From an uncultured Candidatus Saccharibacteria bacterium (GTDB taxonomy: Bacteria; Patescibacteriota; Saccharimonadia; Saccharimonadales; CAZJQT01), in assembly GCA_964636215.1 (NCBI GenBank), contig CAZWRJ010000001.1, forward strand, positions 39,928 to 103,927: a DNA stretch of 64,000 bases, read 5' to 3'. Positions within the stretch are counted from its first letter, which is position 1. Each line of letters begins with the position of its first letter. The notes beneath the pieces were generated by a model. It was not told the DNA's origin and did no database searches. It saw only the letters and a program-made list of their open reading frames with translations. The position numbers and the translations under genes were made by a program. Shown here piece after piece: positions 1 to 64,000 of this stretch.

Positions 1-829
1 GCCATTTGATATCTTGCCCAACCAGGCGGACACTATTACTTTCTGAGCCGAATAGCGTATTTATCAGTAGTTGGCCAAATTCCGGTTCCACCTGACGAAA
101 TTTAAACAGAGTGCTATGTTGCCTAATATCATTCATGGCATGGAGTATTAGGAGCATCATTAAAAGAGTTACGCCCGGTGTTTCATTCTTCGGTAATTCC
201 ATAACTTGTACTTCACCAAGTTCAACTGAACTAAGTACGTTGGTATGAAATTTTTCGGCTATTAATTTGCCAACAGCACCCCACCTCTTCGGCGAAAGAT
301 AGCGAACCGTTATGTCACGTACTTCAAAATCAACTGGTGTCAGTTTTTTATAGATATGTTTCAACTGTTCTTGCCAATGTGCAGATTCTAACCGCTTAGC
401 CGCAGCTAATAGCGCCGCCGGCGGTTCTCGTTTAATCAGTGAATCTATAGAGCGATAATGCAGAAGTTTGAGCAGTTGTTTAGGCGGTAAGGTTTTAAGG
501 ATGCGACGAGCCACTATAGGTTTTAGGACCCACACCTGGCGATTAAGCTTCAACCTATTAACGATTCTGACCAAATGTTCTTGGTCACAATTATCAGGAT
601 CTAGTCCCAGACGTTTGGCCAAAAATTTATCGTGTAATTTTACCAGGTTCATTAGAGCTTGGTAGAGTTCTTTAGCTGTAGTATCGTGAGGATCGAGACT
701 AAGCTCACGTGTTTTAAGATGTAAGCGACCGTAGATCTCGCCGGTTAGACTTAGGTCAACTTTGGGCTGGCCAGTGGCATACTCCAATCTATCGAGTGCC
801 TCACGAACGACTCGTTCCCTCTTGCCCAT
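1..829 (-). CDS. hypothetical protein, C-terminus runs off the window start
   Basis: Absent from the ORF track because it has no stop in the window. My hand translation of the minus strand from ATG 829 (MGKRERVVREALDRLEYATGQPKVDLSL...) stays open to base 1. An alternative GTG lies at 853 and an in-frame stop at 881-883. No family recognised. Confidence 0.55.
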   Translation of the reverse strand, partial: MGKRERVVREALDRLEYATGQPKVDLSLTGEIYGRLHLKTRELSLDPHDTTAKELYQALMNLVKLHDKFLAKRLGLDPDNCDQEHLVRIVNRLKLNRQVWVLKPIVARRILKTLPPKQLLKLLHYRSIDSLIKREPPAALLAAAKRLESAHWQEQLKHIYKKLTPVDFEVRDITVRYLSPKRWGAVGKLIAEKFHTNVLSSVELGEVQVMELPKNETPGVTLLMMLLILHAMNDIRQHSTLFKFRQVEPEFGQLLINTLFGSESNSVRLVGQDIKW

Positions 830-932
830 CAGCTCCGCAATCAATTTACACACTTTTTTCGTTTGGCCCTTCGCAGACTCTTATTACCATAAGCATAGCA
901 CCAGAGGAAATCAGGGTAAAGCTAACGGCGTA

Positions 933-1949
933 TTAAAATCGTTCTGGCCTGTACCAATCAGGTGCTTTTTTTAATAGTTCGTCTAGCCCTTTTTCGGTGA
1001 GTAATCCTTCCTGAGCCCCAACGTGTTGTACAACGTTCATGGAATTAATCGGTGCCCACTGCAAGGCTCCTTCTATGGTATTACCCCTAACTAGTGCAGC
1101 TACGAAGGTGCTAGAAAAAGCGTCCCCAGCCCCAGTTCGTTCAAACGGAGGACTTGGATCAGGATAGGGTGGCATTTTAAAACGGTTATCGCCATCAGAG
1201 GCGTAGGCACCGCTCGGTCCATCAGTTATCACGACTATTTTAGATCCGAGATGATGTAAGCGATTGATCAAATCATGCAAGTCATCACCGTGCCCCCCCG
1301 ATATCTGTACTGCTTCCTCTTTATTAACCAATAGGACATCGGCTCGCTCATAAAGTGATTTTAAACGCTCAGCACCGGCTTCAATTTGAAACGTTCCCGG
1401 TTGAAAAGCAAATTTTATCTCTTTGTTATCATTTAACCAGTCAGCAATATGGTCATGGTAGCTGTCAAGTGAATTCTTGCTTATAGAGCTAAAGTATACC
1501 CACTCAGGCATGTCTGTTTCTCTAAAGCGTGGCCAACGATAATCATATTCTTCATGTTTAATTAAAATAGTTCGTTCTTCTCTATACCAAAGAACATAAT
1601 GATAGTTACTGATTTTACCGGGATTTATATGGACAAATCTAGTGTCTACCTCCCCTTTATGAAGGGCGGCTATTATATCTCGACCGTATTGATCGCTACC
1701 TACGTTACTGACTAGACCGCTCGCTAATCCAAGGCGAGCAAAACTGACAGCAGCATTAGCCGCATTACCGACTCCTTCTATGACTTGAGCGTAGTCAAAG
1801 GGTACTTTTTGGCCAAACGGTATGGCTAACCACTTGCCCTGCTCATTAGCGTACATGTGTTCACGATCATCAAATAGCTTAATAAAAGCGTCGATTACCA
1901 CATCGCCAATAGACAGGACGTCCAAATGGTGATTACCGCTCATTCCCAC
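933..1949 (-). CDS. PfkB-family carbohydrate kinase (ribokinase-like)
   Basis: 338 aa. C-terminal GAGDAF motif and the N-terminal GxGxxA pattern typical of PfkB/ribokinase-fold sugar kinases. Substrate not determinable. Confidence 0.8.
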   Translation of the reverse strand: MGMSGNHHLDVLSIGDVVIDAFIKLFDDREHMYANEQGKWLAIPFGQKVPFDYAQVIEGVGNAANAAVSFARLGLASGLVSNVGSDQYGRDIIAALHKGEVDTRFVHINPGKISNYHYVLWYREERTILIKHEEYDYRWPRFRETDMPEWVYFSSISKNSLDSYHDHIADWLNDNKEIKFAFQPGTFQIEAGAERLKSLYERADVLLVNKEEAVQISGGHGDDLHDLINRLHHLGSKIVVITDGPSGAYASDGDNRFKMPPYPDPSPPFERTGAGDAFSSTFVAALVRGNTIEGALQWAPINSMNVVQHVGAQEGLLTEKGLDELLKKAPDWYRPERF

Positions 1950-1967
1950 CTTTCATACTAGTTATGT

Positions 1968-2882
1968 TTAGTCTACCACAGCCTTGCCGGCTGCATTAAA
2001 CATGTCAATTTTCTCTTCTACCACGGCTTGAACGGCTTCTTCGACTTTATCCATCAGTTTGACCACGGCGTATTCTGTAGGGTTTTCCTCCAAGACTTTC
2101 TCGAGAGTCTTACGATAAGCTATACGCATATCAGTATTGATGTTGACCTTACTAACTCCAATACGTACCGCTTCCTTAAAATAGTGCCCGGGGGTGCCGC
2201 TACCGCCGTGGAGTGAAATATTGCACCCGATGGAATCACGGATTTGCTGAAGCAGATCAAGGTGCAAAATTTTTGGTACCGGGTAATGCCCGTGCAAATT
2301 GCCGATAGCTGCGGCATAGGTATCAATACCTGTCGCTTCTACAAACGACTTAGCTCCTTCTGACGTACTAAAGGTCTTTTTAATTTCCTCATAGTCGATC
2401 TTTTTAGTGAAGACATTTGAGCCACCGCCGAAATAATGCGGTTCACTTTCTACCGAGGCTCCAGTCATCCGGGCATATTCCACGATTTGCCTAGTTTCAG
2501 TAATAATTTCATCGACCGTGGCATCATGTCTAGCCTGGCTGATGTCAATATGAATAAACTCAAAACCGGCTTCTATGCCGGCTATGCAAGCAGCAACTGA
2601 CGGGCTGTGATCAAGATTAATATACATTTCGATGCCATACTCAGTTATATAGTTATCAACCATGTCGCGAACATTATCAACACCAATAGCATCAGCTTCG
2701 CCCTGGCTTAGTTCAACCATTACCGGCGCATTCTTGGCTTTGGCCGCTCTGGCAATGGCCACCAACGTTTCTTGATTATCAATATTAAAAGCACCGAGGG
2801 CAAAATGTTCGGACCGGGCTCTAGCCATAGTCTCTCGGGCCTTACTACAGTTTTGTCTCATTTTAGTTAAGGTTAATGGCAT
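1968..2882 (-). CDS. fba: class II fructose-bisphosphate aldolase family protein
   Basis: 304 aa. NLDHS, IGNLHG and LHGGSG motifs of class II (metal-dependent) FBA/tagatose-bisphosphate aldolases. Confidence 0.85.
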   Translation of the reverse strand: MPLTLTKMRQNCSKARETMARARSEHFALGAFNIDNQETLVAIARAAKAKNAPVMVELSQGEADAIGVDNVRDMVDNYITEYGIEMYINLDHSPSVAACIAGIEAGFEFIHIDISQARHDATVDEIITETRQIVEYARMTGASVESEPHYFGGGSNVFTKKIDYEEIKKTFSTSEGAKSFVEATGIDTYAAAIGNLHGHYPVPKILHLDLLQQIRDSIGCNISLHGGSGTPGHYFKEAVRIGVSKVNINTDMRIAYRKTLEKVLEENPTEYAVVKLMDKVEEAVQAVVEEKIDMFNAAGKAVVD

Positions 2883-2884
2883 TT

Positions 2885-3862
2885 TTACTTTCTATGCATT
2901 ATTTCATGAGCGGCTAGGGCTATATGTTTAGCCGTTAAGCCGAAATGTTCAAATAGCTCTTCGGGATGACCTGATTCACCAAAGTGGTCACGCATACCAA
3001 TACGCTTCATTGGCACGGGGTATTCTTCTCCCAGCAGTTCGGCCACGGCACCGCCTAGGCCACCATTAATCTGAGCCTCCTCGACAGTAATAACTCGACG
3101 GGTTTTTTGAACGCTCCGAAGAATGGTCACAGCGTCTAGTGGTTTGACGGTTGGGCAGTGCACCACCTCCATATCGATACCGTCCTTGAACAGCTTTTCG
3201 GCTGCTACCAAGGCATGGTAAGTCATTCGGCCAGTGGCTATCAAAGTTATGTCAGTTCCAGGAGCATAGACGTAAGCTCTCCCCAGTATAAACGGCGTAT
3301 CTTCAGTCGTTATAATTGCTGTGTCGTCTCGGGCAATGCGCATATAGGATGGTTTATCGAAGCTTGTCAGAGCTATAGTAGCCTTGGCGGCTTGGACGCT
3401 GTCGCATGGCGCAACTACAATCATATTTGGTAATGAGCGCATTAAGGCTAGGTCTTCCAGCATTTGGTGAGTTGCCCCATCAGGAGCATCTGATAAACCA
3501 ACGTGAGTGCTAATAAGCTTAACTGGTCGATTATTAAGAGCAATAGTGGTACGGATCTGCTCCCAGTTGCGCCCAGGACTAAATGCTGCGTAGGCAGCTG
3601 CATAAGGTAACTTGCCCATAGCCGCTAAGCCGGAGGCAACAGTGACTAAGTTTTGCTCGGCTACCCCAACTTGAACAAAACGATCCGGGAATTCTTTAGC
3701 GAAAGCATCAGTACCAGTAGAACCAGCAACGTCCGAAGATAGAGCTACGACTTTATCATTTTGGTGACCGGCTTCAACCAGCCCCCGACTGTAACCTTTT
3801 TTCATTGGCTCTACTACCAGGTTTTTAGCTAAGATGTTTTTAACTAGATGATTTTCGCTCAT
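2885..3862 (-). CDS. transketolase, C-terminal (pyrimidine-binding) subunit
   Basis: 325 aa. Typical split-transketolase C-terminal section (GVAEQN motif). Overlaps the N-terminal subunit gene by 4 nt. Confidence 0.9.
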   Translation of the reverse strand: MSENHLVKNILAKNLVVEPMKKGYSRGLVEAGHQNDKVVALSSDVAGSTGTDAFAKEFPDRFVQVGVAEQNLVTVASGLAAMGKLPYAAAYAAFSPGRNWEQIRTTIALNNRPVKLISTHVGLSDAPDGATHQMLEDLALMRSLPNMIVVAPCDSVQAAKATIALTSFDKPSYMRIARDDTAIITTEDTPFILGRAYVYAPGTDITLIATGRMTYHALVAAEKLFKDGIDMEVVHCPTVKPLDAVTILRSVQKTRRVITVEEAQINGGLGGAVAELLGEEYPVPMKRIGMRDHFGESGHPEELFEHFGLTAKHIALAAHEIMHRK

Positions 3863-4716
3863 TCATGCTCCCCCTTGATTTTGCCTTGGAGAGTTCGAAT
3901 CTCATGAAGTGCTTTAATGGCTTGTTCATGATTAGGCGGGGCTCCGTGCCAGTGAAAATCATATTCCATGAAATCTACCCCTTTACCAGGGACAGTATGC
4001 GCAATAATCATAACTGGTTTTTCAACAATTGCTCTAGCCATGGCGCAGGCATCAATAACTGCCTCTATATCATTACCGTCAATTTCTATAACATGCCAAC
4101 CAAATGCTTCCCACTTGGCTCGAAGGTCTTCAAGGGGCATAACCGTTTCTGTCGGGCCATCAATTTGAATGTTATTGCGATCGGTAATAGCAATGATGTT
4201 ATTGAGACGATATTTGCTGGCCAGCATGGCTCCTTCCCAAACATTGCCTTCATCCTGCTCACCGTCGCCCATTACCACGTAAATCCAGCGGTGAGTTTGC
4301 TTATCCATCCGCATAGACAATGCCATGCCGCTAGCCTGGCTAAGCCCACAGCCTAGTGGGCCACTGGTATTTTCCAGGCCAGGTAAACGTTCTCGCTCTG
4401 GATGACCCTGAAGACGTGAACCAAATTGCCTGAGAGTTATTAGTTCTTTGCGGTCAAAGTAACCAGAGTGAGCCATAGCAGCATATTGCACCGGCACACA
4501 ATGTCCATTACTAAGCAGTAAGATGTCACGTTGATCCCAGTCAGGTTTTTTAGGATCGTGTCTCAAGATGTCAAAATAAAGTGCCGTAAAAATATCGGCT
4601 AGGCCCAGAGGCCCAGCGCTATGTCCACTACCGGCTTTTTCGAGCATTTTAATAATATCGGCGCGGATTGCCTCAGCTTTAAGCTCCAACTCCTGCAACG
4701 ATAATTTTTTAGCCAT
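3859..4716 (-). CDS. transketolase, N-terminal (TPP-binding) subunit
   Basis: 285 aa. SGHSAGPLG and GDGEQDEG (TPP-binding GDG) motifs. Translationally coupled to the C-terminal subunit. Confidence 0.9.
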   Translation of the reverse strand: MAKKLSLQELELKAEAIRADIIKMLEKAGSGHSAGPLGLADIFTALYFDILRHDPKKPDWDQRDILLLSNGHCVPVQYAAMAHSGYFDRKELITLRQFGSRLQGHPERERLPGLENTSGPLGCGLSQASGMALSMRMDKQTHRWIYVVMGDGEQDEGNVWEGAMLASKYRLNNIIAITDRNNIQIDGPTETVMPLEDLRAKWEAFGWHVIEIDGNDIEAVIDACAMARAIVEKPVMIIAHTVPGKGVDFMEYDFHWHGAPPNHEQAIKALHEIRTLQGKIKGEHE

Positions 4717-4749
4717 CTTGCTTATGGATTATAGCAAGATAGTTAGGAG

Positions 4750-5373
4750 TTACAATCTTGTCAGCTGCTCGTAGCGTTGCTGGGGGTTCTCGGCTTTTTG
4801 GATAAAACTACCAACGTTTAAAACATCAACACCGACCTCGATAAGTTTAGGGGCATTTTCGGCATTTATACCACCGTCCCAACTAATTTCAATATCAGTA
4901 TTTTGGCCTCTGAGATTTTTGACTTTCTCTAAAACCGTTAAATCAGCTTGGCCACCATGATAGCCAAGGTGACCACTAAAAATTAATACGTGATCAAATG
5001 CCTTAGCTACTTCATAGATTGACTCTATTGGGGTGTCCTGTAAAACAGCCAGTCCGGCTTTAATATGATTAGTATGCAACTCCTCGGCGAACTTATGGTG
5101 TTCTAACTCTGCTTCAACGTGGATGATAACCATGTTAGGCTTTAGGGTTAAAAGTTGGGGCAAAAACTGTTTCGGTCGACGATACATTAAATGAACGTCT
5201 GAAATTATAGCCTCTGGCAACCAGATTTTATCAAGTGGCGGTGAGATAGTTGGTGCGAAATCGCCGTCCATCAAATCTATATGTATCCGTTCAGCAAACG
5301 GGATAACGCGTTCTAGCTGAGCTCTATAATCGTGGAGCTCGTAAGCTGTAATTGTCGGACAGATGATGGCCAT
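4750..5373 (-). CDS. rpe: ribulose-phosphate 3-epimerase-like protein
   Basis: 207 aa. HIDLMDGDFAP matches the Rpe HxDxMDGxFVP pattern. Sits in a pentose-phosphate context. Confidence 0.75.
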   Translation of the reverse strand: MAIICPTITAYELHDYRAQLERVIPFAERIHIDLMDGDFAPTISPPLDKIWLPEAIISDVHLMYRRPKQFLPQLLTLKPNMVIIHVEAELEHHKFAEELHTNHIKAGLAVLQDTPIESIYEVAKAFDHVLIFSGHLGYHGGQADLTVLEKVKNLRGQNTDIEISWDGGINAENAPKLIEVGVDVLNVGSFIQKAENPQQRYEQLTRL

Positions 5374-5864
5374 TAGCTTAGTTGGTCAAGTTTTTGTACA
5401 CGTCTATCATGACGACCGCCTTCAAAAGCGGTTTCTAGCCATATAGTCACAGCTTGTTCAATTTCCTCGGAACTTAAGAAACGGGCGGCCAAACTTAGTA
5501 CATTAGCATTGTTATGTCTACGGCTAAGTCTTAAAATCTCAAAGTTATCAGTTGTTGGTTGGTCTTCTATATTAATTGCGCTATAGGCCTCTGCTGGGCC
5601 ATAGTAAACTGCACACCGGACGCCCTTTAGTCGATTGGCCGCCATAGCTTCACCTTGACCGCTGCCACCCATAATAATACCGATTTGACAATCACCACTA
5701 GCTACGGCTTTGGCGGCCGGAAAAATCAAATCTGGGTAATCGTCCTCTGGGTCGAGTTGCTTAGGACCAAAATCAACACATTCATGCCCTTTATCAGCTA
5801 AGAACGATTTAAGCTTGTTAAGTTGTTCAAAGCCGGCGTGATCTGTGGTCAACGCTATTTTCAT
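5373..5864 (-). CDS. rpiB: ribose-5-phosphate isomerase B
   Basis: 163 aa. MKIALTTDHAGF N-terminus and GGSGQGEAMAANR motif typical of RpiB/LacAB. Confidence 0.9.
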   Translation of the reverse strand: MKIALTTDHAGFEQLNKLKSFLADKGHECVDFGPKQLDPEDDYPDLIFPAAKAVASGDCQIGIIMGGSGQGEAMAANRLKGVRCAVYYGPAEAYSAINIEDQPTTDNFEILRLSRRHNNANVLSLAARFLSSEEIEQAVTIWLETAFEGGRHDRRVQKLDQLS

Positions 5865-5891
5865 GACTACACTTTATCACAAGCCGGATTT

Positions 5892-6944
5892 TTACTTATG
5901 GTGATGCTTGGCTTCAGGTTTATGCTCGGGCTTGTGGTGAAGTAAGCGCCCGACATCCGCGACGACTTCTACTAATCGGTTACTGTAGCCCCATTCGTTA
6001 TCGTACCAAGCTACAACTTTCAACATATTTCCATCTACAACAGCTGTCAGTTTTAGATCGACAATAGCCGAATGACTGTTGCCTATGAAATCACTACTAA
6101 CCAGTTCTTCTTCGGTAACGGCTAAGATTCCTTGATAATATGGTTCTTCGGCAGCTTTCTTGAAAACTTCGTTGACTTCTTCTACGGTCACGTTCCGTTT
6201 GGTGATAATCACAAAGTCACTAAGAGATACTACTGGGGTTGGTACTCTGACTGATAGGCCACCAAATAATCCCTGCAGTGACGGAAGAGCCTGAGCTGCA
6301 GCAATCGAAGCTCCGGTAGTAGTTGGCACAATGTTTTCAGCAGCGTTTCGAGCTTCACGTAAATCTTTCGCCGGAGCATCTTGTAAACGCTGGCTAGCTG
6401 TATAACTATGTACTGTGGTCATCATGGCCTTTTCGACGCCAAAGTTATTCTCAATAATTGCTGCTACAGGGGTTATGCAGTTAGTCGTACAACTAGCATT
6501 ACTAATAATGTCGCCGGAGGCATCTAGTACATCTTCATTAACACCTAGTACAATAGTGGTGGCACCTTCACCTTTGGCTGGGGCCGAAATTACCACCTTT
6601 TTGGCACCTGCCTGAATGTGAGCTTTGGCCTTAGACGGATCAACAAAGAACCCGGTGGATTCAATTACCACATCAACATGCAGCGCTTTCCATGCTAGAG
6701 CGGCAGGGTCCTTTTCGGCCAACACTTTGACATGTTTTTTATCAACTATAAGACTGGTGTCATCATAGCTAACCTCATGTTCGTAAGTCCCATAGTTACT
6801 ATCATGCTTTAGTAGGTGGGCCAATGTTTTAGTATCGGTCAAGTCATTTATGGCTACGATTTCCAAATCACTTCTATCAAAAGCAATCTTAAAAGCATTT
6901 CGGCCAATCCGTCCGAAGCCATTTATAGCCACTCGAGTTTTCAT
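5892..6944 (-). CDS. gap: type I glyceraldehyde-3-phosphate dehydrogenase
   Basis: 350 aa. INGFGRIGR NAD-binding N-terminus, SNASCTTNC active site and WYDNEWGYS. Carries an unusual His/Lys-rich C-terminal tail (HHKPEHKPEAKHHHK). Confidence 0.95.
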   Translation of the reverse strand: MKTRVAINGFGRIGRNAFKIAFDRSDLEIVAINDLTDTKTLAHLLKHDSNYGTYEHEVSYDDTSLIVDKKHVKVLAEKDPAALAWKALHVDVVIESTGFFVDPSKAKAHIQAGAKKVVISAPAKGEGATTIVLGVNEDVLDASGDIISNASCTTNCITPVAAIIENNFGVEKAMMTTVHSYTASQRLQDAPAKDLREARNAAENIVPTTTGASIAAAQALPSLQGLFGGLSVRVPTPVVSLSDFVIITKRNVTVEEVNEVFKKAAEEPYYQGILAVTEEELVSSDFIGNSHSAIVDLKLTAVVDGNMLKVVAWYDNEWGYSNRLVEVVADVGRLLHHKPEHKPEAKHHHK

Positions 6945-7000
6945 TTTATTCCACCTTTAGCATTAGCATTTAATCGTATTGTAACTAGAAGTGTCAGTGA

Positions 7001-7432
7001 TTACAACAGATTGTGATCGACAAGATATTGCAGACCAGCTAAGTAAGCTGGGTGTTGGTATTTTTGCAATGCATCTGAAATATCCAGCCAACTGTAAGCA
7101 TCGTGTTCAAAGTTTAGTACAACATCCGGGGTCGTGTTAAGACGTGCTAAGTAAAGAAAAAGTATGTAACTTATATTGTTGTAGAACGTAGTCGAGCTAT
7201 AGCTTAGGTTCACATCTCTCTGCTTTAGAACAATTCCAGTTTCTTCTTTTAGTTCACGTATCACTGCCTCCGTTGGACTCTCAAGGGCTTCGATTATACC
7301 ACCGGGAATATCAAGTTTACCCGCAGCCCAATCATGGGTTTTGGAATTAGTTAATAACAGGATTTTATTGGCTTCATTAACAACTATGATCTTGGCTGCA
7401 GATTTCCGGTTAGTATTCTTGTTATTTAACAT
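7001..7432 (-). CDS. NUDIX hydrolase
   Basis: 143 aa. Nudix box GGIIEALESPTEAVIRELKEETG. Confidence 0.85.
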   Translation of the reverse strand: MLNNKNTNRKSAAKIIVVNEANKILLLTNSKTHDWAAGKLDIPGGIIEALESPTEAVIRELKEETGIVLKQRDVNLSYSSTTFYNNISYILFLYLARLNTTPDVVLNFEHDAYSWLDISDALQKYQHPAYLAGLQYLVDHNLL

Positions 7433-7449
7433 ATTTAGCTTGGCTTAAT

Positions 7450-8106
7450 TCATAATTTCTTGCCTATGTATCGAATCATGCCGCTGATATTCTTGGCATC
7501 ATCTTTCGGGGTACGACCTTGGTCATCAAATAATAGTGGCTCAAATCTCTTCACAAACGGTCGGAATGATTCCACGCTGAAGAATCGTTTAACCAAGCCA
7601 TCAACATTAATTAGCCCGTCATCGTCAGCTTTTTCTGGATCATATTCAGAATCTTTGGTCGAGTTCATCATACAAGCCAATATGCCTTTTGGTTTTAAAA
7701 CCCTGCTAATTTCGCTAATAATCCGGTTCATTACTATGTCATCAAAATAGTGTAAAACCAATTGAGCATACACGCAGTCAAAACTATTATTTTCAAAAGC
7801 AAATGACTTAGTTATATCAAGCCTTGTAAGCTTAATATCATTACTCTTGACTTGGGACTGACGTTTTTTGATATCTCCAAAGATTGCTGTCGTTCCGTCC
7901 GTCATAGTTACAGTATGTCCTTTGCTGGCTAGCCATAGTCCATCTTGACCAGCCCCAGTACCAAGTTCCAGGATTACTGAGTTAGGCTTAAGGTAGGTAG
8001 CTACCACCTGGACGAAAGGCGATGGCCGAATTGACCACTCTTCTGCAAGATAGCTTGGTAATTTTTTCGACCAGTGCGTTTGGTTGAAAACGCTACCTGA
8101 GGACAT
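7450..8106 (-). CDS. class I SAM-dependent methyltransferase
   Basis: ILELGTGAGQDG SAM-binding motif. I prefer ATG 8106 (MSSGSVFNQ...), which abuts the ppa stop, over the track start at 8178, which overlaps ppa by 70 nt. Confidence 0.75.
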   Translation of the reverse strand: MSSGSVFNQTHWSKKLPSYLAEEWSIRPSPFVQVVATYLKPNSVILELGTGAGQDGLWLASKGHTVTMTDGTTAIFGDIKKRQSQVKSNDIKLTRLDITKSFAFENNSFDCVYAQLVLHYFDDIVMNRIISEISRVLKPKGILACMMNSTKDSEYDPEKADDDGLINVDGLVKRFFSVESFRPFVKRFEPLLFDDQGRTPKDDAKNISGMIRYIGKKL

Positions 8107-8108
8107 GG

Positions 8109-8642
8109 CTAGTTTTCTTTGTCCCAACGTTCTATGCAGTCGTTGATGATTTTTTTGGCTTCTGTCACGTTGCCCCATCCTAAAACTCTGGTACTACCCG
8201 GCTTCTTCAAATCCTTGTAGTGGTTAAAGTGATGTTCAATTTTCTGCTTCCACTGTGCATGTAGATCATTAAGCGATTTGATGGCATCACCGGTGTTACG
8301 GTCGTCAACCGGCACGCAGACGATTTTGTGGTCCATTTCACTATCGTCTTCGAAATTCAGCACACCTAGTACTTGAGCTTTTAAATAAACTCCCGTTGGG
8401 ATTGGGTCGTTAGTTAAGACTAGTGTATCAAGTTCGTCGCCATCTTCGTCGAGAGTTTGTGGTATAAAACCATAGTTACAAGGTTTGGCAAAGATACTAG
8501 GCTCTACGCGGTCCAGTTCAAAAATCGCTAGTTTACGGTTCCACTCAATCTTAAGAGTTGACCACTTAGGAATTTCAATGACGGTATTAACTTGGTCATT
8601 ATCTATATCACCAGGCGTAAGTACTTGATTAAAATCGGTCAT
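8109..8642 (-). CDS. ppa: inorganic pyrophosphatase (family I)
   Basis: Family I PPase-like sequence (DGDELD, VCVPVDD). Start moved to ATG 8642 (MTDFNQ...), preceded by GGAGAA. The track start at 8699 adds a non-conserved extension that overlaps the divergent gene. Confidence 0.85.
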   Translation of the reverse strand: MTDFNQVLTPGDIDNDQVNTVIEIPKWSTLKIEWNRKLAIFELDRVEPSIFAKPCNYGFIPQTLDEDGDELDTLVLTNDPIPTGVYLKAQVLGVLNFEDDSEMDHKIVCVPVDDRNTGDAIKSLNDLHAQWKQKIEHHFNHYKDLKKPGSTRVLGWGNVTEAKKIINDCIERWDKEN

Positions 8643-8681
8643 AGTTTCTCCTTTTCTCACCTTATTGTACACTAAGCCCAC

Positions 8682-9353
8682 ATGAGAATTATAGGTCACC
8701 GTGGTGCTGCAGGCAGCGAATTAGAGAATACTTTAGCCAGTCTTCAAATGGCTATTGATTATGACGTCTACGCTCTGGAAGTTGACATTAGAAGAACCAA
8801 GGACAATCATTTAGTGGTTTGTCATGATGCTGATCTAAAACGAGTGGCTAATGATCGCCGCCAGATTAATCACCTGACGCTGTCACAGTTACAAAAGATC
8901 CCACTACTAAACGGATCCGGTGTACCCACCTTAGACGAAGTGCTTGATTTAATTGGTAAAAAACATCTGTTTATTGAATTAAAAGAATCCGGCTGCGCCA
9001 AGTTGTTAATTAAAACTTTGTCCAAATATCCAAACGCCAGGCTAAAAGTGGTGTCGTTTAAGCCAAGTGAGTTAGCCAAAGTACACAAGCTATCTCCCAA
9101 TTTGCAGCTTTACGTACTAGAAAGGACCAGGCCACTTGAAGTTATTCAATTAGCCAAAAAACAGCACTTGGATGGTATTGGTCTGAATTTTTGGTTACTT
9201 AATCCCTTGACGTATTGGCTTTGTAAGCGAGCTGGTCTTGATCTTTATGTATTTACGGTTAACCGCCCATTTCATGCTCGTTTTTTGAGCCGATTATATC
9301 CTGACATAAGTATCTGTACTGACTACCCAGAACGTTATTTGGCCAAGAGCTGA
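8682..9353 (+). CDS. glycerophosphodiester phosphodiesterase family protein
   Basis: 223 aa. IGHRGA...ENT N-terminal GDPD motif and E.D catalytic pattern. Confidence 0.8.
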   Translation: MRIIGHRGAAGSELENTLASLQMAIDYDVYALEVDIRRTKDNHLVVCHDADLKRVANDRRQINHLTLSQLQKIPLLNGSGVPTLDEVLDLIGKKHLFIELKESGCAKLLIKTLSKYPNARLKVVSFKPSELAKVHKLSPNLQLYVLERTRPLEVIQLAKKQHLDGIGLNFWLLNPLTYWLCKRAGLDLYVFTVNRPFHARFLSRLYPDISICTDYPERYLAKS

Positions 9354-9381
9354 TACCAGCAGTCGAGTTATACTACAACTC

Positions 9382-10089
9382 ATGTATAACTTTCGTTTGG
9401 AGAAACTTGATAAAGTGGCACCGACTATTACTATGTTTTGGTTCAAACCCGACAAACCCTTAGACTATACCGCCGGACAATATATTGAAGTCACTCTGCC
9501 CCACAAGAAGCCTGACGACCGCGGACAGAAACGGTGGTTCACACTTACTTCGTCGCCAAGTGAAAATTTGCTAGCTATAACTACCAGATACGCAGGAGCC
9601 AAAAGTAGTAGTTTCAAAAAAACCCTATTTAATTTATCACCTGGAGCCACTTTAAAAGTAACTGGACCTATGGGAGATTTTGTCCTGCCCAAAGATACGT
9701 CTCGACCTCTAGTATTTGTGGCTGGAGGTATTGGCATTACGCCGATGCGTAGCATGGTCAAGTGGCTAACGGATAACAAAGAACATAGAAACATTCAATT
9801 AATTTACGCAGTTCGACGAAGCGAAGACTTGATTTTCCGGGGTTTGTTTAAGAATTACGGTATCGATATTACACCGATTCTATCGGAACCAACTTCTAAT
9901 TGGGATGGAGAAACTGGGAGACTAACGGCCAAACGTATTGTTGGTTTAGTCAACGGAATAGAAAACAAATTGCTCTACATTTCAGGTCCAGAGCCCATGG
10001 TCGATAAACTAGAAACCGATCTAAAACTTTCCGGCTTAAAAGCTGATCAATTGGTTCTGGATTCTTTTCCAGGCTATCCACTAAGTTAA
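9382..10089 (+). CDS. FNR-like FAD/NAD(P)-binding oxidoreductase
   Basis: 235 aa. RWFTLTSSP (RxYS-type FAD motif) and GGIGITP (NAD(P) motif) of the ferredoxin-reductase family. Confidence 0.75.
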   Translation: MYNFRLEKLDKVAPTITMFWFKPDKPLDYTAGQYIEVTLPHKKPDDRGQKRWFTLTSSPSENLLAITTRYAGAKSSSFKKTLFNLSPGATLKVTGPMGDFVLPKDTSRPLVFVAGGIGITPMRSMVKWLTDNKEHRNIQLIYAVRRSEDLIFRGLFKNYGIDITPILSEPTSNWDGETGRLTAKRIVGLVNGIENKLLYISGPEPMVDKLETDLKLSGLKADQLVLDSFPGYPLS

Positions 10090-10104
10090 TATTTTTAGTT
10101 CAGA

Positions 10105-10548
10105 TTATAAATTACTTATTTGCGATAGATGGTCGACAGTTAATATATATGTTTGGAGTTGGGTTCGCGGGACATCTTTAGTCCAAACTTTGACAGCTTT
10201 ACTTATATGACTTTCGAGCTTGCTTAGTAATCTCCGTCCCCGGCTGGTAATTTGGACTTGTCGGCCACGTCGATCGCTGAATAATATTTTTTGTTTTACT
10301 AGCCTCATTTTTACTAAGCTAGTTACTAAAGCGGTTACTTGTGGAAGAGTTACGTCAAGCGCATCAGCTACTTGAGACATGCTAAAGCCACCTCTGTCGG
10401 CTTCAGCAATCACACCTAGCGCTAGCCACTCCATCATGGTTAAAGTCTGGGCTTCAAGCTGGGTTGAAACTATTGTCCTAAGTGCCCGATCAGCACGTGA
10501 ATGCTTTAGACAAAGTTCATGCATTGAAGGAAGAGTAAACCGCTCCAT
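10105..10548 (-). CDS. MarR-family transcriptional regulator
   Basis: 147 aa. Winged-HTH MarR pattern (SQVADALDVTLPQVTALVTSLVKMRLV...DRRGRQV). Confidence 0.8.
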   Translation of the reverse strand: MERFTLPSMHELCLKHSRADRALRTIVSTQLEAQTLTMMEWLALGVIAEADRGGFSMSQVADALDVTLPQVTALVTSLVKMRLVKQKILFSDRRGRQVQITSRGRRLLSKLESHISKAVKVWTKDVPRTQLQTYILTVDHLSQISNL

Positions 10549-10589
10549 AATTTAAATCTAGCATCCCAAAAAAACTTCAGAATGTAAAG

Positions 10590-11546
10590 TTATTTTACGG
10601 CGCGCTCGATATCCTCAAGCCGTTTGCGAATCAACAAGGCGGCTGTGGCACCTTCGCCACTTGCACTGGCTATTTGCATAGTGGCACCACTACGAACATC
10701 TCCAGCAGCAAAAACATTGGCCATGGTAGTTTCGAGTTCGTTGTTTGTTTTAACCATACCAATTGGATCAAGTTCTACCGCGCTTCCATTTAAAAATTCC
10801 GTATTCGGCTTAAGCCCCACAAATACAAACACACCGTCAGTCGGAAACTCTACTTTTTGTTGGGTGGTAGTGTCAGAGCCAACTACTTTAATCACCTTTC
10901 CGTCTTGTCCGACGATTTCGTCTGTAGTGACGCCCAAGTGAACGGTTATTTTGTCTTTATGTTTTTCTAATTCATTAATTAGTATGTCGCTAGCTTTAAT
11001 GGTGCTTCTGACTAACATATCAATGTGGCTTGCAAACTTAGTTAAAAACAGCGCTTCCTGAACAGCCGAATTGCCGCCACCAACCACTACCAGACGTTTA
11101 TCGCGGTAAAAAGCACCATCACAGGTCGCACAGTAATGAACACCACGGGCGTAGTATTCCTGTTCCCCGGGAACACCAATTTTCTTGTAGTCACTACCGG
11201 TGGCAATAAGTACCGTTCTGGCCGTAATATCGCCTTCAGTTGTATGTACTAATACTTGGTTGTCGCCACTTTCTAGTCCAGTGACTTCCCCTAAGCGAAT
11301 ATCAGCACCAAATCGTTCGGCTTGTTCACGAAGTCCATCAGCTAGATCCAGCCCGGCTATGCCTTTAGCAAAACCAGGGTAGTTGTCTACCCAGTCAGTC
11401 ACCGCCGCTAAGCCGCCTATAACACCTTTTTCAAATAAGACTGTCTTTAAGTCCTCTCGGCAGGTATAGATAGCCGCACTGAGAGCTGCCGGACCGGCTC
11501 CAACCATCACCACATCTATTATGTCTGTAGCGTTGTCAGCGCCCAC
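10590..11546 (-). CDS. trxB: thioredoxin-disulfide reductase
   Basis: 318 aa. GAGPAA FAD motif, redox-active CATCDG and GGGNSA NADPH motif. Confidence 0.92.
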   Translation of the reverse strand: MGADNATDIIDVVMVGAGPAALSAAIYTCREDLKTVLFEKGVIGGLAAVTDWVDNYPGFAKGIAGLDLADGLREQAERFGADIRLGEVTGLESGDNQVLVHTTEGDITARTVLIATGSDYKKIGVPGEQEYYARGVHYCATCDGAFYRDKRLVVVGGGNSAVQEALFLTKFASHIDMLVRSTIKASDILINELEKHKDKITVHLGVTTDEIVGQDGKVIKVVGSDTTTQQKVEFPTDGVFVFVGLKPNTEFLNGSAVELDPIGMVKTNNELETTMANVFAAGDVRSGATMQIASASGEGATAALLIRKRLEDIERAVK

Positions 11547-11555
11547 TTAGCTACC

Positions 11556-11804
11556 TTAGACGATCGCTGGTGCTAGTTTTGCGAGATTATAACCAACCAC
11601 CACTTCGCGACTGTCATCTTGTTTAGTCACTACTGTGACCGGCACCGATAAAGTGCCGCTAATTTCGAAAGCTTCCTGTTGCCGTGCTGGTTCCTGGTTA
11701 AGATTAACTTCTTCGTAGTTATAGCCTTTAGCTCCCAGCCAGCGCTTGACCATAACACAGTAAGCGCAAGTGTCAGTGGTAAAAACCGTGATCTTCTTAA
11801 CCAT
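11556..11804 (-). CDS. glutaredoxin/NrdH-like small redox protein
   Basis: 82 aa. CAYC redox motif near the N-terminus, thioredoxin-fold length, adjacent to trxB. Confidence 0.7.
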   Translation of the reverse strand: MVKKITVFTTDTCAYCVMVKRWLGAKGYNYEEVNLNQEPARQQEAFEISGTLSVPVTVVTKQDDSREVVVGYNLAKLAPAIV

Positions 11805-11946
11805 TTTTATACCCTCGTTTCGTTTATTTGTTAGTTAATTTTTAAGTCTAAGCATCATTGTATATGGTGCTATAGCTTTTTGGCAAGCCCCCATATGTTG
11901 TGTTTATGACGTAGTTTATATCTGTTATTTTCCCTTGTGGTTAATT

Positions 11947-12462
11947 TTACTGCTGAATAGACACTAATTCAATGTCAAAAACCATGTCAGCATTAGGCCG
12001 AATGCCGGGTGGAGGCGTAGATCCGTAAGCTTGGGCAGCTGGGATAAGTAGGCGACGGGTTCCGCCAACTTTCATACCAGGAATACCTTTCTGCCACCCC
12101 TCAATAACCTTATTTAAGTCGAGTGGGATTGGTTGACCACCGTGCTTATCGCTACTATCAAATATCACCCCGTCACTAGCATAAGCCCCGGTATAGAGAA
12201 CAGTGATGGAGTCCCCAGGCTTGACTGCTTGGCCACTACCTACTTTAGTGTCGGTGATAACTAGTTTGCTAACGTTACTAACGGGTGTAAAGTTGGCGAT
12301 TTTTTCAACTTGGTCGGTATTTGATGAATTATCTTGGTTTTGTTGATCGGTTTGACTTTGCTGATGTGCTTGCCAAACCACCACAATACTAACAGCCACG
12401 CTGGTACCTAAAAACAATAGGGCGGCCACTAGGGCGAAGGCTCGTTGCAACTTTTTAGCCAT
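11947..12462 (-). CDS. FKBP-type peptidyl-prolyl cis-trans isomerase, membrane-anchored/secreted
   Basis: 171 aa. N-terminal hydrophobic helix and a C-terminal FKBP domain (VLYTGAYASDGVIFDSS...FDIELVSI). Confidence 0.85.
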   Translation of the reverse strand: MAKKLQRAFALVAALLFLGTSVAVSIVVVWQAHQQSQTDQQNQDNSSNTDQVEKIANFTPVSNVSKLVITDTKVGSGQAVKPGDSITVLYTGAYASDGVIFDSSDKHGGQPIPLDLNKVIEGWQKGIPGMKVGGTRRLLIPAAQAYGSTPPPGIRPNADMVFDIELVSIQQ

Positions 12463-12537
12463 TTTTAAATCTCCCCTTTACGCCGCGAGTATAGCTTGAA
12501 GCATCTTGGTTTGGCAACGATTTTATCTGAATATAAA

Positions 12538-14313
12538 CTATCCCGCAATTTCATAAGCCTTAAGTTTGGCACGAGTTTGTTCGCCAGCTTTAACTTTCTG
12601 CAACTTTAATAACTGGTCATAGATGCCGCCACTTTTAGCCAGATCGTCTGGACTACCGACTTCATCTATTTGACCACCTTTGAGGGTAATAATCTGATCA
12701 ACGTGCTGAATGGTGCTGAGACGGTGGGCGATAATGATAGTTGTCCGGCCGCGCATCAGGTGTCTTAGAGCTTCCTGAACCATAGCTTCAGAGCGGCTAT
12801 CCAAACTACTGGTGGCTTCGTCCAAAATTAAAATCGGTGCGTTTTTGAGTAAGGCGCGAGCGATGGCGATACGTTGTTTTTGACCACCGCTTAGCTTTAG
12901 GCCCCTCTCGCCAATTTCAGTATCGTAACCCTTGTCAAACTTGTCGATAAACTCATCAGCATTAGCCGCTTTGGCTGCAGCGATGATCGCTTGGTCGCTG
13001 GCTTTAGGATTGGCATAGCCGATGTTCTCGCGGATAGTACCAGAAAACAGAGCTGGATCCTGGAAGACAATACCGATATTTTCTCTCAGTGAACTCTGAG
13101 TTACTGAGTTAATGTCTTGGTCATCTATCAAGATATGACCAGTGGTTGGTTCATAAAGTCGAAGTAGCAAATTTGTCAGCGTTGTTTTACCCTCACCACT
13201 TTCACCAACTAGAGCAATCTTGGTATCTGGTCGAACAGTCAGGTTGATTTCCTTGAGAACTGGTTGTTTGGCGTCGTAGCCGAAATTAACTTGGTCAAAA
13301 ATAATTTCCCCTTTAGGTACCTCTAGTTTTTGGCTGCCTGGACGATCACTGATCTGCGGCTCAATTGCCATGATCTCAAAGTAGTCACGACTATCGGCTA
13401 TAGCCTTTTGGGTATTATCGACTAGAAAACTAATGGTAAAGATGGGAATTCTAATCTGCTGGGCATAGAGAATAAGGGCTACCGCTTGGCCTGGCGTCAG
13501 TAAACCCTTTGCAGCCGTAACAAATATATAAAGATAAACCATTAGAAAGACAACATTCAGGAACAACCGCCGGCGCACATCGCGTTCGTGCCAGTAATGA
13601 GACTGGGGCTTGTTAATATTGACCATTTTGGTCAGGTGTTTATCAAAAAAGCTTAGTTCCCTTTTTTCTTGAATGAAGCTTTTGACCACTTTGATTTGGC
13701 CAATAGCTTCGGTAAAGCGGCCGCTAGCAATATCGATGTTGGTGTTTTTTTCGGCTTGGTATTTTTGCCACTTGTCGCTGGTCCGGATAGTTAGATAAAT
13801 ATATACCGGATACAGCGAGAAAAGCATTAAAGCTACCGGCCAGCTGTAAAAAGCTACAATCACCAAGGCAAAAACAGTGCTAAAAATAAACTGCAGGAAA
13901 TTGTTACTCAGCATGTTCATGAAATTGGTGATTTGATTGATGGAACGGTTTAGCCGGTTGATAATTTTGCCGCTTAGTTCAGTGTCAAAATATCGCTGCG
14001 GCAGGGTTAGCAGGTGTTCGTAGTAGCGATTGCTAAGCAAGCGTTGTAATTTGGCAGCCATTTGATCACCTAGGTAGCCGTTGATGTTATTTAAAAAGTT
14101 GCCGGCCACATCCATAACGAAAATCAGTATCGCCAGCACCACCACGTAGGAAATACTGGCCGAGGTTCCTTTATGAATTTCATCTATCGCCCAACCACTA
14201 AACAGGGGTAACAGGAGCATAGTAATACTGCTTAAAATGGTCAGAATACTGATCAAGATATAGTAAGACCACAGTTGGCGGGCAGAGGCGAGAATTTTAT
14301 AAATATGTTTCAC
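12538..14313 (-). CDS. ABC transporter, fused permease/ATPase (MsbA-like exporter)
   Basis: Six-TM domain plus Walker A GESGEGKTT, signature LSGGQKQR and Walker B ILILDEATS. Start placed at GTG 14313 (VKHIYKIL...). The track start at 14448 reads into the GC-rich noncoding island and gives a Pro/Arg-rich, non-conserved-looking extension. Confidence 0.85.
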   Translation of the reverse strand: MKHIYKILASARQLWSYYILISILTILSSITMLLLPLFSGWAIDEIHKGTSASISYVVVLAILIFVMDVAGNFLNNINGYLGDQMAAKLQRLLSNRYYEHLLTLPQRYFDTELSGKIINRLNRSINQITNFMNMLSNNFLQFIFSTVFALVIVAFYSWPVALMLFSLYPVYIYLTIRTSDKWQKYQAEKNTNIDIASGRFTEAIGQIKVVKSFIQEKRELSFFDKHLTKMVNINKPQSHYWHERDVRRRLFLNVVFLMVYLYIFVTAAKGLLTPGQAVALILYAQQIRIPIFTISFLVDNTQKAIADSRDYFEIMAIEPQISDRPGSQKLEVPKGEIIFDQVNFGYDAKQPVLKEINLTVRPDTKIALVGESGEGKTTLTNLLLRLYEPTTGHILIDDQDINSVTQSSLRENIGIVFQDPALFSGTIRENIGYANPKASDQAIIAAAKAANADEFIDKFDKGYDTEIGERGLKLSGGQKQRIAIARALLKNAPILILDEATSSLDSRSEAMVQEALRHLMRGRTTIIIAHRLSTIQHVDQIITLKGGQIDEVGSPDDLAKSGGIYDQLLKLQKVKAGEQTRAKLKAYEIAG

Positions 14314-14391
14314 AGGCTTCAAATACTCTAACAGATTAGATGGGTTACGTCCTGCACAAACTATAACTAGCGTTACGGTTTCTGGAAGACG

Positions 14392-14549
14392 GACAGGTGT
14401 GATTAAGGGGAGGGAGCGAGGGGTAATTGGCGATGGCCAATGACACACTCAGGCTCCCTTGCCTCTTTGTTACGCGATGGCGTTCCGGACCCTGTGGCCC
14501 CCCGATTGCAGCCAGCACCCTGGAGGTGCTGGTGGGCGGATGCGTTTGG
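14392..14549. ncRNA. unassigned GC-rich structured module (5' part of the structured island)
   Basis: No credible ORF. Perfect helices at 14412-17/14453-58, with a G.U-containing extension at 14405-11/14459-67. Hairpins at 14426-31/14436-41 and 14512-19/14525-32. The 5' strand of the 14-bp helix 14482-95/14566-79 lies here. 14392-14403 is the left arm of a 12-bp inverted repeat with 14985-96. Strand unresolved. Confidence 0.35.
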
Positions 14550-14925
14550 AGGGATGGAGGACCAGACAGGGTCCGGAACAATTGGAGCTCAAGCAAATGA
14601 ATGCGAGCTCAGCGGTGGTAGTGAAGGTAAGCCCGAATTTCAACGGGTAGTGGGCAGACTCTGCGTGCTGACAGCACACACAAGTCCATACTGGGCAGGC
14701 GGACGGGAGTCCTAGCCGGCTTTTTTGTTACCTTCACTTCTTGGTTAGCTCTGGTGAGCTAACGCGAACATGGAGAGCGACCAATCCTTACAAGACAACC
14801 GCCGAGGAGGCGCTGTGTCCCGAAGAAGCAACCGACTCTCCATGGAACGTTTGCAGCACAGACCCCCACGAACCTGGCTTAAGCGACACGGCGTCGCACA
14901 AACGTTCAGAAATTCACCATCTATA
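14550..14925 (+). ncRNA. rnpB: candidate RNase P RNA (class-A-like motifs, atypical architecture)
   Basis: The + strand carries four motifs in the order they have in E. coli M1 RNA (recalled from memory): GACCAGACAG (14560-69), AAGUCC..AUA..GGGCAGG (14682-99), AACCGCCGA (14797-805) and CCACGAACCUGGCUUA (14866-81). A P4-like pairing is possible between AAG(U)CCA 14682-88 and UGGCUU 14875-80. A P1-like pairing is possible between 14552-61 and 14913-22. Boundaries and identity are tentative, and P12-P18 could not be placed. Confidence 0.4.
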
Positions 14926-15041
14926 GAGACAGTAGCACCAACCTAGTTGGTTAGGCTCGTGTTACTGTCTCTTGCCAAATAAATATCACACCTGTCAAAG
15001 TACGCCCATAAGGGAGCAAAACTCGACCTCAGAGCGAGATC

Positions 15042-15070
15042 ATTCTATACCTTTTAGCTACTGATTTCAA
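15042..15070 (-). promoter_or_regulatory. sigma70-like promoter candidate pointing into the structured island
   Basis: Minus strand TTGAAA (15070-15065), 17 nt, TAGAAT (15047-15042), just downstream of the pheT stop. It conflicts with the + strand assignment of the RNase P-like motifs, so it may be fortuitous in AT-rich DNA. Confidence 0.25.
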
Positions 15071-15091
15071 GAGTTTCTTTAAGGGTGCGAA

Positions 15092-17623
15092 TTATAATCG
15101 TTCGGCACCAAGGGCCTGCTTTGCTAATTTCGCTACTTTATCTAATAAATTATTGACACCCTCATCGGTAAGCGTGGTTTCGAACGAGGCAATATGGAGT
15201 CTTAGAGTAATGTTTTTAGCGGAGGCATTCTTCTGATAAATGTCTAGGGGAGTTAGGGTCATTTGGGTGCTCTCTGGCTTTAGTTTATTAAGATTCTCAA
15301 GCACAAATTTGTAAACCTCGGCGTAAGTTAAGCGATTTGACACCTTGAGTGATAGGTCCTGTTCAACTTTAGGGAAGCGCGGCAATTCTAAGTAAGCGCT
15401 TTCACTTGCTCCCTGGCCTAGGAGCAAGGGTCCAACTTCAAAAGCCGAAGTGTAGGCCGGCAATTTTAAATTGTGCCGGACAGAGGCTTTTAGTTCACCT
15501 ATTACTCCCCAAACTGTTCCCTTGTGGTCTCGCATCAGAGCACTTCTACCTGGTTCGTAAGGCATAGTTAATTGCTTTATCCAGGAGTTTTTAGATAATG
15601 CGCCAGTATCAAACGGCACGAGCGCTACTAAGGTTTGGACCTTAAAATGCTTCAGTAGATGATCCAGATAGATTTTGGCTTGATAGTAGGCAGCGCCTTG
15701 CAGATTTTGGGCAGCCTTGTCGCCAGCTACAAACACAAAACCTACAGCGTTTTGCTCCCTGGGGATGGCTGGTTCATGCTTATCAAATTCTCCTTTCATG
15801 TGCGTTTTACCCAGTTCAAACAAAGCAAATTGATCGTACCCAGCCTTAACATTAAGGTGGACTTTGTCCAGTAAGCTGGGTGTTAAGCTCAGCCGGTAGT
15901 ACTGCAGGTCAGGGCTCGAGGCATTAGACAACTTAAAGGCCTTTGTTTTATCCTGTCCAACTCTATCGAGTAGATTTCCATGTACGAAACTATAAGTAAG
16001 GACTTCGTTGGCACCCGCTCGACTGAGTATTTCACGAATCGACGACTTCAAAACAAGTAGCTGGTTTTTAGAAACTGGCGATAAGTCACGTTTTGGTAAA
16101 ACCAGTGGCAATTGATCATAACCATAAAGTCGACCGACTTCTTCAACTACGTCTTCAGCAATGGCAATATCGGTTCTCCAAAAAGGCGCACTAACTTTGA
16201 GTTCCTGGCGATTATCAGTCCGCTCAACCTTGAATTCCACGTTTTCTAGTATTTTTTGAATATCATCTGGGCTAAGCTCTAAACCTAGTCTTTGGCTAAT
16301 AAAGTCAGCACTGACCCTAACCATTGTCGGAGTCTTAATTTGGCCCTTCAGATCTGTAAGCTTAGTTGGCCGTCCTCCAACTTTCGTCATAGCATTAGTA
16401 ATATCGGCTAGAACTCGGTCGTTTTGAAATGGTGATTGGCCTTTGTTAAAACGAGTTACGGCATCAGTAAATAGACCGTGATGCATGCTGGTTCGTCTGA
16501 TGGTGTACATATCAAAGGTGGCACATTCGATGATTATATTCTTGGTGGTGTCGTCCACTTCGGAGTCAGCGCCGCCCATAACTCCGGCTAATCCCACCAC
16601 TTGTTTGTCTGTAGCAATAATAATATCTTCAGCCTCAAGATTAATAGTTTTGCCTCCCAGTAGGGTAAGCTTTTCGCCTTTCTTGGCCAATCTAGGCATT
16701 AGCGTTGGTGTACTGGTGCTCAAATTCTTGATCTTGTCGTAGTCAAAGGCATGAGTCGGTTGACCAGTTAGGTGCATATAGTAATTAGACCAGTCAACAA
16801 TATTATTGATGGGACGAATGCCGACTCGCGTTAATTGGGCAGCCAGCCAAATTGGGCTAGGGCCCACCTCTATGTCTTCGACAATCTGGGTCATGAACCT
16901 TGGTACCAAACTAGGCACAGGATTAGTGACTTTTAGGTTGAGTTTGGTACTACTCGATTTGTTATTTCTTGACTTTAAATACCAATCAGGGCTTTTAAAA
17001 GCTAGTCCTTGAATACCGGCCAGTTCCCTAGCAACCCCCAAGATGCCGAAACAATCTGGACGATGGGTGAACATCTTGTTCTCTATATCAATAACAGTGT
17101 CGTTAAGCCCATACAAATTCTTAAAGGGGGCTCCGGGCTTAGCTAACTGCGCGCCAACTTCAGCAATATCGATTTCTAGGATTCCGCTGTGATCATCACT
17201 AATACCAAGCTCATGAGCACTAGCTAACATGCCATTACTGACAATGCCTCGAATTTCCCTAGCCTCCAGTACTAGCGGATCCTTGCTAGGCGTTGATGGC
17301 ACAGTGGTGCCTGGTGGCAACCAGGCAACTAGTAATCCAGTTTTAACATTCGGTGCCCCACAAACTACTTCTATATAGCCATTCTTGTCTCGTTTAACAC
17401 CTTTGGTGGCTTTATTGTCGTCAATAAGGCAGACGTGAAGTTTGTCGGCATTTGGGTGTTTTTTACAGGAAACAACTTTAGCAACCACAATTCCGTCGAA
17501 TCTAGGGCTCCATTCCTCAATTTCTTCAATGGCTCCCAGTTGGGCGCCAATTTTTGACAATAATTCATCAGTGGGCAGTTTAAGCTCGGTGTATTGACTA
17601 ATCCAGTTGAGGCTAATTTTCAT
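15092..17623 (-). CDS. pheT: phenylalanine--tRNA ligase beta subunit
   Basis: 843 aa. N-terminal tRNA-binding domain, B3/4, B5 and FDX-ACB-like C-terminus. 4-nt overlap with pheS. Confidence 0.93.
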   Translation of the reverse strand: MKISLNWISQYTELKLPTDELLSKIGAQLGAIEEIEEWSPRFDGIVVAKVVSCKKHPNADKLHVCLIDDNKATKGVKRDKNGYIEVVCGAPNVKTGLLVAWLPPGTTVPSTPSKDPLVLEAREIRGIVSNGMLASAHELGISDDHSGILEIDIAEVGAQLAKPGAPFKNLYGLNDTVIDIENKMFTHRPDCFGILGVARELAGIQGLAFKSPDWYLKSRNNKSSSTKLNLKVTNPVPSLVPRFMTQIVEDIEVGPSPIWLAAQLTRVGIRPINNIVDWSNYYMHLTGQPTHAFDYDKIKNLSTSTPTLMPRLAKKGEKLTLLGGKTINLEAEDIIIATDKQVVGLAGVMGGADSEVDDTTKNIIIECATFDMYTIRRTSMHHGLFTDAVTRFNKGQSPFQNDRVLADITNAMTKVGGRPTKLTDLKGQIKTPTMVRVSADFISQRLGLELSPDDIQKILENVEFKVERTDNRQELKVSAPFWRTDIAIAEDVVEEVGRLYGYDQLPLVLPKRDLSPVSKNQLLVLKSSIREILSRAGANEVLTYSFVHGNLLDRVGQDKTKAFKLSNASSPDLQYYRLSLTPSLLDKVHLNVKAGYDQFALFELGKTHMKGEFDKHEPAIPREQNAVGFVFVAGDKAAQNLQGAAYYQAKIYLDHLLKHFKVQTLVALVPFDTGALSKNSWIKQLTMPYEPGRSALMRDHKGTVWGVIGELKASVRHNLKLPAYTSAFEVGPLLLGQGASESAYLELPRFPKVEQDLSLKVSNRLTYAEVYKFVLENLNKLKPESTQMTLTPLDIYQKNASAKNITLRLHIASFETTLTDEGVNNLLDKVAKLAKQALGAERL

Positions 17624-18675
17624 GAAAATTGCCTCAGAAAGTCGAGTTTGCCCGATTCGAAGTGCCTTACGTCTTCGATGTTATACTTCATCATCACCAG
17701 TCTGTCGATTCCTCCGCCCCAAGCAAATCCGGTGTAGGTGTTCGGATCGATTCCGGCCATCTTTAGCACGTTAGGGTGAATCATGCCACAGCCTAGTAGT
17801 TCAATCCAGCCGGAGTAGGAACAGACATTACAGCCTTTTTTATCACAAAATGGACAGCTTAGAGCAAATTCAAAACTAGGTTCAGTGAACGGAAAATAGA
17901 ATGGCTGAGTCTTGACGTCGATTTCCTTTTGGTAATATTCGCTCAGAAAAGTTTTAAGGGTGGCCATCAGGTTACCGACGTGCATGCCCTTGTCTACATA
18001 GATGCCTTCGTGTTGATAGAAGGTATGTTCGTGACGAGCGTCGAGATCTTCATTACGGAAGACACGGTCGGGGATTAGAACGGCAATTGGTTGGCCTTTT
18101 TCTAGATTAGTCTTATATTTTTTGAGCATGCGGTTTTGCATGGTACTGGTATGAGCCGGTGCAATAAATGGCTGTCCAGTTTTATCTTTCTCTTCAGTCA
18201 TAAAAGTATCGTAGTCGTCGCGAGCGGGGTGGCCTTCTGGGAAGTTAAGGCTACTAAACATATGATATTCGTCGTCTAACTGCCGGGACTCTTCGATATT
18301 AAAACCCATGCGGTAGAAAATATCGGCGATAACTTTAGTTTCGGCCATCAATGGATGCTGGCTGCCGATGTCGCTAGACATTAGTCTCGGACGCTTATCC
18401 GGTTCTACATTAGTGTCAAAGGGGGCAGTGATATCAATCGAGGCAAGTTTTTCTGACTCATCAGAACGAGTTTTTACTACTTGTTCAAGTTCTTTTTTTA
18501 GGAGGTTGACTTCTTTGCCGAATTCACTTCGCTGTTCAGGTTTGAGCTTAGGGATTTCAGCTAGTAAGGTTTTAAGTTCTGGAGCTTTTAATATATCCTC
18601 TTTGGTTTTCAGGGTTTTAAGACGTTTTAGTAATAAGTTTGAAACGTCAGCAATCTGCTCGATTTTATAAGTCAT
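17620..18675 (-). CDS. pheS: phenylalanine--tRNA ligase alpha subunit
   Basis: 351 aa. Class II aaRS motifs (FRNEDLDARHEHTFYQHEG, GFAWGGGIDRL). Confidence 0.95.
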   Translation of the reverse strand: MTYKIEQIADVSNLLLKRLKTLKTKEDILKAPELKTLLAEIPKLKPEQRSEFGKEVNLLKKELEQVVKTRSDESEKLASIDITAPFDTNVEPDKRPRLMSSDIGSQHPLMAETKVIADIFYRMGFNIEESRQLDDEYHMFSSLNFPEGHPARDDYDTFMTEEKDKTGQPFIAPAHTSTMQNRMLKKYKTNLEKGQPIAVLIPDRVFRNEDLDARHEHTFYQHEGIYVDKGMHVGNLMATLKTFLSEYYQKEIDVKTQPFYFPFTEPSFEFALSCPFCDKKGCNVCSYSGWIELLGCGMIHPNVLKMAGIDPNTYTGFAWGGGIDRLVMMKYNIEDVRHFESGKLDFLRQFS

Positions 18676-18716
18676 GTGGAAATTATTGTATCAGATAATA
18701 ACAGATACGACGAAGA

Positions 18717-18745
18717 TTGACTTAAAGATCTTTTTATTATAAAAT
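18717..18745 (+). promoter_or_regulatory. sigma70-like promoter candidate
   Basis: TTGACT (18717-22), 17 nt, TAAAAT (18740-45), upstream of the small membrane ORF at 18802. Confidence 0.4.
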
Positions 18746-18801
18746 AGTATTGATTTTCGCAAATTGCGGGAGTCGTTCTTCGACAGAGTGGAAAGGATGA
18801 G

Positions 18802-18984
18802 ATGAATCACGTTGGTATTGTCGTTTTGGTGATATTGGCGATTTTCTTTGCCATCTGGGGACATTACGTCTCCGGCGAAGGCGCCTCCGGAAAGCACAGC
18901 ATCGTCACGAGAGTGGTAGTCATTCTGCTGTTCGTTGCCCTTGCGATTTGGGTGTTCTGGGGGCTAACCCATGTCTACCACTAG
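18802..18984 (+). CDS. small two-TM membrane protein, hypothetical
   Basis: 60 aa. Two hydrophobic helices (VGIVVLVILAIFFAIW / VVVILLFVALAIWVFWGL). GGAAAGGA RBS-like sequence upstream. Visibly more GC-rich than its neighbours. Confidence 0.5.
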   Translation: MNHVGIVVLVILAIFFAIWGHYVSGEGASGKHSIVTRVVVILLFVALAIWVFWGLTHVYH

Positions 18985-18996
18985 TGAAGCGGTATC

Positions 18997-19078
18997 GATG
19001 GTGGGGACTGGTTTCGACCAGGTGAAGCGCGGCTCGGTCTAACCGATGCCACTACATACGCTTCTTTACCCCACCATC
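18997..19078 (+). promoter_or_regulatory. compact structured RNA element (possible cis-regulatory leader)
   Basis: A 10-bp helix GATGGTGGGG/CCCCACCATC (18997-19006/19069-78) encloses three elements. First, hairpin 19008-12/19017-21 with a UUCG loop. Second, helix 19024-29/19059-64. Third, hairpin 19031-37/19043-50. It lies 100 nt upstream of the Ndt-like gene. No known riboswitch class recognised. Confidence 0.3.
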
Positions 19079-19177
19079 CCAGCCACTACATCTCTCTCCT
19101 CCACTCTGTCTTTCACCAGAAAATTGAATCTCGCAGCTTCAATTTTGCGGTGAAGTTAAATATGCTAGGCTTAGATT

Positions 19178-19711
19178 ATGGCAACTGAGGTAACAGTACA
19201 TAGGCCACCGAGTACAGAGGGATTTCCGGATACTGATCCTGTCATATTTTTAGCCGGGCCCATAAAAGGGGGGCCCGAATGGCAAACAGATGTGACCGGA
19301 AGGTTATGGTCAGATTTACCGGATGGTCCAAGATGGCATATAGCATCTCCAAGACGCACAGAAATTGACAAAGATTTTGATTATGACAAACAAGTCGACT
19401 GGGAAACAGTTCATTTATTTAGAGCTATGGACCTTGGCTTAAGTATTTTCTGGTTGGCTCGTCAAGACCCGGATATAGAATATCCACCAGATAGGGCATA
19501 TGCACAAACTACCAGATTTGAATTCGGTATGATATTCAATGAGAGATACAGACATCGACCTACTACAAGAATAAGTCTGGGTATAGAGCCGGGTTACAAA
19601 GGAAATGAAAAATATTACCGGAAACGAGCTAGAGATTTAGCCATCCCTGTTCATAAAACGCTTGAGGATCTTGTCGCAGACACCGTAGAACAACTTGCAA
19701 CTCTGTTGTAG
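19178..19711 (+). CDS. nucleoside 2-deoxyribosyltransferase/DNPH1-like protein
   Basis: 177 aa. N-terminal IFLAGPI(K)G motif and TTRFEFG (T-x-x-E-x-G nucleophile motif) typical of the Ndt/Rcl fold. Codon usage (AGA/AGG/ATA) differs by eye from neighbouring genes. Confidence 0.6.
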   Translation: MATEVTVHRPPSTEGFPDTDPVIFLAGPIKGGPEWQTDVTGRLWSDLPDGPRWHIASPRRTEIDKDFDYDKQVDWETVHLFRAMDLGLSIFWLARQDPDIEYPPDRAYAQTTRFEFGMIFNERYRHRPTTRISLGIEPGYKGNEKYYRKRARDLAIPVHKTLEDLVADTVEQLATLL

Positions 19712-19742
19712 CTTCCACTAACAACCGTGAGCACGATATACT

Positions 19743-21068
19743 ATGGTCATGAGTGACCAGGCTGATCTTTTAGAGAAAGCCAAAGCCGTACTTGAAGCTA
19801 ACGATCAAGGCATATATACCGTGCCGGCCAGCGTGCTTTACCCTCATCAGTGGCTATGGGACAGTTGTTTTATCGCTATTGGGCTACGGCATTTAGATAT
19901 TGACCGAGCTAGAACCGAGCTACTTAGCTTACTTCGAGGTCAGTGGCATAATGGCATGTTGCCAAACTTAATATTGGCCGATCTGCCTAAATATCGAAGA
20001 GACCGTGATATTTGGCGGTCGTGGCTTAACGCCTATTCTCCTGACAATGTGGCCACCAGTGGTGTTACCCAGCCGCCAATGCTGGCTGAGGCGGTAGTGC
20101 GAGTTGGCGAGCGGCTTAAGGGCTCTGAACGGCGTAGTTGGTACAAGGAAATTTATCCTAGTCTGCTGGCCTATCACCAGTGGCTCTACAGGGAGAGAGA
20201 TCCTCACGGTGAAGGTTTAGTATTGCAGATTCATCCTTGGGAAACTGGTCTTGATAATACGCCACCGTGGATGAAAGAACTTCACGAACACCAGTTAGCA
20301 CTATGGATTACCGTTCTAAAAAAACTGCATCTTGGTTGGTTTATTAATTTATTTCGGCGTGACACCAAACGGATTCCAGCAGCCGAACGCCTTGATCCGA
20401 TCGAAGCCTTAGCTCTTTTTAGCAGTCAGCGCCGTTTGCGTCGCAAAGCCTACAATATCGACCGTATTTTGTCACATTCGTTATTTGCTATTGAAGATTT
20501 AACTTTTAACTGTATTTTTATCCGGGCCAATCAACATCTCAAGAAAATTGCTAAAACGCTTGGTCAAGAATTGCCCGAAGAATTAGCAAAAAGCATGAAG
20601 AAGACCGAGTTAGCCCTAGAGCAACTATGGGACCCTTACAGTGGTCAGTATTATTCACGTAACTTTGTGACTCACAAACTTATCAAAGAACCGTCTATTG
20701 CTACTCTAATGCCCTTTTACGCAGGGATAATTAGCAAGGAGAGAGGTAAGCAGTTAATTCACCTGCTAGAAAATGTCCATGAGTTTGGCACCAATTACGC
20801 CGTACCCAGTGTTCCAGTTAACTCGCCGTGGTTTGCGCCTCATGCATATTGGCAGGGTCCAGTGTGGGTTAATACCAATTGGCTAATTATTGATGGTCTT
20901 AAACGTTGTGGCTTCCCGGACCATGCTGCTGCTCTGACGGAGTCAACACTAGAGATGGTGGAACGTAGTGGCTATTTTGAGTATTTTAGCCCATTGGATG
21001 GCTCCCCGGCGGGTGTTGATAGCTTTTCTTGGACTGCCGCGCTAACTATCGATCTACTAAAATCCTAA
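19743..21068 (+). CDS. six-hairpin glycoside hydrolase (GH63/GH37-like, MGH/trehalase-like)
   Basis: 441 aa. YPHQWLWDSCF, HPWETGLDNTP and YWQGPVWVNTNW motifs typical of GH63-like (alpha/alpha)6 glycosidases. Confidence 0.75.
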   Translation: MVMSDQADLLEKAKAVLEANDQGIYTVPASVLYPHQWLWDSCFIAIGLRHLDIDRARTELLSLLRGQWHNGMLPNLILADLPKYRRDRDIWRSWLNAYSPDNVATSGVTQPPMLAEAVVRVGERLKGSERRSWYKEIYPSLLAYHQWLYRERDPHGEGLVLQIHPWETGLDNTPPWMKELHEHQLALWITVLKKLHLGWFINLFRRDTKRIPAAERLDPIEALALFSSQRRLRRKAYNIDRILSHSLFAIEDLTFNCIFIRANQHLKKIAKTLGQELPEELAKSMKKTELALEQLWDPYSGQYYSRNFVTHKLIKEPSIATLMPFYAGIISKERGKQLIHLLENVHEFGTNYAVPSVPVNSPWFAPHAYWQGPVWVNTNWLIIDGLKRCGFPDHAAALTESTLEMVERSGYFEYFSPLDGSPAGVDSFSWTAALTIDLLKS

Positions 21069-22123
21069 TTTTCGTCTTCTGTCGGACGATCAATAAGTAA
21101 CGGCTCAATTTCGGCGTTGCCGCCGGCTATTTTGACCACATCCTTGTCAACCCTGCCTAGTTCTTTGTGGGCATTATTAAAATGTCCCACAGTGGCACCC
21201 AGACTATTGCCGACTTTTTGCATATAGCCATCAAAACCCCGCAAGTGTTTACCGAGTTGCTCAACGTTTTTGCGTATTACTTCGGTATCTTTCTGAATTT
21301 CTAGACTACTCAGTCCTTGTGAAACAATTTGCAGCATGGCAGACAGGGTACTGGGACCTACCACCGTGACTCGTTTTTCAACTGCCGCATACTGCATCAG
21401 ATCGCGGCCATTGACGCCTCCCTCTCCAACCTTATTAGCCAGTAAATCGTAGTAAATTGCTTCACTCGGGATAAACATTAGGGCTTGTTCAAGCGTCCCC
21501 CTCTTGGGCTGAATATACTTTGCGGTTTCATCAATACGTTTTTTCAGATCTTCCTTGAACGTTCGCTCTAACTGTGGTCGATCAATGGCTTTAGCTTCCA
21601 CCAAACGATTGTAGTTCTCTAGACTAAATTTGCTGTCAATTGGTAGGATTTTGTCGTCAAGCCTTATTATGGCGTCGACTATTAAGCCTTCACCCATCCG
21701 GTACTGAAGCTCAAACGTTCCTGGTGGAAGCATATTTTCTAGAATCTGTTTTAGGTAAAACTCACCTAGAACACCCCTTTGTTTAGGGTTTTGTAATACG
21801 TTTTGAAGTGATTTTAGCTCGCCAGCAATATCACCAACTTGTTGATTGGTTTTCTCCAGTGATGTTAGTTTTTCAGTGATATTTTTAATAACGTCTTGGG
21901 TTGCAGCTGATTGTTTAAGCATCTGAGCGCTATTTCTTTCTAAACGGTCACTAAGCTCTTTTTGTAGGCCATCTTTGAGTTTAGTGACATTATCACTTAG
22001 GGTGGTCAGGTCTTGTTTTAGTAGAAGTGCACTGCCATTATCGTTGGCTTTGTCACGGCGCGTCAACAAAAACAGCAGTAAAGCTGCATTGACTACCCCA
22101 ATTATCACCAAGGCTAGAAGCAT
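21065..22123 (-). CDS. rmuC: DNA recombination protein RmuC
   Basis: 352 aa. N-terminal TM helix, long coiled coil, C-terminal RmuC nuclease-like region (MFIPSEAIYYD...). Confidence 0.85.
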   Translation of the reverse strand: MLLALVIIGVVNAALLLFLLTRRDKANDNGSALLLKQDLTTLSDNVTKLKDGLQKELSDRLERNSAQMLKQSAATQDVIKNITEKLTSLEKTNQQVGDIAGELKSLQNVLQNPKQRGVLGEFYLKQILENMLPPGTFELQYRMGEGLIVDAIIRLDDKILPIDSKFSLENYNRLVEAKAIDRPQLERTFKEDLKKRIDETAKYIQPKRGTLEQALMFIPSEAIYYDLLANKVGEGGVNGRDLMQYAAVEKRVTVVGPSTLSAMLQIVSQGLSSLEIQKDTEVIRKNVEQLGKHLRGFDGYMQKVGNSLGATVGHFNNAHKELGRVDKDVVKIAGGNAEIEPLLIDRPTEDEN

Positions 22124-22139
22124 GCCGTTATTGTAACAT

Positions 22140-22934
22140 TTACTCTGGGATAAAATGATGAGCGGCTAGGATAGCGGCGCCGACCAAAAAAGCACCTAGT
22201 AGTACTAACCCGACTTGCCAATCAATCAGTTTATTTTTTTCGCGCGACTCATTTATGCTGGGTATGATGTCGCTAGCTGCAACGTAAATAAAGAAGCCTG
22301 CCGTAGAACCAATTAACCACGCGAGCAATGTGCTGTTACCACGAGCTGACTGATAGAACACAATCGTCCCGATGGCAGTCGCTAAAATTGCTACTCCGTG
22401 CACACCGATAACTTTCATGCGACTCATCCCTCGGCGTAATAGATAGCCAGAGTCAGCCATCTCGCGTGGTATTTCATGAAAAGCCACAGCTACAGTTGTA
22501 ACTAAACCAGCGCTGATACTAATTAAGAAGGCGGCTGCGATCGCCGCCCCATCTATGAAGTTATGCAACCAGTTACCGGTAGTAACTAGTACGACAATTG
22601 GCTCGCCTTTTGTATCGTGAGCATGACTACCCTCAAAATGTTCCTTGCTATGATGATGAAACCAATGGAGCCAACCTTCCAGTAAGAAGAAAAATAGCAT
22701 GCCAATGAGGGCAGCTAACATGACGGTTAGGGTTTCGTAGTGCTCTGCGCCGTCGTGTAAAAAATCCAGGAATGCAGCGGACAACAATGCTCCAGCAGCA
22801 AATGGTGTTGCGTAGGCGGCTAGCAGAGCAACTGTTTTCTTATGGGCAAGTAGTACTGTGCTGGATAAAAACACTAAAATATCTCCAGCTAGAGATATTA
22901 TTAATACCAGCCACAGATCTGGGTGAGTAATCAT
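22140..22934 (-). CDS. ZIP-family metal cation transporter
   Basis: 264 aa polytopic protein. His-rich loop (HWFHHHSKEHFEGSHAHD) and FHEIPREMAD motif. Confidence 0.8.
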   Translation of the reverse strand: MITHPDLWLVLIISLAGDILVFLSSTVLLAHKKTVALLAAYATPFAAGALLSAAFLDFLHDGAEHYETLTVMLAALIGMLFFFLLEGWLHWFHHHSKEHFEGSHAHDTKGEPIVVLVTTGNWLHNFIDGAAIAAAFLISISAGLVTTVAVAFHEIPREMADSGYLLRRGMSRMKVIGVHGVAILATAIGTIVFYQSARGNSTLLAWLIGSTAGFFIYVAASDIIPSINESREKNKLIDWQVGLVLLGAFLVGAAILAAHHFIPE

Positions 22935-23117
22935 GTCATAAGTCTAGTGGGTTGTTCGTAAAAATTGCAAGTCTAGACAGCTTCAAAACATAGGACCCCA
23001 GGGTATTCCCTAGGGTCAGGGGAAGCCTCACACTTCCAATTCTAGACTACTCCAAAGCAGAGATTTTGGCTGTGATGTTTCGCACAAAATTGGTGTTAAC
23101 TGGAAGCTTTGATAAAT

Positions 23118-24137
23118 TTAATCTGCAGTTGAGGGTTGATACCTATGCGAACTCTGAACTGCCGCTAAAATAAACACCACGCCTAGCAACCCACTTACTA
23201 TTTCCGGCAAGTGCCAGCGAACGCTTACAAGCAAAACTGCCGCCAGTGCCAAAATGGCATAATGGGCACCGTGTACGAGGTAGCGGTAACGTTGCAATGT
23301 TCCACGGTTCAATAAGTGAATCGTCATTGATCGAACATAAAGTGCACCGATTCCTAGCCCGGCTGTAATTAAAATCACATCCTTGGTAATAGTAAAAGCT
23401 GCGATTACACTATCAAAACTAAACGACGCATCGAGTATTTCCAGATATATGAACTGGCTAAAACCACGTCCCTGTTTACCTGAAGGTCGATGACGAGTTA
23501 GAGCCGTGCCGAGTAGCTTGATGGCCACAAAGGTTAGGGCGCCGGCTATGGCCGCCCAGGTCACACGACTTTGATCAGGAGCCAAGATGAAGTGCAATAC
23601 CAAGATGGCTAGACCGGCACCGGTGAGGGTGATTCGCCATGGTTGATTGAATTCGGCAAGTGGCGCTTCTACGCTATCTAACCAGCGAACGTCACGCTTC
23701 TCACCAAAAAATCTCAGACCAACCATTAGCAAAAACACACCGCCAAAAGCGGCAATTATAGGACGAGCTTCATCGAGAGCGGCTCGGTAGGCGTCAGGGT
23801 TGTGTAAGGCTTGGTCTAGTACCCCCTTTAGGCTTAGATCGGTAGTCAGTGAAACTAGGAGTAGTGGCAGAAGCAGACGAACGCCAAAGACAGCAATGGC
23901 AATTCCGACTGTCAGAAATGCTATCCGCCAAAAGCGGTTCATATTGCCCAGGACCTGACTGTTAACGACAGCGTTTTCGAAGCTGAAGGTAACTTCCACT
24001 ACGGCCAAAATCATGACAGTCACCAGCGCCATTGGCCCACTTTTGAAAAAAACCAAACAAAAAGTGATTAGAGTTGCAATTGAAGCAAAGCTATAGATGC
24101 TTATCAGCGAGCTGTTGGATCTGGTGTTAGTCGGCAT
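23118..24137 (-). CDS. DUF475/TerC-like integral membrane protein
   Basis: Polytopic. EILDASFSFDSVIAAF motif that I associate with DUF475. Start moved to ATG 24137 (MPTNTRS...) rather than the track's TTG 24164. Confidence 0.55.
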   Translation of the reverse strand: MPTNTRSNSSLISIYSFASIATLITFCLVFFKSGPMALVTVMILAVVEVTFSFENAVVNSQVLGNMNRFWRIAFLTVGIAIAVFGVRLLLPLLLVSLTTDLSLKGVLDQALHNPDAYRAALDEARPIIAAFGGVFLLMVGLRFFGEKRDVRWLDSVEAPLAEFNQPWRITLTGAGLAILVLHFILAPDQSRVTWAAIAGALTFVAIKLLGTALTRHRPSGKQGRGFSQFIYLEILDASFSFDSVIAAFTITKDVILITAGLGIGALYVRSMTIHLLNRGTLQRYRYLVHGAHYAILALAAVLLVSVRWHLPEIVSGLLGVVFILAAVQSSHRYQPSTAD

Positions 24138-24197
24138 ACTTTTTATGTCACACCCTCTTGGCAATAAAATGCTTTAAATGAATCGTGTATTCGTTAT

Positions 24198-24620
24198 TTA
24201 CTCAACTACTAGGGTACCGGTTTGGGTAGGATCCAGGTGGTTGTGATAACCATGCGTGCCGACGGTAGTGACTGTGATGGTTTGACTGCTACCGGGGTTT
24301 ATGGTGCCTATATTGAGCTCAGTGTCGTCACCGTGAGACGGGTGTGGATCGGAATTAAATTGGATGACGGATAAGGAAGTGTTTTTAACAGTTACAGTGC
24401 CGCCAGATTTCACAGTAGCTGTGCTTGGGCTAAAGTTACTGCCGTCATAGGTAATCGTGACATTTGCTGCTGCTGGCGTTGTGCTCGCACTGGTGGTTTG
24501 GTTAGACGTATCGGTACTGGTTGGTGTAGCAGTTGAGTTGTCCGAATTTCTAGACATGGCAAAAACTACTCCACCAATTACAACTACCCCAGCTAACACC
24601 GCAATGACTACTTTTTTCAT
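24198..24620 (-). CDS. secreted cupredoxin-like domain protein
   Basis: 140 aa. Signal/anchor helix, Thr/Ser-rich linker, beta-rich domain with His clusters (HPSHGDD, HGYHNH). Confidence 0.45.
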   Translation of the reverse strand: MKKVVIAVLAGVVVIGGVVFAMSRNSDNSTATPTSTDTSNQTTSASTTPAAANVTITYDGSNFSPSTATVKSGGTVTVKNTSLSVIQFNSDPHPSHGDDTELNIGTINPGSSQTITVTTVGTHGYHNHLDPTQTGTLVVE

Positions 24621-24655
24621 AGTTCTATTCCCTCTTCTTACTTAGCTTTATTATC

Positions 24656-25312
24656 TCACACATCAGCCGGTGGTTTTTTGGCAAAGAACTTACCATAATA
24701 TATATAACTAAGAGAAGCCAGCAGGGTGGTGCCGTAGAAATACCAAACACTGCGCAACCAACCAACCTGCAATTGGCTACCGAGCCTCAAGCTATGTATC
24801 AAAATAGCGATCATAGCTAGGTCACTGGCGTATTGCAGATATGGCCACCATGGTCGATTACCAAAAATTCGCCTAAATTCGTAGGCCAAAAATATTAACC
24901 AACTAATCATGCCAATTAGTGCTGCCCATCTCATCCCCGGAGCTACAAAGTTATTCAAAACACTACCCGGCGGGAAGCCGAAGCCATCGCGTAGCAATTG
25001 CCACTCCAAGAGCCCGGGGTGCATCAGGATCGCCAGTAGCACGATAAAACTGGTAACCTCAAAATACAGATGGGTTGATTGTCTGTCTAGTTTTAAATAC
25101 TGTCTAGCGGCAGCAATTATGTAGTGAGTCCACATTAAGCTAAAGGCCACCAAACCGAATAATGGAAACAGTGTGTAGCTAGATAAATGACCAAACTGCC
25201 AGTGCCGGGCTTGACCCCAACCAATAAAGGCAGTAGCTAAAACGACCGTACTCAGAGACCACGCCAGGGCGTTTAAAGCTGTTATTTCTTTGGTTGAAGG
25301 CTTGGTCTCCAT
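24656..25312 (-). CDS. six-TM membrane protein, possibly ferric-reductase/YedZ-like heme-binding
   Basis: 218 aa. Conserved-looking His residues inside TM helices (WTHYIIAA, ILMHPGL, LIHSLRLG). Adjacent to the cupredoxin-like gene. Assignment is tentative. Confidence 0.3.
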   Translation of the reverse strand: METKPSTKEITALNALAWSLSTVVLATAFIGWGQARHWQFGHLSSYTLFPLFGLVAFSLMWTHYIIAAARQYLKLDRQSTHLYFEVTSFIVLLAILMHPGLLEWQLLRDGFGFPPGSVLNNFVAPGMRWAALIGMISWLIFLAYEFRRIFGNRPWWPYLQYASDLAMIAILIHSLRLGSQLQVGWLRSVWYFYGTTLLASLSYIYYGKFFAKKPPADV

Positions 25313-25331
25313 GGTCTCAGCATAGCATGAG

Positions 25332-25718
25332 CTAATTCTTAAACTGACGGCGTTCTAGCTCGTGGATCCGATCATGCCCTAGCCCGTAATGATGGGCAAT
25401 TTCGTGCCAAAGGGTGTGTTTAACGTTTTTCTTGAGTGACACCATGTCGTGACTAGCTCTCTCCATTGGTCCCTTAAAAATGGTAATTTTATCTGGCAGT
25501 ACAAGGTTATAGTTACTACCCCGACGAGTCCGTGGGATACCTTCGTAAAGACCAAAAAGTGTTTGATCGCAGCGCAGCTTGAGCTGCGTGTGTTGGGCTG
25601 GAGTTGGCTCGTCAGTAAACGTCACGGCCACATTTTTAAGGCCACTTATGTACTGCTCAGGCAGCTCATCCATGCTCTCGCCTATTAGGTGCTCAAATTG
25701 TTGATCATCAACCGTCAT
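25332..25718 (-). CDS. zinc metallopeptidase-like protein (DUF1025/zincin family)
   Basis: 128 aa. HEIAHHYG zincin motif near the C-terminus. Confidence 0.7.
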   Translation of the reverse strand: MTVDDQQFEHLIGESMDELPEQYISGLKNVAVTFTDEPTPAQHTQLKLRCDQTLFGLYEGIPRTRRGSNYNLVLPDKITIFKGPMERASHDMVSLKKNVKHTLWHEIAHHYGLGHDRIHELERRQFKN

Positions 25719-25759
25719 AACAGCTGTTATTGTAACAGCTTTAGAGATGTCCCAGCGTG

Positions 25760-26704
25760 CTAAAGATTGTGTTGGGCAACTAGCCTGCGGAAGAGTAAAT
25801 AACCCGGAATCATTGGTAGCCAGAAGCTAATAAGTCTGTACAGTAGCACCGCCGTCAGAGCTGGGCCAGCTTCTACGCCAAACGACCTAAGACCTGCTAG
25901 TAATGCAGCTTCGACTGCACCCAGCCCGCCTGGAGTTGGTGCTACGGAGCCGATAGCTGCACCACCCAAATAAACTAGCATGGTACGTGGGAAGTCCAGA
26001 ATACCACCAGCAGCAATGACGCAGGCATACAGACATAGTCCATAGCAAAAACTTATTGCGAGTGAATAACCAAAGGCTATCAAGGTGGCGATTGGCCGTT
26101 TAGCCAGATGTTCTATACCACGCACTACTTGGTGGATAAAAGCCACCAGCTGTTTTCGAAGACGTGGTGAAACTAGGCGAATTACTAAAAACAGTGCGAA
26201 GGCCAACCCGAGTAAAACAACTACCGTTTCCCACGCTAAATGGCGATAGCCAAAACTCCGATCTGTAGTTGTTCTGAGAGAAATCAGCATGATTAACAAC
26301 ACATAACTAGCAAAACCAAGAAGCTGGTTAGCTCCAACGATCAAGACAGCTTCACCACGGTTAACATGTCGTTTATAAAGATAGCGAGCTGAGGTGGTCA
26401 TGCCGCCGATTCCGGCCGGTAGTAAACGGTTAGTAAAGGCCGAGGCTACCTGCACCTGCAGTGTTAGCCTTAAGTGCAATTTTCGACCAACCAAAGCCAT
26501 ATATACGCCGGTGGCCATAAAAAAACTGAGCACAAAGGCTACAATCGCCACAACGACCCATGACTTTTGTATATAGCCTATGTCTACTAATCTGAGTCCG
26601 AATTGTTTGAACTGTGGCAAAAAAACATAAAGCGCCACGCCTAAAATTATCAATTGAAAGAGAGATCGTTTATCCGGTCGGTGCTTGGCGTGAGCTTGAG
26701 CCAT
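25760..26704 (-). CDS. lysylphosphatidylglycerol synthase TM-region-like (UPF0104, flippase-like) membrane protein
   Basis: 314 aa polytopic protein. PTPGGLGAVEAALL motif typical of UPF0104. Confidence 0.65.
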   Translation of the reverse strand: MAQAHAKHRPDKRSLFQLIILGVALYVFLPQFKQFGLRLVDIGYIQKSWVVVAIVAFVLSFFMATGVYMALVGRKLHLRLTLQVQVASAFTNRLLPAGIGGMTTSARYLYKRHVNRGEAVLIVGANQLLGFASYVLLIMLISLRTTTDRSFGYRHLAWETVVVLLGLAFALFLVIRLVSPRLRKQLVAFIHQVVRGIEHLAKRPIATLIAFGYSLAISFCYGLCLYACVIAAGGILDFPRTMLVYLGGAAIGSVAPTPGGLGAVEAALLAGLRSFGVEAGPALTAVLLYRLISFWLPMIPGYLLFRRLVAQHNL

Positions 26705-26745
26705 CTTGGCTTCATCTTACCTTTTAGATGAGCCAGCGTAAATAC

Positions 26746-27285
26746 TTATGGTTTGTTTTGCAGTTGTCTAAGTTCTGCTTCGAGTAAGCCGTAGTCTTGG
26801 TAATCATGAGTGTTGCCGGGGACTTCCAGGAACCGGTATTGTCGAAGTTTAGTCAAATGAGGATTAAGGTAGTCTTTAACAGCTGCACTAGTGCCAACGG
26901 GGTCATCAGTATTATGAATGACGGTTACTGGTAATTCGCTGCGAGCCAGTACTTCGGCAAATTGGCTGTATTGGCCCTGAATGTAGCCCAGCGGAATACC
27001 TAAAAACAATAAGAACTTCGGTTTTATAAGTGCTTGCTCAAGTCCTTGGACACACAAGACGGTACCAATCGATTTAGCGAAAATACCGTAGTCACCACCT
27101 AACTTCTGAACAGCCTCACTTAACATTGGCCGCTCGTGTTCCAGATTGATCCACTCACCTCCACTGTGCCAATGCTGATAGTCCTGAATATAAGTTTTTT
27201 CAAACAAACCTTTTAGCTTAGCCTCTGCATCATAGATCCAAGCTTGGTTGTCTAAGCTGTTACCACTCAACATTAACAGATTCAT
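26746..27285 (-). CDS. alpha/beta-fold hydrolase-like protein
   Basis: 179 aa. AKSIG (AxSxG nucleophile-elbow variant) and C-terminal D...H. Family uncertain. Confidence 0.45.
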   Translation of the reverse strand: MNLLMLSGNSLDNQAWIYDAEAKLKGLFEKTYIQDYQHWHSGGEWINLEHERPMLSEAVQKLGGDYGIFAKSIGTVLCVQGLEQALIKPKFLLFLGIPLGYIQGQYSQFAEVLARSELPVTVIHNTDDPVGTSAAVKDYLNPHLTKLRQYRFLEVPGNTHDYQDYGLLEAELRQLQNKP

Positions 27286-27307
27286 ACTTATATTTTAGCA
27301 GGCACTG

Positions 27308-27481
27308 CTAGCTTTTTTTGATTGGCATTTCGATGTATTCGTTGAAAGCTTGATCAATTTGTTTTAATTCATCTGTTATAGGGCGTTTATTGTGCCAAAC
27401 CATAAGATTAATAGGTCTCAGGAGATACTTCATAGGCAAGTGAGCCCTTCTTTTTCTAACAAAAGTAGCATTGCTATTCAT
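27308..27481 (-). CDS. small basic hypothetical protein (57 aa)
   Basis: Below the ORF-track size cutoff. ATG 27481 is preceded by GGGAGGGAG. Translation: MNSNATFVRKRRAHLPMKYLLRPINLMVWHNKRPITDELKQIDQAFNEYIEMPIKKS. Confidence 0.4.
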   Translation of the reverse strand: MNSNATFVRKRRAHLPMKYLLRPINLMVWHNKRPITDELKQIDQAFNEYIEMPIKKS

Positions 27482-27714
27482 AACTCCCTCCCAGTTACAC
27501 TTTTAGTTTGCCAGATTCTACTTAATTTTGCCGTGTTTCTTGTCACCGGGCAGGTGTGATTAATCTCACTTGAGCCGTACATCTAACTGGTGTTTTAAGG
27601 TGTTATTCGCTATAATGCCCACGTCCTTATTAGGGAAAAGAGCAGCCCGAGAGTTGAATCCATTTCAACCCGGCTCTAATGAGAAAAACCGGAGGTTTGT
27701 CTCATGGTAGATGA

Positions 27715-27788
27715 TGGGGAGTGGCCAAGTGGTAAGGCACTGGGTTCTGGTCCCAGGATCGGGGGTTCGAATCCCTCCTCCCCAGCCA
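27715..27788 (+). tRNA. tRNA-Gln (anticodon CUG), CCA encoded
   Basis: Hand-folded cloverleaf. Acceptor TGGGGAG/CTCCCCA, anticodon stem CTGGG/CCCAG with loop TTCTGGT, T-loop TTCGAAT, 3' GCCA. Resembles E. coli tRNA-Gln. Confidence 0.9.
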
Positions 27789-27800
27789 AGTCGTTAACGC

Positions 27801-27829
27801 TTGCGTTACTATAATAAATATGCTAGAAT
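27801..27829 (+). promoter_or_regulatory. sigma70-like promoter candidate for the DEAD-box helicase gene
   Basis: TTGCGT (27801-06), 17 nt, TAGAAT (27824-29). Leaves a ~95-nt AT-rich leader. Confidence 0.4.
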
Positions 27830-27930
27830 TATGTTAATTGTATTGATGAATCCGGGATAGTTCTTATATTTACTCGATTTCATTACGAACAATCGACAAA
27901 ATAATTACTAACCACAAGGATTCATTTTTT

Positions 27931-29118
27931 ATGTCTTACAGAAATCAGCGGCCTAATAGTTATGGCCGTCACCAACAAATAACCCCCAGACGGGGGAATA
28001 ACCGAATTAAAAAGGAAAATATTCACCCATCTCGGTTTATTAAAGCTGCAAACCAAACTATGGAAACGGAATATACACCGACCCTGACTTTCGCTGGTCT
28101 CGAAATTCATCCACTGATAAAGACAAACCTGCTAGCCAAAGATTTTGCCAGACCAACTGAGATTCAGGAACAAACTATTCCCATTGGGCTGCTTGGTCAA
28201 GATGTTGTTGGAATAGCCAACACCGGCACAGGCAAAACGGCTGCCTTTGCCATCCCGTTACTACATAGTCTTATGACTAAAATCGATTCCCGTGCACTCA
28301 TCCTGGCACCAACTCGTGAATTAGCCGAACAAATCGATGAACAATGCCGCAGTATAGCTAAGGGTAGTGGTCTTCGGGGTGCGCTCTTAATAGGCGGAGT
28401 AGCTATGGGCCCACAACTTAGAGATTTGAGGGACAATCCTCGCATTGTTATTGGTACTCCGGGTCGAATCAAAGATCACCTGGAGCGACGTTCACTTAAT
28501 CTTGCCAGATTTAATATTGTGGTACTTGATGAAGTCGATCGCATGCTAGACATGGGCTTCATTAATGACATTCGTCGAATTCTCGACCAAACGGCTGATA
28601 AAAAACAGTCCTTTTTCTTCTCAGCCACACTTGATGCAAGAGTTAAGGCAATTATAGATGGATTCTCGGTAAGTCCGGTTCACATAACTGTTAAAAGCGG
28701 CGATACTAGCGAAAACGTGGATCAGAACATCGTAAAATATACTTCTAAGGGCGATAAAATTGACAAGCTACACAACCTATTGATCCAGAATGAGGTTGTC
28801 AAAACTCTAGTTTTTGATGACACTCACCGAAGTGTTGAACACCTCTGTAGGGAACTTCAGACTATGGGCTTTGAAGCTGATGCTATTCACGGCGGTAAAT
28901 CGCAGTCTCAGCGCAAGCGAGCGCTGACAAGATTCAAGAGCAATCAGGTTAATGTTCTAGTAGCTACCGACGTAGCGGCCCGTGGTCTCGACGTTGCTGA
29001 TATCACCCACGTCGTTAACTACTCAGCACCTAACTCCTACAGTGATTACGTGCACCGTATTGGACGAACAGGCCGAGCCGGCCGTTTGGGATATGCCCTG
29101 ACATTTGTTGAACAGTAA
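27931..29118 (+). CDS. DEAD-box ATP-dependent RNA helicase
   Basis: 395 aa. Q-motif region, AxTGTGKT, PTRELA, DEVD (DEAD variant), SAT and HRIGRTGRAG. Confidence 0.92.
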   Translation: MSYRNQRPNSYGRHQQITPRRGNNRIKKENIHPSRFIKAANQTMETEYTPTLTFAGLEIHPLIKTNLLAKDFARPTEIQEQTIPIGLLGQDVVGIANTGTGKTAAFAIPLLHSLMTKIDSRALILAPTRELAEQIDEQCRSIAKGSGLRGALLIGGVAMGPQLRDLRDNPRIVIGTPGRIKDHLERRSLNLARFNIVVLDEVDRMLDMGFINDIRRILDQTADKKQSFFFSATLDARVKAIIDGFSVSPVHITVKSGDTSENVDQNIVKYTSKGDKIDKLHNLLIQNEVVKTLVFDDTHRSVEHLCRELQTMGFEADAIHGGKSQSQRKRALTRFKSNQVNVLVATDVAARGLDVADITHVVNYSAPNSYSDYVHRIGRTGRAGRLGYALTFVEQ

Positions 29119-29127
29119 GACACAGTT

Positions 29128-30948
29128 ATGAACCAAGACACCACTAAAATTCGTAATATCGCTATCATAGCTCACGTTGACCACGGCAAGACGACTCTTG
29201 TTGATGGGCTGCTTAAGCAATCGAACACCTTCAGAGACAATCAGGCTGAAATGAACCAAGACTTGATAATGGATAGTGGCGATCAAGAACGCGAACGAGG
29301 CATAACCATAACTGCAAAAGTCACAGCTGTTCAGCACGATGGATATCGCATAAATATTATCGATACCCCAGGACATGCCGATTTTAGCGGTGAGGTCGAA
29401 CGAACCATAAATATGGCCGACGGTTGTTTATTGATTGTTGATGCCCAAGAAGGGCCAATGCCGCAAACAAAATTTGTGCTTAGCATTGCACTCGCCAACG
29501 AACTAAAGCCAATTGTAATTATTAACAAAATAGATAAACAAGGTGCTCGATTGGCAGAAGTAGAAGATGAATTGGCGGATCTTTTCTTGGAATTGGCGGT
29601 TCACGAAAACCAGCTTCACTATCCAATTTATTACACCATTAGCCGCGAAGGCAAAGCCTGGACCACTCCGCCTGCCGACATAAGTGAAGAAACCGATTTA
29701 TCAGTGATTTTTGATGCTATTGTCAAAGAAATTCCGGCGCCGGATGTCGAAATTGACAAACCACTCCAGATGCTAGTTTCAGCCCTTGCCTGGGACAGTT
29801 TCAAGGGGAAATATGCCATTGGGCGAGTAAATCGTGGTCGATTGAAAGTGTCAGACAAGGTAACTCTTTGCAAAAAAGATGGTACAAAGACCAAAGCTAA
29901 AATCGAAAGTATTTTAGTGAGCAATGGTGTCGGTAAAACGGAGGTAAAAGAAAGTATGGCCGGTGAAATAGTTCAAATTACTGGTATACCAGATGCTCAA
30001 ATTGGTGAAACTATCGCCGACGATTTACACCCAGAAGCATTGCCAGTGATCGAAATAGAGGCGCCGACTCTAAAAATGTACCTAGGGCCCAATACTAGTA
30101 CTTTCAAAGGTACCGAAAGTGCTTTCTCAACAGGAAGACAAATCGGCGAACGACTGGCGAAAGAACTAGAGTCTAATGTTGGGCTCAGAGTCGAAGAAAA
30201 CAACATTGGATTTTTAGTAAGTGGGCGCGGTGAGCTACATCTTAGTGTCTTGATTGAATCTTTACGGCGAGAGGGTCTTGAGTTTGAAGTTGGCAGACCG
30301 CAGATTGTTACCAAGCAAGAAAACGGCGTTACCCTTGAACCGATCGAAGAACTGCTGATTGAAGTTCCCGAAGAGCATGTTGGTACAGTGCAGATGGGGC
30401 TTGGTGCCAGACGAGCAGTTTTAAAGGAACAATTTGCCAGTACTAAAGGTGTTATTAAATTAATCTACGAACTACCAACTCGCGGCTTACTAGGCCTTAG
30501 AAATGTTATTACAACCAATACCAAAGGCACAGCAATTATGAATAGCTTACTTAGCGGCTACCAGCCGCTTGGACCGCCCTTAAGAAAACTACGAAATGGA
30601 GCCTTGGTAGCTTACGAAACTGGCGTGACGACTCCTTATGCGCTTGAAATGACTGAAAGTCGCGGAGTGTGTTTTGTCGGTCCGGGAGAAAAAGTTTACG
30701 CAGGACAAGTTGTCGGCCTTAACAAAAGATCTGAGGATCTTGAAATAAATGTTTGCAAGACTAAACATCTCACTAACATGCGTAGTTCTTCAAGCGACGG
30801 CACCGTGCAGCTAACTACGGCGACAATCTTAAGCTTAGAGGAATGTCTAGACTTTATAGAAGAAGATGAGTTACTTGAAGTGACCCCGAAATCACTACGT
30901 CTGCGTAAAGCAGAACTTGATCACCTCAAAAGAAAACGCCAAAAATAA
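29128..30948 (+). CDS. typA: translational GTPase TypA/BipA
   Basis: 606 aa. AHVDHGKTT, DTPGHADF and NKIDK G-motifs, with the TypA-type C-terminal domain. Confidence 0.93.
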   Translation: MNQDTTKIRNIAIIAHVDHGKTTLVDGLLKQSNTFRDNQAEMNQDLIMDSGDQERERGITITAKVTAVQHDGYRINIIDTPGHADFSGEVERTINMADGCLLIVDAQEGPMPQTKFVLSIALANELKPIVIINKIDKQGARLAEVEDELADLFLELAVHENQLHYPIYYTISREGKAWTTPPADISEETDLSVIFDAIVKEIPAPDVEIDKPLQMLVSALAWDSFKGKYAIGRVNRGRLKVSDKVTLCKKDGTKTKAKIESILVSNGVGKTEVKESMAGEIVQITGIPDAQIGETIADDLHPEALPVIEIEAPTLKMYLGPNTSTFKGTESAFSTGRQIGERLAKELESNVGLRVEENNIGFLVSGRGELHLSVLIESLRREGLEFEVGRPQIVTKQENGVTLEPIEELLIEVPEEHVGTVQMGLGARRAVLKEQFASTKGVIKLIYELPTRGLLGLRNVITTNTKGTAIMNSLLSGYQPLGPPLRKLRNGALVAYETGVTTPYALEMTESRGVCFVGPGEKVYAGQVVGLNKRSEDLEINVCKTKHLTNMRSSSSDGTVQLTTATILSLEECLDFIEEDELLEVTPKSLRLRKAELDHLKRKRQK

Positions 30949-31039
30949 GTACCTTCTATCCTCTACTCTCGTCAAGTAATTTGTTAAATTCCTCACGATG
31001 TATAATGAATCAATCGATACGTAAATAGAGGAGTATGGA

Positions 31040-31411
31040 ATGGCTGACCAAACAACTGAGACAACAAAGAAAAACAAAAAAGGTAAATCGCTGTGGGTTA
31101 AAATCCTGTTGATACTAGTAATTTTGGTAATTGGCGGCATCATTGGTTACAGCATCGGAAAGAGTCATGCCGAAGATGAGGCTCAGGCTAACTTACAGCA
31201 GCAAGTGTCTTCTCTCCAACAACAATTGGACCTGGCTAAAAAAGGTGTAAATAACGAGGTGCAAGAGGGTCAACAATCCCTTGAGTCTTTGCAAACGGAG
31301 AATGCTACACTAAAGTCCACAATCGAAAAACAGAATCAAAAAATTGCCGACCTGGAGAAGCAATTGGAAGAAGCCCAGAGTACAAACCCACCGTCAGATG
31401 GTAATCAGTAG
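31040..31411 (+). CDS. membrane-anchored coiled-coil protein, hypothetical
   Basis: 123 aa. One N-terminal TM helix followed by a Gln/Glu/Leu-rich coiled coil. Confidence 0.5.
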   Translation: MADQTTETTKKNKKGKSLWVKILLILVILVIGGIIGYSIGKSHAEDEAQANLQQQVSSLQQQLDLAKKGVNNEVQEGQQSLESLQTENATLKSTIEKQNQKIADLEKQLEEAQSTNPPSDGNQ

Positions 31412-31476
31412 TTAGAGCAAGTAGGTTGGACCGCCAGGTAGTACGGTGTTATATTTAAGCTTGAGCGTTTTGCGCA

Positions 31477-32148
31477 ATGAATCGAGTGAAAAAATTTCTT
31501 AAAAACCAGTACGGATTCGGTAGCCAAATAATTATTTTGGTAGTATTGGTCTTCGCCAGTGTTGGAGTTGTAGGCTACCGAATTTACCAAGGCAGACAAA
31601 AGCCAGCTGAAACGGTCACAAACAATGCTTCAGACAGTTCCTCCAATCAGGCGACGGAGGCCCAACAACCAGTTGACCCTACTGCCGATTGGAAAAGTTA
31701 TACAAATAAAGTCGGTAAATACACACTGAAATACCCAGCCGGATGGTACAAAGACGTCTGCGATGAGAGCCTGACTGACCTAGCGCTTTATCTGGGACCT
31801 ACAAAGTCTTCCCGAGTAATTTGTAACTCTGAGCATATTTCACAGATTGTCATTATCTCTACCCCATCGGTACCTACTGCATCAGAACAAAGCTTAGGCA
31901 CAAACTATACCAATATTACCGAGAAAAAGGTTGTAGTTGACGGAGTTACTGGCAATAGGCAGTCTGGTAAGTTGAAGGTGGCTGAATTTGGTGCTCCAGC
32001 TGGTACACTTATTGTTCGTTATTTTTTCCTTGCTAAAGGCAGGACCTATATAGCAAGTTATATTCAGACACCGTCTGGGGATTATAGGGCTGATAATTTG
32101 GACAATTTTGACTTAATAATTACCAAGACGCTGAACTTTACTAAGTAG
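31477..32148 (+). CDS. secreted/anchored hypothetical protein
   Basis: 223 aa. N-terminal TM/signal helix and a Ser/Gln-rich linker. No motif recognised. Confidence 0.5.
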   Translation: MNRVKKFLKNQYGFGSQIIILVVLVFASVGVVGYRIYQGRQKPAETVTNNASDSSSNQATEAQQPVDPTADWKSYTNKVGKYTLKYPAGWYKDVCDESLTDLALYLGPTKSSRVICNSEHISQIVIISTPSVPTASEQSLGTNYTNITEKKVVVDGVTGNRQSGKLKVAEFGAPAGTLIVRYFFLAKGRTYIASYIQTPSGDYRADNLDNFDLIITKTLNFTK

Positions 32149-32218
32149 TACTTGAACGAACACCTATGAACTATAGGTAGTTAGTGAGTAATTTTTTAAT
32201 CACGTATAATGGGAGTTT

Positions 32219-32686
32219 GTGTTACGTGACATATTTAGAATAGCTTTTCTTTGTATTGTTCTTGGTGGAGCCTCTATACCGCTGAGCTTTGGAGTTAATA
32301 GTTCGCCTGTTGTGGTTTGGATTGGTAATAGTCTGGGGTCGTTAATTTCAGCATGGGCAGTTATTTTTATTGCCGAGAGATTAACTAATGATAAATTCAG
32401 GAATAGAGTACGTAAATTCAGAATTGGTAACAAGGTTGTAACGGTTATGGATGAAGGTGGTGATAATAAACACGTGGCTAAAGCCCGGGGTTATATTGAC
32501 CGACATGGCATTAAATTGTTTGCTCTGATTTGTCCAATCTTTCCAGGAGCATTGTTATCAACCACTGCTGTCTACACTCTTGGTTTAGATAAAAAAACTT
32601 ACAAGAGATGGTTAGTGCCAGGTATTTTCTTAGTAAGTGGCATTTATGTATTTAGCTATTGGTGGTTAGTTTTGGGGCATGTTTAG
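32219..32686 (+). CDS. small multidrug-export-like membrane protein (COG2426-like)
   Basis: 155 aa, four predicted TM helices. Resemblance to the small multi-drug export family is from memory only. Confidence 0.4.
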   Translation: MLRDIFRIAFLCIVLGGASIPLSFGVNSSPVVVWIGNSLGSLISAWAVIFIAERLTNDKFRNRVRKFRIGNKVVTVMDEGGDNKHVAKARGYIDRHGIKLFALICPIFPGALLSTTAVYTLGLDKKTYKRWLVPGIFLVSGIYVFSYWWLVLGHV

Positions 32687-32770
32687 GCTCTAGTAAAATC
32701 TATCTTTTAGTTCTCGCAGATGACTATTCACTGTTTGGTATTTACTAGGCCATGGTATTTAATACTGTAA

Positions 32771-33871
32771 ATGACAGAGTCGTTAGAGGTCGGCCAGACA
32801 GTTGGAATTACCCAAGAGACTGACGAGGGTCTTCCAAGAAGGGTTGAAGTCGATTGGGGAAAAGGCGAGGAAGTACTTGGACGATTGCTCGGTGCCTTTA
32901 ATAACGACGACTTTCCTTATAATCTTGATTCCGTGAGAGTACCGCACGACCCTAGACATATGCCTGAAACCATGCCGCGTGGTGGCGTAGAACACGCTAT
33001 GTTTTTATGGTCGACATGTTACTACATGCGCGGTGGAACCAAATCCGTAGACTCACTCAAATTATTAGCCAATGTTTACGATGCACACCCTGATTTATTT
33101 GATACAGATAGGGTCGCCGAGCAAGACCCATTAATGGTTGCAGATCTCCTTAAATCGTTTCATTTAGGATATCAACATATACAAATTGGCCGATTTTGGG
33201 TGGAGAATGCCAAGCGAATGCAGCATAAATGGCAAGGAGACCCCCGTAATATTTTTGACGGTGTAACCGACTATGATGAATGCTTAACTCGTGTTTCCAA
33301 TGACAAGAAAGGTGGAGGCTTTTTTGGGTTTCAAAAAAAGATGACCAGCATGATTTTGTATTACCTGATGGACGATGAATTAATTGAACCGTTTGTCTTC
33401 CCTCTCCCAGTAGACATGCACGTAATGCGTATTTCGATCGCCCACGAAATTCTGCGTTTTATTGGCTACGATCCGGACGATAATTTACTTAGTGATGAAG
33501 TCTTGGATTTTACTCGTAATTTTTACTATTCCTATGCCCTTAAACATGGTATTGATCCTCTTAGGCTGTGCGATGCTATTTGGTTACTTTCACAGTCACT
33601 TTGCGGCAAACAACCTGGCAATGTTACGTTAGAGCCGGAAGGTAGGAAGAATCGAAATGGTCGAAAAACTATACTGATACCATTACCCGTGAGAATAGAG
33701 GATGTTTCTCAACAAAATCAATATGAACACACTTGTAGGTCATGCCCAGTAGAAAGCACGTGTGTATGGAATGTGCCCGGCAAGATATATTACGTTCAGG
33801 GTGATTTGAAGCGGCGAGGTAAACGTGTAATTTTTCCTGAATCTTCTCAAGGACGACTGTTTGTAGTTTAA
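32771..33871 (+). CDS. divergent HhH-GPD / endonuclease III-like DNA glycosylase superfamily protein
   Basis: 366 aa. GFQKKMTSMILYYL followed by PVDMHVMRI parallels the EndoIII HhH (GVGRKTANVVL...VDTHIFRV). C-terminal CRSCPVESTC matches the C-x2-C-x5-C part of the Fe-S cluster loop. Confidence 0.5.
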   Translation: MTESLEVGQTVGITQETDEGLPRRVEVDWGKGEEVLGRLLGAFNNDDFPYNLDSVRVPHDPRHMPETMPRGGVEHAMFLWSTCYYMRGGTKSVDSLKLLANVYDAHPDLFDTDRVAEQDPLMVADLLKSFHLGYQHIQIGRFWVENAKRMQHKWQGDPRNIFDGVTDYDECLTRVSNDKKGGGFFGFQKKMTSMILYYLMDDELIEPFVFPLPVDMHVMRISIAHEILRFIGYDPDDNLLSDEVLDFTRNFYYSYALKHGIDPLRLCDAIWLLSQSLCGKQPGNVTLEPEGRKNRNGRKTILIPLPVRIEDVSQQNQYEHTCRSCPVESTCVWNVPGKIYYVQGDLKRRGKRVIFPESSQGRLFVV

Positions 33872-33883
33872 TCTTCTAGAGTG

Positions 33884-34558
33884 CTAAGTATTATTTGATA
33901 ACCGGAAGTGGTTTCTTGATATATATAAACCAAAAACAGTTAGCCACATGGTTTGAGGGTAGGCGGTGATTCTTTCCATGCCACCGATACCTAGACCAAG
34001 ATAATTATGTGTGCTGAACAGCACAAAGCCAGTGAGCGCCACAACACCAGAAGCCAGAGTATAAATACGTAACCAACGTGGTATATCTAGTGTCAGGCCA
34101 AGGATTAATAAAGCAATGTTGCCAAACAGAAATGGCAAAAAGGCACCGAGAGCGTGCAAAGAACTGATTGTGTTTTCGGGGAATACTCCAACCAATATAG
34201 TACCGAATCCGGCCAGTGCCATCAGACTAAAGCCAACTAGGCTACCTTTAGTCTCGCGAAATTCTTGATATATAAGTAACGAACCAGCCATCATGAATAG
34301 TCCAAGTGCGATAAATGAGGCATTCATATAGTCGTGAAGTGGTGAACAGACAAAACGGCCAGCATACATACCGCAGGCAGTATTACCAAGATCACTGATG
34401 GTGTTTTGTAGTGCACTGTAGGGTATTGGCCAAGCGTGGGCTACCATAATTTGAGTTAAGTAGTACTGTAGACTTAGAGTCCACATAGTCGGTCCAATTA
34501 GTGGATAGCGATTGGAAAAGGTGTTTATATTTTCCATCGAAGTTTTGTTAATAAGCAT
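33884..34558 (-). CDS. polytopic membrane protein (DUF998-like)
   Basis: 224 aa, about six TM helices. Family assignment from memory, weak. Confidence 0.4.
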   Translation of the reverse strand: MLINKTSMENINTFSNRYPLIGPTMWTLSLQYYLTQIMVAHAWPIPYSALQNTISDLGNTACGMYAGRFVCSPLHDYMNASFIALGLFMMAGSLLIYQEFRETKGSLVGFSLMALAGFGTILVGVFPENTISSLHALGAFLPFLFGNIALLILGLTLDIPRWLRIYTLASGVVALTGFVLFSTHNYLGLGIGGMERITAYPQTMWLTVFGLYISRNHFRLSNNT

Positions 34559-34574
34559 GTAGAATCTGCCTATA

Positions 34575-36347
34575 TTATTCTGTCTGTTGGGAAAAAATTA
34601 GTACTGAATAAGGGGCCAGGGCCAAAGTAGCAGTATTGTCGCTAACATTAATATCTGACGCTGGTGTATCTTTAAAGTCAGGGCTATAACCTTTCCAGTC
34701 GCTGTTAAAGCGTACCTCCCAAGCGCCGTCTCTCGGGAACTTTAAGGAATAGTTTGGCTGAGCTTTGTTGGCAAAATTAATAACCACCACTACATCATCA
34801 CCCGGTCCGCCGTTTTCCCAGCGGTGGTAGGCTAGCACCTTGTCGTTATCGTTTTGATGCAAAATAGCTACCGATTGACCGGTTAATCCAGCAGTGTGGC
34901 CATATTGGTTTTTACGAAGTGCTATCAAATGTTCATGAGCTGTTACGATACCAGCAAATTTATCAGCTTTATTCCACTCCAAAGCTTTCCAGCCATTAAA
35001 ACTGCCGCCTTGCATAAATTCCTGACCCTGGAAAAGCATCGGGATTCCAGGTGCAGTTAACACCATTGCTGCTGCAATAAGAGAACGTTTTCGAGCGTAC
35101 AGGCTAGTAGCGTTACCCGGAGCAATTTCCTCATTTAGACGAGCAGCCCCATTGGATGCACTGTCATGTGAGTCGCTGTATATTATTCGCTGAAATGCGT
35201 CACCGTTGTAACGCCGTCCAAGTATATTAGACAATTCCATTAGCTGTCTATAGGCATCATCGGTACTGTCAAGGGTATCACGAAATACGTGAGGCAAACC
35301 CACTTCCCATTGACTCGAAAAACCAGCACCGCCTTCTCCGGTAGTTTTGGTTATATATTCGTTACCACCTAAATCCTCAGCAATCATGAAGGCTGCTGGG
35401 TTAATCTTCTTGGCTAATTCTGTAATTTGCTGCAGGATTGACCATCCTTCCGGAATGTCATCGCTAGGATCGTTATTGTGTCCATTTACGGTGCGAATAA
35501 AGCCAGTCGAATCTAATCTAAGGCCGTCGACATGACAGTCGTGCATCCACATTTTTACATTATCAAGAATGAGTTGCCGTACTTCATCACGACCATAGTC
35601 AAGTCTGGTATCTCCCCAAGGAGTATGTGAACGCCAGCCATTGTAGAAATATATACCGCCTTTATTGTCTTCACTCCAGCCATCAAATTGCCACATATCT
35701 AGATCACCAGGGCCAAGATGATTGTAAACAACATCTAGTACCACGCCGATTCCTACTTTGTGTGCAGCGTTTACAAATTCCATAAAATCATGCCTGCTAC
35801 CAAAAAGGGTTTCTATGGCAAAGAGATAGGTTGTGGTGTAAGGTCCCCAGGTTTCATCTTCTGAACTTACGGTGATTGGCATAAGTTCTATGGTAGTAAC
35901 TCCCAACTTCACCAGGTAGTCAAGCTTCTGCGTTAGGGTTGTGAAGGTTCCGGGTGACGAGGCGTCAACTCTATTGAATGTACCTACATATACTTCGTAT
36001 ACAACCTGCTGATTTAGGGGTCTTGCAATAAATTTATCATCAGTCCAATTAAAATTCGTCTCAACAATTACTGAATTGCCGTCCGCTAATGTTACATGCA
36101 AAGCTCTTGGATCGTTTTTGTGTAACTCTTGGCTGCCGGTATCTATTATAAATTTGTATTCTTGGCCCGCTTCAGCTCCTTTAAAGTCAACTGTCCAATA
36201 ACCATCGTTTTCACTTTGCATATCAGTCTTAGACCAGTCGTTGAAAGTGCCCGTAACGGCGACCGACTTAGCAAATGGTGCCCATACCCTAAACCCTACT
36301 CCGTTATCATGGCAAATAGCGCCCACATCTTTTTTATGAGAACTCAT
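34575..36347 (-). CDS. GH13 alpha-glucan enzyme with N-terminal CBM48 (1,4-alpha-glucan branching enzyme-like)
   Basis: 590 aa. CBM48-like GVGFRVWAP...VTGTFNDW. GH13 regions DVVYNH, DGLRLDS, MIAED and YSDSHD. The YFYNGWRSHTPWGDTRLDYGRDEVR stretch resembles branching enzymes. Confidence 0.8.
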   Translation of the reverse strand: MSSHKKDVGAICHDNGVGFRVWAPFAKSVAVTGTFNDWSKTDMQSENDGYWTVDFKGAEAGQEYKFIIDTGSQELHKNDPRALHVTLADGNSVIVETNFNWTDDKFIARPLNQQVVYEVYVGTFNRVDASSPGTFTTLTQKLDYLVKLGVTTIELMPITVSSEDETWGPYTTTYLFAIETLFGSRHDFMEFVNAAHKVGIGVVLDVVYNHLGPGDLDMWQFDGWSEDNKGGIYFYNGWRSHTPWGDTRLDYGRDEVRQLILDNVKMWMHDCHVDGLRLDSTGFIRTVNGHNNDPSDDIPEGWSILQQITELAKKINPAAFMIAEDLGGNEYITKTTGEGGAGFSSQWEVGLPHVFRDTLDSTDDAYRQLMELSNILGRRYNGDAFQRIIYSDSHDSASNGAARLNEEIAPGNATSLYARKRSLIAAAMVLTAPGIPMLFQGQEFMQGGSFNGWKALEWNKADKFAGIVTAHEHLIALRKNQYGHTAGLTGQSVAILHQNDNDKVLAYHRWENGGPGDDVVVVINFANKAQPNYSLKFPRDGAWEVRFNSDWKGYSPDFKDTPASDINVSDNTATLALAPYSVLIFSQQTE

Positions 36348-36449
36348 CCCTGTCTATTATGCTTATGTAAATTTAGTTAAGCAAGCCAATGTATATCAAT
36401 ATATTAAGATTCCAATAAAGTTTTATAGGAGGTGGTCTGATAGCGAAGT

Positions 36450-36491
36450 GCTGGTGTGGCGACCCAATTGGGTCGGAGTCGCCACACCAGC
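36450..36491 (-). terminator. GC-rich 14-bp hairpin downstream of the GC-rich ORF (no U-tract)
   Basis: GCTGGTGTGGCGAC (36450-63) pairs with GTCGCCACACCAGC (36478-91). A second hairpin CTGATCG/CGATCAG sits at 36497-36513, directly after the stop. The style resembles high-GC-organism terminators. Confidence 0.5.
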
Positions 36492-36513
36492 GAACTTCAG
36501 CTGATCGAGTCGA

Positions 36514-36924
36514 TCAGTTCAACGGCGCGTTGATGCGGACCTGGACACCGCAGAACATCCGGCTGGCGCCGGGGCGCATGTCGTGGTCGAGGCCGAGCTC
36601 GTCCTTGGTTCGGTCGAGTACTGCGTCCTCGACGAGTGCATGGGCCGAACCCGGTGTCGACGTCATGCCGTGTGGGATCACCTGGTGGAAGACGTCGTAG
36701 ACGTCGCTCGCGAGCTGCTTGGCGGTCGGGAAGACGGTGCCGTAATTGCACTTGCGGGCCTTCGCGACAAGCGACTCGACGAAGAGCATCGTCTCGTTGG
36801 CCTGTGCCTTGTTGCAGCCCGTCTCGTCCATGATGGCCTCGATGGCCAACTGGCGAGCGGACTTGGACTGGGTCGGGGCCGTGCTGTGCTCGGCCTTGAT
36901 CACATCCTGCACACCTGTGGTCAC
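36514..36924 (-). CDS. hypothetical protein encoded by a compositionally foreign, very GC-rich gene
   Basis: By my hand count about 120 of 136 codons end in G/C, unlike all neighbouring genes. I prefer GTG 36924, preceded by AAGGAGGTG with an 8-nt spacer, over the track start at 36948. Product: (M)TTGVQDVIKAEHSTAPTQSKSARQLAIEAIMDETGCNK.... No family recognised. Confidence 0.65.
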   Translation of the reverse strand: MTTGVQDVIKAEHSTAPTQSKSARQLAIEAIMDETGCNKAQANETMLFVESLVAKARKCNYGTVFPTAKQLASDVYDVFHQVIPHGMTSTPGSAHALVEDAVLDRTKDELGLDHDMRPGASRMFCGVQVRINAPLN

Positions 36925-36971
36925 GAAGACCACCTCCTTAACGTTCACACCCTACTTGGGTGGATGAATTA

Positions 36972-37000
36972 ATTATCAAACTGAAGTTATAAGTTGTCAA
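36972..37000 (-). promoter_or_regulatory. near-consensus sigma70 promoter candidate driving the GC-rich ORF
   Basis: Minus strand TTGACA (37000-36995), 17 nt, GATAAT (36977-36972), in native AT-rich DNA immediately outside the GC-rich cassette. Confidence 0.45.
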
Positions 37001-37060
37001 TAACCTTATGACTTTATTAGTGGTCATTATTTTTAGGATAATGGATGCTATAATCGTGAT

Positions 37061-37642
37061 ATGAAGCGACTGCCGAGGGTCAGGCGTCACCACGTATCAC
37101 GCTGGTTGCCCATCGCATTGATGGTCACTCTAGTAATGGGTTTTGTTTACTTAGCTCTTCAACAACATATCCGTGCCGAGGCTGATCAACCTCAAGTAGC
37201 TATGGCTCAAGATGCCGTCGACCAGTTAACGAGCGGGGTTACTCCTGCAAAAGTTGTAGCGCCACCGGTTTACGATATCACCAAAACTCTAAGCCCATTT
37301 GTGATAATTTATGATTCTCATTACATGCCTGTTGCTGGTAACGCCATTCTTGATGGTCAACTACCGATAGTGCCGAGTGGTTCTTTGGCCTATTCGGCAA
37401 CTCACGACGATAACCGCGTAACCTGGCAACCAACTGACTCCATTAGGATAGCCGCCGTTATTCGGAGTTATACAAATCAAGGTAAGATCGGTTATGTACT
37501 GGCTGGCAGAAATTTGCAAGAGCCCGAACGTCAGGAAAGTCAATTAACCGCCGTTATGTTAGCGGGTTGGTTTATTGTTCTAGTTAGTAGTTTGGGTCTT
37601 GTGATATTAATTGAGGCATACCATGACGAACGAACCTCGTAA
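37061..37642 (+). CDS. membrane protein, hypothetical
   Basis: 193 aa. N- and C-terminal TM helices flanking an extracytoplasmic domain. No motif recognised. Confidence 0.5.
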   Translation: MKRLPRVRRHHVSRWLPIALMVTLVMGFVYLALQQHIRAEADQPQVAMAQDAVDQLTSGVTPAKVVAPPVYDITKTLSPFVIIYDSHYMPVAGNAILDGQLPIVPSGSLAYSATHDDNRVTWQPTDSIRIAAVIRSYTNQGKIGYVLAGRNLQEPERQESQLTAVMLAGWFIVLVSSLGLVILIEAYHDERTS

Positions 37643-38276
37643 AAAAGAACCGCTTTGGCATATTGAAATAGCCGTTTTTTTGGCAGTTGGTTTGCAATTA
37701 TTGCTGTCTGACAGCTTAACCATCGGGCCCAAGAATTTATTGGCCATTCTGGAACTTTCGTTGTTGATTGGATTAAGATTAACCGCTCCGGTAGTTCACG
37801 ACCTAGCCAGTGAAGCCAGACGCCTTGGTGGACTAATGTTGACGGCTTTGGTGGCCTTTACCAATATTTCTTCGCTTGCCTTAGTCTGCAATGCCCTAGT
37901 TAGCGGACAAACTGAATTGACCGGTAGGCAGCTGATTGTGTCAGCGGTATCAATTTTCTTAACTAACATAATATTGTTCGGTTTGTTCTATTGGCAGCTG
38001 GACGGTGGGGGCCCTGGTGGCCGCGGAACTCATCGTCCACCGGTTGATTTTCTTTTTCCGCAAATGAATACACCAGAAAAAGTTACCGAAGAGATCGACT
38101 GGCAACCTACTTTCTTCGATTATTTATATGTGTCTATTACTAACGCAACGGCATTTAGTCCAACAGATGCCTTGCCATTGACCCATCGTGCTAAATTCTT
38201 CATGAGCATCCAAGGCCTGGTGTCCTTAGCTACGGTAGCGATAGTTGCTGCCCGGGCTATTAATATTTTGGTATAA
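37623..38276 (+). CDS. DUF1345-like membrane protein
   Basis: FFDYLYVSITNATAFSPTD resembles the DUF1345 signature. ATG 37623 preferred over the track's TTG 37611. Confidence 0.6.
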   Translation: MTNEPRKKEPLWHIEIAVFLAVGLQLLLSDSLTIGPKNLLAILELSLLIGLRLTAPVVHDLASEARRLGGLMLTALVAFTNISSLALVCNALVSGQTELTGRQLIVSAVSIFLTNIILFGLFYWQLDGGGPGGRGTHRPPVDFLFPQMNTPEKVTEEIDWQPTFFDYLYVSITNATAFSPTDALPLTHRAKFFMSIQGLVSLATVAIVAARAINILV

Positions 38277-38344
38277 CTTCAGTAACAGCTGTCCCCTATA
38301 AATGCTATAGTAAAGCTAATGTTTCTGTCTGAGAGGGTGAACTA

Positions 38345-39322
38345 GTGCTCAAACTCATTAAAAAAACCTTGAAGCGGGCTGACCGGTTTTTGACTAGCCA
38401 ATACCAGAAAATGACTACCAAAGACAAGATCGGTTTAGTGGCGTTAATTTTCATGGGCTTTTTGGTGATGCTGCTTTTACTGCTTCAAAATGATATCGTA
38501 GCAGTCTTGAGTCCAGCTGGAGAAATTGCTCGGCGGCAACGACAACTAATAATTTTGGGCGTTTTACTCAGTCTGATTGTAGTACTTCCGGTGTTTGTGA
38601 TGACCTTTGTGATAGCATGGCGATACCGTGAGACTAACACTAAAGCAAAATATCAACCAGACTGGGATCACAGCCGGACGTTCGAGACAATCTGGTGGAC
38701 GGTACCGCTGATATTGATTTTGATATTGTCGGCCGTCACCTGGCGTAGCTCTCATACCTTAGACCCATTTAAGTCACTAGTATCTTCTAATAAACCTATG
38801 ACCATCCAAGTTGTGGCTCTGGAATGGAAGTGGTTATTTATATATCCGGAGGAAAACATCGCTACGGTAAATTTTTTAGAATTTCCGGTTAATACGCCGA
38901 TTAATTTTCAGATAACTGCTGACGCACCTATGAATTCCTTCTGGATCCCGAGGTTAGGCGGCCAAATATATGCTATGAGCGGGATGTCGACTAGGCTTAA
39001 TCTAATTGCCAACCAAATTGGCGAATTTCAAGGCCATTCAGCTAATATTAGTGGAACTGGATTCGCTAGTATGAACTTCACCGCTAAGGCTACTGGTCGC
39101 AATGATTATGAAGCTTGGTTAGCAGGCGTTAAACAATCTTCTAATTATTTGAGTGATGAGGCTTACTCCACACTGGCCAAGCCTGGTGTTGAGCTGCCGA
39201 CTCAATTTTACTACTCGACAGCTGATAATTTGTATCCCAGAATCGTAAATAAGTTTAGTCAGCCATCGGGCTTCTTATCTGAACCAGATCGGGTATCAAC
39301 CTTTAACCAGGAGACTAACTAG
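38345..39322 (+). CDS. cyoA: cytochrome o (bo3-type) ubiquinol oxidase subunit II
   Basis: 325 aa. Two N-terminal TM helices and a cupredoxin domain lacking obvious CuA Cys/His ligands (quinol-oxidase type). First gene of the cyoABCDE order. Start uncertain (GTG 38345 or ATG 38411). Confidence 0.85.
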   Translation: MLKLIKKTLKRADRFLTSQYQKMTTKDKIGLVALIFMGFLVMLLLLLQNDIVAVLSPAGEIARRQRQLIILGVLLSLIVVLPVFVMTFVIAWRYRETNTKAKYQPDWDHSRTFETIWWTVPLILILILSAVTWRSSHTLDPFKSLVSSNKPMTIQVVALEWKWLFIYPEENIATVNFLEFPVNTPINFQITADAPMNSFWIPRLGGQIYAMSGMSTRLNLIANQIGEFQGHSANISGTGFASMNFTAKATGRNDYEAWLAGVKQSSNYLSDEAYSTLAKPGVELPTQFYYSTADNLYPRIVNKFSQPSGFLSEPDRVSTFNQETN

Positions 39323-41275
39323 ATGCTGGGTAATTTTGACCCCTTTATACTTGGTGCTCAGGTTAGCTTAATTGGTGGATTTTTATTGGTCGCTGGATTA
39401 TTAACCTATTTCAAGAGGTGGCGTTGGCTGTGGCGAGAATGGCTAACATCAGTTGATCCTAAAAAAATTGGCGTCATGTATATAGCAGTGGCCGTGATTA
39501 TGATGTTGCGTGGGATAACAGATGCGCTTATGATGCGCGGTCAACAGGCCTTATCAGCCGGTAGTAATCATGGTTTCTTAGACCCAAGCCACTTCCAGCA
39601 AATCTTCACGGCTCACGGTACTATTATGATCTTCTTCGTTGCCATGGGTCTAATGTTTGGTTTGATTAACCTAGTGGTACCTCTGCAAATTGGATCACGC
39701 GACGTGGCTTTTCCCTTCCTAAATTCAACTAGTTTTTGGCTGTATGCTGCTGGAGCGCTATTAATTAACTTGTCCTTAGTCGTCGGTCACCAGTTTGCAG
39801 CCACAGGTTGGCTGGCTTATCCACCACTGTCCGAACTACAGTACAGCCCGGGAGTTGGCGTTAATTATTGGCTATGGAGTGTTCAGATTGCTGGAGTTGG
39901 TAGTTTATTGTCGGGTATTAATTTTATAGTGACGATACTTAAGATGCGAGTTCGAGGTATGAGTCTTATGAAAATGCCGATGTTCTGCTGGAGCGTTCTG
40001 GGTAGTATGACTTTAGTCATTTTTGCCTTCCCGATATTGACTGCCACTTTAGCGATGCTGTTTTTGGATAGATCATTTGGCATGCACTTCTTTACCAGCA
40101 CTTCTGGCGGAAATCCAATGATGTATATAAATCTCATTTGGGCGTGGGGACATCCGGAGGTTTATATATTGATATTACCGGCATTCGGTGTTTTCTCAGA
40201 AGTGGTGGCAACTTTTTCTAGGAAGAGATTATTTGGCTATACCTCAATGGTCGTAGCTATTTGGGCAATTGTGGCTTTATCTTTTTTGGTCTGGCTGCAC
40301 CACTTTTTCACCATGGGAGCTGGGGCTAATGTTAATGCCTTTTTTGGAATTATGACTATGGTAATAGCTGTACCAACAGGAGTTAAAGTATTTAACTGGT
40401 TATTTACCATGTACCGTGGTCGGATCCATTTTGCCTCTCCAATGCTCTGGTTCCTGGGATTTATTGTGACCTTCACTATTGGTGGAGTAGCTGGTGTTCT
40501 AATGGCTGTTCCAGCCATTGATTTTCAGGTTCATAACAGTTTGTTCTTGGTGGCTCATTTCCATACTATGATCGTCGGTGGAGTAGTTTTTGGTTATTTC
40601 GCCGGTATTACTTATTGGTTTCCTAAGTTTTTTGGTTTTAGGCTTAACGAGAAACTGGGCAAATGTGCTTTTTGGTGTTGGTTTTTTGGTTTTCTTTTGG
40701 CTTTCGTCCCCTTATACATACTTGGTCTGATGGGCGCCACCAGACGTCTTGATCACTATGATGCTTCGATGGGTTGGCAACAACTATTTATAGTAGCTGC
40801 AGTCGGGGTTGGTTTAGTGGCAGTCGGGGTTGGTTTTCAGATATTACAACTTATAGTTAGCCTCATAAAACGTAATGACAACTTAAATAAAACTGGTGAT
40901 CCGTGGAACGGCCGAACGCTGGAATGGTCAACCACTTCACCACCACCGTTTTACAACTTTGCTACTTTGCCAGTAGTTAACGATCGTGATGCCTTTTGGG
41001 CCATGAAACAATCGGGTAGTCCGCCTAAAACTACCGTATTTAAAGATATTACCTTACCGAAAAATACCGCTATGGGAATATACATTGCAGCTTTTGGTTT
41101 CCTGGCCAGCTTTGCACTCGTTTGGAATCTTAAACTTTTAGGCGCTGTCTCGATACTTGGCGTTGTGGTTTGTTTATTGTTACGCATCTCAGATGACGGA
41201 ACCGAGTATGTATTAAGCGCGGACGAGGTGAAACGCCTGGAAAGTCTGAATGCTAGTGGGAGACAACCAACATGA
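39323..41275 (+). CDS. cyoB: cytochrome o ubiquinol oxidase subunit I (heme-copper oxidase)
   Basis: 650 aa. Heme-copper oxidase subunit I signatures (WAWGHPEVYILILP, HHFFTMG, VAHFH). Confidence 0.95.
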   Translation: MLGNFDPFILGAQVSLIGGFLLVAGLLTYFKRWRWLWREWLTSVDPKKIGVMYIAVAVIMMLRGITDALMMRGQQALSAGSNHGFLDPSHFQQIFTAHGTIMIFFVAMGLMFGLINLVVPLQIGSRDVAFPFLNSTSFWLYAAGALLINLSLVVGHQFAATGWLAYPPLSELQYSPGVGVNYWLWSVQIAGVGSLLSGINFIVTILKMRVRGMSLMKMPMFCWSVLGSMTLVIFAFPILTATLAMLFLDRSFGMHFFTSTSGGNPMMYINLIWAWGHPEVYILILPAFGVFSEVVATFSRKRLFGYTSMVVAIWAIVALSFLVWLHHFFTMGAGANVNAFFGIMTMVIAVPTGVKVFNWLFTMYRGRIHFASPMLWFLGFIVTFTIGGVAGVLMAVPAIDFQVHNSLFLVAHFHTMIVGGVVFGYFAGITYWFPKFFGFRLNEKLGKCAFWCWFFGFLLAFVPLYILGLMGATRRLDHYDASMGWQQLFIVAAVGVGLVAVGVGFQILQLIVSLIKRNDNLNKTGDPWNGRTLEWSTTSPPPFYNFATLPVVNDRDAFWAMKQSGSPPKTTVFKDITLPKNTAMGIYIAAFGFLASFALVWNLKLLGAVSILGVVVCLLLRISDDGTEYVLSADEVKRLESLNASGRQPT

Positions 41276-41853
41276 GCAGTCAAGAAACAGTAGTCACCGA
41301 CGAGCGCAGAATCTTTGGCTTTTGGGTCTATCTAATGACCGACTGCGTGTTATTTGCTAGTTTGTTCGCCACCTTCGTAGTACTTAGAAATAGCACTTTT
41401 GGAGGACCAGCCGGACAAAGCCTATTTAGCTTGCCGTTTGTTCTAACTGAGACAATTCTACTATTGACCAGTAGTTTTACTTGTGGACTAGCCATGTTGT
41501 CCATTGGGCGCCGTAATAAAACCCAGGTTCTAGTTTGGTTTACTGTAACTTTCCTGCTTGGACTGGCTTTTCTTACTTTGGAACTTACTGAGTTTCGACA
41601 TTTGGCGCTAGAAGGAAATAGCTGGCAACGTAGTGGGTTCCTGTCAGCCTTCTTCACATTGGTGGGCACGCACGGTCTGCACATTGCCTGTGGACTGATA
41701 TGGATGTTTATGATGTTAGTCAAGACGGCTCGGCAAGGTTTGAGTCGGGGTCAGGTTCGACGTTTGACTATGTTAGGTTTATTCTGGCACTTTTTGGATA
41801 TTATCTGGATTTTCATATTCACCATTGTTTATTTGATGGGGGCGGTTTCATGA
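41272..41853 (+). CDS. cyoC: cytochrome o ubiquinol oxidase subunit III
   Basis: 193 aa, five TM helices. 4-nt overlap with cyoB and ATGA overlap with cyoD. Confidence 0.88.
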   Translation: MSSQETVVTDERRIFGFWVYLMTDCVLFASLFATFVVLRNSTFGGPAGQSLFSLPFVLTETILLLTSSFTCGLAMLSIGRRNKTQVLVWFTVTFLLGLAFLTLELTEFRHLALEGNSWQRSGFLSAFFTLVGTHGLHIACGLIWMFMMLVKTARQGLSRGQVRRLTMLGLFWHFLDIIWIFIFTIVYLMGAVS

Positions 41854-42215
41854 GTAATTTACCGACTACTCCAAAAACCAGCTCTTACATCTTAGGCTTT
41901 GGACTAGCCTTAATATTGACCCTCGTTGCCTACTTACTGGCCGTAGGTGGTCACTTTCACGGTTGGGCAATTACATTCGTGTTAGCAGGACTCGCGCTAT
42001 TACAATTGCTTGTCCAGTTAGTTTTTTTCTTACACATCCGGGAAGAATCTCGGCCACGCTGGAAATTAATAGCCCTGGGGTTTGCAGTCATAGTCGTAGT
42101 TATTTTGGTATTTGGATCACTCTGGATTATGGTAAACCTTAGCTATCATCATGATCACAACTCACCCACGGACGTAAATAATTATCTAATTCAGGATGAA
42201 GGTTTTCAGCCATAA
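41850..42215 (+). CDS. cyoD: cytochrome o ubiquinol oxidase subunit IV
   Basis: Start set at ATG 41850 (MSNLPTTPKTSSYILGF...), overlapping the cyoC TGA. The track start at 41700 lies inside cyoC. Three TM helices, typical size (~121 aa). Confidence 0.8.
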   Translation: MSNLPTTPKTSSYILGFGLALILTLVAYLLAVGGHFHGWAITFVLAGLALLQLLVQLVFFLHIREESRPRWKLIALGFAVIVVVILVFGSLWIMVNLSYHHDHNSPTDVNNYLIQDEGFQP

Positions 42216-43072
42216 ACCACTTTAGAATCTACTACCAGCTAACCAAACCCGGAATAATATACGGTAATAGCCTTAACGCCTTGGCTGGATTTCTGCTCGC
42301 TTCAAAAGGACAGATTGATTTCGGACTTTTGATCACAACCCTAGTTGGAATAGCGTTAATAATGGCCTCAGCTTGTGTTTTCAACAACTATATTGACCGC
42401 GGTATTGACGCCAAAATGGAACGCACCCAGAAACGGGCTCTGGTAAGTGGTCTAGTCCCGACTAAAAATGCCTTAGTCTATGCGTGCCTATTACTTATTT
42501 TGGGGTTTGGGATATTGATATCGGCCACAAATTGGCTGACGGTTTATCTAGGAGTACTAGCTTTTATAACCTACGTGGTGTTTTATGGTTATTCTAAACG
42601 GCATTCTGTGCATGGCACTTTAGTAGGTAGCGTTGCTGGTGCCTTGCCACCGGTAGCCGGTTACACCGCCGTAACTAATCAGCTTGATCTTGCAGCAGTA
42701 ATTATTTTTCTAATTTTAGTTTGCTGGCAAATGGCTCATTTTTACTCCATAGCCATCTATAGACTGAAAGATTACAAAGCCGCTGGGCTACCTGTGATGC
42801 CGGTTGTAAAAGGGGTGAAGACTACAAAATTACAGATTGTTCTATATGTATTTGCCTTCATGATCATTACTGCATCTTTAACAGTCTTTGGTTACACCGG
42901 TTATAGCTACCTACTAGTCATGGTTAGTCTAGGCACGGCTTGGTTTTATAAAGGTTTGGTCGGTTTTAACGCCGAAGATAATACAAAGTGGGCCAAAGGC
43001 ATGTTCGGTTTTTCGCTAATCGTTATACTTGGTCTAGCAATTATGCTTTCGGCCAATTCATTCCTGCCATAA
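42212..43072 (+). CDS. cyoE: protoheme IX farnesyltransferase (heme O synthase)
   Basis: UbiA-family polytopic protein. The conserved N-terminal YYQLTKPGIIYGN motif is encoded at 42230-42268, upstream of the first canonical start (TTG 42281) and in the same frame. The frame opens at 42200. The only candidate starts are ATA 42212 and ATC 42227. Start coordinate tentative. Confidence 0.8.
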   Translation: MNHFRIYYQLTKPGIIYGNSLNALAGFLLASKGQIDFGLLITTLVGIALIMASACVFNNYIDRGIDAKMERTQKRALVSGLVPTKNALVYACLLLILGFGILISATNWLTVYLGVLAFITYVVFYGYSKRHSVHGTLVGSVAGALPPVAGYTAVTNQLDLAAVIIFLILVCWQMAHFYSIAIYRLKDYKAAGLPVMPVVKGVKTTKLQIVLYVFAFMIITASLTVFGYTGYSYLLVMVSLGTAWFYKGLVGFNAEDNTKWAKGMFGFSLIVILGLAIMLSANSFLP

Positions 43073-43087
43073 ACTAAGCGACGTTTA

Positions 43088-44743
43088 CTAAAAATGTTCG
43101 CGGATGTGCTTGACGCTGAATTCCCAATCTGCATCCGTCTTTTTATGAGGGTTGAAAATATTATGAGGATCAAATAATTCCTTGACCCGTCTGAAGTGAC
43201 CCATCATCGACTTAGAGTACATTTGATTTAGCCATGGGCCACGGGTCATGCCGTCGTTATGTTCTCCGCTCAGGGAACCATGGAAACCAAGTACTAACTC
43301 GTTTACTTCGCGCATACAGGGCGTCAACTTAGCTCGTTCTTTGGGGTCTTCTATCTTCATCAAGGGTATAACATGGAAATTGCCATCACCCATGTGACCA
43401 GCCACTGTGGCTAGTAGGTGGTATTTATTTACAATTTTGCGGAGCCTAGGCAGAAACTCAGACAGATGCTCGGGTGGCACGACAAGATCATCAATAAACG
43501 GTGCGGTGTGCTTATCATGAACTTTTTTACGCAGTAAGTTAAAACTTTCCCGACGCATAATCCAGAATTTCTTGGCTTTTTCTTCAGTTTCATCCTCTTC
43601 AAATAAGGCCTCGTGACCAAAAGATTTAAGCAGCCCGTGCATATTATGCACTTTGTCGGCAACCTCACTCGTCGTATCGCCATTAAACTCAATCAATAGA
43701 ACCATTTTGGGAATTCCCCTAAATAATTTGAGGGCTTCGGGAATAAGCTGTAAACCAAGTTTTAAAGTGCCGCCCCACCCAAGGTTCTGATGAAAATAGT
43801 AAAAAAGTTTGAAGCTGAGCATCAAGGTATAGTTGTCAAAACCTTCGAAAGTGGCCGGCTGCTGGGCTAAAACGGTATTAATAAGTTGACCGAGATCGTC
43901 TGTGTGTCTTAGAAAAACGACTAGGGTGCCAGAGTGCTTAGGCATCGGCACTAAGCGAAAGTGAATATCAGTTACTATGCCTAGAGTTCCTTGAGAACCA
44001 ACAAACAACTGAGTCATATCAAATATTCCACTGTCCCTGTCCCAAATATTCCACAAATGATAGGCTGTGGAATCTTTGCTGACTTTTGGTTTTGCGGCTT
44101 TGATTTCAGTATAGTGCTTATCAACAATTTCAAAGACGCTCCTATATAATTGGCCTTCAAAATTCTTTTGAACCATCTTTTTCTTAAGTTCAGTATGGGT
44201 TAGAGGACGAACTACGTACTCTTCGCCATCAGACAGGATGACCTTAAGTTCGGTCACAAATTTTTCTGTTTTGCCAAATTGCAAAGATTTTTCGCCGCCA
44301 GAGTTATTAGCCACCATGCCTCCTACAGTACAAAGTTCTCTGGAGGCAGGGTAGCTCGGCATTAATGCTGAGTGTTTTAGGGTAGCTTTTTCAAAATCAC
44401 GATAAAAAACGCCTGGTTGGACGTTAGCCGCCGAACTTGAAACCGATTTAATTTGATTTAAGTGACGATGCATATCCATGACTATAGACTGCCCAATTGC
44501 TCCCCCCGTCATATCGGTGCCAGCACTTCTTGGGGTAATGGACAGATCGTGATTAGATTGTTTGCGTTCCCTGACATAATTAACCAGACACTTAACATCA
44601 GATACTGATTTAGGCGACACCACCACCTGAGGAACCAGTTCGAACATGCTGGCATCATGGCTGTAAGCGTCTTTGGTCGCAGGGTCGTCTTCGATATCAC
44701 CAGCAAAGCCGGCCGCCCGGAGCGTACCTCTGAATTCGTCCAT
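43088..44743 (-). CDS. FAD-linked oxidase (GlcD/D-lactate dehydrogenase-like)
   Basis: FAD-binding PCMH-type domain (RSAGTDMTGGAIG...) plus a C-terminal FAD-oxidase domain. Start moved to ATG 44743 (MDEFRGTLRAAGF...). The track start at 44866 overlaps the divergent ndh gene. Confidence 0.8.
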   Translation of the reverse strand: MDEFRGTLRAAGFAGDIEDDPATKDAYSHDASMFELVPQVVVSPKSVSDVKCLVNYVRERKQSNHDLSITPRSAGTDMTGGAIGQSIVMDMHRHLNQIKSVSSSAANVQPGVFYRDFEKATLKHSALMPSYPASRELCTVGGMVANNSGGEKSLQFGKTEKFVTELKVILSDGEEYVVRPLTHTELKKKMVQKNFEGQLYRSVFEIVDKHYTEIKAAKPKVSKDSTAYHLWNIWDRDSGIFDMTQLFVGSQGTLGIVTDIHFRLVPMPKHSGTLVVFLRHTDDLGQLINTVLAQQPATFEGFDNYTLMLSFKLFYYFHQNLGWGGTLKLGLQLIPEALKLFRGIPKMVLLIEFNGDTTSEVADKVHNMHGLLKSFGHEALFEEDETEEKAKKFWIMRRESFNLLRKKVHDKHTAPFIDDLVVPPEHLSEFLPRLRKIVNKYHLLATVAGHMGDGNFHVIPLMKIEDPKERAKLTPCMREVNELVLGFHGSLSGEHNDGMTRGPWLNQMYSKSMMGHFRRVKELFDPHNIFNPHKKTDADWEFSVKHIREHF

Positions 44744-44816
44744 AGTGCTTACTGTAACACAAAACTGCTTATGGTATAATAACAGCGTAAAATTAGGCTG
44801 AGCGCAATATAAACAT

Positions 44817-46004
44817 ATGTCAAAACAACGGGTGGTTATTGTCGGTGGTGGTTTTGGTGGCGTCAAAGTAGCTCTAGACTTAGCCAGCGACCGCCGTTTT
44901 CATATAACGCTTATTACTGATCATACTGATTTTCGCTATTATCCGACTATGTATCGCACTGCTACTGGTGGTCGGCGCATGATCTCTAGTATCCCACTGG
45001 AAGAGATCTTCGAAGGTAAATCGGTACAAATTTTGCAAGACAAGACCGTTAAGGTTGACCGCCAGAAACAATTAATAATTACCAAGGTTAATCATGAAAT
45101 TGGTTATGATTCTTTAGTACTGGCGCTTGGCGTACAGACTAATTATTTCAATATTTCCGGACTAAAAAAGTTGTCTTATGGTATTAAAACACCGGATGAT
45201 GCCGAGGCCCTGAAGAACCATTTACATAAACAGCTAATTGATGAAAAGAAGCCTGATCTTAATTATGTGGTAATTGGCGGCGGACCTACTGGTATCGAGT
45301 TGGCGGGTGCCTTACCTTCCTATGTTAGGCACATCATGCATCAACACCAGCTGTCGAATAGAGCCGTTCACGTTGATCTTGTTGAAGCGGCACCACGCCT
45401 AGTCCCCAAGATGCCAAAAGATATGTCTAAATCAATTGCCCGTCGATTAAGGCGCATTGGAGTCAAGCTTTATCTTGACACGGCTGTTCAGGCTCAAACA
45501 GCCGATGCTTTGATGATAGGGGATAAAGCAATTCGTAGTCATACTGTAATCTGGACAGCCGGTGTCACTAATAACCCTTTCTTTGTTAAGAATGACTTTC
45601 AGTTGACACATAGCGGTAAGGTTAGGGTCGACCAGTATTTGCAATGCGATCCAGGTATTTACGTCATCGGCGACAATGCTGATACTCCATACAGTGGGCT
45701 TGCCCAAACCGCCCTCTACGATGCTGGTTTTGTTGCCACTAATTTAGTCAGATTGGCTGACAAAAAAGACTGTAATACGTATAAGGCCAAACGGCCTATA
45801 TATGTCTTGCCAGCTGGACCACATTGGGCGGCTGTGCTTTGGGGACGAGTGCGCATTTACGGAAGACTAGGTTGGCTACTGAGATCGCTGGCTGATCTGG
45901 TGGCTTATCACGACTATGAGCCCTGGAAACTGGCAACTCATCGCTGGGCGGCCGTCGAAGATGATGAAGAGAATTGTCTGATCTGTGCTGAAAGATCAGG
46001 TTAA
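44817..46004 (+). CDS. ndh: type II NADH dehydrogenase (NDH-2)
   Basis: 395 aa. Two dinucleotide folds (VVIVGGGFGG, VVIGGGPTGIELAG) and the GD motif (YVIGDNA). An extended -10 TGgTATAAT lies at 44772-80. Confidence 0.85.
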   Translation: MSKQRVVIVGGGFGGVKVALDLASDRRFHITLITDHTDFRYYPTMYRTATGGRRMISSIPLEEIFEGKSVQILQDKTVKVDRQKQLIITKVNHEIGYDSLVLALGVQTNYFNISGLKKLSYGIKTPDDAEALKNHLHKQLIDEKKPDLNYVVIGGGPTGIELAGALPSYVRHIMHQHQLSNRAVHVDLVEAAPRLVPKMPKDMSKSIARRLRRIGVKLYLDTAVQAQTADALMIGDKAIRSHTVIWTAGVTNNPFFVKNDFQLTHSGKVRVDQYLQCDPGIYVIGDNADTPYSGLAQTALYDAGFVATNLVRLADKKDCNTYKAKRPIYVLPAGPHWAAVLWGRVRIYGRLGWLLRSLADLVAYHDYEPWKLATHRWAAVEDDEENCLICAERSG

Positions 46005-46390
46005 ATAGAAGTTCTTTTGGCTTTGGGCCATATTACACTTGCCACCAGACAACTGGCTGGTAACCAGCCGAATTGACGGCTGTCTGTGCTAGCTTCGGGA
46101 TGATCGCCCAACACAAAAACACGGTTTTTTTCTAGTTTATCAATTCGCTTAATTTTTTCTTTGTTATCATGAAGTAAGATGACTACTTGGCCGACTCTAG
46201 GCTTAAAGAACCATTTCCTAGCAACAACCAAGGTACCGGGTGGTAGAACCGGCAGCATACTATGACCAACTATGCGCCTCACCATAATAGGCATACTCAC
46301 CTTAGGTAATTTAGGTTTTGATATACGTGGGCTACCGTCTGGTGATTTATTTATCTTTTTTGGTTTCCCAGAAGATTTCGGCGATTTCAT
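46001..46390 (-). CDS. sodX: S26-family peptidase, nickel-SOD maturation protease-like
   Basis: GHSMLPVL serine-nucleophile motif and KRI...GD..S.DSR pattern. Immediately downstream of and overlapping sodN. The true start may be the internal ATG 46294. Confidence 0.75.
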   Translation of the reverse strand: MKSPKSSGKPKKINKSPDGSPRISKPKLPKVSMPIMVRRIVGHSMLPVLPPGTLVVARKWFFKPRVGQVVILLHDNKEKIKRIDKLEKNRVFVLGDHPEASTDSRQFGWLPASCLVASVIWPKAKRTSI

Positions 46391-46730
46391 CTATCATCTC
46401 CAACAACTTCTTACCCTCAGCCGGGTCGCTGTGGTGCTTACATTCGCTTGCCTGCTTGGTGGCTTTCCAGAATTTATCATGCAGATCCGGATATTTTTCG
46501 AGGTGTTCAGGCTTAAAATAATCACTCCAAAGAACCCAGAGATGATGTTTTACTAGCTCAGCACGCTCTTCTTTAATAAACAAGGCCCGAGTTTTATTAT
46601 CGGTATCCAGTCCATCATATTTTTCCTGAATTGCCAAAACGCTCTGGGCTTCAATTTTAGCTTGTGCTGGATCATAAACTCCACATGGCAGGTCGCAATG
46701 TGCCAGAACTGGTTTAATAAATCGTTTCAC
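46347..46730 (-). CDS. sodN: nickel-containing superoxide dismutase precursor
   Basis: 127 aa. 10-aa propeptide followed by the Ni-hook HCDLPCGVYDPA. The rest aligns from memory with Streptomyces NiSOD. Confidence 0.92.
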   Translation of the reverse strand: MKRFIKPVLAHCDLPCGVYDPAQAKIEAQSVLAIQEKYDGLDTDNKTRALFIKEERAELVKHHLWVLWSDYFKPEHLEKYPDLHDKFWKATKQASECKHHSDPAEGKKLLEMIDEIAEIFWETKKDK

Positions 46731-46767
46731 TTCCCCTCCTTGCTTGAATACCCCTTAATTGTAGCAG

Positions 46768-47412
46768 CTATTGGCCAATGGTTTTTCGCCAGCGCTCAAT
46801 TTCACTATGATGGCCGCTGAGCAGTACTGGTGGCACATCTAATCCTCTAAAACTTTCTGGACGGGTGTACTGTGGAAATTCGATGGTTTTATCGTCATCT
46901 TGAAATGACTCAATTTCAGCTGAGGCTTCACCACCAAGCACTCCGGGTAATAGTCTCACTACGCTGTCGATAATCACCATGGCCGGTATTTCACCACCGG
47001 TTAATACATAATTACCGACGCAGTATTGGTGATCAACCCACTTGGTTATTCTCTCGTCGTAGCCCTCATAGCGTGGGCAGATAATGATTAGCCCTTTTTC
47101 GGAAACAGCTAGTTGCTTGGCCAAAGACTGTTTGTAAGCTTTTCCTCTGGGCGTAGGTAAAATAACTAAAGCAGCGGGGTCACGAGCTTTAGCTTTTTCT
47201 ATAGCAGCCACCAGAGGCTCGACTCTAAGTAGCATGCCGTCACCACCACCATAAGGGGTGTCATCCACGCTTTTGTGCTTGCCAAGTCCAAAGTCGCGCA
47301 GATTAATGAAAGAGTATTCCACTATGCCTTTGTCTTGGGCTTTCCAGAGCATACTACTGGACAAAAGAGGCGAAAATACTTCAGGGAATAAACTAATTAT
47401 TTGAATTTTCAT
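46768..47412 (-). CDS. trmD: tRNA (guanine37-N1)-methyltransferase
   Basis: MKIQIISLFPEVF N-terminus, DDTPYGGG and VLTGGE motifs. Start moved to ATG 47412. Confidence 0.92.
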   Translation of the reverse strand: MKIQIISLFPEVFSPLLSSSMLWKAQDKGIVEYSFINLRDFGLGKHKSVDDTPYGGGDGMLLRVEPLVAAIEKAKARDPAALVILPTPRGKAYKQSLAKQLAVSEKGLIIICPRYEGYDERITKWVDHQYCVGNYVLTGGEIPAMVIIDSVVRLLPGVLGGEASAEIESFQDDDKTIEFPQYTRPESFRGLDVPPVLLSGHHSEIERWRKTIGQ

Positions 47413-47546
47413 TGTAATTATTATACCAAATAAAAAGAGGCCCGTTTCTGGCCTTCTTTTTATCACATAAAGCTCCCACCGATTTTAGTGGCTCGCAGTT
47501 GAGCTTAAGGTTTTGATTTTACAGGTTCGTCTTTCGACTAAAACAA

Positions 47547-48035
47547 TTATATATCAAGATCGTCCAGATCATCAAGCTCTTTACGAGTCTTGCTAATAAC
47601 GTCTGAGGTGTCGTCAATGTCCGTTTTTACATCTTCTTCAGTTTTAGTTTCTTCTTGGGCGGTTGAACCCTCGTCATCTGATACGGCAGCCACTGCATCA
47701 TCAGGATCGTCAGTAGTTTGACTAACGGGACTATCGGATACTGTCCTGGGTGACTGTTCATCACGTACTGGCCGTTCTGGTCTTTCACCATTGTCAACGA
47801 TTTTCAGATTGTAACGGGCATCGTTTTTGGTACCTAGTGCTCGTAGTAAGGTCCTGAGAGATTGCGCGGTAGCTCCACGCTTACCAATAACTCGACCCAG
47901 ATCTTCTGGGTTGACAGTTAGTTCAAGCAATACACCTTTCTCATCAATGGTGCGTTTTACTTCTACAGCATCTGGGTGGTTGACTAAAGATTTAACTACG
48001 AATTCAATGAATTGTTGGTCAATACTTGCGCTCAC
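47547..48035 (-). CDS. KH-domain RNA-binding protein (YlqC/UPF0109-like) with acidic C-terminal extension
   Basis: N-terminal 80 aa carry VIGKRGATAQSLRTLL (KH GxxG). The C-terminal half is Asp/Glu/Ser/Thr-rich and low-complexity. Confidence 0.85.
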   Translation of the reverse strand: MSASIDQQFIEFVVKSLVNHPDAVEVKRTIDEKGVLLELTVNPEDLGRVIGKRGATAQSLRTLLRALGTKNDARYNLKIVDNGERPERPVRDEQSPRTVSDSPVSQTTDDPDDAVAAVSDDEGSTAQEETKTEEDVKTDIDDTSDVISKTRKELDDLDDLDI

Positions 48036-48088
48036 GGTTTCCTCCCCTGGTTAAGACTTGTCAGTATCTACTAGTATAGCAGACCTTA

Positions 48089-48592
48089 TTAGTCAGCTTT
48101 TTCGTCGGCTGGAGCTTCTTCAACCGGAGAAGTTTCTGGTTCTGTAGCTTCGGCTTCAGCCACTTCGTTGGTAGTTTCGGCCGGAGTAGCTTCCTCAGCG
48201 GTTTCTGCTGGAACCTCATTATCGTCTTTGGTTTCGGCCGGTTCATTGGTTGGCTCATCTTCAGTTTTCGCTGGAGCTGAAGCACTGTTCTTACTAAATT
48301 TATCAGGGTTACGAGGTGGTCTTTTGGGAGCTTTAGTAATTACCACCCATTTGGGCAACTTAACACCTTCAGCCTTTAGTAAACGAGCAACTCGGCCGGA
48401 TGGCTGAGCACCATGTTCTAGATAAAAACTGGCTTTTTGTTTATCAAGAGTAGTTTGTTTCGTGTGTGGATCGAAGTGACCGATACTGGCCACGATATTT
48501 CCACTTGTAGGGGTCCGGCGAGCATCTTGGACGATGACGCGGAATTGAGCGTGACCCTTGCGGCCGATACGCTGCATGCGAATGACTAACAT
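48089..48592 (-). CDS. rpsP: 30S ribosomal protein S16 with long acidic Ala/Glu/Thr/Pro-rich C-terminal tail
   Basis: MLVIRMQRIGRKGHAQFRVIV... is a canonical S16 N-terminus. About 80 extra low-complexity residues follow. Confidence 0.93.
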   Translation of the reverse strand: MLVIRMQRIGRKGHAQFRVIVQDARRTPTSGNIVASIGHFDPHTKQTTLDKQKASFYLEHGAQPSGRVARLLKAEGVKLPKWVVITKAPKRPPRNPDKFSKNSASAPAKTEDEPTNEPAETKDDNEVPAETAEEATPAETTNEVAEAEATEPETSPVEEAPADEKAD

Positions 48593-48670
48593 TCAATTTC
48601 CTTCCCTGTTAAAAACTTAATGTACAGATGGTCATTCTACAGATAACCGCCCCTGTTGTCAAGATAAAGG

Positions 48671-49369
48671 CTAAGGTTTGTATTTCTTGAGGGCGACCTC
48701 GGCGGCCGATACTTGACCGGCTTGTTTACTAGGGCCAACCCCTTTGCCTTTTAGCACTCCGTTTACGTAAACACCAACGGCAAATGTTTTGTCGTGATCT
48801 GGGCCATTTTCACTAATGACTTTATAAACTGGCGTGAAGCCATCTTTACTTTGAATTAGCTCCTGTAAACGGCTTTTGGGATCCATCCACGAACCGTTTT
48901 CCAAGATGTCTTTGAAAGTAACAAGTAAACTACTAGTAATAAAAGTTTTGGTAGCCTCAAACCCTTGATCTAGATAAAGTGCCCCGACAACTGCTTCATA
49001 AGAGTTAGCCAAAATTTGTTCACGGGCCCGGTCAGTACCCCGTTTTTCACCGCGACTTAACCGCAGCAACGGCTCAAAACCTAGGCGGCCGGCAGCAGCA
49101 CCAATGCTTTCAGTTCTCACCAGCGAACTTCGCCAGTTGGTAAGCACTCCTTCCGGTTCATCAAACTGCTCAAATAAATATTCGGTAGAAATCAGCTCGA
49201 GCACAGCATCGCCCAAAAATTCTAGTCGTTCGTTGTGTTCATGAACAGTTTTACGATGCTCATTAACATATGAACGATGAGTGAAAGCCGTTACAAGAAG
49301 TCCAATGTCATTAAAATCAACTCCTAGAACTGCGCTGGCAAATTGTTTGTAAGGTGTAGTGTCTTGCAT
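48671..49369 (-). CDS. rnc: ribonuclease III
   Basis: 232 aa. NERLEFLGDAVL signature and a C-terminal dsRBD. Confidence 0.95.
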   Translation of the reverse strand: MQDTTPYKQFASAVLGVDFNDIGLLVTAFTHRSYVNEHRKTVHEHNERLEFLGDAVLELISTEYLFEQFDEPEGVLTNWRSSLVRTESIGAAAGRLGFEPLLRLSRGEKRGTDRAREQILANSYEAVVGALYLDQGFEATKTFITSSLLVTFKDILENGSWMDPKSRLQELIQSKDGFTPVYKVISENGPDHDKTFAVGVYVNGVLKGKGVGPSKQAGQVSAAEVALKKYKP

Positions 49370-49371
49370 AA

Positions 49372-49875
49372 TTATTTTGGTAGGCTCCGGATTTTTTTCA
49401 TGGCGACTAATATTAGTTTTCCGATGTCATCATATTCGATTTTATTGAGAGCTTCAGAATAGGGCATCCAGGCGATACCGTTCATCCAATCCTCAGGCCT
49501 GATAGTGTTGCTATTGCCCTTAGCTTCTATCAGAAAAATTTCGGTAGTCATCAGCACCAGGCTAGTTGCCCGACGATAGCGAAAATGTATTTTGCCTAGC
49601 CAGCTTATAACAGCCATTTCTTGCAGCCCTGTTTCTTCACGAACTTCACGTTGAGCAGTTTGCTTAGCAGTTTCGCCTTCTTCGATGTGTCCCTTGGGGA
49701 TTGTCCAGCGGTTTTTGGCATCCTGGATTAGTAGAATTTCTACATCTCCCTTTGGTGCTCGACGAAAAATGACACCACCGGCCGTTGGTTCGCGTAATAC
49801 TTCCTTGATCGTTAGACGACGATGATGAACAAACTTTTTAAATCCCTTGATGGGTTTGGGTCGTTTCATGGGCAA
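49372..49875 (-). CDS. NUDIX hydrolase
   Basis: 167 aa. Nudix box KGHIEEGETAKQTAQREVREETG. Confidence 0.85.
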   Translation of the reverse strand: MPMKRPKPIKGFKKFVHHRRLTIKEVLREPTAGGVIFRRAPKGDVEILLIQDAKNRWTIPKGHIEEGETAKQTAQREVREETGLQEMAVISWLGKIHFRYRRATSLVLMTTEIFLIEAKGNSNTIRPEDWMNGIAWMPYSEALNKIEYDDIGKLILVAMKKIRSLPK

Positions 49876-49881
49876 TTTCTC

Positions 49882-50355
49882 TTATTTCTTAGCCTTGGGC
49901 TTTGACTTCTTGGGGGCGGCTTTACTTGGAGTTCCCAGTTGTTTTAAAAGGGTGCCTAGTACACCGTTAATAAACTTACTAGAGTTATCTCCACCAAAAG
50001 CCTTGGCCAGCTCAACGGCTTCATTAATGACCACCTTAGGCGGCACATCAACCTTCGATATAAGCTCAAAGGCACCAATCCGTAGAATGATACGGTCCAT
50101 TCTAGCGATTTGATTAATCGGCCACTCTGGAGCGATTGGCTGCAAGCGATCATCTAGTTCCTGCTGATCTTTACTAACACCGTGCACCAATTCTTCGATG
50201 AACTGTCGATCATCAACCGTATCTCGATATCGATCGATATTACGCTTCAGTACCTTATTCAAACTGAAAGTACTATCACCACAATCGCGCCTAAACTCTT
50301 GTTCATACAAGGTCTGGAGAGCGATGATGCGACCAAGGTGACGATTCGATGCCAT
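49882..50355 (-). CDS. nusB: transcription antitermination factor NusB
   Basis: 157 aa. R..A.Q.LY N-terminus, NEAVELAK and FINGVL motifs, with a Lys-rich tail. Confidence 0.9.
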
Positions 50356-50421
50356 ATTGTTAAATTAGATCCCGCTTATAGTTATAGTATAACCTGACGT
50401 TTGTCAGTTTACACCCAATAA

Positions 50422-50577
50422 TTACTTGCTGGCGACGAGCTTTTTGCCGCTTTCACGACGGGTCGTGAAGGTTTTTACAGGACTGGTAGCATTAACGCGA
50501 CGGGCGAGTTTAAGCACCAGATGACTACGTCTGGAACCAGTGCGACGAGGGGTGGTCCGTTTTTTGGGCTTACCCAT
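50422..50577 (-). CDS. rpmF: 50S ribosomal protein L32
   Basis: 51 aa, below the track cutoff. MGKPKKRTTPRRTGSRRSHLVLK... matches the L32 PKRRTSxxRRxxRRSH pattern. Confidence 0.8.
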   Translation of the reverse strand: MGKPKKRTTPRRTGSRRSHLVLKLARRVNATSPVKTFTTRRESGKKLVASK

Positions 50578-50665
50578 AGCTAAGAACAAGCCTCCTTATG
50601 TACTTTATTGATAAAACTTAGGCCTATATTAGCTTAGAATGACCTAAAACTCAAGATATACAGGG

Positions 50666-53554
50666 CTAGACTACGAAGTTAAGTAACTTGCCGGGAACAT
50701 AAATTGTCTTCTTGATTGTCTGGTCTTGCAATAAGGTTTTGATCTTAGGTTCGGCTTTGGCAGCTTTAATTATTTCGTTTTCAGTAATATCTACATCTGT
50801 CTGTATTGTCGCACGTAGTTTGCCGTTAATCTGCACCACAATGGTTAGGTTTTCACTGTTCAGGTAGTTAGTATCAACTTTGGGCCAAGTATCAATATGT
50901 ACACTGGTACTATGCCCCAGTTGATGCCACAAATCGTCCGCGATATGCGGGGCAAAAGGCGCAACACATGCCACAATACTTTGCATAGCTTGTTGCCAAG
51001 TGTCATGTTTACCGAAAGCCTTGGTTTTTAGTCTGTACATTTCGTTCACGCAGGTCATAGCTGCTGCGATAGCGGTATTGTAATGATTGACCTCAATATC
51101 TTCGGTTACTTTTTTTACTGCTTTGTTGATCGTTTGTTTAAGTTTCTTTTCTTCGTTTTCACTTAGTTCTACGCTTTTAGCTGAGGCATATTCACCTACT
51201 AAATTCCAAAGTCTGGTTAAGAAACGATAAGCCCCTGGCACACCTTGTGGATCCCAACGCACCCATTGATCAAGTGGAGCGGCAAACATCAGATAGGTTC
51301 TTAGTGCATCAGCTCCATAACCCTGTTCAATAATTTCCAGTGGATCGACGCCGTTGCCTTTGCTCTTGGAGAACATTTGCCCATCACTGGCGGTCACCTT
51401 GCCATTAAATAAAAATTGTTTAAACGGCTCCGGTTCATTAACTAGTCCGAGTTTTTTGAAGAACCGGGCTATGAATCGAGCATAAAGCAGATGAGCGGTG
51501 GCATGATCGGCCCCGTTATAGAAATCAACTGGCTCCCACTTTTTGACAACGGTACTGTCGAAGATCGCTTCCTGATTGTGGGGGTCAAAATAACGATACA
51601 TATACCAACTACTACAAATATAAGTATCGAGGGTGTCAGTTTCGCGTTCTGCTGGGCCTGTACACTTAGGGCAGTCAACTTTTAGCCAGTCCTTGGCCCT
51701 AGCTAGGGCGCTGCGTCCATCTCCGCTAGGCTTAAAATCGTCTAGTTCCGGTAAAATTACGGGCAAATCTTCATCCGCCACCAATTGAGGTCCACACTTG
51801 GGGCAGTGGATTATTGGAATTGGGGCACCCCAATAGCGTTGACGACTGACACTCCAATCCCGCATCCGGTAGTTTATTTTTTCTGTGGTGAGACCATGGT
51901 CTTCTAGGTCGGAGACAATTTTGTCCCTGGCAATTGCTGAATCAAGACCATCATATTTACCAGAGTTGACCATGATACCTTCACCGTGGAAACACTCGCC
52001 AGCAATAAACTTATCTAGTGCATAGCGATGCAATGGTTCTACGACTTCTTTTTCGGCCAGTTCTCGGCTAACCCATTCAACTTTAAAATTATCTTTCTCG
52101 GAGTCGTCCAGTTTTTGTTCACGATGCTTATCACTTTTAAGGTGTAATTTTATAAATTTGACATCGGTTTCATGGGTTTCCTGCTTTGAGAAAGCAAAAT
52201 ATTTGTAGTGGTAAGTTTCCTGGCCAACCTCCTCAACCACCAGGTCGTGGTAGCCAGTTTCTTCAGTAACTTCACGCACGGCTGTTTTTTCTGGTGATTC
52301 TTTGCCCTCAACTGTGCCGCCTATAAACAATCTGCCGCCAAGCTTTGGCCCCCAGTTAATGGTTAGGACCTGTCCTTCGTCATTGGTCACCACAGCTACG
52401 ATCTTATCTTTTTTAACGTCGGTCTTTTTGCCCTCGGCATCTTCACGAACGCCGACCGGATCAACTACATTAACAATTGGTAGTTTAAACTTTTTAGCAA
52501 ATTCGTTATCGCGCTGGTCATGAGCTGGCACTGACATAACAGCGCCAGTTCCGTAACCAAGCAGTACATAGTCGGCTATCCAAACCGGCAGTTTGACACC
52601 ATTAATTGGGTTAATAGCATAAGCGCCTGTGAATACACCAGTTTTAGCTTTTTCAGCTTGACGCTCCACTTCGGTTTTCTTCTGAGCCGTCTTAACGTAT
52701 GCTTCAATTTTGCTCTTTTGCTCTTTAGTAGTAATGGTTCCGACAAGTTCATGTTCTGGTGCTAAAACCATAAACGTGGCCCCAAATAAGGTGTCTGGCC
52801 TGGTAGTAAATACAGTAATTTTCCCTAGGTTGTCATCGATTTCAAAATCAACCTCAGCCCCTTTGCTTTTGCCAATCCAATTTTTCTGAGCTAGCTTAAC
52901 GCTCTCACTCCAATCTAAGTCATCAATAGCTTCAAGTAACTCGTCTGCATAGTCGGTAATTTTGAAGAACCATTGTTTAACTTCTTTTTTTTCTACAATT
53001 GGATCATCTGGAGCATCATGACGCCAACACTTACCGTCAATCACCTGTTCATTAGCTAACACCGTCTGGCACTTAGTGCACCACCATTGCATCCTTGAAT
53101 CCTGATACGCTAAGCCATGCTTATACATTTGGCTGAAGATCCACTGTGTCCATTTGTAATATTCTGGCAAATGAGTGGCGATCTCTTTTTCCCAATCATT
53201 ACTCCAACCCATGGCTTTGTATTGTTTGTGATAGCTAGGAATAATGGTGGCCATGCTTTCTTGTGGTGACACACCTGCTTTAATGGCATAATTCTCGGCT
53301 GGCAAGCCAAAGGCATCCCAACCTACTGGATGGTAGCTTTCGTAGCCTTGTTGGCGCTTAAAGCGAGCCTTAACATCACTTATGGTGTAGTTCATAGCAT
53401 GCCCAATATGGATTCCGGCTCCACTGGGGTAGTTGAACATGCTCATAGCAATGTACTTGGGCTTATCACTTCTGAGATCAGCGGTATAAACGCCGGTCTC
53501 ATCCCAAATTTTTTGCCATTTAGGCTCTAGGTCTTTCGGGTTATAACGATTCAT
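50666..53554 (-). CDS. leuS: leucine--tRNA ligase with an inserted Nudix domain
   Basis: 962 aa. HIGH (GIHIGHAMNY), CP1 editing motifs (TRPDTLFGATF, GTGAVMSVPAHDQRD) and a KMSKS-like FSKSKG. Residues ~365-523 form an extra domain with a perfect Nudix box, GTVEGKESPEKTAVREVTEETGY. Confidence 0.95.
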   Translation of the reverse strand: MNRYNPKDLEPKWQKIWDETGVYTADLRSDKPKYIAMSMFNYPSGAGIHIGHAMNYTISDVKARFKRQQGYESYHPVGWDAFGLPAENYAIKAGVSPQESMATIIPSYHKQYKAMGWSNDWEKEIATHLPEYYKWTQWIFSQMYKHGLAYQDSRMQWWCTKCQTVLANEQVIDGKCWRHDAPDDPIVEKKEVKQWFFKITDYADELLEAIDDLDWSESVKLAQKNWIGKSKGAEVDFEIDDNLGKITVFTTRPDTLFGATFMVLAPEHELVGTITTKEQKSKIEAYVKTAQKKTEVERQAEKAKTGVFTGAYAINPINGVKLPVWIADYVLLGYGTGAVMSVPAHDQRDNEFAKKFKLPIVNVVDPVGVREDAEGKKTDVKKDKIVAVVTNDEGQVLTINWGPKLGGRLFIGGTVEGKESPEKTAVREVTEETGYHDLVVEEVGQETYHYKYFAFSKQETHETDVKFIKLHLKSDKHREQKLDDSEKDNFKVEWVSRELAEKEVVEPLHRYALDKFIAGECFHGEGIMVNSGKYDGLDSAIARDKIVSDLEDHGLTTEKINYRMRDWSVSRQRYWGAPIPIIHCPKCGPQLVADEDLPVILPELDDFKPSGDGRSALARAKDWLKVDCPKCTGPAERETDTLDTYICSSWYMYRYFDPHNQEAIFDSTVVKKWEPVDFYNGADHATAHLLYARFIARFFKKLGLVNEPEPFKQFLFNGKVTASDGQMFSKSKGNGVDPLEIIEQGYGADALRTYLMFAAPLDQWVRWDPQGVPGAYRFLTRLWNLVGEYASAKSVELSENEEKKLKQTINKAVKKVTEDIEVNHYNTAIAAAMTCVNEMYRLKTKAFGKHDTWQQAMQSIVACVAPFAPHIADDLWHQLGHSTSVHIDTWPKVDTNYLNSENLTIVVQINGKLRATIQTDVDITENEIIKAAKAEPKIKTLLQDQTIKKTIYVPGKLLNFVV

Positions 53555-53620
53555 GGTCTAAGCGGTCATTATAGAGGTTAACAGATGTATGCTCAAGTAC
53601 GGAGAGTATGGGTACGATTA

Positions 53621-54052
53621 TTAAAATACAATCCTTATGTAGGGTTTACGAAGTAGGAATAGAAATTTTTTAGGTGCGCCTTGTGTTTTTATCAGGTGCG
53701 AATGTTGGTGAACAACTGATTTTATCTTTGAGCTTGGTGCTCGGGAGTACATGTTATAACCCCGTTTCTCATACTTGCCTATAATTTTCAAAAATTCTAT
53801 GGCTTCTTTAGAGTCTAGGTCTTCTAATTTATCGGTGTGTTTTTTGGGAACGATCATTATATGATCAGTTACTCTCTGGCCGTCCCATATAGAATAAGCA
53901 AAAATGTTGCGGATTAACTTGAACGATTTAGTTTCATCTAGGAATTGTTTGTCTCCTTTGCGTATCGCACAAAAGGGACAAGATTCTTTATTGCTTTCAG
54001 CCTGATATTTTTTATAAACTTTTTCTTCTTTACGCGAGCGTGTTGCTGACAT
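53621..54052 (-). CDS. HIT-family (histidine triad) nucleotide hydrolase/transferase-like protein
   Basis: 143 aa. CPFC near the N-terminus, HIMIVPKKH and the histidine triad HQHSHLI. Confidence 0.7.
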   Translation of the reverse strand: MSATRSRKEEKVYKKYQAESNKESCPFCAIRKGDKQFLDETKSFKLIRNIFAYSIWDGQRVTDHIMIVPKKHTDKLEDLDSKEAIEFLKIIGKYEKRGYNMYSRAPSSKIKSVVHQHSHLIKTQGAPKKFLFLLRKPYIRIVF

Positions 54053-54062
54053 TTATATACTC

Positions 54063-54923
54063 CTAAGCCTGTACCTGGGTACTACTTAGAGCCGCACCAC
54101 CAATTCTTTGGGTAATTAGTGTAGTTGAGAATGGACCTCCAAGTTGTTCATCACAATAGAAATCGTGTCCGTCCAATACTCTAACGTCAACACCTGCAAA
54201 CATTTCTGCGTGCGTATCTTCAACAGCATCGATAATATCCTGTGATTCAAAGTAAACCGACCACACGTCTGGATTTAACCAATTACCGATCTCAAGAATG
54301 CCTGCGTGTGGACTACCGAGTAGTGTTGGCTCCATGTTATCGTGCAGAGTAACTACATCAGCTATGCATACAAAACTCTCGTCCTCAACTTCAATGGATG
54401 CACTTAGTACGTCGCGTGCGCGAGTCTCCCAATCGTATACTGGTCTGGGTACACCACCTTTTTCTGGCTTGTTACCCTTACGTGCGGCTACAGCAGCATT
54501 TCCATCGACACTAACAATTAATCGAACTTCCTGAGTAGCTAAACTATAAAGCGAGAATTCTTTTTTTTCATCGCTTCTGAGCGAGTCCCAAGTCTGTTTA
54601 CTCCTTTCTGCATAGTATCGGTTGTAATGATGTGGTACAGCGGCAAGTTTAGTATTGAGTAAGTAGGCTCTATGATTTAAATGCATTAAATCAAAAACGC
54701 CAGAAGTTAAAGCGACTGTAACGGGTTGCTCGCCCCAGGATATCCGCAAGTCAGCAAGGCGATCTGTAGCTGACACATCGGTCAATGGATTAAAAAGACG
54801 TTTCTGTGTTGAAGACTCTATATGATTAAGCACTTCGCTTCGTGGAGTCATATCTCTTTGGAGAGTTCTTCTAACACCTGCGGTGCGGGCGGCGGCTTCT
54901 CTACTGGTAACCATATTTGTCAT
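54063..54923 (-). CDS. cytidylyltransferase-family nucleotidyltransferase-like protein (divergent)
   Basis: SGVFDLMHLNH matches GxFDxxHxGH, and C-terminal FSTTLITQRI matches the ISTSxIxxRI motif of the HldE-C/TagD family, with long insertions. ATG 54923, preceded by GGAGGG, preferred over the track's TTG 54962. Confidence 0.55.
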   Translation of the reverse strand: MTNMVTSREAAARTAGVRRTLQRDMTPRSEVLNHIESSTQKRLFNPLTDVSATDRLADLRISWGEQPVTVALTSGVFDLMHLNHRAYLLNTKLAAVPHHYNRYYAERSKQTWDSLRSDEKKEFSLYSLATQEVRLIVSVDGNAAVAARKGNKPEKGGVPRPVYDWETRARDVLSASIEVEDESFVCIADVVTLHDNMEPTLLGSPHAGILEIGNWLNPDVWSVYFESQDIIDAVEDTHAEMFAGVDVRVLDGHDFYCDEQLGGPFSTTLITQRIGGAALSSTQVQA

Positions 54924-55014
54924 TAACCCTCCAGATACAGTTAATATTAAACTATAAGACAATATTTTAAAAATTTGTCATTTAGAAAACAGTTTATTAA
55001 ATAACTTTGATTAG

Positions 55015-56040
55015 TTATAGGCGGCGGCGTTTGCGGCGAATAGTTTCAAAAGTATACGTTAGAGGATATTTAAGTTTAACGATTGGTAGATCTTGGGCTG
55101 GCAAGTAAGCCACATCCTCACCACCAAAACCGCGTTTAAATACCGATACGCCGTAAAAACGATGTTTGGTTTGACCGTGCTTCGTGACACCCCAGAAGTT
55201 ATATCGGCTACACCCCCGACGCCTGGCCTCACTTATTGCCGCCATTTGAATAGCATAAGCCCCAGGTAGTTGACGTGCCAGATCAGTGCTAGCTCCGTAG
55301 TGATAAGCCGCTTCTTGTCCGTAAAAGATGATGAAAGCCATGGCTAGTAACTCGTTCTGGTGGGTGGCTCTATACATTAAAACTTTGTCGGCAGCCGCAA
55401 ATGCTCTAAATTGCTCGCCCAGGAACCGTTTGCCAAATGGCACGAAACCCTGACGGTTGGCCGTTTCTAGTTGTAAATTATAAAACTCATCTAGGTAACG
55501 GTCATCAGCCACAGCTTCGACTTCTATCCCTAATTTTTGGGCCTTGTTAACCTCGTAACGAGTGCCTTTACGCATAGCTCGTTTTAATTCTTCGTCTGAC
55601 TTATTTAGATCAAGTTGGCTGGTTAAATCAGCCGTTACGTGCATTGGTGCAAGCTTAAATCCTAGGCTCTTAAAAAGTCGTTGAGAATTTTCATTGTCCA
55701 AGAGTTGTGGTCTGACTCGGGCAAAAACGCATTTATGTTCTTGGCCTAGACGTCTTAGTTCTTTGACCCACTCAGCAACTAATTTCTTACTAGACCAGTC
55801 TAGAATTGGACCGCCGGCTACCACTAAGTGTCGGCCACGGCGGGCTGGTTCTACGACTGCCGACATAACACCAACTAGTTTGCCATCGTTATAAAAACCG
55901 CGGCGGCAAACCGTATGCCCTAGGCCACTATGAAACTCCCCCCAGTACCAAGATTGCAAAAAGTTGGCTTCTTGTTGAGCCGACATAAATTTTTCCCAAG
56001 TCGCCTTATCGTCGACCAATTTTACTTCTAGGCCAGCCAT
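55015..56040 (-). CDS. FemAB-family aminoacyl-tRNA-dependent peptidyltransferase (FemX-like)
   Basis: 341 aa. N-terminal W..F......ANFLQSWYWGEF pattern and overall length typical of the FemX/FemAB family. Confidence 0.8.
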   Translation of the reverse strand: MAGLEVKLVDDKATWEKFMSAQQEANFLQSWYWGEFHSGLGHTVCRRGFYNDGKLVGVMSAVVEPARRGRHLVVAGGPILDWSSKKLVAEWVKELRRLGQEHKCVFARVRPQLLDNENSQRLFKSLGFKLAPMHVTADLTSQLDLNKSDEELKRAMRKGTRYEVNKAQKLGIEVEAVADDRYLDEFYNLQLETANRQGFVPFGKRFLGEQFRAFAAADKVLMYRATHQNELLAMAFIIFYGQEAAYHYGASTDLARQLPGAYAIQMAAISEARRRGCSRYNFWGVTKHGQTKHRFYGVSVFKRGFGGEDVAYLPAQDLPIVKLKYPLTYTFETIRRKRRRL

Positions 56041-57185
56041 TTATTTATCACCTCGCATATTTTCTTAGCATCTGCTTCGCTAGTTTCCTGGTGAGTTGGT
56101 AGATTAACGATGCTACTTACGATGGATTCAGCTTCGGGACAATCACCAGGTTGGTAGTTAGTGTTTGTCAGATATTTTTTGGGTCCAAGCGGAGCATCGT
56201 ACCAAGTATCACCGAAGTAAAAACCAGCTTCTTTAAGTTTCTCTAGTAGTTCGGCTGGACGCTTAACCTTGACTGGGAAGCGTACCTGAACGGCTCTTTC
56301 ACCATTTAGAAAACAAATTTTGTCTGGTAGGTTTTGACTATACACTTGGCTTATTTTTTGACGATGATTGTATTCACTTGTTCGTAACTCCCAGCGATAG
56401 TCAGCTAGAGCAGCCATAGAGGTGTTTTGGGGAGTAGAAGAAGTTTGGTCCATTGGAGCAGCTAGCATGCCAAGAGATCGCAGTAACTTATGTAGTAACC
56501 TGCCTATCTGGATGCGATATGATGAGCGAATTAGGTGAGTTATCATCGGGTAAAAACGTAATTTCAGTCGTCCAGGGGATTTTGCTGTTTCTACATTTTT
56601 AGAGTTAGGCCGGCGGTCAATAACCGCACCACCAGCCACAGCATCTAGTGTTTTATCTTGACTGAAAGATAGCATTACTAGATCACCAACCATACCAACT
56701 TCACGACCTTCCGGATAGTGACTACCGATACTATGTGCAAGATCTTCAATTAAGACTAAGTTGTTGGTCCGTGCAAATTTCTCAATACCCGCGATATCAC
56801 AAAGTACACCGAGGGTATTTTGAACCACCACTACCTGGAAGGCTTGTTTCTTATAGGCTTTTTCCAGTTCTGCCACTCCAAAGTTTAAGTCGCCTTGCGT
56901 GATGTCTATCATAAGTGGTTTTAGACCAGCACGTTCTACGGCTTGATAAACAACGTAACAAGTGAACCCGTTAATGGCTACCACCGAGTTGGTTGGCAGG
57001 TTAAGCGACTCAAAAGCAAGTTGCAGTGCCTGGCGACCTTTATAAGTTAGTGTTGTTTGGCCTTGATATGCGGCATTAAGGGCTTCCGTTAGATTAGTTT
57101 GGGTTTTAGCAGAGTTACCTTTAAACAAGGCTTTTAAGCTGACTGACCAAGAAAAATTTGAACCAAGAGAATTAAATAAAGTCAT
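56028..57185 (-). CDS. DegT/DnrJ/EryC1/StrS-family PLP-dependent aminotransferase
   Basis: 385 aa. LSFSQDKTL (PLP-lysine motif SFxxxK) and the IEDLAHSIG region. Overlaps both neighbours. Confidence 0.8.
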   Translation of the reverse strand: MTLFNSLGSNFSWSVSLKALFKGNSAKTQTNLTEALNAAYQGQTTLTYKGRQALQLAFESLNLPTNSVVAINGFTCYVVYQAVERAGLKPLMIDITQGDLNFGVAELEKAYKKQAFQVVVVQNTLGVLCDIAGIEKFARTNNLVLIEDLAHSIGSHYPEGREVGMVGDLVMLSFSQDKTLDAVAGGAVIDRRPNSKNVETAKSPGRLKLRFYPMITHLIRSSYRIQIGRLLHKLLRSLGMLAAPMDQTSSTPQNTSMAALADYRWELRTSEYNHRQKISQVYSQNLPDKICFLNGERAVQVRFPVKVKRPAELLEKLKEAGFYFGDTWYDAPLGPKKYLTNTNYQPGDCPEAESIVSSIVNLPTHQETSEADAKKICEVINKWLA

Positions 57186-57877
57186 GGACTCGTTTCTATA
57201 GCATTTTTGATAAGCTCCGCCACCATTTCCGGTTGAGTAGCTTGGGGTGCATGTTTGGCCCTATCAATAATATTCAGTGAAGAGTTTGGCAGTAACTTGG
57301 CTATTTTTTTGCCGTCTTTTAGAGGGGTAATATTGTCTTCACGGCCCCATATTAAGGTGGTTGGTAGGTTTATTTGAGTAAGATCAAGCTTACTATCGGC
57401 AAAAAGCATGTTTTGCATTGTTTCACGCATATTAGGTGGTGCTTGATAGTAATCTTGAGCACCTATAACTTTGTAGAACACCTTGCGCAAAAGCGGTATT
57501 CTTGCCAAAGGCTTACCGATTTTGGAAAGACCAGACAAAATACCAAGTTTGGTCTTCTTGATTAAGCTATGCTCAGCCAGACCAGCGCTATCTATTAAAA
57601 TCAGTTGCTTAAGTCTACCCGGATTGGCTTGAGCATAAGATAATGCTATGCGGCCTCCATTGGAGTGACCAATAACTATTGGGTTGGGCTCTCCCTTAAG
57701 CTCACCGTCCAGCCATTTTATGTAACCTTTTATGTCCCAGACTTTGTCGCTCGGAGTAGTCAGACCTGGTACTTTTAATAGTATTGGTTCTAGGTTTTGA
57801 GCTTTCAAGAAGGGCATTATGGGCTGCCATTTATCCAAGTTGTAGCTCCAGCCATGAATTATAAAAATTTGTGTCAT
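57182..57877 (-). CDS. alpha/beta hydrolase
   Basis: GHSNGG nucleophile elbow. Start set at ATG 57877, which forms an ATGA overlap with the upstream MurF-like stop. Confidence 0.8.
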   Translation of the reverse strand: MTQIFIIHGWSYNLDKWQPIMPFLKAQNLEPILLKVPGLTTPSDKVWDIKGYIKWLDGELKGEPNPIVIGHSNGGRIALSYAQANPGRLKQLILIDSAGLAEHSLIKKTKLGILSGLSKIGKPLARIPLLRKVFYKVIGAQDYYQAPPNMRETMQNMLFADSKLDLTQINLPTTLIWGREDNITPLKDGKKIAKLLPNSSLNIIDRAKHAPQATQPEMVAELIKNAIETSP

Positions 57878-59154
57878 TTTGGCAGGCCCCATTTTTGTCT
57901 ACGCTTTGTCCACTCCCTGCTACGCCTAACTAGCTTGTTAGCATCTTCGGGATTAGCCAGCAATTGTTCGATGACACCTTCCAGGAAACGACCTCCTTTA
58001 AATAACAATATTTCTCCTCCTTTTAGGTTGTAACGAAGGTAGTCTAAAACGTCCCTAGGGCTTTCGAAACTAACTACTGCGAGTTTTGTTTTCTCTTTTA
58101 GTAATGGCAGAGTGTAAGCTTTGGTGCGCGGTCCAAGCAAAACAACATGCTCGGCTTTGGACTTAGAAATAACGGTAGCTAATTTTTCATGTTCATCTTT
58201 CTCTAAACTTCCTTGCTCCAAAATATCACCAAGGACCAACCATTTGTGCTCACCGGGGTACTTATCCAACATGGAAATAGCCGCTTGGGTTGGCTTTAAC
58301 CCAGTGTTATAGGTGCTGTCAATTATGGTAATGTCTTTTTGAGCTTTAAGAACTGTGCCTCGTCCCGGGGGTAATTCAAACTTTTGGTAATCGGAATCTA
58401 AAGGTAATTTTAGGTAGTCCACTAAGGCTTGGGTTAGTTCTAGATTTACGGCGATTTCTTTGGGGTGAAAGCCTGGCAATTTAACGTCTTGTCCGGATTT
58501 AAAACGGTAGGTTGTAGCTGTTTTAGATACTTGATAATCTGTGAGATCTTCCAAGCTAACCTTAACTAGCTTGACCTTAGATTTAACTCGTTTTAGCTGA
58601 GTGACAATTTCCGGAACATCTTTATTGGCTGCCACAAATTTAGAACTGGCCGCAGCAAAGTGACCGAATTCGTAGGCGATGGCTTCTGAATGATCGGCAA
58701 ATTGGCCATTGCTCACCAACTTATCAAAATTCATACTATGTGTGTGATAAGAACTTACCCAAAGCGTCACCTCAGGTTTCAATAGTTTAGCCAAAAAGGC
58801 ACCTTCATGAGGCCGATCACAGTCAGCTTCGACGATATAAATTTTTTGAGCTGGAACTTTACGAAAAATCTTGAATGGAGCAATAATTATCAGGTATAAC
58901 CAGCGTAGTTTAGAGCCTTCCACCTGGTGTAAGCCTAAAATATCAAAAGGTATACCAAATGAGCTATTAGCGTGGTGGCTATAACTAGCTTTGTCGCCTA
59001 GTTGGGCTTCAACCAAATGAAGGGTGGTAGTCTTACCGCTTGAGCCAGTAATTACCATTATGCGTGGTTGCCAACGACGAAGAACTAACTTGGCCCAAAA
59101 GGCAAAATAAGTTGCAACGACGAAGAACAGACGCTTCTTAATAGCTTGAAACAC
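57874..59154 (-). CDS. Mur-ligase-family protein, MurF-like but lacking the N-terminal domain
   Basis: 426 aa. P-loop ITGSSGKTTT only ~35 aa from the N-terminus and preceded by a hydrophobic helix. PPGRGTV..IIDSTYN and VLGDILEQG resemble MurF central/C-terminal motifs. Confidence 0.75.
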   Translation of the reverse strand: MFQAIKKRLFFVVATYFAFWAKLVLRRWQPRIMVITGSSGKTTTLHLVEAQLGDKASYSHHANSSFGIPFDILGLHQVEGSKLRWLYLIIIAPFKIFRKVPAQKIYIVEADCDRPHEGAFLAKLLKPEVTLWVSSYHTHSMNFDKLVSNGQFADHSEAIAYEFGHFAAASSKFVAANKDVPEIVTQLKRVKSKVKLVKVSLEDLTDYQVSKTATTYRFKSGQDVKLPGFHPKEIAVNLELTQALVDYLKLPLDSDYQKFELPPGRGTVLKAQKDITIIDSTYNTGLKPTQAAISMLDKYPGEHKWLVLGDILEQGSLEKDEHEKLATVISKSKAEHVVLLGPRTKAYTLPLLKEKTKLAVVSFESPRDVLDYLRYNLKGGEILLFKGGRFLEGVIEQLLANPEDANKLVRRSREWTKRRQKWGLPK

Positions 59155-59212
59155 CTTGGTATTGTACGTTTTTTTTAAGCTCGATTAAAGACTTGGTAGA
59201 TTTGCGACCGTA

Positions 59213-60115
59213 TTACTGTACTTGTTGCAAACGGCTTTGCAGTTCATTGACGCCAATGCTAACATCTGGCTGGCTGATGGTAACGTGGGCCCCATAATCT
59301 TGATAATTTTCTGTACGACCATTATCACTATAAGTAACCCTGGTTAGTTGCCCCGACCAGGCGTCGACCTCTAGGTTAACCTCAAATGGCGAACTATTTT
59401 GATATAGGGATGGATCGACTTGTTCAAGCTGTGTTAATCCCACCATCTTGGCAAAATCTTTAAGCATAGCGACATAGGCCATAGGTTTTACCTTTACCGT
59501 ATATGTATAGATTAATCGTCCATTTTGGCGACTTTGTTTGACCGTAGAATAATTAATATCGTAAACGCCTTTGGTTTTTATTTCATTAAGTAAATGATCT
59601 CGGTTTTCAGCTGATAAGTTGCCGATAGGCACAACACCAAGTATTAATTGACTATAAAGCTGGCTGGCAGTATTTTGATCGGACCCAGGCGTCTTACTCC
59701 AAACCCCAAGAAGCTGACTAAAATCAAAAGGCTTACCGTTAGGATTAAGTTGATTGGTTTTAATATCGACATAACGAACATAATCACCGCTAGGTCCACC
59801 AATACTTTCTGTGGTAACCGTGCTGTTAGTTAAGCCAGTTTGAGTCAAAGTGTTCAGAGTCCTGGCTTGATGATAGGGACTGGTTAATATCTGCGTGTTT
59901 TGCTCAATTGCCTGGCCGCCACCGACTTGACTTGACTCTTTAGTTACACTGGAAGTCGATAACATATTTGACAGCATTCGATCAAAGACTGAAGAGGGGC
60001 TGTTATATACAAAATGCCACCATCCCAAGACTGCCACAACCAGCACAACGGCTCCAAATAGCCATGATAGTTTAACAACTTTGGATTGATGTTTCTTGAC
60101 TATTTTCCTCAGCAT
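59213..60115 (-). CDS. membrane-anchored hypothetical protein
   Basis: 300 aa. One N-terminal TM helix. No motif recognised. Confidence 0.5.
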   Translation of the reverse strand: MLRKIVKKHQSKVVKLSWLFGAVVLVVAVLGWWHFVYNSPSSVFDRMLSNMLSTSSVTKESSQVGGGQAIEQNTQILTSPYHQARTLNTLTQTGLTNSTVTTESIGGPSGDYVRYVDIKTNQLNPNGKPFDFSQLLGVWSKTPGSDQNTASQLYSQLILGVVPIGNLSAENRDHLLNEIKTKGVYDINYSTVKQSRQNGRLIYTYTVKVKPMAYVAMLKDFAKMVGLTQLEQVDPSLYQNSSPFEVNLEVDAWSGQLTRVTYSDNGRTENYQDYGAHVTISQPDVSIGVNELQSRLQQVQ

Positions 60116-60158
60116 TGTTCTATTGTATCAGGTCTCTATATAATACTAAGGGTCAATT

Positions 60159-60234
60159 GGGGTGTTAGCTCATCTGGTAGAGCGCGGCATTCGCATTGCC
60201 GAGGTGACCGGTTCAAGTCCGGTACACTCCACCA
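60159..60234 (+). tRNA. tRNA-Ala (anticodon CGC), CCA encoded
   Basis: Hand-folded. Acceptor GGGGTGT/ACACTCC with the G3:U70 Ala identity pair, anticodon loop TTCGCAT, canonical D-loop GG and T-loop TTCAAGT. TATAAT at 60139-44. Confidence 0.9.
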
Positions 60235-60259
60235 GATTATGGTATAATCGCCGAGTTTT

Positions 60260-60336
60260 GGGGACGTAGCTCAGTTGATTAGAGCGCTTGCATGGCATGC
60301 AAGAGGTCGTGGGTTTGACTCCCATCGTCTCCACCA
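60260..60336 (+). tRNA. tRNA-Ala (anticodon GGC), CCA encoded, atypical elbow (A19:U56)
   Basis: Acceptor GGGGACG/CGTCTCC with G3:U70, anticodon loop ATGGCAT. D-loop AGTTGATTA (GA instead of GG) and T-loop TTTGACT (T instead of C56). Extended -10 TGgTATAAT at 60240-48. Confidence 0.85.
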
Positions 60337-60339
60337 AGG

Positions 60340-60367
60340 AAAAAACCCGAAAATATTCGGGTTTTTT
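60340..60367. terminator. bidirectional rho-independent terminator
   Basis: AAAAAACCCGAA-AATA-TTCGGGTTTTTT. Perfect stem flanked by an A-run and a T-run, directly after the tRNA-Ala pair. Confidence 0.8.
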
Positions 60368-60466
60368 CCTTCATGCGCGCCCACCGTTGCGGCGGTGCCC
60401 ACTTTTATTTTCTAAATTTTTGTTTCACGCGCCGCGAGCGCACGAATACTTTATAAGCATAAACTT

Positions 60467-63439
<2,973 letters not shown>

Positions 63440-63447
<8 letters not shown>

Positions 63448-64000
63448 GACGGCCCATTTCCTCTAGACGGACAATTCGTTCTTCTATTGGTGGGTGAGTA
63501 CTAAACAAATTCGTAAGACTGTGTCCCTTTAGAGGATTAGAGAAGAATAAGTGTGCTGTGGAAGTATTTTGATGACGCAGTGTGCTGCCGTTTTTTTCAA
63601 TTTTCTTAAGAGCGCTTATTAGTCCTTCGGGATATCGGGTAGTTAGAGCACCAGTGGCGTCAGCTAGAAACTCTCGACGTCTCGACACGGCTAGCTGAAT
63701 TAGAACCGCGACGATTGGCGCCAATATGGCGGCCACTAGGCCAACAATGAAAAATAGTTGATTATTGTTTCCTTCATCACGGTCGTTACTAAACCAACTA
63801 ATTCTCAGCATAGCGTCAGCTAACAGACCAACAATTGCAACTAAAGCAAATACCATAGTAGATACTCTGATATCGTAGTTTTTAACGTGTCCTAGTTCGT
63901 GGGCCAAAACACCCTGTAATTCGTCATCCTCCATAGCATCCAATAAACCAGATGTGACACAAACCACCGCGTGAGCCGGGTCTCGTCCAGTGGCAAAGGC
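63440..64000 (-). CDS. htpX: M48-family zinc metalloprotease HtpX-like (N-terminus beyond window end)
   Basis: HELGH zinc motif. The frame stays open upstream of the track start to base 64000 (AFATGRDPAHAVVCVTSGLL, typical of M48). Confidence 0.85.

What the first reader, a model, noticed from the sequence alone, without database searches (positions are those of the whole stretch)
14392..14996. About 600 nt GC-rich, ORF-free, helix-dense island closed by a 12-bp inverted repeat
This stretch lies between the ABC-transporter start (14313) and the pheT stop (15092). It is visibly far more G+C-rich than its flanks. It contains only short, mutually overlapping ORFs on both strands (83/91/63/69/61 aa, Pro/Gly/Arg-rich, no RBS). 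It is packed with perfect Watson-Crick helices that I located by hand. The closing helix is 14392-403/14985-996 (GACAGGTGTGAT/ATCACACCTGTC, 12 bp). The longer internal helices are 14482-95/14566-79 (14 bp), 14925-38/14959-72 (14 bp with one G.U), 14620-30/14728-38 (11 bp), 14769-77/14836-44 (9 bp) and 14845-53/14899-907 (9 bp). The 8-bp hairpins are 14512-19/14525-32 and 14744-51/14756-63. The shorter helices are 14412-17/14453-58, 14426-31/14436-41, 14585-95/14602-10, 14631-35/14644-48, 14665-69/14673-77, 14698-704/14709-17 (GGGA tetraloop), 14800-03/14809-12 and 14883-87/14893-97. The island is larger than a normal RNase P RNA, tmRNA, SRP or 6S RNA. It could be a remodelled or extended RNase P RNA, two adjacent RNAs, a large ornate RNA, or a structured mobile insertion, since the flanking 12-bp repeat could equally be terminal inverted repeats. 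Strand evidence conflicts. The GNRA/UUCG-type and purine-rich loops, the G.U in hairpin 14925-72 and the RNase P-like motifs favour the + strand. Hairpin 14662-80 is continuous only on the - strand (U.G), and a TTGAAA-17-TAGAAT promoter-like site (15070-15042) points into the island on the - strand.
Basis: seen in the sequence. Interest (0 to 1): 0.75.

Follow-up and report, generated by a model that had tools for sequence, protein, structure and literature searches.

The report
End-clamped structured RNA gene, Saccharibacteria
The GC-rich island is a real, separately transcribed gene on the minus strand for a roughly 690-nt, very tightly folded RNA with no recognisable protein-coding frame; it belongs to a previously undescribed family in Saccharibacteria whose ends are conserved and whose interior differs completely between species.

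Summary
No Rfam family, tmRNA or tRNA explains it.

About 20 homologous elements (323-958 nt) occur in other Saccharibacteria, nearly all between pheT and an MsbA-like ABC transporter. Many relatives have an empty site there.

Only a "shell" is conserved. It consists of a sigma70-like promoter 40-46 nt upstream, a leader hairpin, the linker GCRYACUUU, the long-range clamp GACAG.../...CUGUC, and a 3' hairpin directly after the clamp that is a U-tract terminator in some species. The clamp and 3' hairpin covary strongly: 25 of 28 pairs have double changes, and 0 of 500 shuffles reach the observed values. The interiors share no sequence, yet all are strongly folded.

Promoters, U-tracts, G.U pairs, folding energies and embedded ORFs all place the RNA on the minus strand.

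Seven members carry a small Cys-rich ORF (six a novel ~50-aa zinc-ribbon ORF behind a strong SD, one a DnaJ-like 41-aa ORF). The window copy carries none.

It is not RNase P RNA, not a group II intron and not a MITE.

Best reading: a fold-back, end-clamped regulatory or dual-function RNA, comparable to RNAIII or hok-type mRNAs, ORF-less in this genome. Its function is inferred, not shown.

The parts
15042..15070 (-). Sigma70-like promoter: TTGAAA (15070-15065), 17-nt spacer, TAGAAT (15047-15042). The inferred transcription start is near 15035.
   Evidence: One search gives 10 of 12 matches. Equivalent promoters lie 40-46 nt upstream of the clamp in L051a, L051b and L221, and by eye in L031, L033, L047 and L011. 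The start site is inferred, not measured.
15024..15042 (-). Hairpin with an AGUUUUG tail. It is probably the pheT terminator and overlaps the promoter and leader of the element.
   Evidence: Terminator-like site reported.
15011..15029 (-). Leader hairpin L1: AGG-UC-GAGU-UUU-GCUC-CCU.
   Evidence: Read from the sequence. The same NNGG-UY-GAG...CUC-CCNN hairpin occurs in homologues with changed outer pairs: ACGG/CCGU, UCGG/CCGA, AUGG/CCAU, UUGG/CCAG. This is a by-eye reading and was not tested statistically. A leader profile HMM recovers it.
14997..15005 (-). Conserved single-stranded linker GCGUACUUU (family consensus GCRYACUUU) just 5' of the clamp.
   Evidence: A 21-nt stretch is identical with L070 although pheT is only about 52% identical.
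14985..14996 (-). Clamp P1, 5' arm (GACAGGUGUGAU on the RNA strand).
   Evidence: Covariation is shown.
14404..14984 (-). Hypervariable, GC-rich interior of 581 nt that folds into about 12 hairpins. It includes the helices 14482-95/14566-79, 14620-30/14728-38, 14769-77/14836-44, 14845-53/14899-907 and 14925-45/14952-72. Two loops are C-rich: UCCUC (14808-14804) and UCCC (14708-14705).
   Evidence: It shares no sequence with any homologue, has no SD-led ORF and no zinc-ribbon ORF remnant.
14392..14403 (-). Clamp P1, 3' arm (AUCACACCUGUC on the RNA strand).
   Evidence: CM R1 matches 14333-14451 on the minus strand at 26.6 bits.
14348..14391 (-). 3' hairpin T1: CGUCUUCCAGAAAC...GUUUGUGCAGGACG. 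It starts at the base right after the clamp. It has no U-tract in this genome.
   Evidence: 17 aligned pairs, 15 of them with changes on both sides. Homologues L221, L225, L226 and L021 follow it with a U-tract.

Best explanation
The island is a separate gene on the minus strand. It is transcribed from its own sigma70-type promoter (15070-15042) into a roughly 690-nt RNA running from about 15035 to about 14348.

The RNA has a conserved shell and a variable interior:
- a leader hairpin L1;
- a conserved single-stranded linker, GCGUACUUU;
- a 12-bp long-range clamp (P1) that joins the two ends of a 581-nt interior built from about a dozen GC-rich hairpins;
- a hairpin (T1) that begins at the nucleotide after the clamp.

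It is the local, ORF-less representative of a previously undescribed Saccharibacteria family. In that family only the shell is conserved. The interior changes completely in sequence and size (323-958 nt) but stays strongly folded.

Shown: the anatomy, the strand, the homology, covariation of P1 and T1, and the absence of a recognisable ORF in this copy.

Inferred mechanism: a fold-back, end-clamped RNA. The clamp together with L1 and T1 hides both ends, which would stabilise the transcript and fix its processing points. In members that carry a small ORF, the closed fold and a local SD hairpin would gate translation, as in hok- or AapA-type mRNAs. In ORF-less members such as this one, the RNA itself would be the product. 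The most likely mode is a trans-acting regulator that uses C-rich loops (UCCUC, UCCC) to pair with GGAGG-type ribosome-binding sites, as S. aureus RNAIII and RsaE do.
For: Structure. z = -10 in this copy and -5 to -13 in 11 homologues with unrelated sequences. The elements are GC-enriched relative to the window flanks; GC of the homologous elements is 0.46-0.62.

Family. Members have the same ends and the same position between pheT and the ABC transporter. Many relatives have an empty site there.

Covariation of P1 and T1. 88.8% of cells are paired, against 72% in shuffles and about 40% when the partners are slid. 25 of 28 pairs show double changes. 0 of 500 shuffles reach the observed values.

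Strand.
- MFE is lower on the pheT strand in 16 of 16 elements tested.
- G.U pairs are frequent in T1 on that strand.
- Promoters lie at a fixed distance from the clamp.
- U-tract terminators follow T1 in L021, L221, L225 and L226.
- The embedded ORFs lie on that strand.
- CM hits in the window are on that strand only.
- Unpaired bases are A-rich and G-poor on that strand.

Selection on ORF-less copies. They keep the promoter, L1, P1, T1 and a strong fold.

Dual-function precedent inside the family. A ~50-aa zinc-ribbon ORF sits behind AGGAGGUGAU-N-UUG. Differences between sequences fall 36/30/115 on codon positions 1/2/3.

C-rich loops occur in 12 of 18 members.
Against: - There are no expression data. 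The transcript ends are inferred from consensus motifs.
- No close relative of this genome exists in the databases (next-best pheT is 60% identical). The interior helices of this copy therefore have no covariation support, only thermodynamic support.
- The hypervariable interior argues against a conserved tertiary fold or a conserved catalytic or ligand-binding core.
- The enrichment of C-rich loops is modest (20 C-rich against 12 G-rich loops) and no targets were identified.
- T1 lacks a U-tract here, so the RNA might continue into the ABC transporter mRNA.
- One clamp pair in L031 is A.C on this strand and G.U on the other.
Confidence: 0.6

Rival explanations
1. It is a relic. The element is the mRNA of a small zinc-ribbon (or other) microprotein that lost its ORF in this lineage. 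What remains is a decaying, functionless fold-back UTR.
For: Six members, in two distant groups, carry a homologous zinc-ribbon ORF and a seventh (L051b) carries a DnaJ-like CxxCxGxG ORF; all sit at the 3' side of the interior. By eye, window 14470-14530 (-) has TGC..TGC...GAACG..CGCG-TAA where L070 has its C-terminal codons and stop.
Against: Neither a protein HMM nor a DNA HMM of the ORF finds any remnant in the window. A decaying relic should drift towards genome GC and towards z near 0, and should lose its promoter and clamp. Instead about 10 ORF-less members keep near-consensus promoters, L1, P1, T1 and z of -6 to -13.
Confidence: 0.17
2. It is a cis-acting leader or attenuator of the downstream ABC transporter. 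The clamp plus a short extension (ACUUU pairing with ARAGU) competes with T1 to decide read-through.
For: The clamp lies 65-80 nt from the ABC start in WIN, L021, L029, L033 and L035. T1 is a true terminator in some species. The bases 5' of P1 can pair with the 5' strand of T1 in 12 of 15 members (read from alignment A3).
Against: L047, L226 and L068 are not followed by the ABC gene. Several ABC genes have their own -10-like GGTACAAT 7-9 nt before the start codon. The proposed extension is only 3 bp in the window and never covaries. No conserved sensing core exists.
Confidence: 0.12
3. It is a structured mobile insertion (MITE-like) bounded by terminal inverted repeats.
For: The distribution among species is patchy. 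Empty sites exist. L051 has two tandem copies, and a related element lies at 18782-19110 in this window.
Against: Conservation is outside the repeats and variability is inside, the reverse of a transposon. There is no target-site duplication. The leader profile finds one copy of this type in 64 kb. No match was found in phage or plasmid collections. Within one clade the interior diverges collinearly, which indicates vertical descent.
Confidence: 0.06
4. It is a divergent copy of a known large RNA: RNase P RNA, tmRNA, OLE, ROOL, GOLLD, HEARO or an ORF-less group II intron.
For: The size range fits. P4-like words AAGUCC and GGCUUA occur on the + strand. GUGUG...AC lies at the inner edge of the clamp.
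Against: There is no Rfam hit at E<=10 on either strand, here or in 7 homologous loci. ARAGORN finds no tmRNA. No interior word is conserved among homologues. The P4-like words are on the wrong strand. GUGYG is not conserved (GACAG|AUACA, |ACGUA, and others).
Confidence: 0.02

Closest known systems
Staphylococcus aureus RNAIII (a dual-function regulatory RNA of about 514 nt). This comparison rests on my own knowledge of the literature, not on a test run here.
   Same: Both are independently transcribed, are several hundred nt long, and consist of many hairpins enclosed by long-range helices. Both have C-rich (UCCC-type) loops complementary to ribosome-binding sites. RNAIII carries a small ORF (hld) that some species' homologues lack. 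In both, the ends are better conserved than the centre.
   Different: There is no sequence or CM relationship. The interior here is far more variable. No targets, no quorum-sensing context and no expression data are available. The embedded ORF, where present, is a zinc ribbon and not a haemolysin.
Fold-back type I toxin mRNAs (hok/sok, AapA1/IsoA1). This comparison rests on my own knowledge.
   Same: A long-range 5'-3' pairing closes a compact, highly structured transcript. The SD is sequestered in members that carry an ORF. The sister element at 18782-19110 encodes a 60-aa two-TM peptide with its SD next to the clamp.
   Different: The island has no ORF at all. The zinc-ribbon ORFs are not hydrophobic. 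No antisense RNA gene was sought or seen.
Large ornate bacterial RNAs (OLE, ROOL, GOLLD, raiA)
   Same: They are of comparable size, are GC-rich and helix-dense islands in AT-richer genomes, and have unknown biochemical function. One member (L029) contains a tRNA-like unit. From memory, not tested here, some GOLLD representatives also do.
   Different: Those families have highly conserved nucleotides and fixed multi-stem architectures. Here no interior position is conserved, and the Rfam models do not match.

Membership tests
Bacterial RNase P RNA (Rfam RF00010/RF00011) | Match to the covariance model | tested here: not met
   No hit at gathering thresholds or at E<=10, on either strand. None in 7 homologous loci.
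Bacterial RNase P RNA (Rfam RF00010/RF00011) | Universally conserved P4 strands (GAGGAAAGUCC ... ACAGAAnnCGGCUUA) retained in homologues | tested here: not met
   No 7-mer other than the terminal motif is shared by 5 or more members. The look-alike words lie on the + strand, whereas the RNA is on the - strand.
tmRNA | tRNA-like domain formed by the two ends, plus a tag reading frame | tested here: not met
   ARAGORN finds only 3 tRNAs in the window and none in the island.
OLE / ROOL / GOLLD / HEARO / raiA | Match to the family covariance model | tested here: not met
Group II intron (ORF-less) | GUGYG 5' end, AY 3' end and a conserved domain V | tested here: not met
   There is no Intron_gpII or D1-D4 hit. 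The bases inside the clamp vary among members (GUGUG, GUAUG, AUACA, ACGUA, GCGUG).
T-box leader | T-box covariance model; specifier loop plus antiterminator | tested here: not met
   No Rfam hit. The element lies downstream of pheT, not upstream of pheS.
MITE / TIR transposon | Terminal inverted repeats | tested here: met
   12-bp perfect inverted repeat.
MITE / TIR transposon | Target-site duplication; multiple similar copies; conserved interior with unrelated flanks | tested here: not met
   No direct repeat flanks any member. The leader profile finds one copy of this type in 64 kb. The flanks (promoter, L1, T1) are conserved while the interior is not.
Type I toxin mRNA (hok-like fold-back) | Long-range 5'-3' pairing that closes the transcript | tested here: met
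   P1 with covariation.
Type I toxin mRNA (hok-like fold-back) | Small hydrophobic toxin ORF | tested here: not met
   No TM-like or SD-led ORF in the island. Such an ORF is present only in the sister element at 18782-19110.
Type I toxin mRNA (hok-like fold-back) | Cis- or trans-encoded antisense antitoxin RNA | not tested
   No search for antisense promoters or RNAs was made.
RNAIII-like dual-function regulatory RNA | Trans-acting base pairing of C-rich loops with target ribosome-binding sites | not testable with these tools
   C-rich loops are present. Targets and expression are unknown.

The most novel reading that the evidence does not exclude
The shell (promoter, leader hairpin, GACAG clamp, 3' hairpin) may be a dedicated chassis for a new class of large RNAs in Saccharibacteria. 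Their interiors would be selected for dense folding but free, or even driven, to change sequence between species. Examples of what such an RNA could be: the RNA partner of the unannotated ~50-aa zinc-ribbon microprotein (an RNP whose protein is encoded in cis in some lineages), or a species-specific recognition or decoy RNA in the episymbiotic lifestyle. That would make it a kind of RNA gene with no described counterpart, rather than an RNAIII- or hok-like regulator.
Probability: 0.3. Interest if true: 0.85.

Novelty: new variant of a known kind. Interest (0 to 1): 0.68.

Why it matters
Saccharibacteria and other Patescibacteria have tiny, densely coding genomes. A 2022 preprint on the cultured strain TM7x notes that no small RNA had yet been validated in that genome (10.1101/2022.03.25.485537). 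A 600-nt non-coding gene with its own promoter, kept strongly folded across species whose PheT proteins are only about 50% identical, is therefore costly and probably functional.

The family offers three things:
- a testable first regulatory or structural RNA for this phylum;
- an unannotated zinc-ribbon microprotein, which has no hit among 5.8 billion database proteins;
- an unusual evolutionary pattern of an invariant shell around a hypervariable, structure-selected interior.

That pattern is a useful test case for how RNA structure evolves without sequence conservation. It also shows that Rfam-based annotation misses such genes entirely.

Tried and rejected
1. Rfam at gathering and permissive thresholds on the window, the island, 7 homologous loci and the smallest member returned only chance miRNA-like hairpins.
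2. nhmmer and blastn of the whole island against 80 related loci matched only the ends.
3. An exact-pattern scan of viral contigs gave 120 chance hits with no matching 3' arm. The single metagenome scan, with GYACTTTGACAGGTRTGAW, gave 19 hits and none was convincing.
4. Look-ups of the window's own ABC transporter and PheT by exact sequence found nothing on record. A PheT homology search showed no close relative: the next best is 60% identical. Fine-scale covariation for this copy was therefore impossible.
5. Candidates L002 and L040 (10-bp inverted repeats) were rejected because z was about -1.
6. The T-arm or tRNA-like idea holds only in L029, with a partial case in L011. It is not a family feature.
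7. TTGACA in the conserved motif was considered as a -35 box and rejected, because no -10 lies at the right spacing.
8. A search for hydrophobic or SD-led ORFs in ORF-less members found none.
9. A zinc-ribbon remnant in the window looked plausible by eye, but the protein and DNA HMMs do not support it.
10. The zinc-ribbon family has no significant match in Pfam or NCBIfam and no hit in the 5.8-billion-protein database.
11. Phage and plasmid collections gave no match.
12. CM R1 was used to look for interior-less 'mini' versions of the shell. None was found in 88 sources.
13. Literature searches found no description of such an RNA.

Full report
OBSERVATION. The repeat finder returns the 12-bp closing pair 14392-403/14985-996 and the five long internal helices at the stated coordinates. 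GC is 0.535-0.60 between 14400 and 14900, against 0.40-0.45 on both sides. Only overlapping ORFs of 57-91 aa are present. A 631-nt segment folds with z = -8.6 on the plus strand and -10.0 on the minus strand, and no shuffle folds as well. One caveat applies. Inverted repeats of 10-12 bp within 1.2 kb are common by chance in this window: 65 were observed against 44-70 in shuffles. The closing helix is therefore meaningful only because it is conserved elsewhere.

KNOWN FAMILIES. Rfam 15 finds three tRNAs in the window and nothing in the island at gathering thresholds. At E<=10 on both strands it reports only a chance miRNA-like hairpin. ARAGORN finds no tmRNA. Seven homologous loci and the smallest homologue are equally blank. 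Phage and plasmid collections hold nothing similar.

ORGANISM AND HOMOLOGUES. The flanking PheT places the window in Saccharibacteria (TM7). The best species-level relative is only 60% identical. Among 80 related loci, sequence search with the island matches only its two ends. Following those ends gave about 20 elements of 323-958 nt. The steps were an exact motif search, fuzzy search, a scan for inverted repeats upstream of the ABC transporter, a GACAG-anchored scan, a leader profile, and relatives of L070 fetched through PheT. The members are: the window, L070, L221, L224, L225, L226, L031, L029, L033, L047, L021, L011, L051 (two in tandem), L035, L068, L037, L050 and L055 (partial). Nearly all lie between pheT and an MsbA-like ABC transporter gene. 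In L029, L221 and L225 a DUF2207 gene sits between pheT and the element. In many relatives the pheT stop abuts or overlaps the ABC start, which is an empty site. Two candidates with z of about -1 were discarded.

WHAT IS CONSERVED. No word of 7 nt or more is shared by five or more members except the terminal motif. All-against-all blastn finds only the ends. The conserved part is a shell with five components.
- A sigma70-like promoter. In the window it is TTGAAA-17-TAGAAT at 15070-15042. L051a, L051b and L221 have promoters 40-46 nt before the clamp. L031, L033, L047 and L011 have them by eye.
- A leader hairpin L1 of the form NNGG-UY-GAG...CUC-CCNN, at window 15029-15011. Its outer pairs differ between species. 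This is a by-eye reading.
- The linker GCRYACUUU.
- The clamp P1, which begins with GACAG and ends with CUGUC.
- A hairpin T1 that starts at the base after the clamp, at window 14391-14348. A U-tract follows it in L021, L221, L225 and L226.

I replaced each interior with GAAA and aligned 15 members (A3). RNAalifold then predicts exactly P1 and T1. The pair count gives 88.8% paired cells, against 72% in shuffles and about 40% when partners are slid. 25 of 28 pairs have changes on both sides, and 0 of 500 shuffles reach any of the observed measures. A covariance model of this shell recovers both ends of every member on one strand. In the window it scores 25.2 and 26.6 bits, on the minus strand only. 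It finds no interior-less version in 88 sources.

STRAND. All lines of evidence agree on the pheT strand, which is the window minus strand.
- MFE is lower there in 16 of 16 elements, and z is better there in 10 of 11.
- G.U pairs are frequent in T1 on that strand.
- Promoters and U-tract terminators lie on that strand.
- ORFs with SD sequences lie on that strand where they exist.
- Unpaired bases are A-rich and G-poor there: G is 13% of unpaired bases against 27% overall.

The plus-strand cues are thereby reinterpreted. The GGGA 'tetraloop' at 14705-14708 and the GAGGA loop at 14804-14808 are UCCC and UCCUC loops on the RNA. One clamp pair in L031 goes the other way, A.C on this strand.

INTERIOR. 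All interiors are strongly folded, with z of -5 to -13 despite unrelated sequences. The window island is GC-enriched relative to its flanks, and the homologous elements have GC of 0.46-0.62. The architecture is a variable bouquet of 4 to more than 20 hairpins inside the clamp. Within the L070 clade (PheT 68-78% identical) the 3' 300 nt is still alignable and collinear, which indicates vertical descent with fast divergence. That alignable part turned out to be protein-coding. It is a ~50-aa Cys-rich zinc-ribbon ORF behind AGGAGGUGAU-N6-UUG, with the SD in a UCACC/GGUGA hairpin. Differences between sequences fall 36/30/115 on codon positions 1/2/3. Homologous ORFs are present in L226 and L011. 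L051b has a DnaJ-like CxxCxGxG ORF, and L050 has a one-TM ORF. The zinc-ribbon protein has no significant Pfam or NCBIfam match and no hit in a 5.8-billion-protein database. The window copy and about nine other members have none of these features: no HMM hit at protein or DNA level, no SD-led ORF, no hydrophobic ORF and no peptide shared with other members.

INTERPRETATION. The element is a self-contained transcription unit for an end-clamped, heavily folded RNA. Conservation lies outside and at the inverted repeat and is absent inside it. No target duplication exists, and the position is syntenic. The MITE reading is therefore unlikely. ORF-less members keep near-consensus promoters, L1, P1, T1 and strong folds, so a decaying relic is also unlikely, though it is not excluded.

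The closest functional analogues are dual-function or fold-back RNAs. These comparisons rest on my own knowledge of the literature. S. aureus RNAIII has many hairpins closed by long-range helices, UCCC loops that pair with ribosome-binding sites, a small ORF that some homologues lack, and ends that are better conserved than the centre. The hok- and AapA-type mRNAs are locked by a 5'-3' interaction. I therefore propose the following. The clamp with L1 and T1 stabilises and closes the RNA. Where an ORF is present, its translation is gated by the fold. In the window's ORF-less copy, the RNA acts on its own, most plausibly through its C-rich loops on GGAGG-type start regions. This last step is inferred. 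C-rich loops occur in 12 of 18 members, but the excess over G-rich loops is modest, and no target is known.

A cis-attenuator role for the ABC transporter is a weaker alternative. The spacing to the ABC start is conserved in five members, and the bases 5' of P1 can pair with the 5' strand of T1. Against it, three members lack the ABC gene downstream, several ABC genes have their own -10-like box 7-9 nt before the start codon, and the putative switch helix is 3 bp in the window.

LIMITS. There are no expression data. No close relative of this genome is available, so the interior helices of this particular copy rest on thermodynamics only.

Noticed in passing
window 18782-19154 (+ strand, divergent from pheS): A second clamped element. 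An 11-bp clamp GACAGAGTGGA/TCCACTCTGTC (18782-92/19100-110) is followed at once by a 20-bp hairpin (19112-19154). It encloses a 60-aa two-TM ORF (18802-18984) whose SD lies next to the 5' arm. Homologues lie upstream of pheS in L037 (4237-4575) and L225 (3357-3859). In L037 a 17-bp clamp covers the SD. The leader (CGAUCUUC|GACAGAG) resembles that of the main family. The architecture is like a hok- or type I toxin mRNA.
   Followed up: partly
window 36427-36438 / 36927-36938 (- strand gene 36514-36948): A 12-bp perfect pairing joins the SD region (AGGAGGUGGUCU) of a GC-rich 144-aa ORF to a sequence just after its terminator-like hairpin. The whole 651-nt unit folds with z = -6.35. This may be a third 5'-3' fold-back transcript in the same genome. 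The gene looks compositionally foreign.
   Followed up: partly
L070 9113-9265, L221 8597-8752, L224 8219-8371, L225 9869-10024; also L226 and L011: An unannotated ~50-aa Cys-rich zinc-ribbon microprotein family (for example MPRSGMRGCKGCCSGCNGRAGRSSFGGLSKVTCRSCDNTSHVRGCPERPR) is encoded inside the structured RNA. It shows clear third-codon-position variation. It has no significant Pfam or NCBIfam match and no hit in the 5.8-billion-protein database.
   Followed up: partly
L029 10475-10555: ARAGORN calls an 81-nt tRNA-like unit (Gly, anticodon CCC, with a perfect T-arm GCAGGUUCAAAUCCUGC) inside the element. L011 has a partial T-arm-like sequence, GGGUUCGAAUCCCGCC.
   Followed up: partly
L051 8624-9242 and 9359-9681: Two complete elements lie in tandem, each with its own promoter, clamp and 3' flank. 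The second carries a 41-aa DnaJ-like CxxCxGxG ORF.
   Followed up: partly
window 14313-14345 and the equivalent positions in L029, L031, L035, L037, L047: A -10-like box (GGTACAAT or TATAAT; TAGAGT in the window) sits only 7-11 nt upstream of the start codon of the gene after the element. This suggests leaderless or very short-leader mRNAs for the ABC transporter.
   Followed up: no
window 12538-14448: The mechanical ORF list extends the ABC transporter frame 135 nt upstream into the island (GTG at 14448). Alignment with homologues shows that the true start is the GTG at 14313.
   Followed up: yes
L008 9091-9135 and 9790-9831: Two T1-like hairpins about 700 nt apart match the 3' part of the shell model (21-24 bits), with no recognisable clamp. 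This may be a diverged member.
   Followed up: no

What the first reader, a model, noticed from the sequence alone, without database searches (positions are those of the whole stretch)
14550..14925. RNase P RNA-like motifs in canonical order but with a topology I cannot fit to the class-A fold
On the + strand I see four motifs in the same order as in E. coli M1 RNA (recalled from memory). They are GACCAGACAG (14560-69; M1 P1/P2 junction), AAGUCC..AUA..GGGCAGG (14682-99; CR-I / P4 5' strand), AACCGCCGA (14797-805; P10/P11 region) and CCACGA-ACCUGGCUUA (14866-81; M1 has CCACGACAGAACCCGGCUUA). AAG(U)CCA 14682-88 can pair with UGGCUU 14875-80, leaving the bulged U typical of P4. GGAUGGAGGA 14552-61 can pair with UUCACCAUCU 14913-22 as a P1, giving a ~370-nt RNA. 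Two things do not fit. First, only ~60 nt separate the P10/11-like motif from the P2/P4 3' motif. That leaves no room for P12-P14 or P15-P18, including the L15 GGU that binds tRNA 3'-CCA, although all three tRNA genes here encode CCA. Second, the strongest helices are non-canonical: 14482-95/14566-79, 14620-30/14728-38 and 14845-53/14899-907. The last of these encloses the P4 3' strand plus an extra hairpin. This is either a strongly remodelled RNase P RNA or a coincidence of motifs inside a different RNA.
Basis: partly seen in the sequence, partly recalled or inferred. Interest (0 to 1): 0.55.

Follow-up and report, generated by a model that had tools for sequence, protein, structure and literature searches.

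The report
Large folded RNA, not RNase P
The stretch is not an RNase P RNA: it is the inside of a roughly 690-base, densely folded RNA gene on the opposite strand, one copy of an uncatalogued RNA family that sits in front of a conserved ABC exporter gene in many Saccharibacteria and is framed like a miniature ribosomal-RNA operon.

Summary
No RNase P model matches here even at E<=10, and a canonical rnpB (240 bits) lies on another contig. The M1-like motifs and the strong helices are really there, but the motif similarity is a selected coincidence (no signal against this organism's own rnpB).

What is there: a G+C-rich (57% vs 44%), ORF-free island in the 778-nt gap between pheT and an ABC exporter gene. 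It folds best on the minus strand (z = -13). It has its own promoter, a leader hairpin, a boxA-like block, a 12-bp helix joining its two ends across 581 nt, and a closing hairpin.

About 20 Saccharimonadales genomes from 10 families carry the same frame upstream of the orthologous ABC gene. The long-range helix covaries (97.9% paired; 0/500 shuffles reach it). Interiors diverge fast but stay structured. Some carry a tRNA look-alike or a zinc-ribbon mini-ORF; ours has neither.

Best reading: an rRNA-operon-like transcription unit making a non-ribosomal structured RNA; its function is unknown. No Rfam family or paper was found. This scan noted the same family before, in another genome (e1-2098431).

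The parts
15065..15070 (-). -35 box TTGAAA of the RNA's own promoter, 21 nt after the pheT stop codon
   Evidence: Promoter scan: TTGAAA-17 nt-TAGAAT, 10/12 matches. Relatives have (TGn)TATAAT-type boxes at the same relative place.
15042..15047 (-). -10 box TAGAAT. The transcription start near 15036 is inferred.
   Evidence: aligned -10 column in A2. The start site itself is inferred, not observed.
15011..15029 (-). Leader hairpin AGG-UC-GAG-UUUUG-CUC-CCU: lower stem, 2-nt bulge, then upper stem GAG/CUC
   Evidence: Per-sequence folds of 20 family members show the same design, and the lower stem covaries (UUUGG/CCAAA, UUCGG/CCGAA, UUUAG/CUAAA, UUGC/GCAA). MAFFT plus RNAalifold gave no consensus because loop lengths vary. 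An alternative hairpin at 15042-15024 overlaps it.
14993..15003 (-). boxA-like block GUACUUUGACA. Its last 4 nt are the first 4 nt of the 5' arm.
   Evidence: It matches the published boxA consensus GYTCTTTAANA (PMC5725501) at 9 of 11 positions, with C4 and T6 kept. Family mean is 8.8/11, 13 of 20 copies score >=9, and the background rate is 1 per 858 nt.
14985..14996 (-). 5' arm GACAGGUGUGAU of the long-range closing helix
   Evidence: Perfect 12-bp inverted repeat. The arms pair in the unconstrained MFE. Covariation across 20 genomes.
14404..14984 (-). 581-nt G+C-rich, ORF-free, helix-dense interior.
   Evidence: GC is 0.56-0.58 against 0.43-0.45 in the flanks. The minus strand forms more pairs and more G-U pairs, and the 14844-14769 hairpin is continuous only on the minus strand. 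The whole RNA gives z = -13.2. Interiors of within-genus pairs co-fold far better than column shuffles. There is no conserved ORF, no zinc-ribbon peptide and no tRNA-like hit in this copy.
14392..14403 (-). 3' arm AUCACACCUGUC of the closing helix
14348..14391 (-). Post-arm two-tier hairpin. It acts as an intrinsic terminator in relatives that have a U-run; this copy has no U-run.
   Evidence: RNAalifold on 20 copies predicts 17 pairs, all with compensatory changes. Model R1 hits window 14333-14405 (minus) at 45.3 bits. U-runs in G084, G263, G202, G158, G033 and G310. The scan finds no terminator here.
12538..14313 (-). ABC exporter gene, a 591-aa MsbA-like half-transporter. The true start is the GTG at 14313 (MKHIYKIL), not the longest-ORF start at 14448.
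   Evidence: Pfam ABC_membrane plus ABC_tran. N-terminal alignment to orthologues that start MNHIYKIL and MNAIWKIL. Single-copy orthologue in 251 of 401 genomes of the order. No equivalog-level name.
14550..14925 (+).

Best explanation
The stretch lies inside a separate gene for a long structured RNA, about 690 nt, transcribed on the minus strand from about 15036 to about 14348. It runs in the same direction as the flanking pheT and ABC exporter genes. This is one copy of a family found upstream of the orthologous ABC exporter in many Saccharimonadales.

Shown: a sigma-70-type promoter; a leader hairpin; a conserved block that fits the boxA consensus; a 12-bp helix that joins the two ends of the RNA across 581 nt and covaries in 20 genomes; a heavily folded, G+C-rich interior; and a covarying closing hairpin.

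Inferred: the unit is made like a small rRNA operon. NusB/NusE bind the boxA-like block, which directly abuts the upstream arm. They stay tethered to the polymerase while the long, very stable RNA is transcribed. This helps the downstream arm find the upstream arm, as proposed for the 16S leader-trailer stem. RNase III may then cut the closed helix. Both nusB and rnc are present in this genome.

The mature RNA's job is unknown. Relatives load the interior with a non-decoding tRNA look-alike or a zinc-ribbon mini-ORF; this copy has neither. In this genome the closing hairpin has no U-run, and no separate promoter precedes the ABC gene 35 nt further on. So the RNA and the exporter are probably co-transcribed.
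For: Not RNase P.
Strand: more pairs, more G-U pairs and lower energy on the minus strand; whole RNA z = -13.2 with the arms paired in the MFE; promoter on the minus strand; all mini-ORFs and tRNA look-alikes of relatives lie on that strand.
Family: the same frame lies upstream of the orthologous ABC gene in about 20 of 72 regions examined, from 10 families.
Long-range helix: 97.9% of cells paired against 81.7 +/- 1.4 in shuffles (0/500); 41 double changes against 9.7 +/- 2.6 (0/500); slid controls 30-45% paired; 8 of 12 pairs compensated.
Closing hairpin: 17 of 17 pairs show compensatory changes.
Interior: consensus folds of within-genus pairs reach -188, -163, -148 and -97.5 kcal/mol against -73, -99, -64 and -29 for column shuffles.
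boxA: 9/11 here and 8.8/11 on average at a fixed position. G033's 16S-23S spacer has GTACTTTAAAA against GTACTTTAACA in its copy of the RNA.
Machinery: NusB and RNase III are present.
No Rfam family matches.
Against: Promoter, start and ends are predictions.
No relative closer than 60% pheT identity exists, so the structure of this copy's interior rests on energy alone.
The boxA reading is unproven. Position 3 is A rather than U in most copies. The 16S leaders of G202, G020, G084 and G057 show no close copy of the motif. This genome's own rRNA operon is not assembled.
Rho was not found in this genome, so an anti-Rho role cannot be the reason for a boxA.
A 12-bp helix is short for RNase III.
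Matching inverted repeats could also be kept by a protein that binds both ends of the DNA.
The family was detected in only about a quarter of the ABC-upstream regions examined.
Confidence: 0.6

Rival explanations
1. A long cis-acting leader (5' UTR) of the ABC exporter. On this reading the folded RNA exists to control transcription read-through or translation of the exporter gene, like an oversized riboswitch or attenuator, and has no role of its own.
For: It is always directly upstream of, and co-directional with, the same exporter gene. In this genome the closing hairpin lacks a U-run and no promoter is found in the 35 nt before the ABC start. An earlier scan note made the same suggestion (e1-2093474).
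Against: In several relatives the closing hairpin is a full intrinsic terminator with a U-run, followed by a separate -10 box for the exporter (G020, G084, G222, G263, G202). At 500-800 nt with a fast-changing interior it is unlike any known ligand-sensing leader. No riboswitch or T-box model matches. Cargo such as a tRNA look-alike or a translated mini-ORF points to a product with its own life.
Confidence: 0.2
2. A decaying structured mRNA. On this reading the family's primary product is the small zinc-ribbon protein, the 5'-3' helix stabilises or silences that mRNA, and this genome's copy is a remnant that has lost the ORF.
For: Six of 20 islands hold a forward-strand mini-ORF of 41-52 aa with CxxC...CxxC motifs behind a strong Shine-Dalgarno sequence, at a constant distance (48-80 nt) from the 3' arm. 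None occurs in reverse frames. G020 and G084 differ mainly at synonymous sites. There are weak DnaJ_CXXCXGXG and Anti-TRAP matches.
Against: Fourteen of 20 copies, including ours, have no such ORF, yet they keep the promoter, the helix, the hairpins, the high G+C and the strong folding. G222 and G263 shift frame along their alignment, which indicates non-coding conservation, and they still co-fold. A dead remnant would not keep a perfect 12-bp helix and z = -13.
Confidence: 0.1
3. A mobile or formerly mobile DNA element (MITE-like) whose 12-bp terminal inverted repeats are kept alike by a transposase, not by RNA pairing.
For: Perfect terminal inverted repeats bound a G+C-rich island that is compositionally unlike its flanks. 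Inverted repeats recognised by one protein would also change in step.
Against: There is one copy per genome: one forward and one reverse 12-mer in G000, G020 and G084, and no second copy in G000. It holds the same place beside a vertically inherited core gene in 10 families. No target-site duplication is visible in the bases flanking the arms (sequence read), and no transposase is nearby. G-U pairs occur only on the exporter strand. Promoter, leader hairpin and terminator lie outside the repeats and are conserved too.
Confidence: 0.03
4. A strongly remodelled RNase P RNA on the plus strand.
For: Several M1-like strings occur in the canonical order. The chain score against E. coli M1 is nominally high (7/300 shuffles reach it).
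Against: No hit to any RNase P model at E<=10. A canonical rnpB scores 240 bits elsewhere in the genome. There is no similarity to that rnpB. All the orientation evidence points to the other strand. Homologous loci conserve the frame, not the M1-like strings.
Confidence: 0.01

Closest known systems
rRNA-operon leader and trailer (hairpin, boxA, GU-rich boxC, 16S leader-trailer helix; NusB/NusE/NusA/NusG/SuhB complex; RNase III)
   Same: The order of elements matches: promoter, hairpin, a block fitting the boxA consensus, then immediately the upstream strand of a long-range helix (containing GUGUG) whose partner lies hundreds of bases downstream. The enclosed RNA is long, untranslated and highly structured. 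nusB and rnc are present in the genome.
   Different: The enclosed RNA is not ribosomal: it is 450-760 nt, has no rRNA model hit and turns over rapidly in sequence. The helix is only 12 bp. Position 3 of the boxA-like block is usually A. Binding of Nus factors and cutting by RNase III are untested. The unit sits before an ABC exporter gene, not in an rrn operon.
Non-ribosomal boxA units (suhB leader, CRISPR-array leaders)
   Same: A boxA-like sequence stands at the start of a transcript that is not rRNA, and in the CRISPR case that transcript is long and untranslated (PMC5725501; CRISPR-array use from my own knowledge).
   Different: Those units act through anti-Rho protection or translational repression and have no leader-trailer helix. 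Rho was not found in this genome.
Large ornate bacterial RNAs of unknown function (OLE, GOLLD, ROOL; PMC12286853)
   Same: Size class (more than 500 nt), dense predicted structure, no coding role in most copies, own promoter, and a constant gene neighbour (OLE RNA with oapA; here an ABC exporter).
   Different: There is no sequence or model match. Those RNAs have a conserved core. Here only the frame is conserved across families, while the interior is conserved only within genera and carries optional modules.
Bacterial RNase P RNA, type A (E. coli M1)
   Same: Short strings shared with M1 on the plus strand; similar length and G+C-rich, helix-dense nature.
   Different: Wrong strand, no covariance-model match, no P4 or P15 architecture, and the genome already has a canonical rnpB.
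hok-type and icaR-type mRNAs with 5'-3' end pairing
   Same: A long-range helix between the two ends of one transcript. In six relatives the transcript encodes a small protein.
   Different: No hydrophobic toxin ORF, no antisense partner seen, most copies are ORF-less, and the helix does not cover a ribosome-binding site in this copy.

Membership tests
Bacterial RNase P RNA (Rfam RF00010 type A, RF00011 type B) | Covariance-model score at or above gathering (100 bits for RF00010) | tested here: not met
   No match at gathering or at E<=10 in 14000-15400. The same model gives 240.2 bits at G000:C12:2492-2841.
Bacterial RNase P RNA (Rfam RF00010 type A, RF00011 type B) | Sequence kinship to the organism's own or a reference rnpB | tested here: not met
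   Chain score against own rnpB is 44 vs 43.4 for shuffles. Against E. coli M1 it is 68 vs 48.9 +/- 8.1 (7/300), which is not significant after selection.
Bacterial RNase P RNA (Rfam RF00010 type A, RF00011 type B) | Catalytic cleavage of pre-tRNA | not testable with these tools
   Would need an in vitro assay.
rrn-type Nus leader (boxB-boxA-boxC plus leader-trailer helix) | boxA matching GYUCUUUAANA | tested here: inconclusive
   9/11 here (GUACUUUGACA) with C4 and T6 kept; family mean 8.8/11; one copy 11/11. That consensus is for gamma-proteobacteria. Only G033's own rrn spacer shows a near-identical site.
rrn-type Nus leader (boxB-boxA-boxC plus leader-trailer helix) | Hairpin upstream of boxA | tested here: met
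   Hairpin at 15029-15011. The same design with a covarying lower stem appears in most of the 20 copies. Alifold gave no consensus.
rrn-type Nus leader (boxB-boxA-boxC plus leader-trailer helix) | Long-range helix whose upstream strand abuts boxA | tested here: met
   Arms 14996-14985 and 14403-14392; covariation.
rrn-type Nus leader (boxB-boxA-boxC plus leader-trailer helix) | The helix encloses a ribosomal RNA | tested here: not met
   No rRNA model hit in the window. The interior is 581 nt.
rrn-type Nus leader (boxB-boxA-boxC plus leader-trailer helix) | NusB/NusE binding and RNase III cleavage | not testable with these tools
   The nusB and rnc genes are present. Binding and cleavage need experiments.
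The Saccharimonadales RNA family itself (uncatalogued) | Frame: promoter, leader hairpin, boxA-like block, covarying 12-bp end-to-end helix, closing hairpin, upstream of the orthologous ABC exporter | tested here: met
   All elements are present in the window. The 3'-frame model R1 scores 45.3 bits at 14333-14405, but our copy was in the model's training alignment.
The Saccharimonadales RNA family itself (uncatalogued) | Optional cargo: tRNA look-alike or zinc-ribbon mini-ORF | tested here: not met
   No tRNA hit at E<=10 and no CxxC...CxxC frame. These modules are absent from most copies, so they do not define the family.
MITE / insertion sequence | Terminal inverted repeats plus target-site duplication, several copies, or a transposase | tested here: not met
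   Inverted repeats are present, but no duplication is visible in the flanking bases (sequence read), there is a single copy per genome, and the neighbours are pheT and an ABC exporter.
OLE, GOLLD, ROOL, HEARO, raiA, T-box, riboswitches, group I/II introns, tmRNA, SRP and 6S RNA (Rfam 15) | Covariance-model match | tested here: not met
   Nothing at E<=10 except a spurious miRNA-model match to the 14925-14972 hairpin. The tmRNA lies on another contig.

The most novel reading that the evidence does not exclude
A new class of large bacterial RNA, confined to Saccharimonadales in the genomes sampled. It borrows the ribosomal-RNA production line (a boxA-loaded polymerase and a leader-trailer helix for RNase III) to make a 500-800-nt structured RNA. 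The interior of this RNA is a fast-evolving scaffold that can carry swappable modules: a tRNA look-alike that would attract RNase P and other tRNA enzymes, or a zinc-ribbon mini-protein gene. Its activity would be tied to a core ABC exporter of these small-genome epibionts.
Probability: 0.35. Interest if true: 0.8.

Novelty: categorically new. Interest (0 to 1): 0.7.

Why it matters
Bacterial RNAs longer than 500 nt with conserved structure and no known function are rare, and each one found so far (OLE, GOLLD, ROOL) has turned out to do something unexpected. This family is kept in genomes of only 0.6-1.2 Mb, where 700 bases of non-coding DNA are costly. That argues for a real function in Saccharibacteria, a group that lives attached to other bacteria and is still poorly understood. 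If the rRNA-like frame is real, it would show that the Nus/boxA folding machinery serves RNAs other than rRNA as a general device for building long structured RNAs. That idea is directly testable with NusB/NusE binding and RNase III cleavage assays. On the practical side, the case shows that short motif matches to RNase P RNA can arise by chance inside another G+C-rich RNA, even on the wrong strand.

Tried and rejected
- BLAST and nhmmer of the gap against 60 relatives and 80 metagenome pheT loci gave no homologue apart from one 40-nt match. That match became the key lead.
- Positional conservation downstream of pheT: most relatives have gaps under 100 nt there, so the RNA is tied to the ABC gene, not to pheT.
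- Strain-level variants: the only other contig, L106, is 100% identical. One look-up failed.
- Other G+C-rich structured gaps of this genome share no sequence with this one.
- The zinc-ribbon peptide of G020/G084 has no homologue in this island or genome.
- Single 12-mer hits in 34 other genomes occur at the chance rate and have no partners.
- 16S leaders of G202, G020, G084 and G057 show no close copy of the RNA's leader motif, so the boxA test is inconclusive.
- A boxA-like site at C15:12440 lies inside an aminoacyl-tRNA synthetase ORF and is a chance match.
- RNAalifold found no consensus for the MAFFT-aligned leader.
- Pfam and NCBIfam matches of the mini-proteins are all below the curated cut-offs.
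- Coarse shapes of the MFE folds do not agree between families, so I make no claim of a shared interior architecture.
- I considered whether the three-way element at 14907-14845 is a decayed tRNA look-alike. No model supports this.

Full report
THE OBSERVATION. All three tRNA genes of the window encode CCA.

RNASE P IS EXCLUDED. Rfam 15 finds only three tRNAs in the window at gathering threshold. Between 14000 and 15400 it finds nothing at E<=10 except a spurious miRNA-model match to one hairpin. The genome is 740,556 bp in 37 contigs and 97.7% complete. It has a canonical type-A rnpB on another contig, scoring 240 bits over the whole model. A colinear k-mer chain against E. coli M1 scores 68, against 48.9 +/- 8.1 for shuffles (7/300). 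This is unremarkable for a stretch chosen from a 64-kb window because of those strings. Against the organism's own rnpB the score is 44 against 43.4.

WHAT THE REGION IS.
- Setting: the stretch lies in a gap between two minus-strand genes, pheT (15092-17623) and an ABC exporter.
- Gap size: orthologues fix the exporter's start at the GTG at 14313, so the gap is 778 nt.
- Composition: G+C is 57-58% against 43-45% around it, the highest of any long ORF-free gap in the genome.
- Folding and strand: it folds far better than shuffles on both strands, and better on the minus strand (-276 vs -251 kcal/mol). The minus strand gains pairs through G-U, for example a continuous stem of about 31 bp at 14844-14769.
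- ORFs: no ORF in the gap matches Pfam.
- Other RNAs: tmRNA lies elsewhere. The small-SRP and 6S models hit nothing in the genome.

FINDING RELATIVES. The organism is a Saccharimonadales lineage whose nearest pheT is only 60% identical. The only other contig carrying this locus is identical. BLAST of the gap found one 40-nt match in genome G020. An earlier first-stage note on the same stretch (e1-2053311) mentioned a 12-bp inverted repeat, and the repeat finder confirmed it: GACAGGTGTGAT at 14392-14403 and ATCACACCTGTC at 14985-14996. In G020 the same 12-mer pair brackets a G+C-rich island of about 780 nt, also just after pheT.

Across 401 genomes of the order, single 12-mer hits occur at the chance rate. 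Inverted pairs 600-800 nt apart occur only in G000, G020 and G084. All three are followed by the orthologous ABC exporter. That exporter is a single-copy gene in 251 of 401 genomes. I examined the 1.5 kb upstream of 72 orthologues and found the same unit in about 20 genomes from 10 families.

THE FRAME. Read in the direction of the exporter, every copy has the following parts in order:
1. A -10 box, often TGnTATAAT.
2. A hairpin with a lower stem, a 2-nt bulge and an upper stem GAG...YUC.
3. The block G-Y-A-C-U-U-U-R-A-C-A.
4. A 12-nt arm that overlaps the last four bases of that block.
5. A U-rich stretch.
6. An interior of 454-760 nt.
7. A pyrimidine-rich stretch, often CGCUCC.
8. The complementary 12-nt arm.
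9. A two-tier hairpin.

In several genomes a U-run follows the hairpin, and then a separate -10 box for the exporter. In the window the promoter scan independently finds TTGAAA-17-TAGAAT on the minus strand at 15070-15042.

COVARIATION. There are 17 distinct arm pairs. On an alignment of the 20 full elements:
- 97.9% of cells in the 12 pairs are standard pairs, against 81.7 +/- 1.4% when partners are shuffled (0/500).
- 41 cells changed on both sides, against 9.7 +/- 2.6 (0/500).
- The covariation score is 0.503 against 0.170 (0/500).
- Sliding the partner by 1-3 columns drops pairing to 30-45%.
- Eight pairs show compensatory change and three never vary.

The few non-Watson-Crick cells include G-U pairs that exist only on the exporter strand. 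The closing hairpin has 17 predicted pairs, all with compensatory changes in at least one genome. The arms pair in the unconstrained minimum-energy fold of 15 of 20 members. For our copy, folded from 15036 to 14340, the energy is -318.5 kcal/mol with z = -13.2, and the leader hairpin, closing helix and closing hairpin all form.

THE INTERIOR. Interiors align only within genera, and no protein is conserved across families. They are richer in G+C than their surroundings. Within-genus pairs co-fold far better than column-shuffled controls and have about twice as many compensatory pairs. So the interior is constrained as structure while its sequence changes quickly.

Two kinds of optional cargo occur:
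- Six islands carry a forward-strand mini-ORF of 41-52 aa with CxxC...CxxC motifs behind a strong Shine-Dalgarno sequence; none occurs in reverse frames. These have sub-threshold matches to the DnaJ zinc-finger and Anti-TRAP families.
- Six islands carry a tRNA-model match of 49-68 bits about 100 nt after the 5' arm. The acceptor, D and T arms are intact but the anticodon loops are aberrant: AUU against CUU in sister genomes, loops of 6 or 8 nt, and a 28-nt insert.

Our copy has neither.

MECHANISM. An earlier follow-up on another genome (e1-2098431) described the same kind of RNA and compared its leader with the rRNA-operon leader. I tested this.
- Consensus: the published boxA consensus is GYTCTTTAANA, with C4 and T6 critical (PMC5725501). 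Our block matches 9 of 11 positions. The family mean is 8.8, 13 of 20 copies score at least 9, and one copy is perfect. Background is one such site per 858 nt.
- Own rrn sites: G033's 16S-23S spacer has a site identical in 10 of 11 positions to the one in its copy of the RNA, including the unusual A at position 3. The 16S leaders of four other genomes show nothing close. So the identification is suggestive, not proven.
- Machinery: NusB and RNase III are encoded in this genome; Rho was not found.
- Literature: according to PMC4807359, the main role of the Nus/SuhB complex at rRNA is to tether BoxA to the elongating polymerase so that the nascent RNA folds correctly. [quoted passage not shown] This is the geometry seen here, and it does not need Rho.

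I therefore propose Nus-assisted synthesis and end-to-end closure of a long structured RNA, possibly followed by RNase III release. These steps are inferred.

In this genome the closing hairpin has no U-run, and no promoter is seen before the exporter start 35 nt on. Co-transcription with the exporter is therefore likely.

SCOPE AND NOVELTY. A covariance model of the 3' frame, run on 151 genomes of the class, hit only three genomes, all of this order: G000 at our locus, G033 and G049. No Rfam family matches any copy apart from the tRNA look-alikes. I found no paper describing the RNA.

The counts include three unpublished genomes (G262, G307, G340). No other claim rests on them.

LIMITS. There are no expression data. 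No close relative of this particular copy exists. The function is unknown.

Noticed in passing
G000:C3:10897-10951 (+), outside the window (L092:898-952): A Hammerhead_3 model match of 41.7 bits (gathering 48.5, E 2.8e-6) lies inside another G+C-rich, ORF-free, strongly folding gap, C3:10290-11102.
   Followed up: no
G000:C14:1705-2308, C30:2560-3000, C3:2791-3199 (outside the window): Three more ORF-free gaps have G+C of 0.51-0.52 and fold z-scores of -5 to -13. Rfam leaves them unclassified and they share no sequence with the RNA studied here.
   Followed up: partly
window 48923-49306 (-) and 49945-50331 (-): The RNase III (rnc) and nusB genes lie a few hundred bases apart on the same strand. 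These are the two factors the proposed mechanism needs.
   Followed up: partly
whole genome G000: The Rho RNA-binding domain, the small SRP RNA model and the 6S RNA model all found nothing in this 97.7%-complete genome. rRNA genes appear not to be assembled.
   Followed up: partly
L129:2249-2271 and L130:2459-2481; similar in G076, G082 and G014: A conserved near-palindrome, ACTTAACGTGTTAAGCTTTA, lies between the RNA's terminator and the ABC start codon in several relatives. It may be an operator of the exporter gene. It is absent from our copy.
   Followed up: no
L130:2058-2207 (+) and L129:1944-2099 (+): The Cys-rich mini-ORFs of G020 and G084 start at TTG and CTG, four bases after a perfect (T)AGGAGGTGAT. 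That is an unusually strong ribosome-binding site paired with weak start codons.
   Followed up: partly
G000:C36:354-517 (-) (L102): A weak T-box leader match of 36.3 bits (gathering 93, E 5e-5).
   Followed up: no
window 14925-14972: A near-perfect 48-nt hairpin (21-nt arms, 86% complementary) is the first helix inside the 5' arm. It is what drew a spurious mir-4524 model match on both strands.
   Followed up: yes
L224 (G057:C2:214899-216585): The 16S rRNA match spans 1687 nt for a 1533-position model, which suggests an insertion in the 16S gene of that relative.
   Followed up: no
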